The notes beneath the pieces are model-generated. The model was not told where the DNA came from and ran no database searches. It was given only the letters and a program-made list of their open reading frames with translations. From positions 1-37,431 of the forward strand of contig JBJTIV010000118.1 in the NCBI GenBank assembly GCA_046095145.1: a stretch of DNA of 37,431 bases, in the 5' to 3' direction. Below are positions 1-37,431 of this stretch, in pieces (positions within the stretch are counted from its first letter, which is position 1; each line of letters opens with the position of its first letter). Source of the stretch: Planctomycetaceae bacterium (GTDB lineage Bacteria; Planctomycetota; Planctomycetia; Pirellulales; UBA1268). Made by a program: the position numbers and the translations under genes.

Positions 1-2
1 CC

Positions 3-293
3 CGCGAGCAGAAGATCACCGACACGATCGCCGCCACCAACGCCGCCCACGAGGAGGCCCGCCGGCAGCTCGCCTCCTACGAGCGGCGGCTGGCCGAGGC
101 CGCCGACGAGGTCCGCGGCATGCTCGAGGAGGCCCGCCGCGACTCCGAGTCCACGCGGCAGGCCATCATCGCCGAGGCCCGCAAGGCCGCCGACGAGGAG
201 CAGGCCCGGGCCAAGCGGGAGATCGGCCTGGCGAAGGACGACGCGCTCTCGCAGATCGCCGAGAAGGCCGGAGCCCTGGCCGTCGAGGTCGCT
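3..293 (+). pseudogene. atpF: ATP synthase F0 subunit b (AtpF) coiled-coil segment, encoded on the strand opposite to atpB-atpE; cut by the window edge at its 5' side
   Basis: The frame-3 translation REQKITDTIAATNAAHEEARRQLASYERRLAEAADEVRGMLEEARRDSESTRQAIIAEARKAADEEQARAKREIGLAKDDALSQIAEKAGALAVEVAA is the Ala/Glu/Arg-rich helix typical of b subunits. Third-codon-position G/C is nearly 100% up to about 290. It then drops (gct, gaa, gct, gaa, cgt, cat, gat, cga, gca ...), although the ORF stays formally open to 668. Confidence 0.7.
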
Positions 294-488
294 GCGGAAC
301 TCGGCCGGGCTCTCGAACTCGGCCTGCGTCATGCCGGCCGGGGCGCCGTGGCCGATGGCCACGTGGGCGTGGTCGCCACCGTGGTCGGCCTCGGCCGGGC
401 CCGAGGCGGCCGCGGCACCGCAGGCCGCGAACAGGACGCCGGCGACGAGCAGCCGGACGCAGGGTCGGCAGGAGTGGGACGAGGACAT
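291..488 (-). pseudogene. atpF: AtpF N-terminal fragment (signal-anchor-like start plus His-rich stretch), not followed by the expected membrane helix
   Basis: The ATG at 488 has GGAG about 12-15 nt upstream and lies 150 nt downstream of atpE, which is the slot expected for atpF. The translation MSSSHSCRPCVRLLVAGVLFAACGAAAASGPAEADHGGDHAHVAIGHGAPAGMTQAEFESPAEFRS(DL) has high GC3. Below about 290 the same minus-strand frame turns into antisense-type text (DGQGSGLLGDLRERVVLRQADLPLGPG...). Confidence 0.6.
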
Positions 489-637
489 CACGGCACGAGC
501 TCCGCTGGCGGGTGGCATCGATCTCCCGTCACCCCGGACGGGCGGCCCGCCGCGGGCAGGATGTCCTGCGCCGAGGCGGCCGCGCCCTCCGGACGACGGC
601 GTTCAGGTCAGACGTTCGGGCCTGTTCGGCTCCGCAC

Positions 638-946
638 TCACTTGGGGGTGCAGAGGAACAGCGCGTAGAACGTGAAGCCTTCGATCAGGGCCGCGGCGAT
701 GATCATCGCCGTCTGGATGCTGCCTGCGACCTCGGGCTGGCGGGCCATGCTCTCGTAGGCGCTGGCGGCCAGCTTGCCGATGCCGAAGGCCGCGCCGATC
801 ACGGCCAGGCCGATCCCGATGTAGGGCGTGAGGTCGATGAGCGGGGTGACGCCGTCGGCCGCGCTGGCGACGTCCGCACAGGCGAACATGGCGGCGAAGG
901 CGACGAGGACGGAGAGCGTACGGGCGACGTGAAGCGATCGAATCAT
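638..946 (-). CDS. atpE: ATP synthase F0 subunit c, with an N-terminal signal-like extension of about 30 aa
   Basis: This is the C-terminal 102 aa of the 638..1966 ORF, starting at ATG 946. It forms a two-helix hairpin with the Gly-rich IGIGLAVIGAAFGIG, the loop ARQPE, and the ion-binding Glu in AAALIEGFTFYAL. It sits directly downstream of atpB. Confidence 0.95.
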   Translation of the reverse strand: MIRSLHVARTLSVLVAFAAMFACADVASAADGVTPLIDLTPYIGIGLAVIGAAFGIGKLAASAYESMARQPEVAGSIQTAMIIAAALIEGFTFYALFLCTPK

Positions 947-1020
947 GACGGGATCAAACTCCTGGGGATGACGGGAAACGGGTGTGAATCGGAACCGTGG
1001 ATGCCGGTGCGGCGACAAGC

Positions 1021-2031
1021 CTAATGTTGGTGCACGGCCGCGCCAATGAAGAGGGCCGAAAGAAAGGTGAAAATGTAGGCCTGCAGGAAGGCGACGAAGA
1101 GCTCCAGCAGGCTGAACAGGGTGCAGCTCACGACGCTGATCCCGGTGACGGTGGCCCACATCCCCGTGGAATAGGCCGCGGCGGCCGAGATCAGGCCCAT
1201 GATCCCCAGCAGCACCAGATGGCCCGCCACCATGTTGGCGAGCAGTCGCACGGCCAGGATCAGGTGCTTGATGCACAGCCCGAGCATCTCGATCGCGAAG
1301 ATCATCGGCTTGAGCACGATCGCCAGCGGCAGCGGCAGGTCCATCGACGGCACCTGGTTGGTGAAGAAGCCGAGGACGCCGAACTTCAACATGCCGGCCA
1401 CGATCACGGTCAGGAACGTGACGGCCGCCAGCGACAAGGTCACCGAGAACGACGCCGTGGGCGAGCCGGCCCAGGGCACCATGCCGAGCAGGTTGCAGCC
1501 GAGCACGAAGAAGAAGAGCGTGAGCAGGAGCGGCACGAACCGGTCGCCGTCGTGGGCCGGGACGGCATGGGCCACGGCGTGGCCGTGCTCCTCGTGGCCG
1601 TGGTCGTCGTCGTGGTGGTCGTGGCTGTCGATGGCCGGCCGGGCGATCTGGTCGCGCACGAACACCACCACCGACTCGAGCATGTTGGTGAGCCGGCCCC
1701 GCGGCGGATCGCCGCCGCGCACCCGCGCCGCCAGCCGCGTGAACAGCAGCACCATCACCGTCGCGACGACCAGCTCCAGGATCATGTACTTCGAGATCCC
1801 GAAGCCCGACTTCATCGCGTACAGGCTGTGCAGCTCGCCGAACGGCTGCGGGATCAGCACCTTGCCGTCCATGGCCTCCTTGAAGACCGCCGGATCGGTG
1901 ACCTCCGGATGGCCGTCGCGCAGGAACCGCGGCACGTCGTCGAGCGACCGCCAGTCGTAGCGCCACAGCGCCTTCGGCACCTCGAAGAAGTAGCAGTCCT
2001 TGAGGTGGTAGATGGGATTGTGGGCGGCCAT
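1021..2031 (-). CDS. atpB: ATP synthase F0 subunit a
   Basis: The conserved C-terminal helices include LAVRLLANMVAGH (essential Arg) and FLQAYIFTFLSALFIG. ATG 2031 (MAAHNPIYHLKD) is preceded by AGGAA. The track start at 2097 is a TTG that abuts the atpI stop, so I disfavour it. Confidence 0.93.
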   Translation of the reverse strand: MAAHNPIYHLKDCYFFEVPKALWRYDWRSLDDVPRFLRDGHPEVTDPAVFKEAMDGKVLIPQPFGELHSLYAMKSGFGISKYMILELVVATVMVLLFTRLAARVRGGDPPRGRLTNMLESVVVFVRDQIARPAIDSHDHHDDDHGHEEHGHAVAHAVPAHDGDRFVPLLLTLFFFVLGCNLLGMVPWAGSPTASFSVTLSLAAVTFLTVIVAGMLKFGVLGFFTNQVPSMDLPLPLAIVLKPMIFAIEMLGLCIKHLILAVRLLANMVAGHLVLLGIMGLISAAAAYSTGMWATVTGISVVSCTLFSLLELFVAFLQAYIFTFLSALFIGAAVHQH

Positions 2032-2093
2032 CTGGATTCCTGTCGGTCGGCTGCGGAAGGGGCGGGTAGTGTGCGGGACGGTCGGCGCGGCGG

Positions 2094-2528
2094 TCAACGA
2101 GGCGGCCGCGATCGCGGCGTGGACGACCCCGGGTCCATCATGATGTGCAGCAAAATCGCCGTGGCAAGCAACGCCAGGTAAAAGGCCACCAGCAGGCCGC
2201 CGGCGCCCGCCTCGCGGAGGGAGCGGCCCTGCGCCGCGAGCCAGACCAGCGCGGCGAGGCCCGGCACCACCCGCAGCACCGTCGCCCCGAGCGCCGAGCC
2301 GCCGCGCCGCGCCGGGTCCACGGTCGCGCGGCGGGCGACGATCCAGCCGCCGATGCCGCCTGCGCCCGCGACCAGCGCCGCGAAGGCCACGGCCCGTCCC
2401 CAGAGCGGCCGGCCGGTCCCCGCCGCCAGGGCCACGGCCACCGCGCCGCCGAGCACGCCGGCGAGCACGATCGTGCCGAGGACGGTGTCGCGCGCGGCCC
2501 GGGCGTGCGGTGCCGGGGGCGTGCTCAC
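2094..2528 (-). CDS. atpI: ATP synthase protein I-like small membrane protein
   Basis: The 144-aa protein has about four hydrophobic segments and lies immediately upstream of atpB. Its GTG start overlaps the stop of the preceding gene (GTGA), which suggests translational coupling. The call rests on position and hydropathy only. Confidence 0.6.
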   Translation of the reverse strand: MSTPPAPHARAARDTVLGTIVLAGVLGGAVAVALAAGTGRPLWGRAVAFAALVAGAGGIGGWIVARRATVDPARRGGSALGATVLRVVPGLAALVWLAAQGRSLREAGAGGLLVAFYLALLATAILLHIMMDPGSSTPRSRPPR

Positions 2529-2743
2529 GGTGCGCGCCTCCCGCGGCTCAGGCTGACGAGCCAGGCGAGGGCCGTCGTGAACCCGATCACGAAGCCGACC
2601 GGGCCGAGCACCCTGGTGCCCAACCGCTCGTCGAGCCAGCCGCCCGCCACGCCGGGCAGGAACATCGTGAGGCCGATGGCCATGATCCGCGAGGCCCAGG
2701 CCATGGCCTCACCGATCGGCGATTCGGATGGAGTGCGGGGCAT
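2525..2743 (-). CDS. AtpZ/ATPase_gene1-family small membrane protein, first gene of the atp operon
   Basis: The 72-aa protein has two TM segments. IGLTMFLPGVAGGWLDERLGTRVLGPVGFVIGF matches the G..G.wLD..lgT signature of the AtpZ family, and the gene sits at the head of the atp cluster. Confidence 0.6.
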   Translation of the reverse strand: MPRTPSESPIGEAMAWASRIMAIGLTMFLPGVAGGWLDERLGTRVLGPVGFVIGFTTALAWLVSLSRGRRAP

Positions 2744-2749
2744 GGTGCT

Positions 2750-2755
2750 AGGATA
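2750..2755 (-). promoter_or_regulatory. -10-like hexamer TATCCT, 6 nt upstream of the atpZ ATG (candidate leaderless promoter); reads TAGGAT on the plus strand towards corA
   Basis: It is a rare AT-rich hexamer in a GC-rich context. The spacing to ATG 2743 fits a transcription start at or next to the start codon. I found no clear -35 element. Confidence 0.3.
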
Positions 2756-2786
2756 CCGCACCGACATTCCACCGGGGTCGCTCGCC

Positions 2787-3878
2787 GTGTCGCAGCGCAA
2801 ACGCCGCCGCCGCCGCCCGCGCGACCGCGATCTCGCCGGCTCGATCGCCGCGGCGACGAAGCCCTCCGGCCCGCCGGCCACCCTGCGGCTGGTCGCCTGC
2901 GAGGGGCAGGCCACGCACGAGTCGGTGGTGCAGCGGCCGGAGGACCTTGCCGCGGTGCGGGAGAAGTGGCCCGTCATCTGGCTCGACGTCGAGGGGCTCG
3001 ACGATCTGGCCACGATCCGCTCCATCGGCCAGACCTTCGGGATCGGCGACCTGGCCCTCGAGGATGCGATCACCCCCGACGAGCGGCCCAAGGTGGAGGT
3101 CTTCGGCCACCAGCTGCTGATCGCCGTGCGGATGGCCCGCTACGACGGCGAGACGCTCGTGACCGACCCGATGGCGATCTTCCTCGGCGACCGCTCGGTG
3201 ATCACGTTCCACGACCGCTCGAGCCACGACGGCTTCGAGGGGGTCCGGCAGCGGATCCGCCAGCATCGCACCCGGATCGGCGAACTCGGGGCGGACCACC
3301 TCTGTGCCCTGCTCCTCGACGCGGTGATCGACGGGTATTTCCCGGTGCTCGAGCGGTTCGGCGACCGGCTGGAGGACCTCGAGGAGGAGGCCCTGGAAAC
3401 GCCCAGCCGCCGCACGCTGGCCCGGATCCACGACGTCCGCAACGACCTCATGACGCTCCGGCGGGCCCTCTGGCCCACCCGCGACGTGCTCCACGCACTG
3501 GGCCGGGAGTCGACCGCCTTCGTGGGCGACCATGCCCGCCAGCACTTCCGCGACTCCTACGACCACACGATGGAACTGCTCGACCTCATGGAGGGCTACC
3601 GCGAGATCGGCAGCGACCTTCGCGACATCTACCTGGCGAGCATCAACAACCGGATGAACGACGTGATGAAGGTGCTCACGGTGATCGCGACCGTGTTCAT
3701 GCCGCTGACGTTCATCACCGGCTACTACGGCATGAACTTCCACACCGATTCGCCCTGGAACATGCCGCTGTTGCGCTTCCGCTACGGGTCGCTGGTGGCG
3801 GCGGGGATCATGGTGGCGACCACGCTGGGCATGGTGTATTTCTTCTGGCGCCGCGGCTGGCTGAAGCGTTGGCACTGA
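2787..3878 (+). CDS. corA: CorA-family magnesium/cobalt transporter
   Basis: The gene shows VFMPLTFITGYYGMNF (GMN motif), two C-terminal TM helices, and an N-terminal cytoplasmic domain collinear with CorA. The start is uncertain. I prefer GTG 2787, which lies 35 nt after TAGGAT. ATG 2742 would overlap the divergent atpZ ATG within CATG. Confidence 0.88.
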   Translation: MSQRKRRRRRPRDRDLAGSIAAATKPSGPPATLRLVACEGQATHESVVQRPEDLAAVREKWPVIWLDVEGLDDLATIRSIGQTFGIGDLALEDAITPDERPKVEVFGHQLLIAVRMARYDGETLVTDPMAIFLGDRSVITFHDRSSHDGFEGVRQRIRQHRTRIGELGADHLCALLLDAVIDGYFPVLERFGDRLEDLEEEALETPSRRTLARIHDVRNDLMTLRRALWPTRDVLHALGRESTAFVGDHARQHFRDSYDHTMELLDLMEGYREIGSDLRDIYLASINNRMNDVMKVLTVIATVFMPLTFITGYYGMNFHTDSPWNMPLLRFRYGSLVAAGIMVATTLGMVYFFWRRGWLKRWH

Positions 3879-3991
3879 CTGTACGGCGGGCTCGGGCATC
3901 CTGCCCTCCCCGCCTGAGGAGCGGCCTCCAGCGAAGCCGAGGTTCGCTTCGGCCGCGGGCGGCCATCGTGGCCGCCACGCACAGCGGGCTC

Positions 3992-4125
3992 GGGGCTGCC
4001 CACGCCCTCTCGCCGGACGTTCGCTGCGGGCATCCATGCCCTTCGCTCACTCGGAGGTGTCTGCGCTCTCGCCCTCCGGGCTCCGCTGGCCACCTACGCC
4101 GGCTCTCAGGGCAATGGGCAACCCC
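3992..4125. repeat. Copy A of a ~130-nt structured palindromic intergenic repeat
   Basis: The termini GGGGCTGCCCA and TGGGCAACCCC are inverted. The element aligns end to end with 8407..8539 and 21701..21830. It contains internal hairpins at 4028..4041 and 4071..4081. It lies between the convergent 3' ends of corA and the ROK kinase. Confidence 0.85.
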
Positions 4126-4165
4126 GCACCTCCCGCAGACGCACAATGCGCTCGCGCGAGCCGCG

Positions 4166-5194
4166 TCACAGGCCGCGTTCGCGGACGAGGCGGGCCGCGT
4201 CGAGGGCGGCGCCGCGGGCGCCGGCGCTGTCGCCGGCCGGCATCACGTGGATCGGCAGCGCGGCCTGCTCCTCGCGCTGCGTCGGCATGAAGGCCCGCAC
4301 CTCGGCGAGAAACCAGTCGCGGAAGGCCCCCGAGGCCTCCATGAGGCCGCCCCCCACCAGGAGCGCGTCGGGATCGAACACGTTCACCATCTCGTCGAAG
4401 AAGAGCCCCAGGGCCTGCGCCTGCACCCGGAAGATCTCGCGGCACATGGCATCGCCGCGGTCGGCGAGGCCGCGGACCCGCTTGGCCGCCTCGCCCACGT
4501 CGGCCTCGGCGGCGAGCGGATGGCCCGGGTGCCGGGCCAGGAAGTGCGGGAGGAGCGACTGGCGGATGGCCGTCAGCGAGCACAGCGACTCGAGGTCGCC
4601 CACGCGGCCGCAGTTGCACCGCGGCACGAGCCCCTCGATGCCGGGAATGGCGGCGTGGGGGATGAGCACGTGGCCGAGTTCGCCGCCGAAGCCGTTGCGG
4701 CCGGTCACGACGCGGCCGCCGCTCACGACGCCGCCGCCCAGGCCGGTGCCGATGATCGCCGCCACGCTCGTGGCGTCGTTCTCCGAGCCGAAGATCGAGA
4801 CGTGGCCCCACAGCGCGGCGGCGTTGCCGTCGTTGAGGTAGGTGACCGGCATGCCGAGCCGGCTCTCGAGCGCCCCGCGGACGTCGAAGCCGGCCCACCC
4901 CGGGTGGACGAAGTTCGTGGCACCCCGCCGGCTGAGCCCGCCGGCCGCGCTCGCCGGGCCCGGCGTGTCGCGTCCGGCGGCCACGACCTTCGCCAGCGGC
5001 ACGTGGGCCTGCGTGGCGGCCAGTGCCAGTCCCGCCTCGATCTGGCCGAGGCAGGCCTCGGGCCCGTCGACGCTCCTGGCCGGATGCTCGCACAGCCCCT
5101 CGATGAGGAACTGCCCGCGCTCGTCGAGGAAGGTGTAGTTGATCGCCGTGCCGCCGAGGTCGATGCCGGCGACGAACCTGTCAGCGGGTGACAT
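4166..5194 (-). CDS. ROK-family sugar kinase (glucokinase-like)
   Basis: The N-terminal IDLGGT ATP-binding motif, GTGLGGG, the GELGH...CNCG zinc motif and an ROK-typical length of 342 aa support the call. GGGAG lies upstream of the ATG. Confidence 0.88.
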   Translation of the reverse strand: MSPADRFVAGIDLGGTAINYTFLDERGQFLIEGLCEHPARSVDGPEACLGQIEAGLALAATQAHVPLAKVVAAGRDTPGPASAAGGLSRRGATNFVHPGWAGFDVRGALESRLGMPVTYLNDGNAAALWGHVSIFGSENDATSVAAIIGTGLGGGVVSGGRVVTGRNGFGGELGHVLIPHAAIPGIEGLVPRCNCGRVGDLESLCSLTAIRQSLLPHFLARHPGHPLAAEADVGEAAKRVRGLADRGDAMCREIFRVQAQALGLFFDEMVNVFDPDALLVGGGLMEASGAFRDWFLAEVRAFMPTQREEQAALPIHVMPAGDSAGARGAALDAARLVRERGL

Positions 5195-5222
5195 GGGGAC
5201 ACTCCCTGCGCCGAGGCGCGAA

Positions 5223-5657
5223 TCACACGGCCGCTTGCTCGGCGAAGCCGCGCTTCACCCGGGCGACCATCGCCCGCAGGCCCCGCGAACGCAGGATCCC
5301 CAGCACGTCCGCGAGCCCCATCCGTTCGAGGATGTCGTCGGGGAGCGCCGCCGCCTCGGCCACGGGCCGGCCCGCGACCGCCGCGGCCAGGATGGCCACG
5401 AATCCCTTGACGGTCGGCGCCTCCGGCGCGACCTCGGCCACGAGCCGCGCGCGGCCCGCATCGGACTCCGTCCACAGGAAGACGGGCGTCTGGCACTCGT
5501 GCACCCGCCGGTCCTCCGTCGCCTTCCGCGCCACGTACTCCGCCGACAGCGGCGGCAGGCCCTTGGCATAGTCGACGAGCAATTCGAGTTTCTCCCGGGC
5601 GTCGAGATCGGCGAATTCGCCCACGATCGCGTCGAGCGTGGCGGTCGCGTCGGCCAT
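5223..5657 (-). CDS. sufE: SufE/CsdE-family sulfur acceptor protein
   Basis: The 144-aa protein has KLELLVDYAK...VHECQTPVFLW with the conserved acceptor Cys context of the SufE family. It starts 5 nt after the rhodanese stop. Confidence 0.85.
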   Translation of the reverse strand: MADATATLDAIVGEFADLDAREKLELLVDYAKGLPPLSAEYVARKATEDRRVHECQTPVFLWTESDAGRARLVAEVAPEAPTVKGFVAILAAAVAGRPVAEAAALPDDILERMGLADVLGILRSRGLRAMVARVKRGFAEQAAV

Positions 5658-5661
5658 GCGC

Positions 5662-6561
5662 TCAGGCGTGGACCGCGGACGACGACGGCGGCGCGGCGGC
5701 CGGGCCGCCCGGCGCGGCCCCCTTCGCGATCGGCACGCGGACGCAGTTGCCCCACTCCAGCCAGGAGCCGTCGTAGTTCTTCACGCTGGCGAAGCCGAGC
5801 AGGTAGGTGAGCACGAACCACGTCAGGCTCGAGCGCTCGCCGATCCGGCAGTAGGCGATCGTGGGCGAGCGGCGCTTGAGCCGCAGTTCCTTGATGTAGA
5901 GCTTCTCGAGCTCCTTGACGGGCTTGAAGGTGCCGTCGTCGTTGCAGTTGAGCGGCCAGGGCACGTTGTGGGCCCCCGGGACGTGGCCGCCGCGGATGGC
6001 GCCCTCGTTCGGGTAGTCGGGCATGTGCATCCGCTCGCCGCGGTACTCCTCGGGGCTCCGCACGTCGAGCAGCGGCTTGCCCGCCCGGCAGTGCTTGAGC
6101 ACCTCGTCGCGGAGGGCGCGGATCGAGCCGTCCTGCTCCGGGGCGGTGTAGGCCGTCGGCGGGTAGTCGACCCGCTCGCTCGACCAGGGCCGGCCGTCGA
6201 GCTCCCAACGCTTCCGGCCGCCGTTCATGATCCGGCAGTCCTTGTGGCCGTAGAGCTTGAACACCCAGAAGGCGTAGCAGGCCCACCAGTTGTTCTTGTC
6301 GCCGTAGAAGACCACCGTCGTGTCGTTGGCGATGCCCTTCGCCGCACAGAGCCGCTCGAACGCGGCCCGGTCGATGTAGTCGCGACAGGTGGCGTCCTGC
6401 AGGTCGACCGCCCAGTCGATCTCCACCGCTCCGGGCACGTGACCCAGGGTGTAGAGGGCGCGATCCTCGTCGGATTCGACGATCCGCACCTGGGGATCGG
6501 TGAGGTGCGCGGCCACCCACTCGGTGGACACCAGCACCTCCGGATGGGCGTAGTCGGCCAT
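5662..6561 (-). CDS. Two-domain rhodanese (thiosulfate sulfurtransferase)
   Basis: The tandem rhodanese architecture, the active-site loop CRIGERSS and GHVPGA motifs support the call. ATG 6561 ([12 protein letters not shown]) is preceded by AGGAG...GGAG. The track start at 6594 is less likely. Confidence 0.88.
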
Positions 6562-6707
6562 GGCTCCAACTCCTGCGTGGCGTGCGGCCACCACGACCGT
6601 GGAATCCTAGGCACCTGCCCCCCACCCTGCAACGCTCGGCGGTGCGGCGCGGGCATTTTGCTACCATCGTCGCGACCGCCACGTTCCCCGGAGCCGACAC
6701 GCGAGCC

Positions 6708-8381
6708 ATGGGCGCAGCCTTCATCTTCCAGATCGCGAACCTGACGAAAAAGTTCGGCCAGCGCGAGCTGCTCAAGAACATCAACCTGGCCTTCTATCCC
6801 GGGGCCAAGATCGGCCTGCTCGGCCGCAACGGCGCCGGCAAGAGCACGCTCCTGAAGATCATGGCGGGCATCGACCGCGAGTACGACGGCGAGGCCCGGC
6901 TGGCCGACGGCTACACCGTGGGCTACCTCGAGCAGGAGCCGCGGCTCGATCCGGCGAAGACCGTGTTCGAGAACGTGATGGACGGCGTGGACCACGCCCG
7001 CGCGGTCCTGCGGCGCTATGAGGAGATCAACGCCCGGTTCGCCGAGCCCCTCGGCGAGGCGGAGATGGAGAAGCTGCTCGCCGAGCAGACGGCCGTGCAG
7101 GACGAGATCGACGCCAAGAACCTCTGGGACCTCGACCGCCAGGTGGAGATCGCGATGGATGCGATGAACCTCCCGCCGGGGGACTGGGGCGTGGCAAACC
7201 TCTCCGGCGGCGAGCGGCGGCGGGTGGCCCTGTGCCGGCTGCTGCTCGAGAAGCCCGACCTGCTGCTCCTCGACGAGCCCACGAACCACCTCGACGCCGA
7301 GAGCGTGAACTGGCTCGAGCGCCACCTCGCCGAGTACGCCGGCACGGTCGTGGCCGTCACGCACGACCGCTACTTCCTCGACAACGTGGCGAAGTGGATC
7401 CTCGAGGTGGACCACGGCCGCGGCATCCCCTTCGAGGGCAACTACTCGTCGTGGCTCGAGCAGAAGAAGAAGCGGCTCGAGCTCGAGGAGAAGCAGGCCA
7501 GCGCCCGCCAGAAGACGCTCGACAAGGAACTGGAGTGGGTGCGGATGTCGCCCAAGGCCCGGCAGGCCAAGAGCAAGGCCCGCATGGCGGCCTACGAGAA
7601 GCTCGCCGCGGAGCAGGCCGCCGTGCGGGACCAGGACATCGAGATCTTCATCCCCGCCAGCCGGCCGCTCGGCGACCAGGTGATCGAGGTCGAGAACATC
7701 TCCAAGGCCTTCGGCGACAAGCTGCTGTTCGAGAACCTCTCCTTCCGCCTGCCGCCCGGCGGCATCGTGGGCATCATCGGCCCCAACGGGGCGGGCAAGA
7801 CCACGCTGTTCCGCATGCTCGTGGGGGCCGAGAAGCCCGACTCGGGCACGATCCGCGTGGGGGCGACCGTCGACATCGGCTACGTCGACCAGAATCGCGA
7901 CGCCCTGCACGCGGACAAGACCGTCTTCGAGGAGATCTCCGCCGGCCACGACACGATCGAGCTCGGCAAGCGCACGGTCAACGCCCGCAGCTACGTCGCC
8001 AAGTTCAACTTCATGGGGCCCGACCAGCAGAAGAAGGTGGGCACGCTGTCCGGCGGCGAGCGGAACCGGGTGCATCTCGCGAAGCTGCTCCGCGGCGGCG
8101 CCAACCTCCTGCTCCTCGACGAGCCGACCAACGACCTCGACGTGGACACCCTGCGGTCGCTCGAGGAGGGCATCGCCCACTTCGCCGGCTCGGTCGTGGT
8201 GATCACGCACGACCGATGGTTTCTGGACCGGCTGGCCACGCACATCATCGCCTTCGAGGGGGACGGCTACGTGCACGTCTGCGAGGGCAACTTCGAGGTC
8301 TACGAGCGGAGCCGCAAGGAGCGGCTGGGCATGGCCGCCGACGAGCCGCACCGCTTTCGCTACAAGAAGCTCACTCACTAG
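6708..8381 (+). CDS. ettA: ABC-F translation factor EttA
   Basis: The 557-aa protein has two ABC cassettes (GRNGAGKST and GPNGAGKTT Walker [17 protein letters not shown] signatures). It is collinear with EttA from the start ([35 protein letters not shown]) to the end. Confidence 0.93.
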
Positions 8382-8406
8382 CGTCACGACCGTAGCAAGG
8401 CCGTTC

Positions 8407-8539
8407 GGGGCCGCCCAGGCCCCGTCGCCGGACGTTCGCTGCGGTCCTCCGGACCTTCGCTCTCTCGGAGGCGTCTGCGCTTCGCCATCCCTGGCTCCGC
8501 TGGCCGCCTACGCCGGCTCTCAGGGCTATGGGCGACCCC
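8407..8539. repeat. Copy B of the ~130-nt structured palindromic repeat
   Basis: The termini are GGGGCCGCCCA and TGGGCGACCCC. Hairpins lie at 8443..8455 and 8484..8495. It has the same order and orientation as copies A and C and sits just after the ettA stop. Confidence 0.85.
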
Positions 8540-8785
8540 TCACTGCGTCGACTCCCGTTCGGGAGCGAAGGCGGGGGGCTCGGGACGAGGATGCGGAGCA
8601 CGCGGCGCTTCGCCGCAGCGAACGCAACTCGTACCGGCCCGTAGCCGAGCGGTTTGGGCTCTGTGACGCCGCAACGAACCGGTCTGGTTTGCCCGCGGGA
8701 TACCCTCGTGCGTAGCAGTCTGCCGCTGTGGGCAGGGGATGCGGCGGCGGGGCTCGAAAGCGGAGCCGGCCGCGAGGGTCTTCCC

Positions 8786-8977
8786 ATGCTCAATCGCAGC
8801 GCCGTCGTCGTCGGCCACGAGCCGGCGTTCATCGGCTGGCTCAAGACCACCGGCGTGTCCGCGGAGCGGATCGCCGAACTCGAGCGCTTCCACGACCGGA
8901 CCGTCTCCCTGATCCCGGGCTGCCACCACCCCGAGGAGCTCGAGGAGGTCGCCGAGGCGGCGACCCCGGTGGGCTGA
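8786..8977 (+). CDS. Small hypothetical protein (63 aa) overlapping the 3' tail of ispH convergently
   Basis: The translation is MLNRSAVVVGHEPAFIGWLKTTGVSAERIAELERFHDRTVSLIPGCHHPEELEEVAEAATPVG. GC3 is about 95% in this frame, and GAGGG lies 12 nt upstream of the ATG. I recognise no family. Confidence 0.45.
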   Translation: MLNRSAVVVGHEPAFIGWLKTTGVSAERIAELERFHDRTVSLIPGCHHPEELEEVAEAATPVG

Positions 8978-9935
8978 CCGGACAGGCCATCGGCCGCCGC
9001 ACGGCCGCGGCGGCCGCCCGCAGCTCCTTCGGCAGCGGGAAGTAGACGTCCTCCGCGCGGATCGTCCGCTCCTCGACCGCGGCGCCGTAGCGGTCGCGGA
9101 GCCATGCCAGGCACTGCTGCACGACCGTTTCCGGGGCGCTCGCGCCGGCCGTCACCACCACCGTCTCGTCGCCCCGGAACCAGGCGGGGTCGATCTCATG
9201 GGCACCGTCGATCAGGTGTGCACGAATGCCCCGCTCGCGGCCGAGTTCGGCGAGCCGCTGGCTGTTGGAGCTGTTCTGACTGCCCACCACGAGCACCACG
9301 TCGGCGGCCTCGGCGAGGATGCGGACCGCCTCCTGGCGATTCTGCGTGGCATAGCAGATGTCGTCCTTGGGAGGGCCGACGATCTGTGGAAACCGCTCCC
9401 TCAGCCGGCTGATGATCCGCGCCGCATCGTCGACCGAGAGGGTGGTCTGCGTGAGGTAGGCCAGGCGATCGGTCGGACCGTAGGGCAGCGCGTCGACGTC
9501 CTCCGGCGTCTCCACGAGCGTGAAGGCGTCGGGGGCCTGGCCGATCGTACCGATCACCTCGTCGTGCCCCTCGTGGCCGATGAGCATGATCCGATAGCCC
9601 TGCGAGGCGTACTTGATCGCCTCGAGATGCACCTTCGTGACGAGCGGGCACGTGGCGTCGATGGCCCGCAGCCGCCGCTCGGCCGCGACCCTGCGCACCT
9701 CGGGAGCCACCCCGTGCGCGGAGAACAGGAGCACGGCTCCTTCCGGCACCTCCTCGACCGCGTCGACGAACACCACCCCCTCCTTGACGAAGCGGTCCAC
9801 GACGTGCTTGTTGTGCACGATCTCGTGGAATACGTAGATCGGCGTGCCGTGGAGCCGGATGGCGGTCTCGAGCGTCTCGATCGCCATGTTGACGCCGGCG
9901 CAGAAGCCGCGCGGGCTGGCGAGCAGGATCTTCAT
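8841..9935 (-). CDS. ispH: 4-hydroxy-3-methylbut-2-enyl diphosphate reductase
   Basis: MKILLASPRGFCAGVNMAIE..., HEIVHN, ATCPLVTKVH and SSNSQRL are IspH motifs with the three cluster Cys. Homology ends near VYFPLPKELR (about 9010). The frame then stays open for about 55 Pro/Arg/Gly-rich residues until 8841. Confidence 0.9.
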   Translation of the reverse strand: MKILLASPRGFCAGVNMAIETLETAIRLHGTPIYVFHEIVHNKHVVDRFVKEGVVFVDAVEEVPEGAVLLFSAHGVAPEVRRVAAERRLRAIDATCPLVTKVHLEAIKYASQGYRIMLIGHEGHDEVIGTIGQAPDAFTLVETPEDVDALPYGPTDRLAYLTQTTLSVDDAARIISRLRERFPQIVGPPKDDICYATQNRQEAVRILAEAADVVLVVGSQNSSNSQRLAELGRERGIRAHLIDGAHEIDPAWFRGDETVVVTAGASAPETVVQQCLAWLRDRYGAAVEERTIRAEDVYFPLPKELRAAAAAVRRPMACPVSPPGSPPRRPPRAPRGGGSPGSGRRSGRGSARVRRSAPRTRRWS

Positions 9936-10100
9936 GCGGCGACTGCCCCGCGGAGAGGTCGTGCGGTCATGGCCGGCCGCAGGGTACGCTGACGTCCGGC
10001 ATCACCGGCATGGTAGTGAAGCCGGCGGGGACCGACCAGCGGGACGGCCGCGCCGCCGCCACGGGCGGAGGCACGGTGCGGGCGGGAGCCACATCGACGC

Positions 10101-11042
10101 ATGACCGCCACCACGGCCGACTACGACGCCTGCGCCGCCCTGCTCCGCGCCAGTGGATCGAGCTTCGCGCTGCCGATCCGACTCCTGCCTGCGGGCAAGC
10201 GGCGCGGCACGACCGCCCTCTACGCCTTCTGCCGTCGCGCCGACGACATCGTCGACGACGCCCCCGACGTCGCGACGGCGCGGGCCGCGCTCGAGCGCTT
10301 CGCGGCGGCCGTCCGCGACGGGCTCGCCGGCCAGCCCGCCGCCGACCCGGTCGTGCGGGCGCTCGTCGACACCGTGCGCCGGTTCGCCGTGCCGCACGAC
10401 GAGGTCCTCGCGATCCTGGCGGGCGTCCGCATGGATCTCGATGGCCGCGTCTACGACACCTTCGCCGACCTGGAGGGCTACTGCCGCCGCGTCGCCGGCG
10501 CCGTCGGCGTGGCGGCGATCCACGTGTGGGGCTTCACGTCGCAGGCCGCGCCGGCCGCGGCCGTCGACTGCGGCCTGGCCTTCCAGCTGACCAACATCCT
10601 GCGGGACGTTCCGGAGGATCTCGCCCGCGGTCGCCTCTATCTGCCCGCCGAGGATCTGCGGGCGTGCGGCTGCACGGTCGACGACCTGTGGGCGGGCCGT
10701 ATCGGGCCACCGTTCGCCCGGCTCGCCGCGCTCGAGGCCGGCCGGGCCGCCGTGGCCTACGACCGTGCCGCCGCGCTCGACCGCATGCACACCACCGACG
10801 GCCGGAGCGCCTTCCGCGCCATGTTCGGCGTGTACCGCGGCCTCTGGGCAGCCGTCCGGCGGGCCGGCCCGCGGATCGTCACAACGCGGCCGCGGCGGTC
10901 GCGTGCCAGGCTCGCCGCCGCCGCGGTGACGACGCTGCTCGTCGGCCCGTGGCGACCGTGGCGTCAAGGCCGCGCCGCGGCCGCGCAGACCTCGGCGAGC
11001 GCCGCGGCGAGCGTGCGGGCGTCGACGACGGCACGCTCGTAG
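10101..11042 (+). CDS. Squalene/phytoene synthase family enzyme (HpnD- or CrtB-like)
   Basis: The Asp-rich motifs YAFCRRADDIVDD and FQLTNILRDVPEDLARGRLYLP support the call. The family assignment is firm, but I cannot decide between presqualene, squalene and phytoene synthase from the sequence alone. The last ~25 codons overlap the convergent nucleosidase gene. Confidence 0.85.
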   Translation: MTATTADYDACAALLRASGSSFALPIRLLPAGKRRGTTALYAFCRRADDIVDDAPDVATARAALERFAAAVRDGLAGQPAADPVVRALVDTVRRFAVPHDEVLAILAGVRMDLDGRVYDTFADLEGYCRRVAGAVGVAAIHVWGFTSQAAPAAAVDCGLAFQLTNILRDVPEDLARGRLYLPAEDLRACGCTVDDLWAGRIGPPFARLAALEAGRAAVAYDRAAALDRMHTTDGRSAFRAMFGVYRGLWAAVRRAGPRIVTTRPRRSRARLAAAAVTTLLVGPWRPWRQGRAAAAQTSASAAASVRASTTARS

Positions 11043-11695
11043 AGCCGCCACAGGTCCACGGCCGCCAGCGGCCGGCGGCCGACCGCGCCCAAGGCCGCGC
11101 CGAGCCGGCGCAGCGCCGACTGGGGCCGCGCCAGGGCCGCGACTTCGCCGGGGAGATCCTCGTCGACGGCGTCGGAGATCACGCGGACGGCGGCGCACGG
11201 CAGCCCCGCGGCGGTCGCGACCGTCGCGACGGCGTGGGTCTCCATGTCGACGAGCTGGGCGGCCGAGCGGGTGGCGAGCGAGCGCTTGGCGGCGGAGGTC
11301 GCGACCACGTCGGCGACCGTCACGATCGTGAGCCCGGCCGCGGGGTCCGACGCGAGCAGCGGCAGCGGCCGCGCGGCGTCCGCCAGCACCACCCGGGTGG
11401 GCATCGCGACCACGCCGCGCCGCAGGGCCGCGTCGAGCCCGCCGGCGAAGCCCGCCGCCACGAGCAACCGCGGGCGGTGGCCGTCGACGAGCATCCGCGC
11501 CGCCCGCGTGGCCGCCTCCGTGCCCGCGCCGCCGACGCACCAGGCGACGCGTGCCCCCGCCACCGTGCCCTCGTGGACGACGCGGCCCGCGGCCCGCGTC
11601 GTGGTGCGGTCCACGGCGAGCCGCTCGAAGGGATCGGCCTCGATCTCGACCGCGAACACCACGCCGGCGTCACAGCCCCCGGGCAACGCGGTCAT
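10964..11695 (-). CDS. PNP_UDP_1-family nucleosidase (HpnG- or futalosine-hydrolase-like)
   Basis: VDMETHAVA and the AAGFAGGL Gly-rich motif are typical of MTA/SAH-nucleosidase-like enzymes. ATG 11695 lies 20 nt after the histidine kinase stop on the same strand. Confidence 0.7.
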   Translation of the reverse strand: MTALPGGCDAGVVFAVEIEADPFERLAVDRTTTRAAGRVVHEGTVAGARVAWCVGGAGTEAATRAARMLVDGHRPRLLVAAGFAGGLDAALRRGVVAMPTRVVLADAARPLPLLASDPAAGLTIVTVADVVATSAAKRSLATRSAAQLVDMETHAVATVATAAGLPCAAVRVISDAVDEDLPGEVAALARPQSALRRLGAALGAVGRRPLAAVDLWRLYERAVVDARTLAAALAEVCAAAARP

Positions 11696-11714
11696 GGGCA
11701 CACGAGGCCGCGTG

Positions 11715-13184
11715 TCAGCGGGCCGCCACCGTCTGGTCGGGGTGTCCGGCCTGGGGATTGATCCGGGCCGCGGACCGCGGCGAGGTGGGCAGTCTCACGG
11801 TCACGGTCGTGCCCTCGCCCTCACGGCTGACGATGTCGATCGTGCCGCCGTGACACTCGACGATCGCCTTGCAGATGGGCAGTCCGAGCCCGCCGCTCCG
11901 GCTCGAGCCGTCGTGGGCTCGGGAGGCATCGGCCTTGTAGAACCGGTCGAACAGCCGGGGGAGGTGCCGTGCCGCGATGCCCGCGCCCGTGTCGCCCACG
12001 CTCAGCACTGCGCCACCGACGTCGCTGGCCACCCGCACGTCGATCGAGCCCCCCGCGGCGGTGAAGCGCATGGCGTTGTCGAGCAGGTTGCCGACGACCT
12101 GCCGCAGCTGGGCCGCATCGCCCTCGACGACCACCGGGCGATCCGGGTCCGCCAGCCGCAGGCTCACGCCCTGCTCCTCGCCGACGCCGGCGAACATGGT
12201 GACGGCCTGGCGGGCGACCCCGACCAGATCGACGGGCGTCCGCATCGAGTCGGGTGTCGAGGCGCCGCTCTCGGCGAGCGTCAGCAGTCCGTTGGTGAGT
12301 TTCGTCAGGTAGCGGGTCTCCTCGAGCACCTCCTCGAGCGGTTCGCGCAGGTCGGCGCCGTCGTGGTCGTCCGCCAGCGCCACCTCGAGGCTGCTCTGCA
12401 CGGCCGCGAGCGGGCCGCGGAGCTCGTGCGCCGCGTCGGCCACGAACTGGTGCTGTTTGTCGACGTGCTCCGCCACGTCGTCGAGAAGCCCGTTGATCGT
12501 CTCGGCGAGATGGTCGAGCTCGTCTCCCGTGCCGCGGACGGGCAGGCGGTCGCCCAGACGGCTGGGATCGAGACGATCGGCGGTCGTCAGAATGTCGGCC
12601 ACGGGTCGTGTCGACTGGACGGCCAGCCACCAGCCGGCCAGCGGCGTGAGCGCGCAGAGCACGCCGCCGACCCCGAGGAGCACCCGCATGAGCCCGGAGA
12701 GGCTCTGGTCGAGCCCCGTCGTGTAGCTGCCCACCCGCACGTGGAACACGGGCTGATCGGGCTCGGCGATCCGCAGGCGGACGTAGCGGTAGGGGCCGAC
12801 CTGCACCACGTTCTCGACGCGGTCGAGGTTGTGGGGCGGAAACGCCGCCACCGCCTCGGGACAATGCGCACTCGTCCAGATCCGGGTCCCGTCCTCCGCG
12901 AGCAGCTGCGTGAACCAGCCGCGCTCGTCGTGGCTGGCCGCCTTGCGCCGCATTTCGGCGACCACGGCATCCATGTCCGGGAACAAGTCCTGCAGGGCCA
13001 GGGCGACCTCGCGGGCGCCGCCGCGGAACTCCCGGTCGGCGTCGGAATAGAGGGTCGCCCGCGCGGCGTACCGGGCCGCGAGCAGGGCCGCCAGGGTCAT
13101 CGCCAGGACGACCGCCGTGTTCCAGACGGCCAGCCGCATCCGCAGCGTGCCCCAGGGGAGCTGCTCACGCAATCGCGAGGGCAT
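11715..13184 (-). CDS. Sensor histidine kinase (two TM segments, HAMP, HisKA, HATPase_c)
   Basis: The H box FVADAAHELRGPL, N box LLDNAMRF, G boxes DTGAGI and GGLGL, and two hydrophobic segments flanking a periplasmic region support the call. The start overlaps the response regulator stop. Confidence 0.9.
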   Translation of the reverse strand: MPSRLREQLPWGTLRMRLAVWNTAVVLAMTLAALLAARYAARATLYSDADREFRGGAREVALALQDLFPDMDAVVAEMRRKAASHDERGWFTQLLAEDGTRIWTSAHCPEAVAAFPPHNLDRVENVVQVGPYRYVRLRIAEPDQPVFHVRVGSYTTGLDQSLSGLMRVLLGVGGVLCALTPLAGWWLAVQSTRPVADILTTADRLDPSRLGDRLPVRGTGDELDHLAETINGLLDDVAEHVDKQHQFVADAAHELRGPLAAVQSSLEVALADDHDGADLREPLEEVLEETRYLTKLTNGLLTLAESGASTPDSMRTPVDLVGVARQAVTMFAGVGEEQGVSLRLADPDRPVVVEGDAAQLRQVVGNLLDNAMRFTAAGGSIDVRVASDVGGAVLSVGDTGAGIAARHLPRLFDRFYKADASRAHDGSSRSGGLGLPICKAIVECHGGTIDIVSREGEGTTVTVRLPTSPRSAARINPQAGHPDQTVAAR

Positions 13185-13836
13185 AGCCGCGGCCCCGGAT
13201 CGTGTTGATGAAGGAGTTCGATCGGCCCTTGTCGAGCTTGCCGCGGAGCCGGTTGATGTGGACCTCGATCACGTTCGTGGGCCCGTCCCAGTCGAACCCC
13301 CAGACGTGCTCGCAGAGCATCTTCCGGGTGACCACCTGTCCCTGGTAGCGCATGAGGAGCTCGACGATGCTGAATTCCGTGGGCGTGAGCACGATGTCGC
13401 GGCCCTGGAGCGTGAGCCGCTTCGTGCCCAACGCCAGCCGCATCGGGCCGGCCTCCAATTCCATCGCGGGTTTGTGGGAACTGCGGCGGTGGAGGGCCTC
13501 GATCCGCGCCAGGAGCTCGTCCATCGTGAACGGCTTCACCAGATAGTCGTCGGCGCCGGCCGCGAATCCCCGGAGCTTGTCGGGCAGGGTGCCCCGGGCC
13601 GTGAGGACGATCACGGGCGTGCGCACCCCGGCGGAGCGGGCCCGCTGCAGCACCTCCAGCCCGTCCGTCTTCGGCAGCATGAGGTCGAGCAGCACGAGAT
13701 CGCTCCCGAGCAGGGTCTGGCCTGTGAGCGCAGCCTCGCCGTCGGGCACCACGGTGCACTCGTGCCCCGCTCCCCGCACGGCCTTCGACACCGACTTGGC
13801 GATGATCGGATCGTCTTCGATGATCGCGACGTGCAT
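13165..13836 (-). CDS. OmpR-family response regulator
   Basis: The 223-aa protein starts at ATG 13836. The receiver domain shows IIEDD...LLDLMLP...KPF, and a winged-helix output domain shows LTPTEFSIVELL...RGRGY. Confidence 0.92.
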   Translation of the reverse strand: MHVAIIEDDPIIAKSVSKAVRGAGHECTVVPDGEAALTGQTLLGSDLVLLDLMLPKTDGLEVLQRARSAGVRTPVIVLTARGTLPDKLRGFAAGADDYLVKPFTMDELLARIEALHRRSSHKPAMELEAGPMRLALGTKRLTLQGRDIVLTPTEFSIVELLMRYQGQVVTRKMLCEHVWGFDWDGPTNVIEVHINRLRGKLDKGRSNSFINTIRGRGYALAIA

Positions 13837-13893
13837 ACGGTCAAGGCTCGGGCGGGTTGTGGACCGACGGGAGATCGGTAGCGTCTCCGCGTC

Positions 13894-13899
13894 AGTATA
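13894..13899 (-). promoter_or_regulatory. -10-like hexamer TATACT upstream of the response regulator/kinase operon
   Basis: It is one of the five AGTATA sites I saw in the window, and it lies 57 nt upstream of ATG 13836 on the same strand. I found no convincing -35 element. Confidence 0.35.
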
Positions 13900-13976
13900 C
13901 AGTCGCCCCTGGAGATGCCGGCCCGGCCGACCCGGCCGGCTGGAACGCCTCCGGATCGCGGGCGGCGCGTGGCCCC

Positions 13977-15545
13977 TCACTCCCACTCGATCGTGGCGGG
14001 CGGCTTCGACGAGATGTCGTAGACCACCCGGTTCACGCCGCGGACCTCGTTGATGATCCGCGTGGAGACGCGGGCCAGCAGGTCGTGCGGCAGGCGGCTC
14101 CAGTCGGCCGTCATGAAGTCCTCGGTCTCCACCGCGCGGATGGCCAGGACGTCGTCGTAGGTGCGGGCGTCGCCCATCACGCCCACGGTCCGCACGGGCA
14201 GGAGCACGGCGAACGCCTGGGAGACCGTGCGCATGAGGCCCGCCTGCGCGAGCTCCTCCAGCAGGATCGCGTCGGCCTCGCGGAGCGTGTCGACGCGGGG
14301 CTTGGTCACCTCGCCGAGGCAGCGGACCGCGAGGCCCGGGCCCGGGAACGGATGCCGCCACACGATCCGCTCCGGCAGGCCGAGCTGGAGGCCGAGTTGC
14401 CGGACCTCGTCCTTGAACAGGTCGCGAAGCGGCTCGATGAGCTCGAACTGCAGGTCCTCGGGGAGTCCGCCCACGTTGTGGTGGAGCTTGATCGTGGCCG
14501 CGGGCCCGTCGGCCGCCGCGCCGCTCTCGATGACGTCCGGGTAGAGCGTGCCCTGGGCGAGGTAGCGGGCGTTGCGGATCTTCGCCGCCTCGTCGGCGAA
14601 GCAGTCGACGAACGCCTTGCCGATCCGGCGCCGCTTCTCCTGCGGCTCCGTGACGCCCGCGAGCGCGTCGAGAAACCGCTCCTCCGCCGCCACGACGTGG
14701 AGGTCGGTCTTGAAGTGCGTGGAGAACTCCTCGATGACCGCGGCCGCCTCGTGCCTCCGCAGCAGGCCGTTGTCGACCAGGATGCACGACAGGCGGTCGC
14801 CGATGGCCCGCGACAACAGGGCGGCCACGACCGCGGAGTCGACGCCGCCGGAGAGCCCGCAGATCACGCGGTCCTGCCCGATCCGCTCCCGCAGGGCCGC
14901 GATCGTGGCCGCGGCGAAGTCGTCGAGCCGCCACGAGCCCGAGCAGCCGCAGGCGCCGCGGAGGAAGTTCGCCAGGATCGCGGCCCCGGCGGCGGTGTGG
15001 GTGACCTCGGGGTGGAACTGCAGCCCGAACACGGGCAGCGTGCGGTGGCGGACGGCCGCCAGCGGGCAGGTGTCGGTCCGGGCCAGCGGCACGAACTCGG
15101 CCGCCCCGGAATCGACCTGGTCGCCGTGGCTCATCCACACCTCGGTGCGCGACGGCACGCCCGCGAACAGGGTGTCGGCCTCGAGCACGTCGCAGCTCGC
15201 CCGGCCGAACTCGCCGGTGCCGCCGCGGGTCACGCGTCCGCCCAGGGTCGCGCAGGCCAACTGCATGCCGTAGCAGATCCCGAGCACCGGGATCCCCAGC
15301 CGGAAGATGCCGGGATCGCAGCGCGGTGCGCCCGCGTCGGCGACGCTCGCCGGCCCGCCGGAGAGGATCACGCCCCGCGGCGCGAGCGCCCGGATCCGTT
15401 CCGCGGTGATGTCGTGCCGCACGATCTCGCAGAAGACGTGCTGCTCGCGGACGCGGCGGGCGATGAGCTGGGCGTACTGCGAGCCGAAGTCGAGCACGAG
15501 CACCCGCTCGCGCTGCTGCGGTGCGGCGGCTGCGGCTGCGGCCAT
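13977..15545 (-). CDS. guaA: GMP synthase (glutamine-hydrolysing)
   Basis: The GATase domain (GICYGMQ, HPE), the ATP-PPase SGGVDS motif and the C-terminal dimerisation domain ending [10 protein letters not shown] support the call. Confidence 0.95.
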
Positions 15546-15574
15546 GGGTGGTTCGGCGTGGCGGGAAACGCTGG

Positions 15575-15580
15575 AGTATA
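15575..15580 (-). promoter_or_regulatory. -10-like hexamer TATACT upstream of guaA
   Basis: This AGTATA site lies 29 nt upstream of ATG 15545, in the guaA/surE divergent spacer. Confidence 0.35.
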
Positions 15581-15640
15581 GGCGCTGTCCGACGTCGCCG
15601 CGACACGCGGCGTCGACCGGCCGCGCGGCGCCGGTCCGCG

Positions 15641-15668
15641 CGTCACGGCTCGTACGTCACGGCTGTTA
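15641..15668. repeat. Tandem direct repeat, 2 x 14 nt (CGTCACGGCTCGTA / CGTCACGGCTGTTA)
   Basis: I read it directly. The 10-nt core is identical in both units. The second unit runs into the TATAGT hexamer in front of surE. Confidence 0.6.
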
Positions 15669-15672
15669 TAGT
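15667..15672 (+). promoter_or_regulatory. -10-like hexamer TATAGT, 8 nt upstream of the surE ATG (candidate leaderless promoter)
   Basis: It matches TATAAT at 5 of 6 positions, and its spacing to ATG 15681 fits a leaderless transcript. Confidence 0.35.
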
Positions 15673-15680
15673 GAGTGGCC

Positions 15681-16448
15681 ATGCTCATCCTGCTCACCAA
15701 CGACGACGGGATCTTCGCGCCGGGGCTCGCGGCCATGGAGCGGGCGCTCCGCCGGCTCGGCGACGTGCACGTGTCGGCGCCGGCCACCGAGCAGAGCGGC
15801 ATGGGCCATGCCATCACCTTCCTCACGCCGCTGACCGCGAAGGAGGTCTTCGACGGCGAGCGGCGCCGCGGCTGGGCGGTCGACGGCAGTCCGGCGGACG
15901 CCGTGAAGCTCGGCATCGCCGCCTTCTGCCCGCGCCGGCCCGACCTGGTCGTCAGCGGCATCAACAGCGGACTCAACGCCGGCATCAACGTGCTCTACTC
16001 GGGCACCGTGGCGGCGGCGATCGAGGGGGCGTTTTTCGGGATCACGAGCGTGGCGGTGTCGCTGGAGTGGGACGAGCACGCCGACTACGGGCGGGCCGCC
16101 GAGATCGGCCTCCACGTGATCGAGGGCCTGCTCGCCCGACGACCGGCCCGCGGCAGCCTGTTCAACGTGAACATCCCCACGCGGGCGCTCGAGGGCACGC
16201 CCCGGCTGCGGGTGGTGCCCATGAGCATCGCCCGCTACGGCGAGGCCTTCGAGCGGCGGACCGATCCCCGGGGCCGGTCCTACTGGTGGGCGACGAACGA
16301 GCCCGCCCCGCCGCCGTCGCCGCAGGAGTCGGACGTCACCGCCCTGGCGGCCGGCGACGTGACGCTCACGCCGCTCGACTACGACCTCACCCACCGGGCC
16401 GCGGTCGACGTGCTGGCCGAGGGACCCTGGGACATCGGCCGCGCCTGA
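15681..16448 (+). CDS. surE: 5'/3'-nucleotidase SurE
   Basis: MLILLTNDDGIFAPGL..., GINSGLNAG and YSGTVAAAIEG are SurE signatures. I prefer ATG 15681 over the GTG at 15675. Confidence 0.93.
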   Translation: MLILLTNDDGIFAPGLAAMERALRRLGDVHVSAPATEQSGMGHAITFLTPLTAKEVFDGERRRGWAVDGSPADAVKLGIAAFCPRRPDLVVSGINSGLNAGINVLYSGTVAAAIEGAFFGITSVAVSLEWDEHADYGRAAEIGLHVIEGLLARRPARGSLFNVNIPTRALEGTPRLRVVPMSIARYGEAFERRTDPRGRSYWWATNEPAPPPSPQESDVTALAAGDVTLTPLDYDLTHRAAVDVLAEGPWDIGRA

Positions 16449-16471
16449 CCAGGACGGCGGCCGGGGCGGGG

Positions 16472-17983
16472 CTACTCCGCGCGGTCTCGTCGCGCGGCGG
16501 CCTCCGCAGCGGCCGCCTTGGCCGCGGCGGCTTCCGGCGGCGCTTGCTGCGCGGACGGTCGACCCCGCGACGCCACGATGCCGACGCTGATCACCGTCGC
16601 GAGGCTTGCCACGGCCGCCGCGATCCACGTCCAGCGGGGCAGGCTGGCGATCCACCGCAGCGGGCCGCGCGGGCCGGGCTGCGCCGCAGGGGTGGTCGGC
16701 GACTGCACACTGATGACGCGGCCGGTCACGCCCGGCTTGGGACCCGGCAGCGAGGGCCGGATGCCGCTGCGTCCCGCGCCGGCCGTCGGCCCGAACACGT
16801 GCGAGCCCAGGCCGATGCCGGAACTCCCCGCCCGCTGGCCGCCGCCTGACGCGGGCGGCCGCGGCGGCGCGGGCCACACGCCCGAACCACCGGCCGACCC
16901 CGGCGCCCTGCGCGGCGGGCTCAGCGGGGCCGTGGCCTGTCCGGCGCCCGAGGCTCCCAGCCAGGCGCCCAGCACGTCGGCCACCTCGCGGGCGGTCTGG
17001 GGGCGGGCCGCCGGATGCTTCTCCAGCATCCGCGAATAGAGCTCCACGATCTGCGGCGGCAGGTCGGGCCGGTCGTCGAGCGGGTTCGGCCGGCTCTGCT
17101 TTTGATGGGCCAGGATCCGGTCGGCGAGCTTGCCGCCCGAGAAGGGCACCCTTCCCACGAGCAGGTAGTAGAGGGTGCAGCCCAGCGAGTAGATGTCGGA
17201 CCGGGCGTCGGCCTTGTGGCTGTCGACGGCCTGCTCGGGGGCGAGGTAGTCGGCCGTGCCCAGGATCCTCTCGTCGTACTCCTTCGTCAGCGACCCGTCG
17301 TCGTCCCCGGCGCCGGCGAGGGCCAGGCCGAAATCGAGGATCTTGACGACGCCGCGCCGGTCGAGGATCAGATTGGCGGGCTTGATGTCGCGGTGGATCA
17401 CGCCCTCCTCGTGCGCGTACTGCAGGCCCAGGGCCGCCTGACGCACGTAGTCGGCGGCGTCGCGGACGTCCAGCGGGCCTTCGCGCTTGACCTTGGCGTG
17501 GAGATCGATGCCCTCGATGTAATCCATCACGAAGTAGTGGATGGAGCCCGACGTGCCGCTGTCGGTGGCCCGGACGATGTTCGGATGGTCGCGGAGCCGG
17601 AAGGCCTCGCGGGCCTCCTGTTCGAAACGGGCGAGGTACGAGGTCTTCTCGACGTGCTTCACCGGCAGCACCTTGATCGCCACCTTGCCGTGGAGGTGGA
17701 CGTGCTCGGCGAGGTAGACGCTGCTCATGCCGCCGGCGCCGAGCAGCGTGAGGAGCCGGTAATTGCCGAGCGTGAAGCCCTTGTGCTTTCCCTTGCGGAG
17801 CTGGTCGACCTGCCACTGCGTGAGCAGCCCGCCGTCCACGACCGCCCGCACGAGCGCCTCGGGGAGCGGCTGGGAGCCGTCGGTCCACGCGGTGCATGCC
17901 GCCGCCAGCCGATCCTCGGCGACAAGGCCGCTCTTCCTCACGACGGCCAGGAAGTCGTCGATGGACTTGACGGGTTCGGCCAT
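16472..17983 (-). CDS. Membrane-anchored Ser/Thr protein kinase
   Basis: The Hanks kinase motifs GAGGMSSVY, AIKVL, HRDIKPANL, DFG and APE are present. A Pro/Gly-rich linker and a C-terminal TM segment (WIAAAVASLATVISVGIVA) follow. Confidence 0.92.
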   Translation of the reverse strand: MAEPVKSIDDFLAVVRKSGLVAEDRLAAACTAWTDGSQPLPEALVRAVVDGGLLTQWQVDQLRKGKHKGFTLGNYRLLTLLGAGGMSSVYLAEHVHLHGKVAIKVLPVKHVEKTSYLARFEQEAREAFRLRDHPNIVRATDSGTSGSIHYFVMDYIEGIDLHAKVKREGPLDVRDAADYVRQAALGLQYAHEEGVIHRDIKPANLILDRRGVVKILDFGLALAGAGDDDGSLTKEYDERILGTADYLAPEQAVDSHKADARSDIYSLGCTLYYLLVGRVPFSGGKLADRILAHQKQSRPNPLDDRPDLPPQIVELYSRMLEKHPAARPQTAREVADVLGAWLGASGAGQATAPLSPPRRAPGSAGGSGVWPAPPRPPASGGGQRAGSSGIGLGSHVFGPTAGAGRSGIRPSLPGPKPGVTGRVISVQSPTTPAAQPGPRGPLRWIASLPRWTWIAAAVASLATVISVGIVASRGRPSAQQAPPEAAAAKAAAAEAAARRDRAE

Positions 17984-17989
17984 GCGGCC

Positions 17990-17995
17990 ATGGTA
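17990..17995 (-). promoter_or_regulatory. -10-like hexamer TACCAT, 6 nt upstream of the kinase ATG (candidate leaderless promoter)
   Basis: It is a rare AT-containing hexamer with the same geometry as the ones in front of atpZ and surE. Confidence 0.25.
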
Positions 17996-18058
17996 CCAAG
18001 GGCCGTGCGGCGGCCGGCCGGGCGGGTGAAGGCCGGGGACGGCGTCGCCCGCGTGATG

Positions 18059-18595
18059 TCAGAGCCCGAGGTTCAGGCCGCGGTCGTGGAGAGCCGCGAT
18101 CAGGTCGGCCGCCGAGGTGAAGACCTCGGCGTCCCAGCCCGCGGCACGGGCGCCGGCCACGTGCTCCGGCAGGTCGTCGGTGAAAAAGATGCGCTCCGGG
18201 GCCACGCCGGCCGCCGTTGCGGCGGCGGCGAAGATGCGTTGGTCGGGCTTCGCCGCGCCCACCTGGAAGCTCAGCACGATTCGCGACACGGCGCCCGTGA
18301 GGCAGGCCCACCCGCCGGCTCGGAGGTGGTCCCAGTGGATGCCGCAGGTGTTGGAGAGGATGCCGAAGGGGCAGTGGATCCGCTCGAGCCCCGCGAGCAC
18401 GGGAATCATGTCGGGCTTGAGCGTGAACATGTCGCTCGCGGCGCGACCGAGCGCCGCAGGATCGCTGGTCGTGCCGGTCCGACGGCTGAACTCGGCGTGA
18501 AAGCCGGGCCAGTCGATGCGGCCGGCTTCGAGGTCGGCCTGGAGGCCGCCCGCCATGACCACCTCCTCGACGCGGCCGGCGGTCGCGCCCGACAC
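18059..18595 (-). pseudogene. YihX-like HAD-IA phosphatase body lacking its N-terminal catalytic motif I in this orientation
   Basis: Motif II (GILSNT), motif III (Lys in GAAKPDQRIF) and motif IV (FFTDD) are present, together with the cap region GRVEEVV...EAGRIDWPGFHAEF. The nucleophile motif DxG/DxV is missing. The frame has a TGA six codons upstream of the GTG at 18595. Confidence 0.8.
18572..18595. repeat. Left inverted repeat of the putative invertible segment
   Basis: Its reverse complement, GTGTCGGGCGCGACCGCCGGCCGC, matches 18732..18754 (GTGTCGGTCGCGACCGCGGCCGC) at 22 positions, with one mismatch and one 1-nt indel. Confidence 0.8.
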
Positions 18596-18731
18596 GGCAA
18601 GATAGTATCCTCACGCGGGGATTGGAAACCTCCGAAGCTGTATGGCCAGGCGTCCTGAATTCGTCTTCCTGGACCTCGGGAACGTGCTGTTCGCGTTCGA
18701 CCGGGCCCGGGCCTTCCGGCAGATGGCGGCG
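18596..18731. other. Putative invertible DNA segment (136 bp) carrying the HAD phosphatase start codon, motif I and upstream leader
   Basis: The segment is bounded by the 23/24-nt inverted repeats. Flipping it joins [30 protein letters not shown] in frame to VSGATAGRVEEVV... and yields a complete 208-aa HAD protein. Confidence 0.65.
18642..18731 (+). pseudogene. Detached 5' end of the HAD phosphatase gene (30 codons with motif I), currently in frame with ilvD
   Basis: [14 protein letters not shown] is the YihX-type motif I (compare E. coli YihX IFDLGNVIVDIDF). It continues through a 16-codon linker ([16 protein letters not shown]) into the ilvD ATG at 18780. Confidence 0.8.
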
Positions 18732-18754
18732 GTGTCGGTCGCGACCGCGGCCGC
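18732..18754. repeat. Right inverted repeat of the putative invertible segment
   Basis: See the entry for 18572..18595. It encodes VSVATAAA here, compared with VSGATAGR for the partner on the minus strand. Confidence 0.8.
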
Positions 18755-18779
18755 TCCCCAAGGACCGTCCCGGCCGCCC

Positions 18780-20462
18780 ATGACGACCCTCAATCGCACC
18801 AGCGCCCGCATCACGCAGCCGCGGTCGCAGGGCGCCTCGCAGGCGATGCTCCTCGGCACCGGCCTGCAGCCGGCCGACCTCGACAAGGCCCAGGTCGGCA
18901 TCGCGAGCATGTGGTACGAGGGCAATACGTGCAACATGCACCTCGACCGCCTGGCCGCGAAGGTCCGCGAGGGGGTGGTGGCGGCCGGCCTCGTGGGCAT
19001 GCGATTCAACACGATCGGCGTGAGCGACGGCATCTCCATGGGCACGGAGGGGATGAGCTACTCGCTGCCCTCCCGCGACGTCATCGCCGACTCGATCGAG
19101 ACGGTGATGCACGCCCAGTGGTACGACGCCCTGGTGGCGATCCCGGGCTGCGACAAGAACATGCCGGGCTGCCTGATCGCGATGGGCCGGCTCAACCGGC
19201 CCGCGCTCATGGTCTACGGCGGCACGATCAAGGCCGGCCACCTGGCCGACGGCACGCCGCTCGACATCGTGTCGGCGTTCCAGTGCTACGGCGAGTACGT
19301 GGCCGGCCGCATCGACGATGCCCGACGGGCCGACGTGGTCCGCCACGCCTGTCCCGGCGCCGGCGCCTGTGGCGGCATGTACACGGCCAACACCATGGCC
19401 ACCGCGATCGAGGCCCTGGGCATGGCCCTGCCCGACAGCGCGTCGATTCCCGCCGAACACCCCGACAAGCTCCAGGAATGCCTGCGGGCCGGCGCCGCCG
19501 CGCGGCACCTGCTCGAGCGTGATCTCAAGCCACGTGACATCATGACCCGGCGGGCCTTCGAGAACGCCATGGTGACCATCATGGCCCTGGGCGGCTCGAC
19601 GAACGCCGTGCTCCACCTCATCGCCATGGCCCGCGCCGTGGACGTCGATCTGGGGCCGGCGGACTTCCAGAAGACCGCGCGGCGCATCCCCTACCTCGCC
19701 GACCTCAAGCCCAGCGGGAAGTTCGTGCAGGAGAACCTGCACGCCGTCGGCGGCACGAGCGGCGTCATGAAGTACCTGCTGGACAAGGGTCTCATGGACG
19801 GCGACTGCCTGACCGTCACCGGCAAGACCCTGGCCGAGAACCTCGCCGCCCACGCGGGGCTGGCGGCGGGGCAGCAGGTGATCCGGCCGGTGGAGAACCC
19901 GATCAAGAAGACGGGCCACATCACGATCCTCCACGGCAACCTGGCGCCCGGCTCCGCGGTGGCGAAGATCACGGGCAAGGAGGGCTCGCGGTTCCGCGGC
20001 CCGGCCCGCGTGTTCGACAGCGAGGAGGCGATGCTCGCCGCGCTCGAGCAGGGAGGCATCCGCCGTGGCGACGTGGTCATCATCCGCTACGAGGGCCCGA
20101 AGGGCGGGCCGGGCATGCCGGAGATGCTCACCCCCACCTCGGCACTCGTGGGCGCGGGCCTGGGGGCCGACGTCGCCCTGATCACGGACGGTCGCTTCTC
20201 CGGCGGCTCCCACGGGTTCATCGTCGGTCACGTCGTGCCCGAGGCCCAGGACGGCGGGCCGATCGCCCTGGTGCGCGACGGCGACGTGGTGGTCATCGAC
20301 GCCGACGCGGCCACGCTCGACGCGGAGGTGGGGGCGGAGGAGTTCGCCCGCCGGCGGGCCTCGTGGAAGGCGCCCGCGTCGAAGGCGACCCGCGGCATCC
20401 TCGCCAAGTACATCCGCTGCGTGGCGCCGGCCTCGCGCGGGTGTGTGACCGACGAAGCCTGA
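18780..20462 (+). CDS. ilvD: Dihydroxy-acid dehydratase
   Basis: [29 protein letters not shown]..., [21 protein letters not shown] and the C-terminal [16 protein letters not shown] are collinear with the ~560-aa IlvD type. I take ATG 18780 as the native start, although the ORF is open from 18642. Confidence 0.93.
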
Positions 20463-20476
20463 CCGGGACAGCGAGC

Positions 20477-21664
20477 ATGCCCGTCCTCGACTGGATCAGC
20501 CGCCGCGTCTTCGACGCGGTGCACCGCAACAACCTGGTCTACAACACCTGCTGGGAGGATCCACGGCTCGATCGCGAGGCCCTGCGGCTCGGGCCCGCGG
20601 ACGACATCGTCGTGATCACGTCGGCGGGCTGCAACGCCCTCGACTACGCCCTCTGCGACCCCCACCACGTCCACGCGGTGGACATGAACCCGCGGCAGAA
20701 CGCGCTGCTCGACCTCAAGCAGGCCGGCATCCGGGGGCTCGACTTCGACGAGTTTTTCCGAATGTTCGGCGAGGGGCGGCTGCCGGGTGTGCGGCGCGTC
20801 TACCAGCAGAAGCTGCGCGGACTCCTGCCCGAGCCGTCGCGCGGCTTCTGGGACGCGAAGATCTCCTGGTTCGACAACCCGCGCTGCAGCTTCTATTTCC
20901 GCGGCACGTCGGGCCTGTTTGCGCGGATGGCGAAGGCCTACACCGACCGCGTGATCAAGGTCCGGCCGTACCTCGAGCAGCTCGTCGAGGCGCAGAGCGT
21001 GGAGGAGCAGCGGGAGATCTGGCAGCGGCACCTGCGGAACCGGTTCACCGGGCTGCTGCGGTTCGTGCTCAACCGCGACACGACGATGGCGTTGCTCGGC
21101 GTGCCCCTGGCGCAGCGCCGGCAGATCGAGGCCACCTATTCCGGCGACCTGGCCCGGTTCGTGCAGGAGTGCCTGCAGGGCGTGATCGCCGACCTGCCGA
21201 TGCGCGACAACTACTTCTGGCGGGTCTACATCAACGGCGCCTACGCGCCGGCCTGCTGCCCGGAATACCTCGTCGAGTCCAACTTCGACCGGCTGAAGGC
21301 GGGTCTCGTCGACCGCGTGACCACGCACACCGACTCGGTGCAGGGATTCCTCGAGAAGCACGATCGGCCGGTCAGCCGCTTCGTGCTCCTCGACCACATG
21401 GACTGGCTCCGCGACCGGTTCTTCCCGTTGCTCGAGAGCGAGTGGCAGGCGATCGTGGACCGGGCCGCTCCCGGGGCCCGGCTCATCTGGCGGAGCGGGG
21501 GCTTCAACAGCGATTTCGTGAAGGAGGTCCGCGTCACGGTGGACGGGCGGCAGCGGCTGGTGGGCGACCTGCTGGAGTTCGACGACGACCTGGCGAAGCG
21601 GCTCCACCCGCTCGACCGCGTCCACACCTACGGCTCGTTCACGATCGCACGGTTCAAGGGCTGA
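20477..21664 (+). CDS. BtaA-like (DUF3419) S-adenosylmethionine:diacylglycerol 3-amino-3-carboxypropyl transferase family protein
   Basis: The 395-aa protein shows LVYNTCWEDPRLDREAL, VITSAGCNALDY and DHMDWL, which match my recollection of the BtaA/DUF3419 family. It starts 14 nt after ilvD. Confidence 0.7.
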   Translation: MPVLDWISRRVFDAVHRNNLVYNTCWEDPRLDREALRLGPADDIVVITSAGCNALDYALCDPHHVHAVDMNPRQNALLDLKQAGIRGLDFDEFFRMFGEGRLPGVRRVYQQKLRGLLPEPSRGFWDAKISWFDNPRCSFYFRGTSGLFARMAKAYTDRVIKVRPYLEQLVEAQSVEEQREIWQRHLRNRFTGLLRFVLNRDTTMALLGVPLAQRRQIEATYSGDLARFVQECLQGVIADLPMRDNYFWRVYINGAYAPACCPEYLVESNFDRLKAGLVDRVTTHTDSVQGFLEKHDRPVSRFVLLDHMDWLRDRFFPLLESEWQAIVDRAAPGARLIWRSGGFNSDFVKEVRVTVDGRQRLVGDLLEFDDDLAKRLHPLDRVHTYGSFTIARFKG

Positions 21665-21700
21665 GTTTTCACGGCACACGCGTGATAGCCCAACCGGCTC

Positions 21701-21830
21701 GGGGCTGCCCACACCCTCTCGCCGGACGCTCGCTCCGGTCATCCTGACCTGCGCTCGCTCGGAGACGTCTGCGCTTCGGCATCCTGCCTGCGCTGGCCGT
21801 CTACGCCGTCTCGAGGGGATGGGCAGCCCC
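21701..21830. repeat. Copy C of the ~130-nt structured palindromic repeat
   Basis: The termini GGGGCTGCCCA and TGGGCAGCCCC are a perfect 11-nt inverted repeat. Hairpins lie at 21737..21749 and 21778..21788. It sits between the convergent 3' ends of the btaA-like gene and the secreted-protein gene. Confidence 0.85.
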
Positions 21831-21841
21831 TCGCCGGCGCG

Positions 21842-22750
21842 TTACCGCGAGCCCGGCACGGGGAGCGACTCGATCGGCACCGCCGGGCCCGGGGCGATGA
21901 CGGCCCCGGGAGGCAGTTGCTCCGGCGGGATCGGAACGCCGTAGACCGGACCGGGCGTGACCGCCGGCGCCGCCGCGGCCCCGGATGGCGCGACGCCGTC
22001 GGGGGGCTGGTAGTAGGGCTCCGGCTGCGCGAGCGGCGCCACGCCGAGCTTGGCCAACAGCCGTGAGAGCATCTTCTGTTCGAGGAGCGGGTCGCGGCCT
22101 TGGGGGATCCACCCCATGTTGGGCGTGGGCGCGGCCACGGGCCGCGGCTGGTCGCCCACCTGCTGGCCGAGCGTGGGCAGCGGCGTGCCGTAGCGGTAGA
22201 GCGAGTCGTCGTTGCGGAACGAGGCGCCGCCGGTCGTGGCCCGCATCGGGCGGGCGAGGTATTCGAGCTCCTTGTTCACCACCACCTCGATCCGCCAGCC
22301 GCCCGGGTCGGGGATGAGCCGCATGGTGCCGATCCGGCGGATCGACTGGAGCGTGGCCTCCCAGCGCTCGTCCCAGCCCACGGAGTCGCCGCGCCAGGGT
22401 TCGAGGATCGTGGCGCCGGTCTGCGGGAAGGTGTCGATGCGGCCCTCGGTCGGCACGCCACCGGAGAACACGACCCGCTGCTCGGAGTGGATCTTGAAGA
22501 AGTCGTCGCAGACGTCGACCATCTGCGTCCACACCTGTTCCGCGTCGAGCGCCGGGATCACCGCGGAGCTGCGGGGTACGGCCGGCAGCGGCGCCACCAC
22601 CGGGCCGGCCGGGCCGGGGACCGTGCCCTCGGGCAGCGGCACGAACGGGTTGGCCTGCGGGACCGCCGCGGGAGCCGGCAGGGGCTCCTGCGCGCGGCCC
22701 GTGACGGCGAGCGCCGCGAGCACGGTCACCAGGCTCGCCATCCGGGCCAT
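21842..22750 (-). CDS. Secreted hypothetical protein with Pro-rich termini
   Basis: The signal peptide is MARMASLVTVLAALAVTGRAQE. The central region has high GC3 and a globular composition. I recognise no family. Confidence 0.7.
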   Translation of the reverse strand: MARMASLVTVLAALAVTGRAQEPLPAPAAVPQANPFVPLPEGTVPGPAGPVVAPLPAVPRSSAVIPALDAEQVWTQMVDVCDDFFKIHSEQRVVFSGGVPTEGRIDTFPQTGATILEPWRGDSVGWDERWEATLQSIRRIGTMRLIPDPGGWRIEVVVNKELEYLARPMRATTGGASFRNDDSLYRYGTPLPTLGQQVGDQPRPVAAPTPNMGWIPQGRDPLLEQKMLSRLLAKLGVAPLAQPEPYYQPPDGVAPSGAAAAPAVTPGPVYGVPIPPEQLPPGAVIAPGPAVPIESLPVPGSR

Positions 22751-22852
22751 CGCCGCAGCCTCCTCGGCTCCACCGAGGGACGCCCCGGCGGGGTCGGGAG
22801 GATGGGGAAAGCCGGGCCGCCGCTCAAGGCCAAAAACGGCCCGGGCCGGGCG

Positions 22853-23527
22853 TCATTCGGCGGCCAGCCGGGCGGCGAGTTCCTCGAACCGCCGCGCGAA
22901 CCGGGCGTGGGAGGAGTGGACGTGCTCGCCCTGCGAGATCACGCGGAGCCGGTCGTCGCGGCCCAGGCCGCGGGCCCGGAGGATGCGCTCGAACGGCAGC
23001 CGCGACGGCGCGTAGACCACGAGCAGCTTGTGCTCGTCGAGCTGCACCTCCAGCGATGCCTCCGGATGCATCACGGCGATGCCGGTGCAGCCATCGTCGA
23101 GCAGCAGGTCCTCGAACTCCCACAGCAGGCTCTCGAGCACCAGCCGCTCGACGCCCTCCCGGGAGCGGGAGACGGTGCCGGCCGCCCCCTCGTGGGTCGA
23201 GTCCAGCACCACGTCGCAGGTGTCCCCGAGGGGCGCGAGCAGCTCGAGGAACGTCTCGAACAGCTCGTCCGCGGAGACGGCCGCCACGAGGGCGGGCAGC
23301 CGGGAGGCGCCGTGGGGATCGCTCCAGGCGTCGTGGCGGTAGCCGGCCCGGGGCACCACGTCGAGCCGCCAGCCCGGACGGATGGCGTCGGTGAGCGTGA
23401 AATCGCCGTAGCGGCGCCGGGCCATGTGGGCCGCGAACGCCTCGTCGTCGGGGAGCGTGATCGGATCCTCGGGCACGGACACGGCGCGGAGGATCGGGCT
23501 GCTGGAGGTCTCGTCGATGATGCGCAT
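22853..23527 (-). CDS. Hypothetical cytoplasmic protein (224 aa)
   Basis: I chose ATG 23527 ([10 protein letters not shown]...) because upstream the frame becomes antisense-like and overlaps the guaB 5' region. It has a coding-like composition and I recognise no family. Confidence 0.6.
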
Positions 23528-23672
23528 GGGTGGGTCGCGGGAGGTGGTGACGACTGCGGTCGGCGGCCGCGGGCTGCGATCCGCGGCGGACACCACAAGG
23601 GTAGGACACGGTTTCGCGCCGTGCGGGATCGCGCCACGGCGGCCGCGGAACCCCCGTCCGCCGCGGCGGTCG

Positions 23673-23702
23673 TTGCCCGCGGCCGGCGTCGCACCGCATA
23701 AT
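23673..23702 (+). promoter_or_regulatory. Candidate sigma70-type promoter for guaB (TTGCCC - 18 nt - CATAAT)
   Basis: Both hexamers were read directly. The -10 element ends 30 nt before ATG 23733. Confidence 0.3.
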
Positions 23703-23732
23703 CCGTGGTTTTTCGCCCCGGGGACGCCGTGC

Positions 23733-25196
23733 ATGGACGGGAAAATCGTTGCGACCGGCATCACCTTCGACGACGTCCTCCTGCTCCCGCGCCGGTCGGC
23801 CGTCGTGCCGACCGAGGTGGACGTCGCCACCCGGCTGACGCGGAACATCGGGCTCAACATCCCGGTCGTCAGCTCGCCGATGGACACCGTCACCGAGAGC
23901 GAGATGGCCATCGCGCTGGCCCAGGAGGGCGGCCTCGGGGTGATCCACAAGAACCTGCCGGTCGAGCGGCAGGCCGAGGAAGTCGACAAGGTCAAGCGGA
24001 GCGCCAACGGGATCATCATGGATCCCGTCACGCTCCCGCCGTCCGCCACCGTGGCCCGGGCCCGCGAGGTGATGGATCAGCACAACATCTCGGGCGTGCC
24101 GATCACCACCGAGGGCCGCCGGCTCGCGGGCATCATCACCCGCCGCGACCTGCGCTTTCTCGACAGCGGCGAGACGCCCATCGCGGAGATCATGACGAAG
24201 TCGGGCCTCGTCACCGCCACCGGCACCGTCTCGCTCGACGAGGCCGAGAAGATCCTCATGGCCAACAAGGTGGAGAAGCTCCTGCTCGTCGACGCGCGGG
24301 GGCTGCTCACCGGCCTGATCACGATCAAGGACATCGACATGATGAAGCGGTTCCCCAACGCCTGTAAGGACCGGCAGGGCCGGCTGCGGGTGGGGGCCGC
24401 GGTCGGCGTGTTCGACGAGGAGCGGGCGGAGAGCCTCATCGCCAAGGGGGTCGACGTGCTCGTGGTCGACAGCGCCCACGGCCACTCGGCGAACGTCATC
24501 GACACCGTCGTGGCGATCAAGCGACGCTGGGAGATCGAGGTGGTTGCGGGGAACGTGGCAACCCGGGAAGGCTGTCGGGATCTCATCGCGGCCGGTGCGG
24601 ATGGAGTCAAAGTTGGGATCGGTCCCGGGTCGATCTGTACGACACGGGTCATCTCCGGCGTGGGCGTGCCCCAGATCACGGCGGTCTGGGACGCGGCGCA
24701 GGAGGCGGCTCGCGCCGGCGTGCCGGTCATCGCCGACGGAGGCATCCGCTACTCGGGAGACATCACCAAGGCGATCGCCGCGGGCGCCCACTGCTGCATG
24801 ATCGGTGGGCTGCTGGCAGGCGTCGCGGAAAGCCCGGGGCAGACGGTCCTCTACCAGGGCCGCACCTTCAAGGCCTACCGCGGCATGGGATCGCTCGGGG
24901 CGATGGTCCAGGGCTCGAGCGAGCGCTATCGGCAGGGCGGACGCGGCGGCGACAAGCTGGTTCCGGAGGGAGTCGAGGGTCGGGTGCCCTTCAAGGGGCC
25001 ACTGAGCATGTTCGTCTACCAGCTCGTGGGCGGCCTGCGGGCCGGCATGGGCTACTGCGGCACGCGGACCATCGAGGAACTCCGCAACGACTCGCGGTTC
25101 ATCCAGGTTTCGGCGGCCGCCGTGAGGGAGAGCCATCCGCATGACATCGCCATCACCCACGAGGCGCCGAACTACTCCGCGGCGGAGCATCCGTGA
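23733..25196 (+). CDS. guaB: IMP dehydrogenase
   Basis: [10 protein letters not shown], a CBS pair insert, the catalytic loop [11 protein letters not shown] and GGIRYSGD support the call. The protein is 487 aa. Confidence 0.95.
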
Positions 25197-25923
25197 GCCG
25201 GGCGGCGGCCGCACGGCGGCCGCCATCGCGGCGGCGCTGATCGCGCTGGCCGCCCTGCCGGCCGTCGCGGGCTGGCGCGACCTGCAGCGGAGCGAGCCCC
25301 CGCCCCCGGTCGTGCCGGAGACCGCCGCGGCGACGCTCCCGGTCGCCGGCGCCGAGCCGGTCGCGGACGAGGGCAGTGACGGAGCCGCCGCGCTGATCCT
25401 GCCCGCCGCGGTGGAGACGCCGGCCGACGACGAGTCGACCGACGCCTGCGCCGAGGAGGCGGCCGACTGCCGGGCGGCGCTCGAGAAGCTGCGTGCCGAT
25501 TCGCTCGCCGGCATCGACCTCGACATCCGCGTGGGTGGCCGTCCGGGCAACGACTATCCCTACGAATGCCGGCTCGAGGGGGAGACCTTCGAGCCCCGCC
25601 GCTTCGCCACGACGACCTTCACGTGGAAGGCGGCCGGCTACTGCCACAAGCCGCTCTACTTCGAGCACTGGAACCTCGAGCGCTACGGCCACTCGCACGG
25701 CTTCGTGGCGGACTCGTTCCTGTCGGCGGCCCACTTCTTCGCGCGGATCCCCGCCCTGCCCTACCAGATGGGCGTGGAGCTGCCGTGGGAGTGCGTCTAC
25801 CCGCTCGGCTATTACCGCCCCGGCAGCTGCGCCCCGTGGACGGTGCCTGCCGTCCCCGTCAGCGCCCGCGGCTTCGCCGTCGGAGCGGCGGCCGCCACCG
25901 GCATCGTCTTTCTGCTGCCGTGA
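25141..25923 (+). CDS. Membrane-anchored or secreted hypothetical protein with a Cys/aromatic-rich C-terminal domain
   Basis: It has an N-terminal hydrophobic anchor ([19 protein letters not shown]), an acidic low-complexity linker, and then YPYECRLE...[24 protein letters not shown]...[16 protein letters not shown]. The start at 25141 overlaps the guaB end by 56 nt and is uncertain. Confidence 0.6.
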
Positions 25924-25941
25924 GCCGGGCCGGGGGCGGCG

Positions 25942-26580
25942 TCAGCGCTTGACCACCGTGGCGATGTAGGCGTAGCGACGCGCGACCGACTCGAAGCGCA
26001 CGTCGGCGCGGCCCGACCGGCCGAGCGCCTCGAGCGCCGCGTGGACCTCGGGCCGGTACTCGACGTGGAACAGCGACAGCCAGCGCGTGAGGGCGGCCGC
26101 GAACGCCCGCGGCAGGTCGCGCTGGTCCCAGAAGTCGACGATCAGCATCCGGCCGCCCGGCGCGAGGTACGCGAGGGCCGCCTCGATCGCCGCGGGCCAG
26201 GTGGGCACCATCGACAGGCAGTAGGAGAAGTAGATGGTGTCGAACGGCTCGTCGCGGCCGAACATCCGCCGCGCGTCGAGATCCTCCGCCAGCCCCTGTC
26301 GGAGCACGATCCGCGGCTGGCCGGCGGCGGGCACCCCGCATCGGGCGATGCTCCGCGCGGCGGTCTCGAGCATCTCGTGGGAGGCGTCGAGACCGCAGAG
26401 CAGGCCCGGCGTGGGCCGCCGTGCGAGCTTGATCAGGTTGCGCGCCGTGCCGCAGCCGACCTCCAGCGTGGCGGTGTCGGCCGCCGTCGGCACCTGCGCG
26501 AGCAGGCGGTCGCGGCCGAGCAGGTAGTAGCGGCGCGTCAGGTCGTAGACGTGGCGGGTGAACCGGTACATCCGGTCCAT
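25942..26580 (-). CDS. BtaB-like SAM-dependent methyltransferase
   Basis: The 212-aa protein has YRFTRHVYDLTRRYYLLGRD followed by the SAM motif LEVGCGTARNL. That matches my recollection of the DGTS N-methyltransferase BtaB family. The class I methyltransferase fold is certain, but the specific substrate is an inference. Confidence 0.65.
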   Translation of the reverse strand: MDRMYRFTRHVYDLTRRYYLLGRDRLLAQVPTAADTATLEVGCGTARNLIKLARRPTPGLLCGLDASHEMLETAARSIARCGVPAAGQPRIVLRQGLAEDLDARRMFGRDEPFDTIYFSYCLSMVPTWPAAIEAALAYLAPGGRMLIVDFWDQRDLPRAFAAALTRWLSLFHVEYRPEVHAALEALGRSGRADVRFESVARRYAYIATVVKR

Positions 26581-26624
26581 CGCGGCCGCCTGCTCCCCGG
26601 CCGCCCGGCCCGGCTCGCCGCCGC

Positions 26625-28184
26625 TCAGGGCCGCGCCGCCCGCCGCTCCGGCGGCGGCGCGACGAGGTCGATCTCGCGGGCCACCCGGTCGATCGCGGTG
26701 GTGAGCTCGCGGCCCTGGCTCACGATCGCGGCCTCGGCGTCCCGGAGGGCCCGCCTGATCCTGTCGAGTTCCCGCTGCAGGGCGGCGGCGAGATCGCCGG
26801 CAGCCCCCACGTCGCGCCGCCGGGATGCGAGGTCGCGCTCGAGTTCCCCGGCGACCTTCCGCTCGTCCTCCGTGTTGGCGACGGCCGCCTTGCGGGCGGT
26901 GCGCAGCTGCTCGTTGGACCGCTCCAGGGCGGCGATCTCGGCGCGGATCAGCCTCACGAGGGCGGGGGTGCCCGTGGTCGCGACGCCGTCGGCGCTCGCG
27001 CCGCCGTGGAGGATCATCATGGCGTCGGTGAGCGGCCGCCGGCGGAACACCCGCTCGATGGTCGCCACGTCGTCGCGATCACGGAGTTCGACGGCGGTCT
27101 GCAGGTCGAACGTGGCCCGATCACCGGGGGCGTACTGGGGCTCCGTCGGGCCCTCCGAGCCGGCCGCCTCCGCGGCGGCGTCGGACTCGGCGTCGGGGAC
27201 CGCGGCTTCGGCCTTGGGAGCCGGCCGCGCGTCGCCGCCGCCCAGCGAGAAGGGCTTCGTGAACGTGACCTCCGCCCAGAGCGTGCCCGGCTCCTCGGCC
27301 GCCTGCTGTTCCGCCCGCTCCCACTCGTCCTTCGGCACGTCCTGCTCGTGCTGCTCGAACGTCTCCACGAACCGCTGCACGAGCTGCTTCACCTCCGTCG
27401 AACTCTCCAGCAACTCGCGGACCTTCCCGGCGTCGTCCTTGACGGCCTCGGGCAGCACTCCCCGCTCGTCGTCGGCGGCCAGCTCGGGCGAGCTGTAGAA
27501 GGCGAGCCAGCGGTCGACCGGAAGATCCTCGAACACGATCACCGAGTCGTGCGGCAGCGCCAGCACCTTCGCGTCGTACTCGTCGCGCGGGGCCGTCTGC
27601 ACGACCGTGAGGATGTGGCGTTTCGTCGCCTCGTCGAAACCGGTCTTCTCGATCCGGAATTCGCCGATGTAGGCGCCCCCCTCCTCGAACGGGATCGAGT
27701 CGAAGAGGAAGACGAGGGATCCGGCGTGGAGCGGAGGTGAATCCGCGGTGTTCGTCTGTTCGGCCAGCGCGACCGTGCCGGTCGACGTGTCGTCCTTCGG
27801 CGGCTGGAACGAGGCGTTCTGCCAGATGCGACCACGCCAGGTGTCGATCCGATCCAGCCCGCGTCGCCAGCGGTCGCGCCGGTCGCGGAGGCGGGCGAGC
27901 GAGTTCGGGCCCTCCTCCCAGCCCGCAGAACGCGGATCGGGCGTGCGGTCGTGCTCGGCCTTCGCCAGCCGCGCCTCCAGATCGTCGATCTTCTGCTTCC
28001 AGGCCCGATCCCGCTGCGCGATGCGGGCTGCCAGATAGAGGAACGTCGCGGCCGAGAGGAGCACGAGGAAGCCGGCGACGACCGTGCCGATGCTCCAGCG
28101 CCGGTGGCCGAGTCCCAGCGCCACCAGGCCGCCGAGCAGGACCAGCGCCACCGTCGCCAGCACGAGGATGTCGACGATCTGCAT
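26625..28184 (-). CDS. Two-TM hypothetical protein with a long coiled-coil/acidic C-terminal region (519 aa)
   Basis: ATG 28184 ([25 protein letters not shown]) begins two adjacent TM helices. Upstream of it the track ORF is Arg/Pro junk. Coiled-coil-like segments occur at both ends ([15 protein letters not shown]; [19 protein letters not shown]). Confidence 0.65.
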
Positions 28185-28227
28185 GGGCCCGTCCCGCGGT
28201 CCGCCGTGATCCGCTCCCGGCTCGCGG

Positions 28228-28233
28228 AGTATA
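28228..28233 (-). promoter_or_regulatory. -10-like hexamer TATACT upstream of the 519-aa hypothetical gene
   Basis: This AGTATA site lies 43 nt upstream of ATG 28184. Confidence 0.35.
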
Positions 28234-28549
28234 TCGCTGGCACCCGGTGTTCCGGGAATCTTCGGATCGACGTGGTCGCCCGCGTGAGGCCGCCGCCGGC
28301 CGGCGGCGCAGCCTTCCGTCGCATCCGGGCGACGCGGGGGTCGCGGCGCGTCGCCCGCCGGCGACGCGGTCTGGTCCGGTCGTGACGGTGCCGCGGGAGG
28401 CGGCAGGCGCACCCCGCGACTCCGGCGGTTTTCCACGCTCCGCCGCGGTGCGGCATCGGAAATGCCCTGTGGTCGAGCCCCGGTCCGGCGGCAACGCCCG
28501 AGCCCCGTCGCCCCCGATCCCGCGCTCGTCACCTGAGGAGTCAGCAGCC

Positions 28550-30076
28550 ATGGTCCGCGTCGCCACGCCCCCCGTCCGCGGAGCCACCCGCAGCCGCCGC
28601 CCGACGGCGGTGATCGATGATCCGATCCGTCTCTACCTGGCGCAGATGGGTGGCATTCCGCTGCTGGATCGCGCCGGCGAGGTCAGGCACTCGCGGCGGA
28701 TCGAGCACTGGCGCCGCCGCTTCCGCCGCACGCTGCTTGCCAACGACTTCGTGCTCGCCGGCGCGGTCGCCCTGCTGGAGAAGGTCCAGGCCGGCACCGT
28801 CCGGCTCGACCGCACGATCGAGGTCTCCGTGACCAACACCCGCGAGAAGCGGCGCATCCTCCGCCGGCTCGCCCCCAACCTGGCCACCCTGCGCCGCCTC
28901 CAGGACGAGAAGGCGCGGCTGTTCCGCGTCGCCATGTCGCGGAGCACGCCCGACGAGCGGCGGCGCGAGGCCTGGCGGCGGCTCGTCCGGCAGCGGAACA
29001 AGGCGGTGCGGCTCGTCGAGGAGATGCAGCTGCGGATCCAGCGGCTCTATCCGCTGCTCAAGGAGCTGCGGGGCCGGGCACGGCACCTCGACGAACTCCG
29101 GGCCCTGGCGGCCGCGGCCGGCGGCGACCCGCAGCGGCGGCGGGCGCTCGCGGTGGAGCAGCGGCGGATCCTGCTGGCCGCCCGCGAGAGCCGCCGCACG
29201 CTGGCCCGGCGGCTGGCGCTGCTCGACGACCTGCAGGGCCGGTACGACGCCGCGAAGCGGGACCTCGCCGAGGGCAACCTGCGGCTGGTGATCTCGATCG
29301 CGAAGCGCTACCGCAACCGCGGCCTGTCGTTCCTCGACCTCATCCAGGAGGGCAACTCCGGCCTGATGCGGGCAGTCGACAAGTTCGAGCACGCCCGCGG
29401 CTTCAAGTTCTCCACGTACGCCACGTGGTGGATCCGGCAGGCGATCACCCGTGCCATCGCCGACCAGAGCCGCACCATCCGCGTGCCGGTGCACATGGTG
29501 GACACCATGACGAAGATGCGCAACCTCGCCCGCGACATGCAGCAGGAACTCGGCCGCGAGGCGACCGTCGAGGAACTCGCGGCCCGGTCCGGCGTCAGCC
29601 TCGCCGACGCGGAGTGCGTGTGGCGGATGTCGCGGCGGCCCACGTCGCTCGACCAGCCGGTGGGTGAGGGCGACGAGGCGGTCACGGGAGACTTCGTGCG
29701 CGACCACCGGGAGGAGGACGCTTTGGCCGACGTCAACCGGCAGTCGCTCAAGTCGTCGATCGCCAAGGCGCTCGCCGGCCTGTCGTTCCGGGAGCGCGAG
29801 ATCATCCGCCTGCGGTTCGGCCTGGCCGACGGCTATGCCTACACGCTCGAGGAGGTGGGCACGATCTTCGACGTGACGCGGGAGCGGGTCCGGCAGATCG
29901 AGGCCAAGGCCGTGGAGAAACTCCGCGAGCCGGGCCTCGACGTGGACCTCGCCGGCTTCGTCGACGACGGGCTCGTGGAGCGGGCGCGGGCCGCCGCCCT
30001 GCTGCGGGCGGAGCGCTCGTCGCGACCGAGGGTCGCGGCGACCGTCGAGCCCGAACTGGCCGGCGCGACCCCCTGA
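28550..30076 (+). CDS. RpoD-like sigma-70 factor with a long Arg-rich spacer between regions 1.2 and 2
   Basis: GAGGAG lies 9 nt before ATG 28550. Region 1.2 is [16 protein letters not shown], region 2 is [57 protein letters not shown], and region 4 is [23 protein letters not shown]. Confidence 0.92.
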
Positions 30077-30103
30077 GGACCCCGACGAACGGCGTGGCGT
30101 CCG

Positions 30104-30436
30104 CTACGCCGGCTTGGCCTCGTCGAGGGCCTGCTGCAGGCGGGCCTTGGGCTGCACGCCCATGAACTGCTGCACGAGCCGGCCGCCGCTGAAGATCATG
30201 ATCGTGGGGATGCTCGCCACGTTGTAGGTCATCGCCAGGCGGTTGTTGTCGTCGACATTCACCTTGCCCACGCGAAACGTGCCCTGATTCTCGGCGGCCA
30301 GTTCCTCGATCGTCGGGCCGATCATCCGGCACGGTCCGCACCACGGTGCCCAGAAGTCCACGAGCACGGGCACGGGCGAGTCGAGCACCTCGCTCTGGAA
30401 GTTCTGGTCGGTGAATTCGCTGGCGGCATGTCCCAT
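30104..30436 (-). CDS. trxA: Thioredoxin
   Basis: The 110-aa protein has the WCGPC active site and typical flanks (VLVDFWAPWCGPCRMIGP). Confidence 0.95.
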   Translation of the reverse strand: MGHAASEFTDQNFQSEVLDSPVPVLVDFWAPWCGPCRMIGPTIEELAAENQGTFRVGKVNVDDNNRLAMTYNVASIPTIMIFSGGRLVQQFMGVQPKARLQQALDEAKPA

Positions 30437-30532
30437 CGTCGCGGTCGCTCCCGGGGGTGAATCGGCGGTGTCATCCGCACCGCTGCCACGCTAGGATGCC
30501 CCGGAGAGGGGCTCCGCGTGGCGGTCGCCCAC

Positions 30533-30538
30533 AGTATA
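30533..30538 (-). promoter_or_regulatory. -10-like hexamer TATACT upstream of trxA (reads TATAGC on the plus strand towards the oxidoreductase)
   Basis: This AGTATA site lies 96 nt upstream of ATG 30436, in a divergent spacer. Confidence 0.3.
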
Positions 30539-30591
30539 GCGGTGGCCGGCGGCGATGCGGTGCCGACGGTGGAAGTGACCCGGAGCCGAGC

Positions 30592-31605
30592 GTGCAGCGA
30601 GAGTCCGCGGCGCCGAGCCCGAGCGCCTGGCGCGTGAGCCGCACCGCGGCGGGCGCGTGCGCGGGTGGTCTCGTGTCGCTCGGCTGGGATCCCGCGGCCG
30701 ACCCCGGGGCCGACGGTGCCGTCGTGGCGGTGGAGGCGGCGGGATTCAACTACAAGGACGCCCTGGCCTGCACCTGCCACCCGGGCGTGATGCGGATCAC
30801 GCCGCTCGTCCCCGGAATCGACGTCGCGGGCCGCCTCCTCCGCGCGGCCGGCGGCCAGGCCGCCGACACGGCGGTGGTGATCACCGGCAACACCATGGGC
30901 GAGCGTCGCGACGGCGGCTTCGCGACCCACGTGCGGATGCCTGTGGAAGCGATCCTGCCCAGGCCGGCCGCGCTGACCGCGGTGGACGCGATGGCGCTGG
31001 GCACCGCGGGGCTGACGGCGCTCGCGGCCTGCGCACGGCTCGAGCGGCTCGTGGAGGATCGCGCTGGCGACTGGCTGGTCACCGGAGCCAGCGGCGGCGT
31101 GGGCATGCTCGCGGTGGCCAGGCTCGCGGAGGCCGGCCACCGGGTCGTCGCCTGCTCGCGCAAGGCGGCGGCCCGCGAGGCGCTGCTCGGCCTGGGGGCG
31201 ACGGAGGTCGCCACCCCGGCCGCGGTCGTGGCCGAGCCGGGGAAGTCCCTGGCGGCGGGCCGGTGGGCGGGCGTGGTCGACACGGTGGGCGGCGCGCTGC
31301 TGTCCGACCTGCTGCGGAGCGTGAGGGGCGGCGGGGCCGTGGCGGCGATCGGCATGGCGGGGGGCGCGGACCTCGTCACCACCGTGCATCCGTTCATCCT
31401 CCGGGGCGTGACCCTGGCCGGCATCGACGCGGCCACGCAGCTCACCCACGACGACCGCCGCCGGCTGTGGGACGACCTGGCCGAGTGGTGGCCGCGGCTT
31501 CGCGGCCGCGTGCCGGTCGCGAGGCTGCGGCTCGACGAGGTCGGGGCGTGGGCCGGGCGGATGCTCCGCGGCGAGACGGTCGGTCGGGCCGTGGTCGTGC
31601 CATGA
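30592..31605 (+). CDS. YhdH/AcuI-type MDR-family NADPH:quinone/acryloyl-CoA reductase
   Basis: AAGFNYKDALA, PLVPGIDVAG, VTGASGGVG, WAGVVDTVGG and PFILRGVTLAGID are collinear with E. coli YhdH. GTG 30592 is preceded by GGAG at 6 nt. Confidence 0.85.
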   Translation: MQRESAAPSPSAWRVSRTAAGACAGGLVSLGWDPAADPGADGAVVAVEAAGFNYKDALACTCHPGVMRITPLVPGIDVAGRLLRAAGGQAADTAVVITGNTMGERRDGGFATHVRMPVEAILPRPAALTAVDAMALGTAGLTALAACARLERLVEDRAGDWLVTGASGGVGMLAVARLAEAGHRVVACSRKAAAREALLGLGATEVATPAAVVAEPGKSLAAGRWAGVVDTVGGALLSDLLRSVRGGGAVAAIGMAGGADLVTTVHPFILRGVTLAGIDAATQLTHDDRRRLWDDLAEWWPRLRGRVPVARLRLDEVGAWAGRMLRGETVGRAVVVP

Positions 31606-31979
31606 CCGCGCCGCACCGCATCAGGCTGCAGTCCGCGTGGCACGCGACCGCGGACGGGGCGGTGTGGAGCCGCTCGTTCGGCATGCCCACGGGAGTCAAC
31701 GCGGGCGACCGAATCTGGCTGGAGATCACCCGGCCAGCGGCCGGCGCCGCCGTGCTCAACGGCCGCCCCCTGCCGCCCGTCGTCGCCGGAGCCGCGGCCT
31801 GGCGACACGACGTGACGGCCGACCTGCGGGACCGCAACGAACTGCGGCTCGAATTCGTCGCGGCCCTCCCGGCCCGGGCCGCCGACCGTGAGCCGCTGCC
31901 GGAGGCCGCAGGCGGCGTGGCGCTCGTGATCACAGCCGGCACGGACGACGCCGGAGCGCTTGACACGCGCTCGCCGTGA
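31602..31979 (+). CDS. Small hypothetical protein (125 aa), possibly a beta-sandwich domain
   Basis: Its ATG overlaps the upstream TGA (ATGA). The pattern IWLE...AAVLNGRPL...HDVTADLRDRNELRLEF resembles the sugar-binding sandwich of GH2-type enzymes, but I did not verify this. Confidence 0.5.
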   Translation: MTAPHRIRLQSAWHATADGAVWSRSFGMPTGVNAGDRIWLEITRPAAGAAVLNGRPLPPVVAGAAAWRHDVTADLRDRNELRLEFVAALPARAADREPLPEAAGGVALVITAGTDDAGALDTRSP

Positions 31980-32047
31980 TCGCTACCAAGACCGTCGGTG
32001 CACGCGGCGACGCGCGACCGCAACGTGGGCACGGTGAGGAACTCGTC

Positions 32048-32302
32048 ATGTCGATCGTGAGGGTGGGAAGCACGAGCACGTACGCCGCCGGCTGGGATGC
32101 CATCTTCGGCGGCCGGGTCGCTCGGCCCGGGAACACGGGGCGCACGAAGGCCCGCACCGCCGGTCGGGCCGCCACGCGGAAGACGGCGGCCGAGCCCCGG
32201 CCGGTGAAGGCCGCGAAGAAGGCCCGCGCGCAGAAGCCGCGCACGCGGAAGGTCGGCTCCAAGAAAGCCCGCGCGACCAAGACCGGCCGGAAGCGGCGGT
32301 AG
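32048..32302 (+). CDS. Small protein with a Lys/Arg/Ala-rich histone-H1-like tail (84 aa)
   Basis: GAGGAA lies 7 nt before ATG 32048. The N-terminus is MSIVRVGSTSTYAAGWDAIFGG, followed by about 60 residues of KARTAGRAATRKTAAEPRPVKAAKKARAQKPRTRKVGSKKARATKTGRKRR. Confidence 0.6.
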   Translation: MSIVRVGSTSTYAAGWDAIFGGRVARPGNTGRTKARTAGRAATRKTAAEPRPVKAAKKARAQKPRTRKVGSKKARATKTGRKRR

Positions 32303-32329
32303 CCGTCGGCGGCCGCGGACTCCGCGCCG

Positions 32330-33163
32330 TCAGCTCGAGCGGCCGAGCTCGCGGGCCCGCGCGGTGGCGGCGACGACCGCGTCGGCGAGTGCCTGCGGGA
32401 GGCCGCGGGCCTCGAGCACGGCCAGGCCGGCGAGCGTCGTGCCGCCGGGACTCGTCACCTGGCCGCGGATCGCCGCCGGGCTCTCCCGCGTGCGCTCGAG
32501 CAGTTCGCCGGTGCCGGCGAACGTCTCCACGGCCAACGCCAGCGCGAGCTCCGCCGGCAGGCCGGCCCGCTCGCCCCCCGCGGCGAGCGCCTCGACGACG
32601 AGCGCCAGGAAGCCGGGCCCCGAGCCCGACAGGCCCGTGACGGCGTCCATGAGGGACTCGTCGACCTCGTGCACGTGGCCCACCGCCGCCAGCAGTTCGA
32701 GCACCCGCCGGCGGTCGGCCGCGTCCACCTCCGGAGCCGCGCACACGACCGCCACGCCGCGGCCCACGAGGCTCGGCGTGTTGGGCATCACGCGCACGAT
32801 CCGCGGCGTGCGCGCCAGCGCCGCGAGGCGGGCGGTGGTCAGGCCGGCCACGCTCGACACGAGCGTGGCGTCGGGCCGCAGCGCCGCGGCGATCTCCGCG
32901 CAGGCCGCGGCAGCCTGCTGCGGCTTCACCGCGAGCACGACGAGCCGCGCCGCCGCGGCGGCCTCGGCCCCGGTGGCCGCGAACCGCACGCCCGGCACCC
33001 GGTCGGCGAACCGCGCGCGAGCCTCGGGAGCGGGGTCGACGACGGTGCTCGCGGCGGCGTCGACGAGGCCGGCGGCGTGGAAGCCCGCCGCCAGGGCCTG
33101 GGCCATGCGACCGCCGCCCACGAGGGCGACCGCCCGATCCGCCGAGGTCGCCTGGCCGTTCAC
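32330..33163 (-). CDS. proC: Pyrroline-5-carboxylate reductase
   Basis: The Rossmann start VALVGGGRMAQAL, VMPNTP, and the C-terminal SPGGTTLAGL motif support the call. I chose GTG 33163, which gives 277 aa; the start is uncertain. Confidence 0.88.
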   Translation of the reverse strand: MNGQATSADRAVALVGGGRMAQALAAGFHAAGLVDAAASTVVDPAPEARARFADRVPGVRFAATGAEAAAAARLVVLAVKPQQAAAACAEIAAALRPDATLVSSVAGLTTARLAALARTPRIVRVMPNTPSLVGRGVAVVCAAPEVDAADRRRVLELLAAVGHVHEVDESLMDAVTGLSGSGPGFLALVVEALAAGGERAGLPAELALALAVETFAGTGELLERTRESPAAIRGQVTSPGGTTLAGLAVLEARGLPQALADAVVAATARARELGRSS

Positions 33164-33221
33164 GGAGCGCGTCCTGCGATGAGATGCCGCCGGCGGGTTG
33201 CACGTTTCCGCCGCGCCGCCC

Positions 33222-33227
33222 AGTATA
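33222..33227 (-). promoter_or_regulatory. -10-like hexamer TATACT upstream of proC (reads TATAGG on the plus strand towards the adenosyltransferase)
   Basis: This AGTATA site lies 58 nt upstream of GTG 33163. TTGCAC at 33198..33203 lies on the plus strand. Confidence 0.3.
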
Positions 33228-33262
33228 GGTCGAGGGATGACTGCCGGCGGAGACGCGAGACG

Positions 33263-33802
33263 ATGAAGATCTACACCAAGACGGGCGACGCCGGCGAGAC
33301 GGGCCTGTTCGGCGGTCCGCGGGTCCGCAAGGACCACTCGCGCATCGAGGCCTTCGGCACCGTCGACGAGCTCAACAGCCATCTCGGCGCGGTCCGCACG
33401 CTGCCGGCCGCGTCGGGGTTCGACGCGTTGCTGCGGCGCGTGCAGTGCGAGCTGTTCGACCTGGGCGCGCAGCTCGCCACGCCGTCACGGGCCGCCGAGC
33501 GGATCACCGTCGGCCACGTCGTGGCCCTGGAGGCCGAGATCGACGGCCACGAGGCCGCGCTCGAGCCGCTGGCCAGCTTCATCCTTCCCACGGGCACGCC
33601 GCTGGCCGCGGCGCTCCACGTGGCCCGGACGGTGTGCCGCCGCGCCGAGCGCCGGGTGGTGACGCTGGCGATGCAGCCGGAGACCACGATCCCCGCCAAC
33701 GCGATCGAATACCTGAACCGCCTCGGCGACCTGCTGTTCGTGCTGGCCCGCGTGGCCAACCGGCGGGCGGACGTCGCCGACGACCCGTGGATGCCCGCAT
33801 GA
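33263..33802 (+). CDS. PduO-type ATP:cob(I)alamin adenosyltransferase
   Basis: MKIYTKTGDAGETGLFGG...R..KD..RIEAFGTVDELNS and YLNRLGDLLFVLAR are hallmark motifs of the family. The protein is 179 aa. Confidence 0.9.
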   Translation: MKIYTKTGDAGETGLFGGPRVRKDHSRIEAFGTVDELNSHLGAVRTLPAASGFDALLRRVQCELFDLGAQLATPSRAAERITVGHVVALEAEIDGHEAALEPLASFILPTGTPLAAALHVARTVCRRAERRVVTLAMQPETTIPANAIEYLNRLGDLLFVLARVANRRADVADDPWMPA

Positions 33803-36441
33803 CCGCCCCGGCCGCCGTGGACGCGGCGGCTCCCCGGTCCGCGGTGGTCCGCGCGGCCGCCGCCGTCGCCGACATGCGGCGGCGGATCGCCGCGCAGCAC
33901 GCGGCCGGCGCGCCCGGACTGGCCACCTGCGGCCTGGCCAGCGATCTCGTCGACGCGGTCGTGGTGGAGGTCTGGCAGGCCGCGCTGGCGGACCTGCCGG
34001 CGGCCGATGCGGCCGCGGTCCGCGACCGCACGGCCGTGGTCGCCGTCGGCGGCTGGGGTCGGCGGGAGATGGCCCCCTTCTCCGACGTGGACCTGATGTT
34101 CCTGCACGGCGACCGCCGCGTGCCCGGCCCGCTCGCCGCGGTCGCGTCGCGCGTGCTCCAGGACCTGTTCGACGCCGGCCTGCAGGTGGGGCAGCGCGAG
34201 CGGAGCGTCGCCGAGGCGCTCCGCCCCGCGGCCGCCGACGCCACGCTCGCCACCGCCCTCGTGGACGCCCGGCCGCTCGCCGGCGACGCCCCGCTCGTGA
34301 ACCGGCTCGCGGCGCGGCTCCGCGGCCTCGTGGGCCGCCGCCGCCGCCGGATCGCCGCAGCGGTCGTCGCCGCCCGCCGCGCCGAGGCCGAGCGGTTCGG
34401 CCAGGCCACGGCCCTGATCGAGCCCAACGTGAAGCGGTCGCCCGGCGGCCTCCGGGACGTGCACCTGGCGCACTGGCTGGGCGTCGTGCTCTGCGACGCG
34501 ACGACGTGGGACGACCTCGCCCGGGTCGACGGCCTCACCCGGGCCGACGCCGTCGCCCTCCGCGACGCGGCCGAGTTCCTGGCCGCGGTCCGCACCGACC
34601 TTCATCTCGCCGCGGGCCGCGCGGCCGACGACCTCACCCGCGACCAGCAGGCGCGGATCGCGGCCGCCCGTGGGATCGGTCCGGAGGGCGGCCTGCTGGG
34701 CGTGGAGCGGTTCATGCGCGAGTACCTGGGCCATACCACGCGCGTGCAGCAGGCGGTCGACGTGCTCGTGGCGCGGCTGAGACGCCCCGGCCCGGCCCGC
34801 CGCGCCGCCGCCGGACTGCTCGGCCACCGCGTCGACGACCTGTTCCGCGTCGGACCGGGCGACGTGGCGGCGCTGCCCGGCCGGGCGGCCGAGGTGGCCG
34901 GCGACACGGCGCGGATCGTGAGGCTCGTGGACCTGGCCGGCCTCTACGATCTGCCGCTCGAGCCCGCCACCTGGGCCGAGGTGCGGCGATCCGTCCCGGC
35001 GCTGCCGCGCGAGCCCGATGCCGCGGCCGTGGCGGCCTTCCTCGGCCTGTTCGCCCGGCCCGAGAGCCTGGCTGCGGCGCTCCGCAGGCTGCACGAGGTG
35101 GGCGTGCTCGAGATCCTCGTGCCGCCGTTCGCCCACGCCCGGCACCTGCTGCAGTTCAACAACTATCACAAGTACACCGTCGACGAGCACTCGATCCGCA
35201 CGGTCGAGTGCCTCGCGGCCGGTGCCGATGCCGACGACTGGCTGGGCGAGGCGTGGCGGGAGTTGCCGCGGCACCGCCCGCTCCTGCTCGCCGCGCTGCT
35301 GCACGACCTGGGCAAGGGATTCGTGGAGGACCACTCCGAGGTCGGCGCGCGGCTGGCGCGGCTCGTGGCCGCGCGGCTGGGACTGCCCGCCGACGAGGCG
35401 GACCTCGTCGAGTTCCTCGTGCGGCAGCACCTGGCCATGGCCCACCTGGCCTTCCGGCGCGACGCGGGCGACGAGAGCATCGTGGTGGGCTTCGCCCGCA
35501 CCGTGGGCGCGCCCGAGACGCTGCGGATGCTCGCCCTGCTCACGGCCGCCGACGTGGCGGCGGTCGGCCCCGGCACCTGGACGCGCTGGAAGGCGGACCT
35601 GCTCGGCGACCTCTACGACCACACGCTGGCGCGGCTCGACGGCGAGCGGCCCCCGCCCCACGCCGACCGCGCCCGGCGCAGACTCGGCGCGCTGCTCGCG
35701 GGCCGCCCCGCCGACGATCCGGTCGTGCGGCTGGCCGGCCGGCTGCCCGCGGCGCTGTTTCGCGACACGCCGCCGGAGCAGCTCGTCGTGGAGCTGTCGC
35801 GGCTCGCCCGCCTCCCCGCCGACGGCATCTTCGTGGCGGCCCGCTGGCAGCCCGAGACGTCGACCGTGGCGGTGACCGTGGGCACCCGCGAGGACGTGGC
35901 GGCCGGCATCTTCCACCGCGTCGCCGCGGCCCTGGCCGCCGAGCGGCTGGAGGTGCTCGCGGCCGACATCCACACGCTCGACGACGGGCTGGTGATCGAC
36001 CACTTCACGACGCTCGACCCCGACTTCGCGGGCGCGCCGCCCCCCGACCGGCTCGCCGACGTGGCCGAGGCGATCCGCGCGGCGCTCAAGGCCGCGGAGC
36101 CGCCGACGTGCGGCCGGCGCTGGAACCCCTTCGCCCCGCGGCCCGCGGCCCTCGCTACGCCGCCGCCGCGGGTGTCGATCGACGCCGTGAGTTCGGCGGA
36201 GGCGACGATCGTGGAGGTGTTCGCCACCGACGCGCCGGGCCTGCTCCACGCGGTGGCACGGGAGATCTTCGCCGCGGGGCTGTCGGTCCGATCGGCGCGG
36301 ATCGGCACGCACCTCGACCAGGTCGTCGACGCCTTCCACGTCACCGACGCCGACGGGTCGAAGCCCACCGATCCCGGCCGGCTCGCGGCCCTGCGCCGCG
36401 CGCTCGAGGCCGCGGCGGCGCCCGTGACCGGCCCGGGATGA
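33799..36441 (+). CDS. glnD: [Protein-PII] uridylyltransferase/uridylyl-removing enzyme
   Basis: The nucleotidyltransferase motif (GGWGRREMAPFSDVDLMFL), the HD domain (HKYTVDEHS...LLHDLGKG) and two C-terminal ACT-like domains support the call. The ATG overlaps the upstream TGA (ATGA). Confidence 0.9.
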   Translation: MTAPAAVDAAAPRSAVVRAAAAVADMRRRIAAQHAAGAPGLATCGLASDLVDAVVVEVWQAALADLPAADAAAVRDRTAVVAVGGWGRREMAPFSDVDLMFLHGDRRVPGPLAAVASRVLQDLFDAGLQVGQRERSVAEALRPAAADATLATALVDARPLAGDAPLVNRLAARLRGLVGRRRRRIAAAVVAARRAEAERFGQATALIEPNVKRSPGGLRDVHLAHWLGVVLCDATTWDDLARVDGLTRADAVALRDAAEFLAAVRTDLHLAAGRAADDLTRDQQARIAAARGIGPEGGLLGVERFMREYLGHTTRVQQAVDVLVARLRRPGPARRAAAGLLGHRVDDLFRVGPGDVAALPGRAAEVAGDTARIVRLVDLAGLYDLPLEPATWAEVRRSVPALPREPDAAAVAAFLGLFARPESLAAALRRLHEVGVLEILVPPFAHARHLLQFNNYHKYTVDEHSIRTVECLAAGADADDWLGEAWRELPRHRPLLLAALLHDLGKGFVEDHSEVGARLARLVAARLGLPADEADLVEFLVRQHLAMAHLAFRRDAGDESIVVGFARTVGAPETLRMLALLTAADVAAVGPGTWTRWKADLLGDLYDHTLARLDGERPPPHADRARRRLGALLAGRPADDPVVRLAGRLPAALFRDTPPEQLVVELSRLARLPADGIFVAARWQPETSTVAVTVGTREDVAAGIFHRVAAALAAERLEVLAADIHTLDDGLVIDHFTTLDPDFAGAPPPDRLADVAEAIRAALKAAEPPTCGRRWNPFAPRPAALATPPPRVSIDAVSSAEATIVEVFATDAPGLLHAVAREIFAAGLSVRSARIGTHLDQVVDAFHVTDADGSKPTDPGRLAALRRALEAAAAPVTGPG

Positions 36442-36459
36442 CGCGCCGCCCCGCGGGCG

Positions 36460-37308
36460 TCAGCCGTCGTCGCGCCGCGTCGCGATGCGGGCGAGCAGCC
36501 GCCGGCCGGCGTCGGGAAACCACGCGATGAGCCCGGCGAGCAGCCGCGCCCGGGCGGGCACGACGAGTTCGCTCGTGCGGCGACGGCAGGCGTCGAGCAC
36601 GCGGTCGGCGAGCCGGTCAGGGTCGAGCCGCGCGAGGCGGGTCGTGCCGCCCGGCGCCGCGGCGGAGGCGGGCAGTCCGGCCGCCGCGGCCTCGGCGGCG
36701 TAGCGGTCGACAGTCTCCGCGACGGCCGGGTCGTCCGCGGCGCGGCGGATCGGCCCCGGCGACACGAGCAGCACGTGAACGCCCCGCGGGGCGAGTTCCA
36801 CCCGGACAGCGTCGGCGTAGGCGGCCAGCGCCGCCTTGGCCACGCTGTAGGGCCCCATGAAGGGCAGCACGAACTTGCCCGCCAGGCTGCCCACGTAGAC
36901 CAGGTGCCCCCGCGCCGCGGCCACGTCGTCGGCCGCCGCCCGCGTGAGCTCCACCGCCGCGAGCAGGTTGGCGTCGAGGTATTCCTGGAGCGCTTCGCCG
37001 GAGGTGTCGAGCGTCCGCGCGCGGCCGGAGCGGCCCACGCAGAAAACGACGTCGTCGAGGCCGCCGAGGATGGCGAGTGCCTCGCCCACCACGCGGGTGC
37101 CCTCCCCCGGCCGGCGCAGGTCGGCCGCGGTGCCGCGGACGCGGTCGCCGCCGGCGCCGCGCTCGCAGGCCTCGAGCGCCCGCCGCACGCCGTGGCTGGA
37201 GCGGCCCACCACGAGCGGACGGGCGCCGGCGGCCGCCAGGTGCCGGGCCAGCACGAGGCCGAAGCCGGCCGTGCCTCCCGCCACGATCACCCGCCGGTCG
37301 CGCCACAT
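36460..37308 (-). CDS. Short-chain dehydrogenase/reductase
   Basis: VIVAGGTAGFGLVLA is the TGxxxGxG-type motif, and the catalytic YSVAKAA (YxxxK) is present. ATG 37308 is preceded by GGAGG. The in-frame extension to GTG 37422 is unsupported. Confidence 0.85.
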   Translation of the reverse strand: MWRDRRVIVAGGTAGFGLVLARHLAAAGARPLVVGRSSHGVRRALEACERGAGGDRVRGTAADLRRPGEGTRVVGEALAILGGLDDVVFCVGRSGRARTLDTSGEALQEYLDANLLAAVELTRAAADDVAAARGHLVYVGSLAGKFVLPFMGPYSVAKAALAAYADAVRVELAPRGVHVLLVSPGPIRRAADDPAVAETVDRYAAEAAAAGLPASAAAPGGTTRLARLDPDRLADRVLDACRRRTSELVVPARARLLAGLIAWFPDAGRRLLARIATRRDDG

Positions 37309-37431
37309 GCCCAGCGCCTCCGAATGCGACGCGGGTCGCCATGTCCCGCCGACGGCGAGAGTGTAGTCTGTGTCGGCCCGCGACCGGCCGCGGGTCCGCA
37401 GCAGTTCCTTGAGCAGCCGCACCTCGACCGC

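Follow-up and report, generated by a model that had tools for sequence, protein, structure and literature searches.

A strand flip within atpF at the tip of a planctomycete contig is most likely a chimera of assembly or library preparation and not damage to an essential gene

Introduction

Chimeras that arise during DNA amplification are inverted in 85% of cases, join segments that mostly lie less than 10 kb apart, and carry 2-21 nt of complementarity at the joint (Lasken & Stockwell 2007, PMC1855051). Intragenic invertons have been described in Bacteroides, for example in thiC, with 11-nt repeats (Chanin et al., bioRxiv 10.1101/2023.03.11.532203). Here we compare both systems, and planctomycete-type AtpF, with a locus at a contig end where atpF, the gene for the ATP synthase b subunit, changes strand partway along its length.

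The DNA analyzed (the window) is an entire contig of 37,431 nt, on which its own products P0128, P0243, and P0244 are recorded. A preliminary description of the window had read a change of coding strand near position 290 as an internal inversion of atpF. We found that the geometry is indeed that of an inversion joint, as judged against 66 collinear relatives, whereas the genuine disruption of an essential gene implied by that reading is less likely than a chimeric contig tip.

Results

atpF is split over two strands in the assembled sequence

The window has a G+C content of 73%, so the coding frame is sharply marked by third-position GC. In plus frame 3, the codon phase shows 100% GC from 1 to ~270, while the minus-strand frame that opens at ATG 488 shows 95-100% from ~290 to ~480, placing the flip at ~285-295. 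Both pieces are homologous to AtpF, and the proposed strand switch inside this gene is thereby confirmed.

The plus-strand piece (Table 1) encodes the coiled coil, residues ~98-194 of a 225-aa AtpF. Its frame 3 translation is REQKITDTIAATNAAHEEARRQL...IAEKAGALAVEVA, with the coiled coil beginning at REQKITD. It matches Pfam PF00430 (ATP-synt_B, B/B') over profile positions 31-128 of 132 (E=1.4e-10), as well as NCBIfam F0F1 subunit B models, which agrees with the earlier placement of the coiled coil on the plus strand. Identity to L001, an intact related locus, is 95% at the amino acid and 91% at the nucleotide level, and identity to the homologous protein P0001 is ~94% (91/97 positions).

The minus-strand piece encodes the first 68 residues of AtpF. 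Its translation, MSSSHSCRPCVRLLVAGVLFAACG...HGAPAGMTQAEFESPAEFRSDL, starts with MSSS, is signal-anchor-like and His-rich, and ends in ESPAEFRSDL; in relatives, the membrane helix follows this motif directly. Alone, this segment has no Pfam or NCBIfam match. Its homology is with the N-terminal extension found in planctomycete AtpF, as shown by a tblastn match to L001 (E=4e-23), tblastn matches in 60 or more loci, and 78% identity to the P0001 N-terminus. The segment comes after atpE, as it does in L081, the closest intact operon. The atpF-like start previously suggested at ATG 488 is thus supported by both tblastn and the P0001 alignment, which likewise show that positions 291..488 are AtpF-related.

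Neither fragment contains a stop or frameshift or shows decay, and conservation of the coiled-coil piece is high. Past the junction, the minus frame opened at 488 continues antisense to the coiled coil and is stop-free to the end of the sequence. What the contig lacks is the 29-aa membrane helix, the last 31 aa of AtpF, and atpH; the preliminary description had already noted that the helix and the last ~30 residues were missing. A membrane helix and coiled coil in one uninterrupted frame, as expected of a b subunit, were not found, since the pieces lie on opposite strands and the helix (AIWSFAVFLGLLGLLTAFAWKPIMQGL in relatives) is absent. When a hybrid AtpF was rebuilt using the membrane helix and C-terminus of L001, it matched PF00430 over positions 3-131 of 132 (E=6.7e-24). 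The earlier statement that no intact b subunit is encoded holds for the contig, and its scope is the contig rather than the genome.

A partial gene called from the contig edge at 3..668 on the plus strand (P0244, 221 aa) is present in a public protein collection. This product fuses the b-subunit coiled coil to the antisense of the atpF N-terminus and the atpE 3' end, and is an annotation artifact of the junction.

The neighboring atp genes had been listed as a minus-strand series of atpZ, atpI, atpB, and atpE. Pfam and NCBIfam matches bear out atpB and atpE. The two small open reading frames upstream of atpB have no Pfam or NCBIfam family match, so the atpZ and atpI labels are positional only; genes of equal size occupy the same places before atpB in L081. 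The 144-aa protein at the atpI position was found identical on short Logan contigs that are 99.0-99.7% nucleotide-identical to the window and that end inside atpB; SRR29270181, SRR29270199, SRR29270202, and SRR8088692 are the sequencing runs containing this species at that identity. AtpB has a long N-terminal extension and a His/Asp-rich insert. His-rich stretches occur in both the a subunit (HDHHDDDHGHEEHGHAVAHAV, window 1540-1630) and the N-terminal extension of the b subunit (HGGDHAHVAIGH, window 340-400), and the 102-aa c subunit has a signal-peptide-like N-terminal extension. His-rich AtpF N-terminal extensions and a c subunit of 102 aa recur in relatives.

Table 1. Coordinates of features at the atpF junction, in the neighboring atp genes, and at the HAD/ilvD inversion
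Feature	Position in window	Strand	Basis or remark
atpF coiled-coil segment	3..293	+	Opposite strand to rest of operon, from contig edge to junction; PF00430, L001, L081
Junction microhomology CGAGGTCGC	284..292	homologies of both strands	Nucleotide alignments to L001; site comparison in relatives
atpF N-terminal segment, 68 codons	285..488	-	tblastn; alignment with P0001-P0011; third-position GC phase
atpE, c subunit, 102 aa	638..946	-	PF00137 (E=9e-12); TIGR01260; product is P0243
atpB, a subunit, 337 aa from ATG 2034	1021..2034	-	PF00119 (E=6.5e-45); NCBIfam subunit A models
144-aa membrane protein at atpI position	2094..2528	-	No family match; conserved here in relatives
70-aa open reading frame at atpZ position	2525..2737	-	Positional assignment only; 72-aa gene at same place in L081
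HAD hydrolase remainder, 178 aa, without DxD motif region	18059..18595	-	Called as P0128
Inverted-repeat arm 1 (GCGGTCGCGCCCGACACGGC)	18579..18598		Inside HAD codons ~30-36
Inverted segment, 130 nt	18599..18728		-10-like AGATAGTATCC motif, HAD ribosome-binding region, HAD codons 1-29
Inverted-repeat arm 2 (GCGGTGTCGGTCGCGACCGC)	18729..18748		31 nt upstream of ilvD ATG 18780
ilvD, 560 aa from own ATG	18780..20462	+	PF00920, PF24877; 559-560 aa in relatives

The two pieces belong to a single orthologous gene

Related loci were collected with an AtpB scan, taking one genome per species, which yielded 80 loci, all from Planctomycetota-like metagenome-assembled genomes, with a best AtpB identity of 83%. 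In these relatives, AtpF is ~225 aa long and consists of a signal-anchor/His-rich extension ending in ESPAEFR(S/K)DL, a 29-residue membrane helix, AIWSFAVFLGLLGLLTAFAWKPIMQGL(D/E)K, a coiled coil (REQ...LAVEVA), and a 31-residue tail (GKFLREKLG...RPSVN). Every locus that has both pieces (66/66) carries them on the same strand and exactly 87 nt apart, the length of the 29-codon helix. A protein search with the rebuilt hybrid returned 688 homologues, and all 120 of the 120 listed are single PF00430 proteins.

L081 has the order atpB-atpE-atpF-atpH, with one atpF. In a blastn comparison with L081, window 286-3200 (83.7%) and window 15-292 (95.3%) aligned in opposite orientations, and positions 1-292 showed the same discordant orientation in 55 related loci. 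The split arrangement was absent from the 66 related loci and the 120 listed homologues; among the assemblies compared, only this contig showed the flipped state. Given the constant 87-nt same-strand spacing in relatives, and homologues that are single proteins, the two pieces are, to judge from these alignments, one orthologous atpF with an inverted junction.

We considered whether the contig instead contains two convergent genes: a plus-strand b/b' gene that ends near 290 and is part of another atp cluster, and a minus-strand gene for an unrelated small secreted His-rich protein. Long open frames on both strands fit such a layout, as does the lack of a Pfam or NCBIfam match for the minus-strand piece alone. 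However, every relative has the two pieces as residues 1-68 and ~98-194 of the same protein, encoded on one strand with a constant gap of 87 nt, and related operons have a single atpF. The plus-strand piece also lacks the conserved C-terminal 31 residues, and its frame stays stop-free until 668, antisense to the atpF N-terminus and atpE 3' end. Its 95% nucleotide identity to the single atpF of L081 further speaks against a separate convergent cluster. The collinearity of related loci, the AtpF alignments, and the L081 blastn comparison effectively refute two convergent genes, and we consider this arrangement extremely improbable.

A chimera between genomes, in which window 1-292 came from another organism, was suggested by its 95% identity to L081 against 84% overall. 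This candidate was rejected because identity to L081 is mosaic along the whole operon, ranging from 0.7 to 0.99 per 90-nt window. An inverted duplication was likewise rejected, as no copy of 1-290 was found elsewhere in the window.

Searches for atpF from the same species gave at best 87% identity with the hybrid AtpF as query, and no candidates with the 68-aa N-terminus alone. An exact 32-mer beside the junction and an exact 26-mer in the N-terminal segment had no match in the metagenome contigs scanned, and identical-sequence queries with the AtpE, GuaA, and AtpB proteins did not lead to the left flank. Within the N-terminal segment, ~64 nt at window 315-380 on the minus strand (VAIGHGAPAGMTQAEFESPAE) are 100% nucleotide-identical to L001, while the operon overall is ~80-84% identical. 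This local identity and the mosaic identity to L081 may reflect recombination or strong constraint.

The junction is microhomology-mediated

N-terminal homology on the minus strand reaches down to 284 and coiled-coil homology on the plus strand reaches up to 292, leaving a 9-nt overlap that could extend to 11 nt depending on the ancestral Ala codon. The 9 nt are common to both homologies because the S-D-L codons (AGC GAC CTC) are the reverse complement of the E-V-A codons (GAG GTC GCT); on the minus strand, the junction reads ...GAGTTCCGCAGCGACCTCGACGGCCAGGGCTCC... Among 400,000 random inverted joints simulated for the window, an overlap of at least 9 nt arose with P=2.5e-4. The atpF joint is thus microhomology-mediated, with 9-11 nt shared at the one visible junction.

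The window contains ~1,400 perfect inverted pairs of 9-mers at a spacing of 50-1000 nt, so the junction site is no special hot spot. Among nine relatives compared, the intact gene holds a weaker inverted repeat, of 7-8 nt in L008 and L003 and less in the others. On this comparison of coding sequences, the short repeat is a by-product of the codons and is not conserved beyond coding constraint.

The junction lies 290 nt from the contig end and is the only one present, though a true inversion needs two. The second is predicted ~96 nt past the contig end, with the helix, the C-terminal 31 codons, and atpH unassembled.

Relative to nine related contigs, a complete inversion separates the start of a HAD hydrolase gene from its remainder

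The preliminary description had pointed to a second strand switch, at a HAD hydrolase gene and ilvD. A repeat search and comparison with nine related contigs showed that this one is a real, complete, and clean inversion of 130 nt between 20-nt inverted repeats (18/20, 90% complementary). The plus strand carries HAD codons 1-29, followed by repeat arm 2, in the frame of ilvD, whose open frame extends upstream to 18642, and the HAD N-terminus (32 residues) can be read at 18642-18737. As assembled, HAD matches only the second half of PF00702 (positions 92-191 of 191). Flipping the spacer in silico produced a 208-aa HAD that matches positions 4-191 of 191 and is 99% identical to P0242 and 97% identical to P0121.

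The nine related contigs (L082-L090) came from JGI, ENA, an NCBI genome, and five Logan runs. Discordant blastn matches showed the spacer in the opposite orientation, with a 208-aa HAD, in 9/9 of them, and IlvD is called at 559-560 aa where complete. L085-L088 are 98.5% nucleotide-identical to the window in the flanks, and the flipped window differs from them at few positions, one of which is at the junction. Runs SRR32903066, SRR32903067, SRR32903069, and SRR32903071 contain the same species at 98.5% identity. The repeat arms are not conserved in L089 and L090, relatives of 81-86% amino acid identity. These data suggest that the HAD/ilvD arrangement may be a genuine strain-specific inversion. 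It should be tolerated, since ilvD retains ATG 18780 and the AGATAGTATCC motif now points towards ilvD.

The AGATAGTATCC motif (18599-18612, in the HAD-ilvD intergenic region) is largely conserved at 81-86% amino acid identity, reading AGGATAGTATCC in L089 and AGAATAGTATG in L090. Its resemblance to a -10 element on either strand suggests that the promoter core is shared and bidirectional.

A chimeric contig tip is the favored explanation of the atpF junction

The b subunit is an essential component of the F1Fo stator. A fixed disruption of atpF would be strongly deleterious, since subunit b is the sole stator gene in the related operon atpB-atpE-atpF-atpH. We regard it as probable that the atpF junction is a foldback chimera, or a minority molecule captured as a contig tip. 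The most likely origin is assembly or library preparation, and damage to an essential gene is the less likely reading. This reading is favored by the single junction close to the contig end, by an inverted segment whose distance from its source (~376 nt) and 9-nt complementarity match features of amplification chimeras, by the intactness of both fragments and the high conservation of the coiled coil, by an arrangement unique among relatives, by a short repeat that is conserved no further than the codons impose, by the negative search for a recombinase across the 37 kb, and by a gene that is essential and single-copy in this operon type. A chimeric or ambiguous junction would also be expected to break the contig at that point, whereas a fixed inversion unrelated to the contig break would place the contig end inside the ~385-nt segment by chance in roughly 1-2% of cases (from 385/37,431 and two ends). 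The strand flip at the contig tip does not show that atpF is inverted in the organism, and it is most likely no real feature of the genome.

In the chimeric molecule, the N-terminal segment would be linked at its end (...S-D-L) to the coiled-coil end (...E-V-A) in reverse complement, through the 9-11 nt of inverted microhomology native to the intact gene, in which GAC-CTC is the reverse complement of GAG-GTC. The molecule most likely formed in vitro, when amplification or library preparation led to fold-back or template-switch priming; failing that, it would be a rare molecule rearranged in vivo. The true path via the membrane-helix codons would have stayed unassembled at a coverage gap or graph fork, and the assembler would have taken the chimeric path back through the coiled coil and then stopped. 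In one possible scenario, a k-mer coverage gap falls in the helix codons, tip clipping removes the short true branch, and the longer chimeric branch runs back via the coiled coil to the same gap.

Some observations weigh against a chimera. The HAD/ilvD inversion on the same contig has both junctions assembled mid-contig, which is hard to explain as an artifact unless the DNA was amplified, and this lineage may undergo genuine inversions between inverted repeats. There is no indication of amplification, and the related contigs are metagenome assemblies and metagenome-assembled genomes. In addition, the contig stops ~96 nt before the predicted second junction, so a simple graph model needs an extra coverage gap or fork.

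These observations bear on a second reading, in which a genuine, non-programmed inversion allele is fixed or present in a sizeable sub-population. The inverted repeats of 9-11 nt at codons ~66-68 and ~192-194 would have recombined, or served for template switching during replication, and so flipped the ~376-nt segment with the membrane helix and coiled coil. The F1Fo stator would be inactivated, and the contig would have broken where both orientations, or co-occurring relatives, fork the graph. The observed junction has exactly the geometry of the first of the two that such an allele would create, and a polymorphic inversion would also account for the nearby contig break. The HAD/ilvD inversion, repeat-flanked and complete relative to contigs that are in some cases 98.5% nucleotide-identical, looks viable, with ilvD retaining its own ATG and probably gaining the HAD promoter side; if that inversion is real, the chance that the atpF joint is a real allele rises. 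However, only one atpF junction was assembled, its repeat is very short and is one of ~1,400 comparable pairs in the window, and neither fragment has decayed even though the allele would destroy an essential, single-copy stator subunit. None of the 66 loci or 120 listed homologues shows the split. We therefore treat a genuine allele as a serious but unlikely alternative.

A programmed, reversible inverton would require a recombinase to flip the helix and coiled-coil segment, turning ATP synthase off in part of the population, and HAD/ilvD would be another inverton, in part intergenic. Intragenic invertons with repeats down to 11 nt have been documented, as have invertons overlapping gene starts (bioRxiv 10.1101/2023.03.11.532203), and the window has two inversion joints within 37 kb. 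Pfam scans of ~30 open reading frames across the 37 kb found housekeeping families only and no site-specific recombinase or invertase domain. Relatives preserve the atpF repeat no further than their codons require, the HAD arms are lost in L089 and L090, and the two sets of repeats share no convincing motif. The flipped state was seen in no other assembly (0/9 for HAD, 0/66 for atpF). Based on these results, a programmed inverton is very unlikely.

Relatives reveal no further discordant segments in the window

Where relatives cover the window, no further discordant segments were found. A third strand switch, at a Ser/Thr kinase gene (16472-17983), was rejected because the apparent change comes from a low-complexity Pro/Gly/Ala tail that stays in the frame of the gene. 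Across the whole window, scans for tRNAs and Rfam families gave no match.

A G+C-rich intergenic element of ~140 nt is present in three copies (~3985-4135, 8425-8545, and 21690-21836) with a mean column identity of 77%. Each copy lies just downstream of a gene end, those of corA, an ABC-F ATPase, and DUF3419, and one has internal 32-nt inverted arms (21694-21725 / 21806-21837). The element also occurs in L050 and L062 and has no Rfam or tRNA match.

Discussion

In the assembled sequence, atpF is split over two strands, and a chimeric contig tip is the probable cause of this arrangement. If the junction is an artifact, which is the likeliest case, the last 290 bases of the deposited contig are misoriented, create a false partial 'subunit B' gene (3..668), and make an essential gene look lost. 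The lesson would then concern data quality, since this assembly would mislead analyses of completeness or of pseudogenes.

If the inversions are real, natural planctomycete populations undergo gene-disrupting inversions driven by short inverted repeats, and the HAD/ilvD inversion would be a candidate to study, being complete and present in just one of ten assemblies of the lineage. A reversible atpF switch, if true, would be a striking case of phase-variable energy metabolism. The contig would then record a freshwater planctomycete with reversible inversions in core metabolism, where an atpF inverton (9-11 bp repeats, ~376-bp segment) stops the F1Fo stator and a 130-bp inverton over the HAD start rewires the HAD/ilvD promoter region, amounting to phase variation of energy metabolism in a free-living bacterium. 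We give this picture a very small chance of being correct.

As in amplification chimeras (PMC1855051), the second atpF segment is inverted and lies ~376 nt away in the native gene, and a single junction is present with 9-11 nt of complementarity, within the 2-21 nt range. Unlike those chimeras, the atpF junction entered a consensus contig, with no indication that the source DNA was amplified, and the neighboring HAD inversion comes with both of its junctions, an outcome that one chimeric event alone does not produce.

The resemblance to invertons (bioRxiv 10.1101/2023.03.11.532203) lies in an atpF inversion inside coding sequence between short inverted repeats, and in a repeat-flanked HAD/ilvD segment that overlaps a gene start and a promoter-like motif. 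In contrast to invertons, the repeats lack conservation in relatives, the search for a nearby recombinase was negative, and no second orientation was found in other assemblies. The target, atpF, is also an essential housekeeping gene, and its second junction was not seen. As assembled, the gene differs from planctomycete-type AtpF in lying on two strands without the membrane helix and C-terminal 31 residues, whereas both of its fragments are orthologous to that protein (PF00430, with a signal-anchor and His-rich extension) and the gene follows atpE.

Follow-up and report, generated by a model that had tools for sequence, protein, structure and literature searches.

Three Copies of a Structured Repeat Between Convergent Genes

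The window is a stretch of 37,431 nt, contig C118 of a Pirellulales MAG (assembly of 2.95 Mb in 481 contigs, 72% GC, 83% complete), and carries three copies of a non-coding repeat unit of ~135 nt. Codon-usage gene calls place all three in spacers between convergent genes. Copy A (3986-4129) lies between genes 2145-3878 (+) and 4166-5194 (-), copy B (8401-8543) lies 22 nt past the stop codon of ettA (6642-8381, +), which is convergent with gene 8841-9935 (-), and copy C (21695-21834) separates genes 20477-21664 (+) and 21842-22750 (-). All three are assigned to the minus strand, the folded and constrained strand being the complement of the window plus strand. They score 120-137 bits against a covariance model of the family, with E-values of 1e-21 to 5e-25 (copy A, 126.8 bits, 5.5e-23; copy B, 119.9 bits, 1.2e-21; copy C, 137.4 bits, 5e-25). 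A counterpart of copy B occupies the same place in the same orientation in L126. The original prediction of three collinear copies is borne out on the plus strand (3988-4128, 8403-8542, and 21697-21834; mean column identity 85%), and the terminal inverted repeat, the conserved core and the two small hairpins whose stems differ between copies yet stay paired are present as described.

Covarying Watson-Crick column pairs, picked by mutual information over 117 complete copies, describe a three-way junction made up of a long closing stem (P1 and P2), an arm P3 and a second arm in which P4 encloses P5. P1 is an 18-bp terminal stem, P2 pairs GCCGG with CCGGC, and the two arms are tipped by TCC loops (GGA on the complement). 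Two hairpins and the terminal stem had been predicted correctly, whereas the long-range helix P4 had been missed, and it is this extra helix that makes the fold a three-way junction.

In copy A the 5′ arm of P1 (3992-4008) pairs with its 3′ arm (4108-4125), and the stem so formed is interrupted by a single bulge and includes two C.A positions, each of them G.U when read on the minus strand; both arms were placed from the copy A sequence and family-wide pair counts (consensus columns 4-21 with 119-136). P2 (GCCGG at 4012-4016, CCGGC at 4099-4103) is nearly invariant and closes the junction. P1 and P2 are set apart by a tandem mismatch, T.C/C.T on the plus strand and G.A/A.G on the minus strand, whose columns are 100% conserved. 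Arm P3 (4019-4049) ends in the apical hairpin GGGCA-TCCA-TGCCC (4028-4041) and contains conserved internal Y.Y mismatches; it is defined by column pairs 42-50 (CG 58, GC 43, TA 14), 41-51 and 44-48. The long-range helix P4 joins 4052-4059 (CGGAGGTG) to 4091-4098 (CACCTACG) through covarying columns 64-108, 66-106, 68-104, and 69-103. Within it, arm P5 (4064-4086) carries the apical hairpin GCCC-TCC-GGGC (4071-4081), where column pairs 82-91 and 84-89 covary. By eye the layout of P5 is that of P3, which suggests an internal duplication.

Covariation and Invariant Unpaired Bases

RNAalifold recovers the same three-way junction from an independent alignment of 81 sequences from ~78 species, with 32 of 40 pairs compensated. 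When a 46-pair structure is scored over the 81 sequences, 95.6% of cells are paired, compared with 82.8% in shuffles and 30-41% with slid partners. Double changes affect 33 of the 46 pairs and amount to 436 doubly changed cells against 115 expected, a level reached by none of 500 shuffles; each measure of covariation exceeds all 500 shuffles and all slid controls. Double changes are found in 16 of 17 pairs of helix 1 (P1) and in all nine pairs of helix 3 (P4), and helix 2 (P2) is 93.8% paired. The compensatory change noted in the three window copies is thereby confirmed. Copies and their nearest neighbors, at least 88% identical, differ by 131 double changes that are fully compensated and by 98 pair breaks. 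These 131 changes are distributed over P1 (54), P3 (31), P4 (23), and P5 (23), and short-range palindrome correction cannot account for all of them. Ectopic gene conversion among copies could mimic part of the compensatory signal.

The most conserved part of the repeat is its unpaired mismatch and loop columns, which are 99-100% conserved. Some of these columns make up tandem T.C/C.T mismatches, found at three points along the stems, and the others form the TCC loops and the symmetric internal loops of the two arms. This analysis supports selection on the repeat family for a folded single strand. A hammerhead-like core was considered by eye (CCGAGUGAG...GCGAAC in the repeat, CUGAUGAG...CGAAAC in the ribozyme) and rejected: the spacing differs, columns 35-86 and 36-85 covary, and there is no score with a hammerhead model.

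The Constrained Strand

Pairing is constrained asymmetrically. Among non-Watson-Crick deviations read on the window plus strand, A.C outnumbers G.T by 153:33 in this genome and by 120:34 among recent differences between nearest-neighbor copies; in other species, read on the minus-sense strand, G.U exceeds A.C by 130:19 (p = 1.6e-21). The wobble-pair bias is thus 4-7:1 toward the complement of the window plus strand, and since the deviations on the minus-sense strand are G.U-compatible, it is this complement that is under pairing constraint. The original guess that the minus strand matters gains support from these counts, both here and elsewhere. Predicted stabilities run the same way: copy A has a minimum free energy of -80.8 kcal/mol (z -5.3) on the minus strand and -68.4 kcal/mol (z -3.0) on the plus strand, and the three copies range from -79 to -81 kcal/mol (z ~-5.2) and from -68 to -73 kcal/mol (z -2.7 to -3.9), respectively. 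Read on this constrained strand, the conserved mismatches are tandem G.A/A.G, and the loops show GGA, embedded in CCAGGAUGG. The two GGA-loop sites of this minus-sense strand lie ~45 nt apart, and their orientation to genes is random.

A Large Family Restricted to One Genus

An iterated nhmmer search of the 2.95-Mb genome returned 167 matches to the repeat family, ~125 of them near full length, with 88 on one strand and 79 on the other. The claim that the window copies belong to a repeat family therefore holds far beyond chance. No two of the 117 complete copies are alike; their pairwise identity has a median of 79%, and identity to the nearest neighbor a median of 92%.

With the covariance model, the repeat was detected in every one of the 36 genomes sampled from the same GTDB genus, and 24 genomes representing other families of the order gave no match. 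Most genomes of the genus hold at least 53 copies, and a few only 4-30. Searching a species-level genome collection with a 20-mer from the core matched more than 118 stretches; 107 of 118 such loci carry the repeat, and without exception these 107 belong to Planctomycetota/Pirellulales MAGs from fresh or brackish water, some of which are evidently mislabelled. Matches of the 20-mer in Streptomyces, Micromonospora, and other non-planctomycetes are due to chance, as is the single 20-mer match that might have indicated carriage by a phage. Rfam 15, which the original prediction had proposed to consult, was searched with the window and with copy A without a meaningful match: there were no matches in the window at gathering thresholds, and a permissive scan of both strands of copy A (E up to 10) returned only chance matches with E of 0.12 or higher. 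The repeat family is new, and it is restricted to one uncultured Pirellulales genus.

Placement Relative to Genes

The repeat is strictly intergenic, none of the 117 full copies overlapping a called gene. Excluding 35 copies at contig edges, 28 occupy convergent, 50 tandem, and 4 divergent spacers, and this placement differs from that of the background spacers of the genome (312 convergent, 1352 tandem, 334 divergent; chi-square p = 3e-6). The repeat is enriched at the 3′ ends of genes and depleted in divergent spacers, which bear promoters; the median distance from the upstream stop codon is ~30 nt. Non-random placement at gene ends, proposed from three loci, accordingly extends to this whole genome. 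The original prediction had also noted that each copy follows the stop codon of a plus-strand gene in the same orientation. This is true of the three window copies and fails genome-wide, where copies in tandem spacers divide evenly between the two orientations to neighboring genes (25 same, 25 opposite); given the lack of preference, the shared orientation in the window is a coincidence. Orientation is likewise unbiased with respect to local GC skew, used as a proxy for replication (47:42), and to local gene strand. No protein families were found to recur beside the copies.

The even split weakens any strand-specific role within neighboring mRNAs, including that of a CsrA sponge in 3′ UTRs, and the random orientation makes the strand asymmetry hard to ascribe to a role inside those mRNAs. 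A single-stranded intermediate, of DNA or RNA, that would be read during copying or correction is the better fit to this asymmetry.

Gain and Loss, Inverted Dimers and an Insertion Sequence

Comparison of orthologous sites shows gain and loss of the repeat. The spacer downstream of ettA contains it in ~16 of 80 related species and lacks it in the rest, and the post-ettA copies stand at varying distances, ~11 facing one way and 4 the other. Many of the post-ettA spacers without the repeat have in its stead a simple hairpin that shares its apical motif, CCATCC(N)TGG. The joined flanks of several copies match relatives contiguously, so that empty sites exist. The exact junction between empty and filled states could not be read at any of 10 orthologous loci compared with relatives, the divergence of the spacers between species being too great for alignment. 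Flanking direct repeats of 2-8 bp show no excess over shuffled flank pairs (76 copies, several offsets tried); a constant TC on both sides is inseparable from the sequence of the element itself.

The search for a mobilizing enzyme covered linked transposases, recurrent neighbor genes, and flanking RAYTs, and found none by these routes. Y1_Tnp (PF01797) was not found in this 83%-complete assembly, nor were Y1 genes found in three genomes of the genus that are each 97% complete and hold at least 53 copies (G016, G020, and G036). Y1_Tnp-like ORFs are present in 17 of 36 genomes of the genus, and the eight Y1 loci examined have no repeat within ~2 kb. An autonomous parent lying between repeat ends ~2 kb apart was sought at four places (C42, C73, C274, and C100) and rejected, the interiors being unrelated ordinary genes.

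When full copies are adjacent, they form inverted dimers. All 14 such pairs have the order “+ then -” with their 3′ ends facing, and the reverse order does not occur (p = 1e-4). The linkers measure 29-32 nt in seven cases and 53 nt in three, are partly conserved, and share CCCCGAGCCTTCCTC...AGGCGAG. Dimer partners are only 69-80% identical to each other and therefore belong to different subtypes. The repeat has a BIME-like mosaic organization, with alternating subtypes and fixed linkers.

This genome also contains an excess of repeat fragments that keep the column-1 end, and tandems of a fragment (columns 1-40) followed by a full copy are present. A SINE-like retro-mobility suggested by the excess has been largely withdrawn, because many of the fragments are repeat halves beside a hairpin-targeting insertion sequence (IS) or contig breaks. 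This IS, traced from the column-1 fragments, is 1.55 kb long, encodes a DDE_Tnp_1 transposase, and has the ends AATCCTGTTCGGCAC. Four contigs of this assembly are broken by it, and 13 of 37 genomes in the genus contain it. Of 19 further IS copies, 16 have an end directly beside the P3 hairpin of a repeat, in either orientation, and the others have it beside stand-alone hairpins of the same type. The IS itself holds a full repeat copy between the transposase gene and its right end. As its ends are unrelated to those of the repeat, and as it is absent from most repeat-bearing genomes, it is regarded as a parasite or user of the repeat and not its parent. No autonomous IS sharing the repeat termini was found among these MAGs, from which IS interiors may be missing.

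How Might the Repeat Be Maintained?

These features are best explained by a non-autonomous and unusually elaborate REP/BIME-like interspersed repeat that is spread or maintained via a single-stranded form recognized by a putative protein, a reading to which we give a probability of about 60%. Of the roles considered in the original prediction, the REP/BIME-like element is the one that fits best, given the inverted dimers with fixed linkers and the targeting by an IS. Copies would multiply or be homogenized through a single-stranded intermediate (ssDNA or RNA), and a trans-acting protein encoded elsewhere may recognize the junction together with the conserved unpaired bases. Under selection for recognition by such a protein, the fold would keep its stems paired and its loops invariant, and copies would persist downstream of genes, where the harm they do is presumably small. 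When transcribed, in either sense, the very stable hairpin probably acts as a barrier at RNA 3′ ends, as in E. coli REPs, which would be a secondary effect on the host. The unpaired bases deviate by 1% or less despite 21% overall divergence, and this could also reflect purifying selection in place, for a host function and not for selfish spread.

Could the host function instead be primary? If the repeat were a bidirectional transcript-end structure that terminates or insulates transcription and protects mRNA 3′ ends, selection would act locus by locus and mobility would be historical only. The enrichment in convergent spacers, the short distance to the upstream stop codon, and the depletion in divergent spacers speak for this, as does the high stability of either sense (-68 to -81 kcal/mol); in related species the same post-ettA position is taken by a simple hairpin that has this apical motif, and by eye none of the three window spacers has a canonical T-tract terminator. 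Yet only ~9% of convergent spacers (28/312) hold a repeat, and most orthologous ettA spacers lack one, so the repeat is dispensable at any given locus. A role of the stem only, with transcription in both senses, would moreover leave the invariant unpaired bases, the three-way junction, and the 4-7:1 asymmetry unexplained. Nor does the repeat have the form of an intrinsic terminator, a GC-rich hairpin with a U-tract directly after it: P1 is followed by CCCCTCGC(T/G) on one strand and by CCCCGAGCC on the opposite one, and as there is no T-run in either, a U-tract is absent on both strands. We consider a primary role at transcript ends unlikely. The GGA loops raise a different role in RNA, in which two CAGGAUG-type hairpins of a putative minus-sense transcript would bind CsrA, either as a CsrB/RsmZ-like sponge dispersed over more than 100 loci or in the control of mRNAs. 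The CsrB repeat is CAGGAUG, and CsrA sites follow a GGA-in-loop rule. The hairpin tips CCAGGAUGG match both, GGA is what the loops read on the strand singled out as constrained by the G.U asymmetry, the bases of these loops hardly vary, and this genome has four csrA genes. Against this, the 25:25 orientation in tandem spacers means that half of the copies would be transcribed in the wrong sense, a sequence logo of the flanks has no conserved motif and so gives no sign of a shared flanking promoter, and stand-alone hairpins with the same tip favor the UCC sense downstream of genes. Nor does csrA follow the repeat: the sampled Pirellulales genomes have 2-13 csrA genes each (1 in a half-complete MAG of the genus), and the repeat-free genomes of other families mostly have more (4-13, with 6-13 in sister families and 2 in one incomplete genome), so that csrA is equally or more abundant where the repeat is absent. 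The resemblance of the GGA loops to CsrA sites is real and finds no other support; binding of CsrA to the repeat is speculation, and a dispersed CsrA-binding RNA appears decidedly improbable as an explanation of the family.

Two routes of mobility by known enzymes have also to be weighed. As a classical MITE, the repeat would be an internally deleted derivative of a DDE IS, mobilized in trans via its 17-18-bp terminal inverted repeats. Such repeats are indeed present, as are a length of ~135 nt, a high copy number, presence/absence polymorphism, and a DDE IS in physical association. The option of a miniature mobile element, raised in the original prediction, finds neither a signal of target-site duplication (TSD) nor an IS with matching ends: flanking direct repeats of 2-8 bp in 76 copies are not above those of shuffled pairs (a constant “TC” on both sides is possible), and the associated IS has ends (AATCCTGTTCGGCAC) unlike the repeat termini, inserts next to P3, a hairpin internal to the repeat, and was found in 13 of 37 genomes of the genus, all of which have the repeat. 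The internal helices and unpaired bases are also constrained beyond the needs of a substrate recognized by terminal inverted repeats only, and a MITE origin is very unlikely. The other route is movement as ssDNA by a RAYT or another HUH Y1 transposase of the genus, in the manner of a REPIN. A fold constrained on one strand, conserved irregularities in the stems, the lack of TSDs, and inverted dimers are hallmarks of Y1-transposase substrates (IS200/IS605, REPINs), all of them have counterparts here (for TSDs, the lack of a signal in 76 copies), and Y1_Tnp-like ORFs are found in 17 of 36 genomes of the genus. The enzyme, however, was not found in this genome (83% complete) or in the three 97%-complete genomes with at least 53 copies, the eight Y1 loci have no repeat within ~2 kb, orientation is unbiased against the replication proxy, and the termini (GCTCGGGG...CCCCTCGC) carry no GTAG or CGTC tag. 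A Y1 transposase of the genus is accordingly a most improbable mover.

A bolder reading would see in the repeat more than selfish DNA. Throughout the lineage it could serve as a structured module of RNA or ssDNA that has a protein partner of its own, acting as more than 100 two-site GGA decoys or handles for the multi-paralogue CsrA system of Pirellulales, or as the substrate of a new structure-reading mobilization enzyme that is not a RAYT; we hold this doubtful. Were the mobilization-enzyme version true, the three-way junction with its tandem G.A pairs would be the recognition fold, and the repeat-carrying, hairpin-seeking DDE IS would exploit the same fold.

With many diverged copies per genome in dozens of species, the family is a very clean data set. 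The branched fold, the invariant unpaired bases, and the strand asymmetry point to a specific single-stranded recognition event; the partner protein can therefore be sought directly, and whether such repeats are selfish, domesticated, or both can be put to the test. There are practical consequences as well: in this abundant genus of freshwater planctomycetes, MAG assemblies are broken up by the repeat and by its targeting IS, and the covariance model can serve both for annotating the genomes and for recognizing members of the genus.

Comparison With Known Systems

Among structured RNAs, the CsrA-sequestering CsrB and RsmZ resemble the repeat, whose constrained strand likewise has GGA in short hairpin loops, within CAGGAUG-like words. 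They are, however, sRNA genes in single copy, with promoters of their own and many GGA sites, whereas the planctomycete repeat is dispersed, has two sites, gives no sign of a promoter, is randomly oriented, and does not co-occur with csrA. Integron attC sites are also imperfect palindromes (60-140 nt) situated just past ORFs, in which the structure and unpaired bases of one strand outweigh sequence. The core sites R′′ and R′ of attC are RYYYAAC and GTTRRRY. Judged by eye against this consensus, the termini of the repeat have no R′/R′′ boxes. Cassette arrays are absent, each copy standing by itself among core genes, ettA being one example, and an attC identity was rejected.

Correia/NEMIS, RUP, and other bacterial MITEs are, like the repeat, small, non-coding, and abundant, and they too end in inverted repeats. 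They have TSDs, and a parent IS shares their ends; here neither a TSD signal nor such an IS was found, the ends of the associated IS being unrelated. ERIC (IRU) and pneumococcal BOX elements are modular imperfect palindromes of ~100-200 nt. Like the planctomycete repeat they are intergenic, keep their sequence across species while their locations differ, and have no mobilizing enzyme encoded alongside. There is no sequence similarity between them, the planctomycete repeat having no match to any known family, and a branched, strand-specific fold is far better evidenced in the planctomycete repeat; ERIC is reported to insert at TA, whereas no TSD signal was seen in 76 copies here.

To our knowledge, repeats of the REP/BIME/ERIC type have been studied nearly only in Proteobacteria and Firmicutes, and the spread of several is still unexplained. 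The REP, BIME, and REPIN elements of Enterobacteria and Pseudomonas differ from the planctomycete repeat in being simple stem-loops of 20-40 nt, where the latter is a 135-nt three-way junction with invariant unpaired bases, and in the REPIN-RAYT association, the planctomycete repeat having no GTAG/CGTC tag and no flanking or co-occurring RAYT. Both are high-copy extragenic palindromes that follow genes in either orientation and avoid promoters, both form inverted doublets of two subtypes with fixed linkers, and in both compensatory changes keep the hairpin. The REP/BIME elements of E. coli are targets of IS1397 and IS621, and the planctomycete repeat is likewise the preferred target of a specific IS.

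The Insertion Sequence and Variant Copies of the Repeat

An insertion sequence (IS) of 1.55 kb, whose ends read AATCCTGTTCGGCAC and whose DDE_Tnp_1 transposase is 403-413 aa long, is associated with the repeat and occurs in 13 of 37 genomes from the genus. Its insertion point directly adjoins hairpins of the GCC-ATCC-GGC type, mostly P3, one of the two hairpin arms of the repeat's three-way-junction fold (the other being P5). A complete copy is found at L227:265-1831 (L-numbers denote stretches from relatives' genomes), and in G000, the window's own genome, the IS lies on contigs C42 (4013-4140), C100 (2001-2128), C74 (1-135) and C331 (7492-7650); the G000 assembly is broken by it at four places. 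A full 135-nt copy of the repeat is also carried inside the IS, between the transposase stop codon and the right end (L227:1643-1783, L228:1233-1373, L232:1244-1385 and L233:1738-1880), and its relative place is identical in the IS copies of four species.

Variant forms of the repeat were also encountered. In a recurrent “restart” layout in G000, a full copy is preceded, at a distance of 0-5 nt and in matching orientation, by just the initial 36-42 nt of another copy, whose remainder is absent downstream (e.g., C400:5898-6077, C12:2957-3130, C414:1013-1195 and C421:3341-3513). In some copies (L125:4254-4411, L128:4385-4546, L239, L251, and L252) the tip of P3 or P5 is replaced or extended by a module of ~27 nt, GACCAATCCGCCTGCGGCGGATCGGTGCC, which is either an arm of variable length or a nested mini-insertion.

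Hairpins and Spacers Outside the Repeat

Two more hairpins, GCGAAGCCGAGGTTCGCTTCGGC and GGCGGCCATCGTGGCCGCC, lie at window 3930-3975, past the stop codon at 3878 and ahead of copy A of the repeat. The tip of GGCGGCCATCGTGGCCGCC is related to CCATCC(N)TGG, the motif carried by the arms of the repeat. Genome-wide, G000 has 44 stand-alone hairpin sites outside the repeat, defined by a stem of at least 7 bp and the repeat's apical motif, [GC]C[AC]TCC(N)[TG]G[GC] (e.g., C391:6257-6274 and C105:927-955). In these hairpins TCC tends to fall on the strand that is sense for the gene upstream (19 vs 5 on the 5' side), and two sequences, GTCGCCGCATCCTGCGGCGGC and ACGGGCATCCTGCCCGT, have 5 occurrences each. 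Stand-alone hairpins of this kind are likewise present at ettA 3' ends in L123, L128, L136, L137, L138, L145, L148, and L164.

The relatives' spacers downstream of ettA hold further repeat families (L124:4200-4560; L131, L135, L140, and L145). One is a tandem array of ~41 nt, GTAGCGCGGGTTTCCAA.CCGCGGCTGGGTTCCTGCCCTTC; others are the hairpins GGCCGCAGGTTTTCAACCTGCGG, which stand on both sides of the repeat in L140, and CCCGGGTT.CCACCCGGGG. In G000, a motif GGAAGCCCCACGCGC...GATGGTGCGCG is also recurrent in the flanks of repeat copies.

The spacer that follows copy B (window 8545-8700) is ~80% conserved in one other species when compared with L126:4405-4560, even though other spacers are unalignable, and reads GGGAGCGAAGGCGGGGG..CTCGGGACGAGGAT...GCGGCGCTTCGCCGC...AACTCGTACCGGCCCG.AGCCGAGCGG.TTGGGCTC. 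The stretch may correspond to a leader or 3' element, or encode a small RNA, beside the ispH-like gene.

Genome Labels and csrA Copy Number

Several metagenome-assembled genomes (MAGs) with the repeat are titled Candidatus Kuenenia, Chitinophagaceae/Chitinophaga or Planctomicrobium piriforme (L002, L044, L045, L066, L068, L087, L090, L135, L146, and L159, among others). Their EttA is 88-92% identical to that of the window, and they are probably mislabelled members of the window's Pirellulales genus. A separate observation concerns G026, a different species representative, in which 200 nt (C43:38222-38421) are 100% identical to G000 contig C344; among the matches listed, other G026 stretches matching G000 are 83-88% identical. 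The identical segment may reflect cross-binned contigs or recent transfer.

The csrA gene is multi-copy across the order (61 Pirellulales genomes sampled). Genomes of the window's genus mostly carry 3-5 copies, with fewer in very incomplete MAGs, and those of other Pirellulales families mostly 4-13; the G000 genes lie at C355:10685-10840, C13:1449-1604, C396:7645-7791 and C322:1533-1703. This regulator is notably expanded in Pirellulales.

Follow-up and report, generated by a model that had tools for sequence, protein, structure and literature searches.

Plastid non-coding DNA contains hairpin-associated small inversions, in which the loop flip-flops between short inverted-repeat stems. In E. 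coli, lac inversions between short inverted repeats were reportedly described by Schofield, Agbunag and Miller in 1992 (Genetics 132:295). A class of inversions tied to replication and arising at short inverted microhomologies is well established (PMC4417113), and PMC4272514 cites Schofield et al. 1992 for the class that arises at short inverted repeats. Programmed inversions are frequent events at inverted repeats; they are catalyzed by a recombinase, which is usually encoded nearby, and candidates have been screened for with seeds of at least 20 nt (PMC9881135). In partial intergenic or gene-altering invertons (Chanin et al.; Milman et al.) a coding sequence contains one of the two repeat arms but not the other, and the flip alters a gene product together with the orientation of a promoter.

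The locus described here lies in a 37,431-nt contig of 73% G+C that GenBank labels "MAG: Planctomycetaceae bacterium"; the whole contig is referred to as the window. At this locus a 136-bp segment is inverted between the arms of an imperfect inverted repeat with an exact core of 7-10 nt, an event seen once in one lineage, and its anatomy suggests the mechanism of spontaneous inversions. With the plastid inversions the locus shares the small size of the segment, the presence of both orientations among close relatives and the lack of a dedicated enzyme, but those inversions are usually recurrent and concern non-coding loops, whereas this one is found once, over a gene start, in a bacterium. As in the E. 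coli lac and U-turn-like template-switch inversions (PMC4417113), the breakpoints are at short inverted repeats, the change is conservative and no recombinase is associated with it. The organelle U-turn events are under 50 bp (PMC4417113), whereas the present case is a complete two-junction inversion of 136 bp. One arm inside a coding sequence, an altered gene product and an altered promoter orientation are features in common with the partial intergenic and gene-altering invertons. We favor the view, with a probability of roughly 0.55, that the locus records a micro-inversion between short inverted repeats that is genuine, recent and not programmed.

A HAD gene divided between two strands

The gene order of the window is GuaA-SurE-Pkinase (Ser/Thr kinase)-HAD and then ilvD-DUF3419, and the order is the same in relatives. 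The features of the HAD-ilvD region are as follows.

18059..18595, minus strand: body of the HAD-IA phosphatase gene, 178 codons with motifs II-IV and without the catalytic motif I
18572..18598: left arm of the inverted repeat, gcggccggcggtcgcgcccgacacggc, the minus strand of which is HAD codons 31-38 (VSGATAGR)
18596..18731: inverted segment of 136 bp, reversed relative to all relatives (blastn)
18596..18641: conserved intergenic block within the flipped segment, presumed to act as promoter and 5' UTR region for both genes
18642..18731, plus strand: displaced HAD codons 1-30, which encode the DLGNV nucleophile of motif I and share strand and frame with ilvD
18729..18754: right arm of the inverted repeat, gcggtgtcggtcgcgaccgcggccgc, within the ilvD leader
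18732..18779, plus strand: bridge of 16 codons, the native ilvD leader, which joins the displaced HAD codons to the ilvD ATG
18780..20462, plus strand: ilvD, encoding dihydroxy-acid dehydratase of 560 aa (Pfam ILVD_EDD_N and ILV_EDD_C), native start at 18780

The minus-strand HAD open reading frame starts at a GTG (18593-18595), six codons below a TGA (18611-18613), and its product is found in GenBank as MFM9024362.1, a 178-aa protein annotated as "HAD-IA family hydrolase". This protein matched the Pfam Hydrolase profile PF00702 over profile positions 92-191 only, and hence motif I is missing. The missing residues are encoded 47 nt away on the plus strand. The displaced 30 residues aligned with motif I of PDB 2i6x, 4dcc and YihX, and they are identical or near-identical to the N-termini of homologous proteins from relatives (P0242, P0241 and those of contigs L001-L029).

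Inversion of 18596..18731 in silico gave one unbroken 208-aa open reading frame that matched PF00702 over profile positions 4-191, and only upon flipping back the segment do motif I and motifs II-IV come to lie in one collinear polypeptide. Residues 8-185 of the restored protein, a stretch that includes the junction, aligned with PDB 2i6x, 4dcc and YihX (2b0c, 8pno). The DLGNV motif I and motifs II-IV are common to the restored protein and this "FDLGxV" YihX/BT-type group of HAD-IA proteins. The restored protein passed the HAD-SF-IA-v3 model TIGR01509 of NCBIfam (38.9 bits with a cut-off of 29.4) and scored below the cut-off of the YihX equivalog model NF006991 (42.8 bits with a cut-off of 295). 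It differs from the group in that it is not a YihX equivalog and in that its gene is split in the contig.

These results bear out the sequence observations of an earlier note made from the DNA letters of the window, which had described a minus-strand HAD gene that lacked motif I and had a TGA six codons above its start, a displaced HAD start 47 nt away on the plus strand, and a flip that would recreate a 208-aa HAD protein divergent from ilvD. The last claim holds in silico and is reinforced by full-length orthologues that are 97-99% identical. The "YihX-type" designation given there is appropriate for motif I and the fold, but not for function, given the equivalog score. The same note had also traced the displaced HAD frame into ilvD, and we found that this frame indeed runs through the 16 bridge codons into the ilvD ATG at 18780. 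The displaced HAD codons, leader and ilvD together form a 606-aa open reading frame; native IlvD (P0243) is annotated as 560 aa. By our estimate in-frame read-through into ilvD would occur by chance about 1 time in 3 or 4 in DNA of 73% G+C, and therefore it is not evidence of design.

Relative to conspecific sequences the HAD remnant shows six synonymous and two non-synonymous differences, with no stop codons and no frameshifts. No pseudogene decay by which the event could be dated was seen in the remnant, and the lack of decay argues that the event was recent. An undecayed remnant is equally compatible with an artefact or with a reversible switch.

Orientation of the segment in relatives

The restored open reading frame has full-length 208-aa homologues at 97, 95, 94 and 91% identity, and it is identical at 206 of 208 residues to a protein (P0242) found on five Logan contigs. 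Four of these five contigs (L026-L029, from runs SRR32903066, SRR32903069, SRR32903071 and SRR32903067) gave ungapped alignments of 1.1-1.6 kb with the flipped-back window (98.4-98.5% nucleotide identity), whereas with the actual window they yielded three alignment pieces, the middle one of which was reversed. The flipped-back window also aligned without gaps with another relative, L001. By blastn, five contigs (L002, L011, L015, L016 and L019) were collinear with the window on both flanks and had only ~18596-18733 on the opposite strand. The alignments show, for the contig as assembled, a clean and conservative 136-bp inversion in which no bases were gained or lost and which lies within a correctly joined contig. 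The inversion that the earlier note had proposed is strongly supported by these gap-free conspecific alignments and by the 97-99% identical full-length orthologues.

The ~20 related contigs from JGI, ENA, NCBI and Logan (81-99% protein identity) were all uninverted and had ilvD, an 85-nt spacer and an intact HAD gene. In this normal state the HAD body runs into CGCCGCCATCTGCCGG, and GGATACTATCTTGCC runs into the ilvD leader; in the flipped state the HAD body runs into GGCAAGATAGTATCC, and CAGATGGCGGCG into the ilvD leader. Within the species the window is flipped and L026-L029 (98.5% nucleotide identity) are normal; the breakpoints lie within the repeat arms, and one contig only shows the flipped state. 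The occurrence is thus private to one lineage, with one flipped contig versus ~20 normal contigs. Judged from the sequences sampled, the uninverted order is both the general one and the ancestral one.

Searches for further examples of the flipped state gave the same picture. Among the best 120 hits to the HAD protein no truncated form was found besides the protein of the window itself, and an exact look-up of the 178-aa remnant returned no other contig. The 606-aa open reading frame was used as query for ilvD homologues, and among the best 120 no HAD-ilvD fusion was found, all being 557-566 aa in length with no N-terminal extension. A search with the 97-aa N-terminus of the HAD-ilvD fusion gave only short proteins as candidates, and these were short ilvD fragments with coverage of at most 67%. 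A scan of genome and metagenome collections with the intergenic-block pattern GGCARRATAGTATN9GGGWTTG brought in no further contigs but L016, L019 and L023, each of which is normally oriented. The other matches arose by chance in low-G+C organisms, and among the high-G+C matches only this locus was found.

The repeat itself is poorly kept among relatives. Over the first 20 nt of the arms, 19 positions are complementary in the conspecific contigs, 17 in L001, L002 and L025, 15 in L007-L010 and 7-11 in L003-L006, L016, L019 and L023, the last group being 81-88% identical in protein sequence. The arm substitutions of L002 and L025 hit either arm without compensation. While the repeat decays, the genes, the 85-nt spacing and the block GGCARRATAGTAT...GGGWTTGGAAAC stay conserved. 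The earlier note had suggested that related genomes be compared for an intact HAD gene and for a conserved repeat. The gene is intact in all ~20 contigs, and the repeat is not conserved, falling from 19/20 complementary positions in conspecifics to 7-11/20 at 81-88% protein identity.

This bears on the possibility that the segment is a programmed reversible inverton, such that the product of an invertase gene elsewhere in the genome flips it, switches the HAD gene on and off and exchanges the promoter and leader of ilvD, the MAG having been caught in the OFF state. We consider this explanation quite improbable. The locus has inverted repeats that flank the segment and two orientations within one species; it lacks a nearby recombinase (in the 37-kb window), repeat conservation and recurrence. 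The anatomy fits an inverton, in that a promoter-like block and the start of a gene lie on a short segment bounded by the repeats, but at 81-88% protein identity the arms retain only background complementarity, although the genes and the promoter block are kept. With an exact core of no more than 10 nt, the arms would not pass the 20-nt seed by which programmed inversions are called (PMC9881135), the repeat being too short and imperfect for the published screens. The intra-species variation with breakpoints in the repeats, as between the window and L026-L029, is the criterion of Milman et al. (PMC9881135), but none of the ~20 related contigs is flipped. Moreover, in four conspecific contigs the assembly continues across both arms, and so the graphs were not interrupted there by a competing orientation.

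Preservation of both reading frames and the undecayed HAD remnant would also suit an inverton, but the locus offers neither an alternative cassette nor a second functional allele, and one of the two states breaks a gene. To our knowledge, a housekeeping phosphatase and ilvD are not typical phase-variable targets, which also speaks against programmed switching. Invertible regions without a nearby recombinase exist (PMC9881135) and partial intergenic invertons are widespread (10.1101/2023.03.11.532203). Here no resolvase, invertase or integrase domain lies within 18 kb on either side. In a Pfam scan of ~30 open reading frames across the 37-kb window every match was to a housekeeping family, and no recombinase, resolvase, integrase or transposase was seen, in agreement with the earlier note, which had seen no invertase or recombinase gene in the window. 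The on-off switch that the note had drawn from this anatomy is unsupported: the repeat is lineage-specific, none of the ~20 contigs or of the best 120 ilvD homologues shows the flipped state, and the window encodes no recombinase. A variant in which the repeat arose only recently in this species, so that a phase-variable partial intergenic inverton is served by a distant invertase or by a recombinase-independent route, seems to us very unlikely.

Breakpoints within the inverted repeat

The reverse complement of 18572..18595 is GTGTCGGGCGCGACCGCCGGCCGC and 18732..18754 is GTGTCGGTCGCGACCGCGGCCGC; the two differ by one mismatch and one 1-nt indel, and hence the 23/24-nt inverted repeat reported at the junctions was correctly described. 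The whole repeat is imperfect and of 26/27 nt, the window having a further mismatch at 18731 in a 3-nt inward extension. A repeat search gave an ungapped core of 20 nt (18579-18598 and 18729-18748) that is 90% complementary (18/20). In conspecifics the arms match exactly, in inverted sense, over at most 10 nt; in the window the maximum is 9 nt (CGCGACCGC), and the innermost exact run has 7 nt.

The conspecific arms differ from one another at positions that allow the exchange to be placed. The ilvD-side arm, read as its reverse complement, consists of GCCGTGTCGG, T, CGCGACCGC and, after a gap, GGCCGC, whereas the HAD-side arm (codons 30-38) consists of GCCGTGTCGG, G, CGCGACCGC, C and GGCCGC. 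The two thus pair as 10 exact nucleotides, then 9 and then 6. In the window the Gly-codon G and the extra C remain on the HAD-body side, as in the internal arm of the relatives, and the T and the shorter form remain on the ilvD side. As these arm-distinguishing variants stay with the outer flanks, the exchange was confined to the inner 7-10 nt, CCGACAC(GGC). Both junctions fall inside the short inverted homology, and the breakpoints are resolved no finer than the inner part of the arms.

At 18731 a C-to-G change is found in the window alone; it is synonymous and lies inside the 10-nt exact core of the conspecifics. This may be ordinary divergence, as there are three differences from L029 across the 136-nt segment. 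A micro-inversion leaves this change inside the core unaccounted for, a point against that explanation, as is the rarity of spontaneous exchange on a core of 7-10 nt.

No other inverted repeat of the 37-kb window reaches 18/20 matches with a spacer of 20-300 nt. First-order Markov simulations gave 0-1 such repeats per 37-kb window, and thus the repeat alone is not beyond chance. The location of both breakpoints, independently defined by alignment with relatives, exactly in the two arms is far beyond chance.

The length of the exact match also bears on the possibility of a sequencing or assembly artefact, in which the organism would be normal and the flipped segment would derive from fold-back chimeric molecules formed at the repeat, or from an assembler or polisher error, in a low-coverage MAG contig. 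We think this unlikely, although it must be taken seriously. The flipped state is known from a lone MAG contig, and all other assemblies, the conspecific ones included, are uninverted. The undecayed HAD remnant would be expected of an artefact, and the outcome looks deleterious in that an enzyme is split and the ilvD promoter disturbed. However, the arms share at most 10 exact nucleotides, far below assembler k-mers (21 or more). Backward traversal of a de Bruijn graph at the repeat is therefore unlikely, and both novel junctions would have to exist in the reads. PMC10908179 and, for long reads, PMC12870357 document inverted-repeat-templated chimeric reads in libraries, but the calls from such reads are described in the former as being of low variant allele frequency and should lose to the true path. 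Two independent chimeric junctions would be required, each of which would have to beat the true one. Contigs affected by fold-back assembly artefacts usually end in X+rc(X), a pattern unlike the clean internal inversion observed here with 18 kb collinear on each side.

A mis-join of the contig at the repeat is ruled out, both flanks being collinear with five relatives. The earlier note had called a fixed rearrangement and a mis-assembly equally possible alternatives to switching; the evidence does point in that direction, but a large-scale mis-join is excluded by the collinear flanks.

A proposed single exchange and its probable consequences

Under the favored explanation of a spontaneous one-time micro-inversion, the ancestor would have had ilvD and the 208-aa HAD-IA gene divergent from an intergenic region of ~85 nt, as in all sampled relatives. 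The lineage of the window would by chance have carried an imperfect inverted repeat of 26/27 nt, with one arm in the ilvD leader and the other in HAD codons 30-38, and one exchange in the inner 7-10 nt of the arms would have reversed the intervening 136 bp. Replication template switching or illegitimate recombination, neither dependent on a dedicated enzyme, would be the most plausible mechanism. Since the repeat survives, reversion is formally possible, although nothing indicates that it is catalyzed or frequent.

The outcome is that the 30 codons with motif I are parted from motifs II-IV, the 178-codon remnant starts at an incidental GTG and the 30 displaced codons are placed in frame with ilvD via the 16-codon leader. 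The split probably inactivates the phosphatase. The inverted segment also carries a block that holds GGCAAGATAGTATCC, with an AT-rich box at 18601-18609, and GGGGATTGGAAACC (18617-18630), which form conserved columns in 11 relatives. A consensus scan found no strict sigma-70 consensus, and thus it is conservation that argues for a promoter role of the AT-rich box. The AT-rich block is presumed to be the shared promoter region of HAD and ilvD, and following the inversion it would face the other way. Transcription of ilvD would then proceed from the former HAD-side promoter, giving either a longer leader or a fusion protein extended by 46 residues at the N-terminus, and the promoter formerly on the ilvD side would serve the HAD remnant. 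As the arms give nearly the same 24 nt beside the block in either orientation, the upstream promoter context would be largely kept. The promoter region disturbed is that of an essential biosynthetic gene, ilvD, and selection against such a change might be expected, which is a further point against a micro-inversion.

If the inversion is real, a fortuitous repeat with a 10-nt exact core has broken a gene and rewired a divergent promoter pair in one step. The kind of event is already known, namely a short-inverted-repeat micro-inversion that disrupts a gene, and it is this instance that is new; on present evidence the locus is a curiosity rather than a new system. Should both orientations coexist in one population, inverton-type regulation would extend to the Planctomycetota and to central-metabolism genes. 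The result also advises caution in annotation, as the 178-aa GenBank "HAD-IA family hydrolase" lacks the catalytic nucleophile.

No terminator was found at the locus, and no Rfam family matched within 18000-19200 at an E value of 1 or less. A known structured RNA in the repeat arms or leader is unsupported, there being no Rfam match and a fold z-score of -1.1. The DNA fold of 18560-18770 is thus ordinary, and in its minimum-energy structure the two arms pair with each other.

The intergenic region between ilvD and the HAD gene

The divergent ilvD-HAD intergenic region is 85 nt long and contains a block that is kept in relatives down to 81% protein identity. The comparison covered the retrieved contigs L001-L029, including the intergenic regions of L016, L019 and L023, the relatives found by a degenerate pattern scan.

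18596-18641, conserved intergenic block

The block follows the pattern (GTCGCGR)...GGCARRATAGTAT(CC)...GGGWTTGGAAAC and is the sole AT-rich piece within surroundings of 73% G+C. It probably serves as a shared promoter or operator, but it gives no match to a strict sigma-70 consensus.

At position 18731 the window has a C-to-G change (GCC to GCG) that is synonymous and private to the window. The changed base lies 1 nt from the inferred inversion breakpoint, within the repeat core that is 10 nt exact in every close relative. Either ordinary divergence or the inversion event itself may have produced it.

The degenerate search pattern, which is 29 nt long, also matched two unrelated sequences in low-G+C bacteria, one in Mucilaginibacter and related bacteria (contigs L013, L018 and L020) and one in Roseburia-like bacteria (L014, L017, L021 and L022). 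They match the pattern by chance, but each sequence was found near-identical in several assemblies and is a conserved, repeated element of its own.

Gene content downstream of ilvD

In two relatives a gene encoding a 362-aa AhpC/TSA-thioredoxin fusion lies between ilvD and DUF3419.

L003 77-1165 and L004 107-1195, AhpC/TSA-thioredoxin fusion gene (corresponding window site 20462-20500)

Neither the window nor the relatives that carry protein P0021 (including L016) have this gene; in all of them DUF3419 directly adjoins ilvD.

Uncertain and spurious reading frames

The G+C-rich contig contains very long spurious ORFs antisense to real genes, an example being a minus-strand ORF of 1521 aa (15666-20231) that spans the genes for the kinase, HAD and ilvD. 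Taking the longest ORF is misleading for ilvD as well: it gives 606 aa (18642-20462), whereas both the annotation and the homologues place the start at 18780. Four ORFs have coding-like GC3 and no Pfam match.

21842-22750, minus strand
25141-25923, plus strand
26625-28532, minus strand, opposite-strand overlap with the sigma-70 ORF 27737-30076
22853-24049, minus strand, opposite-strand overlap with the IMPDH ORF 23424-25196

The latter two may be shadow ORFs.

27737-30076, plus strand, sigma-70 family ORF (regions 1.2, 2, 3 and 4), 779 aa as called

Its conserved regions begin only from residue 295; the protein is either greatly extended at its N-terminus, or its real start codon lies downstream of the one called.
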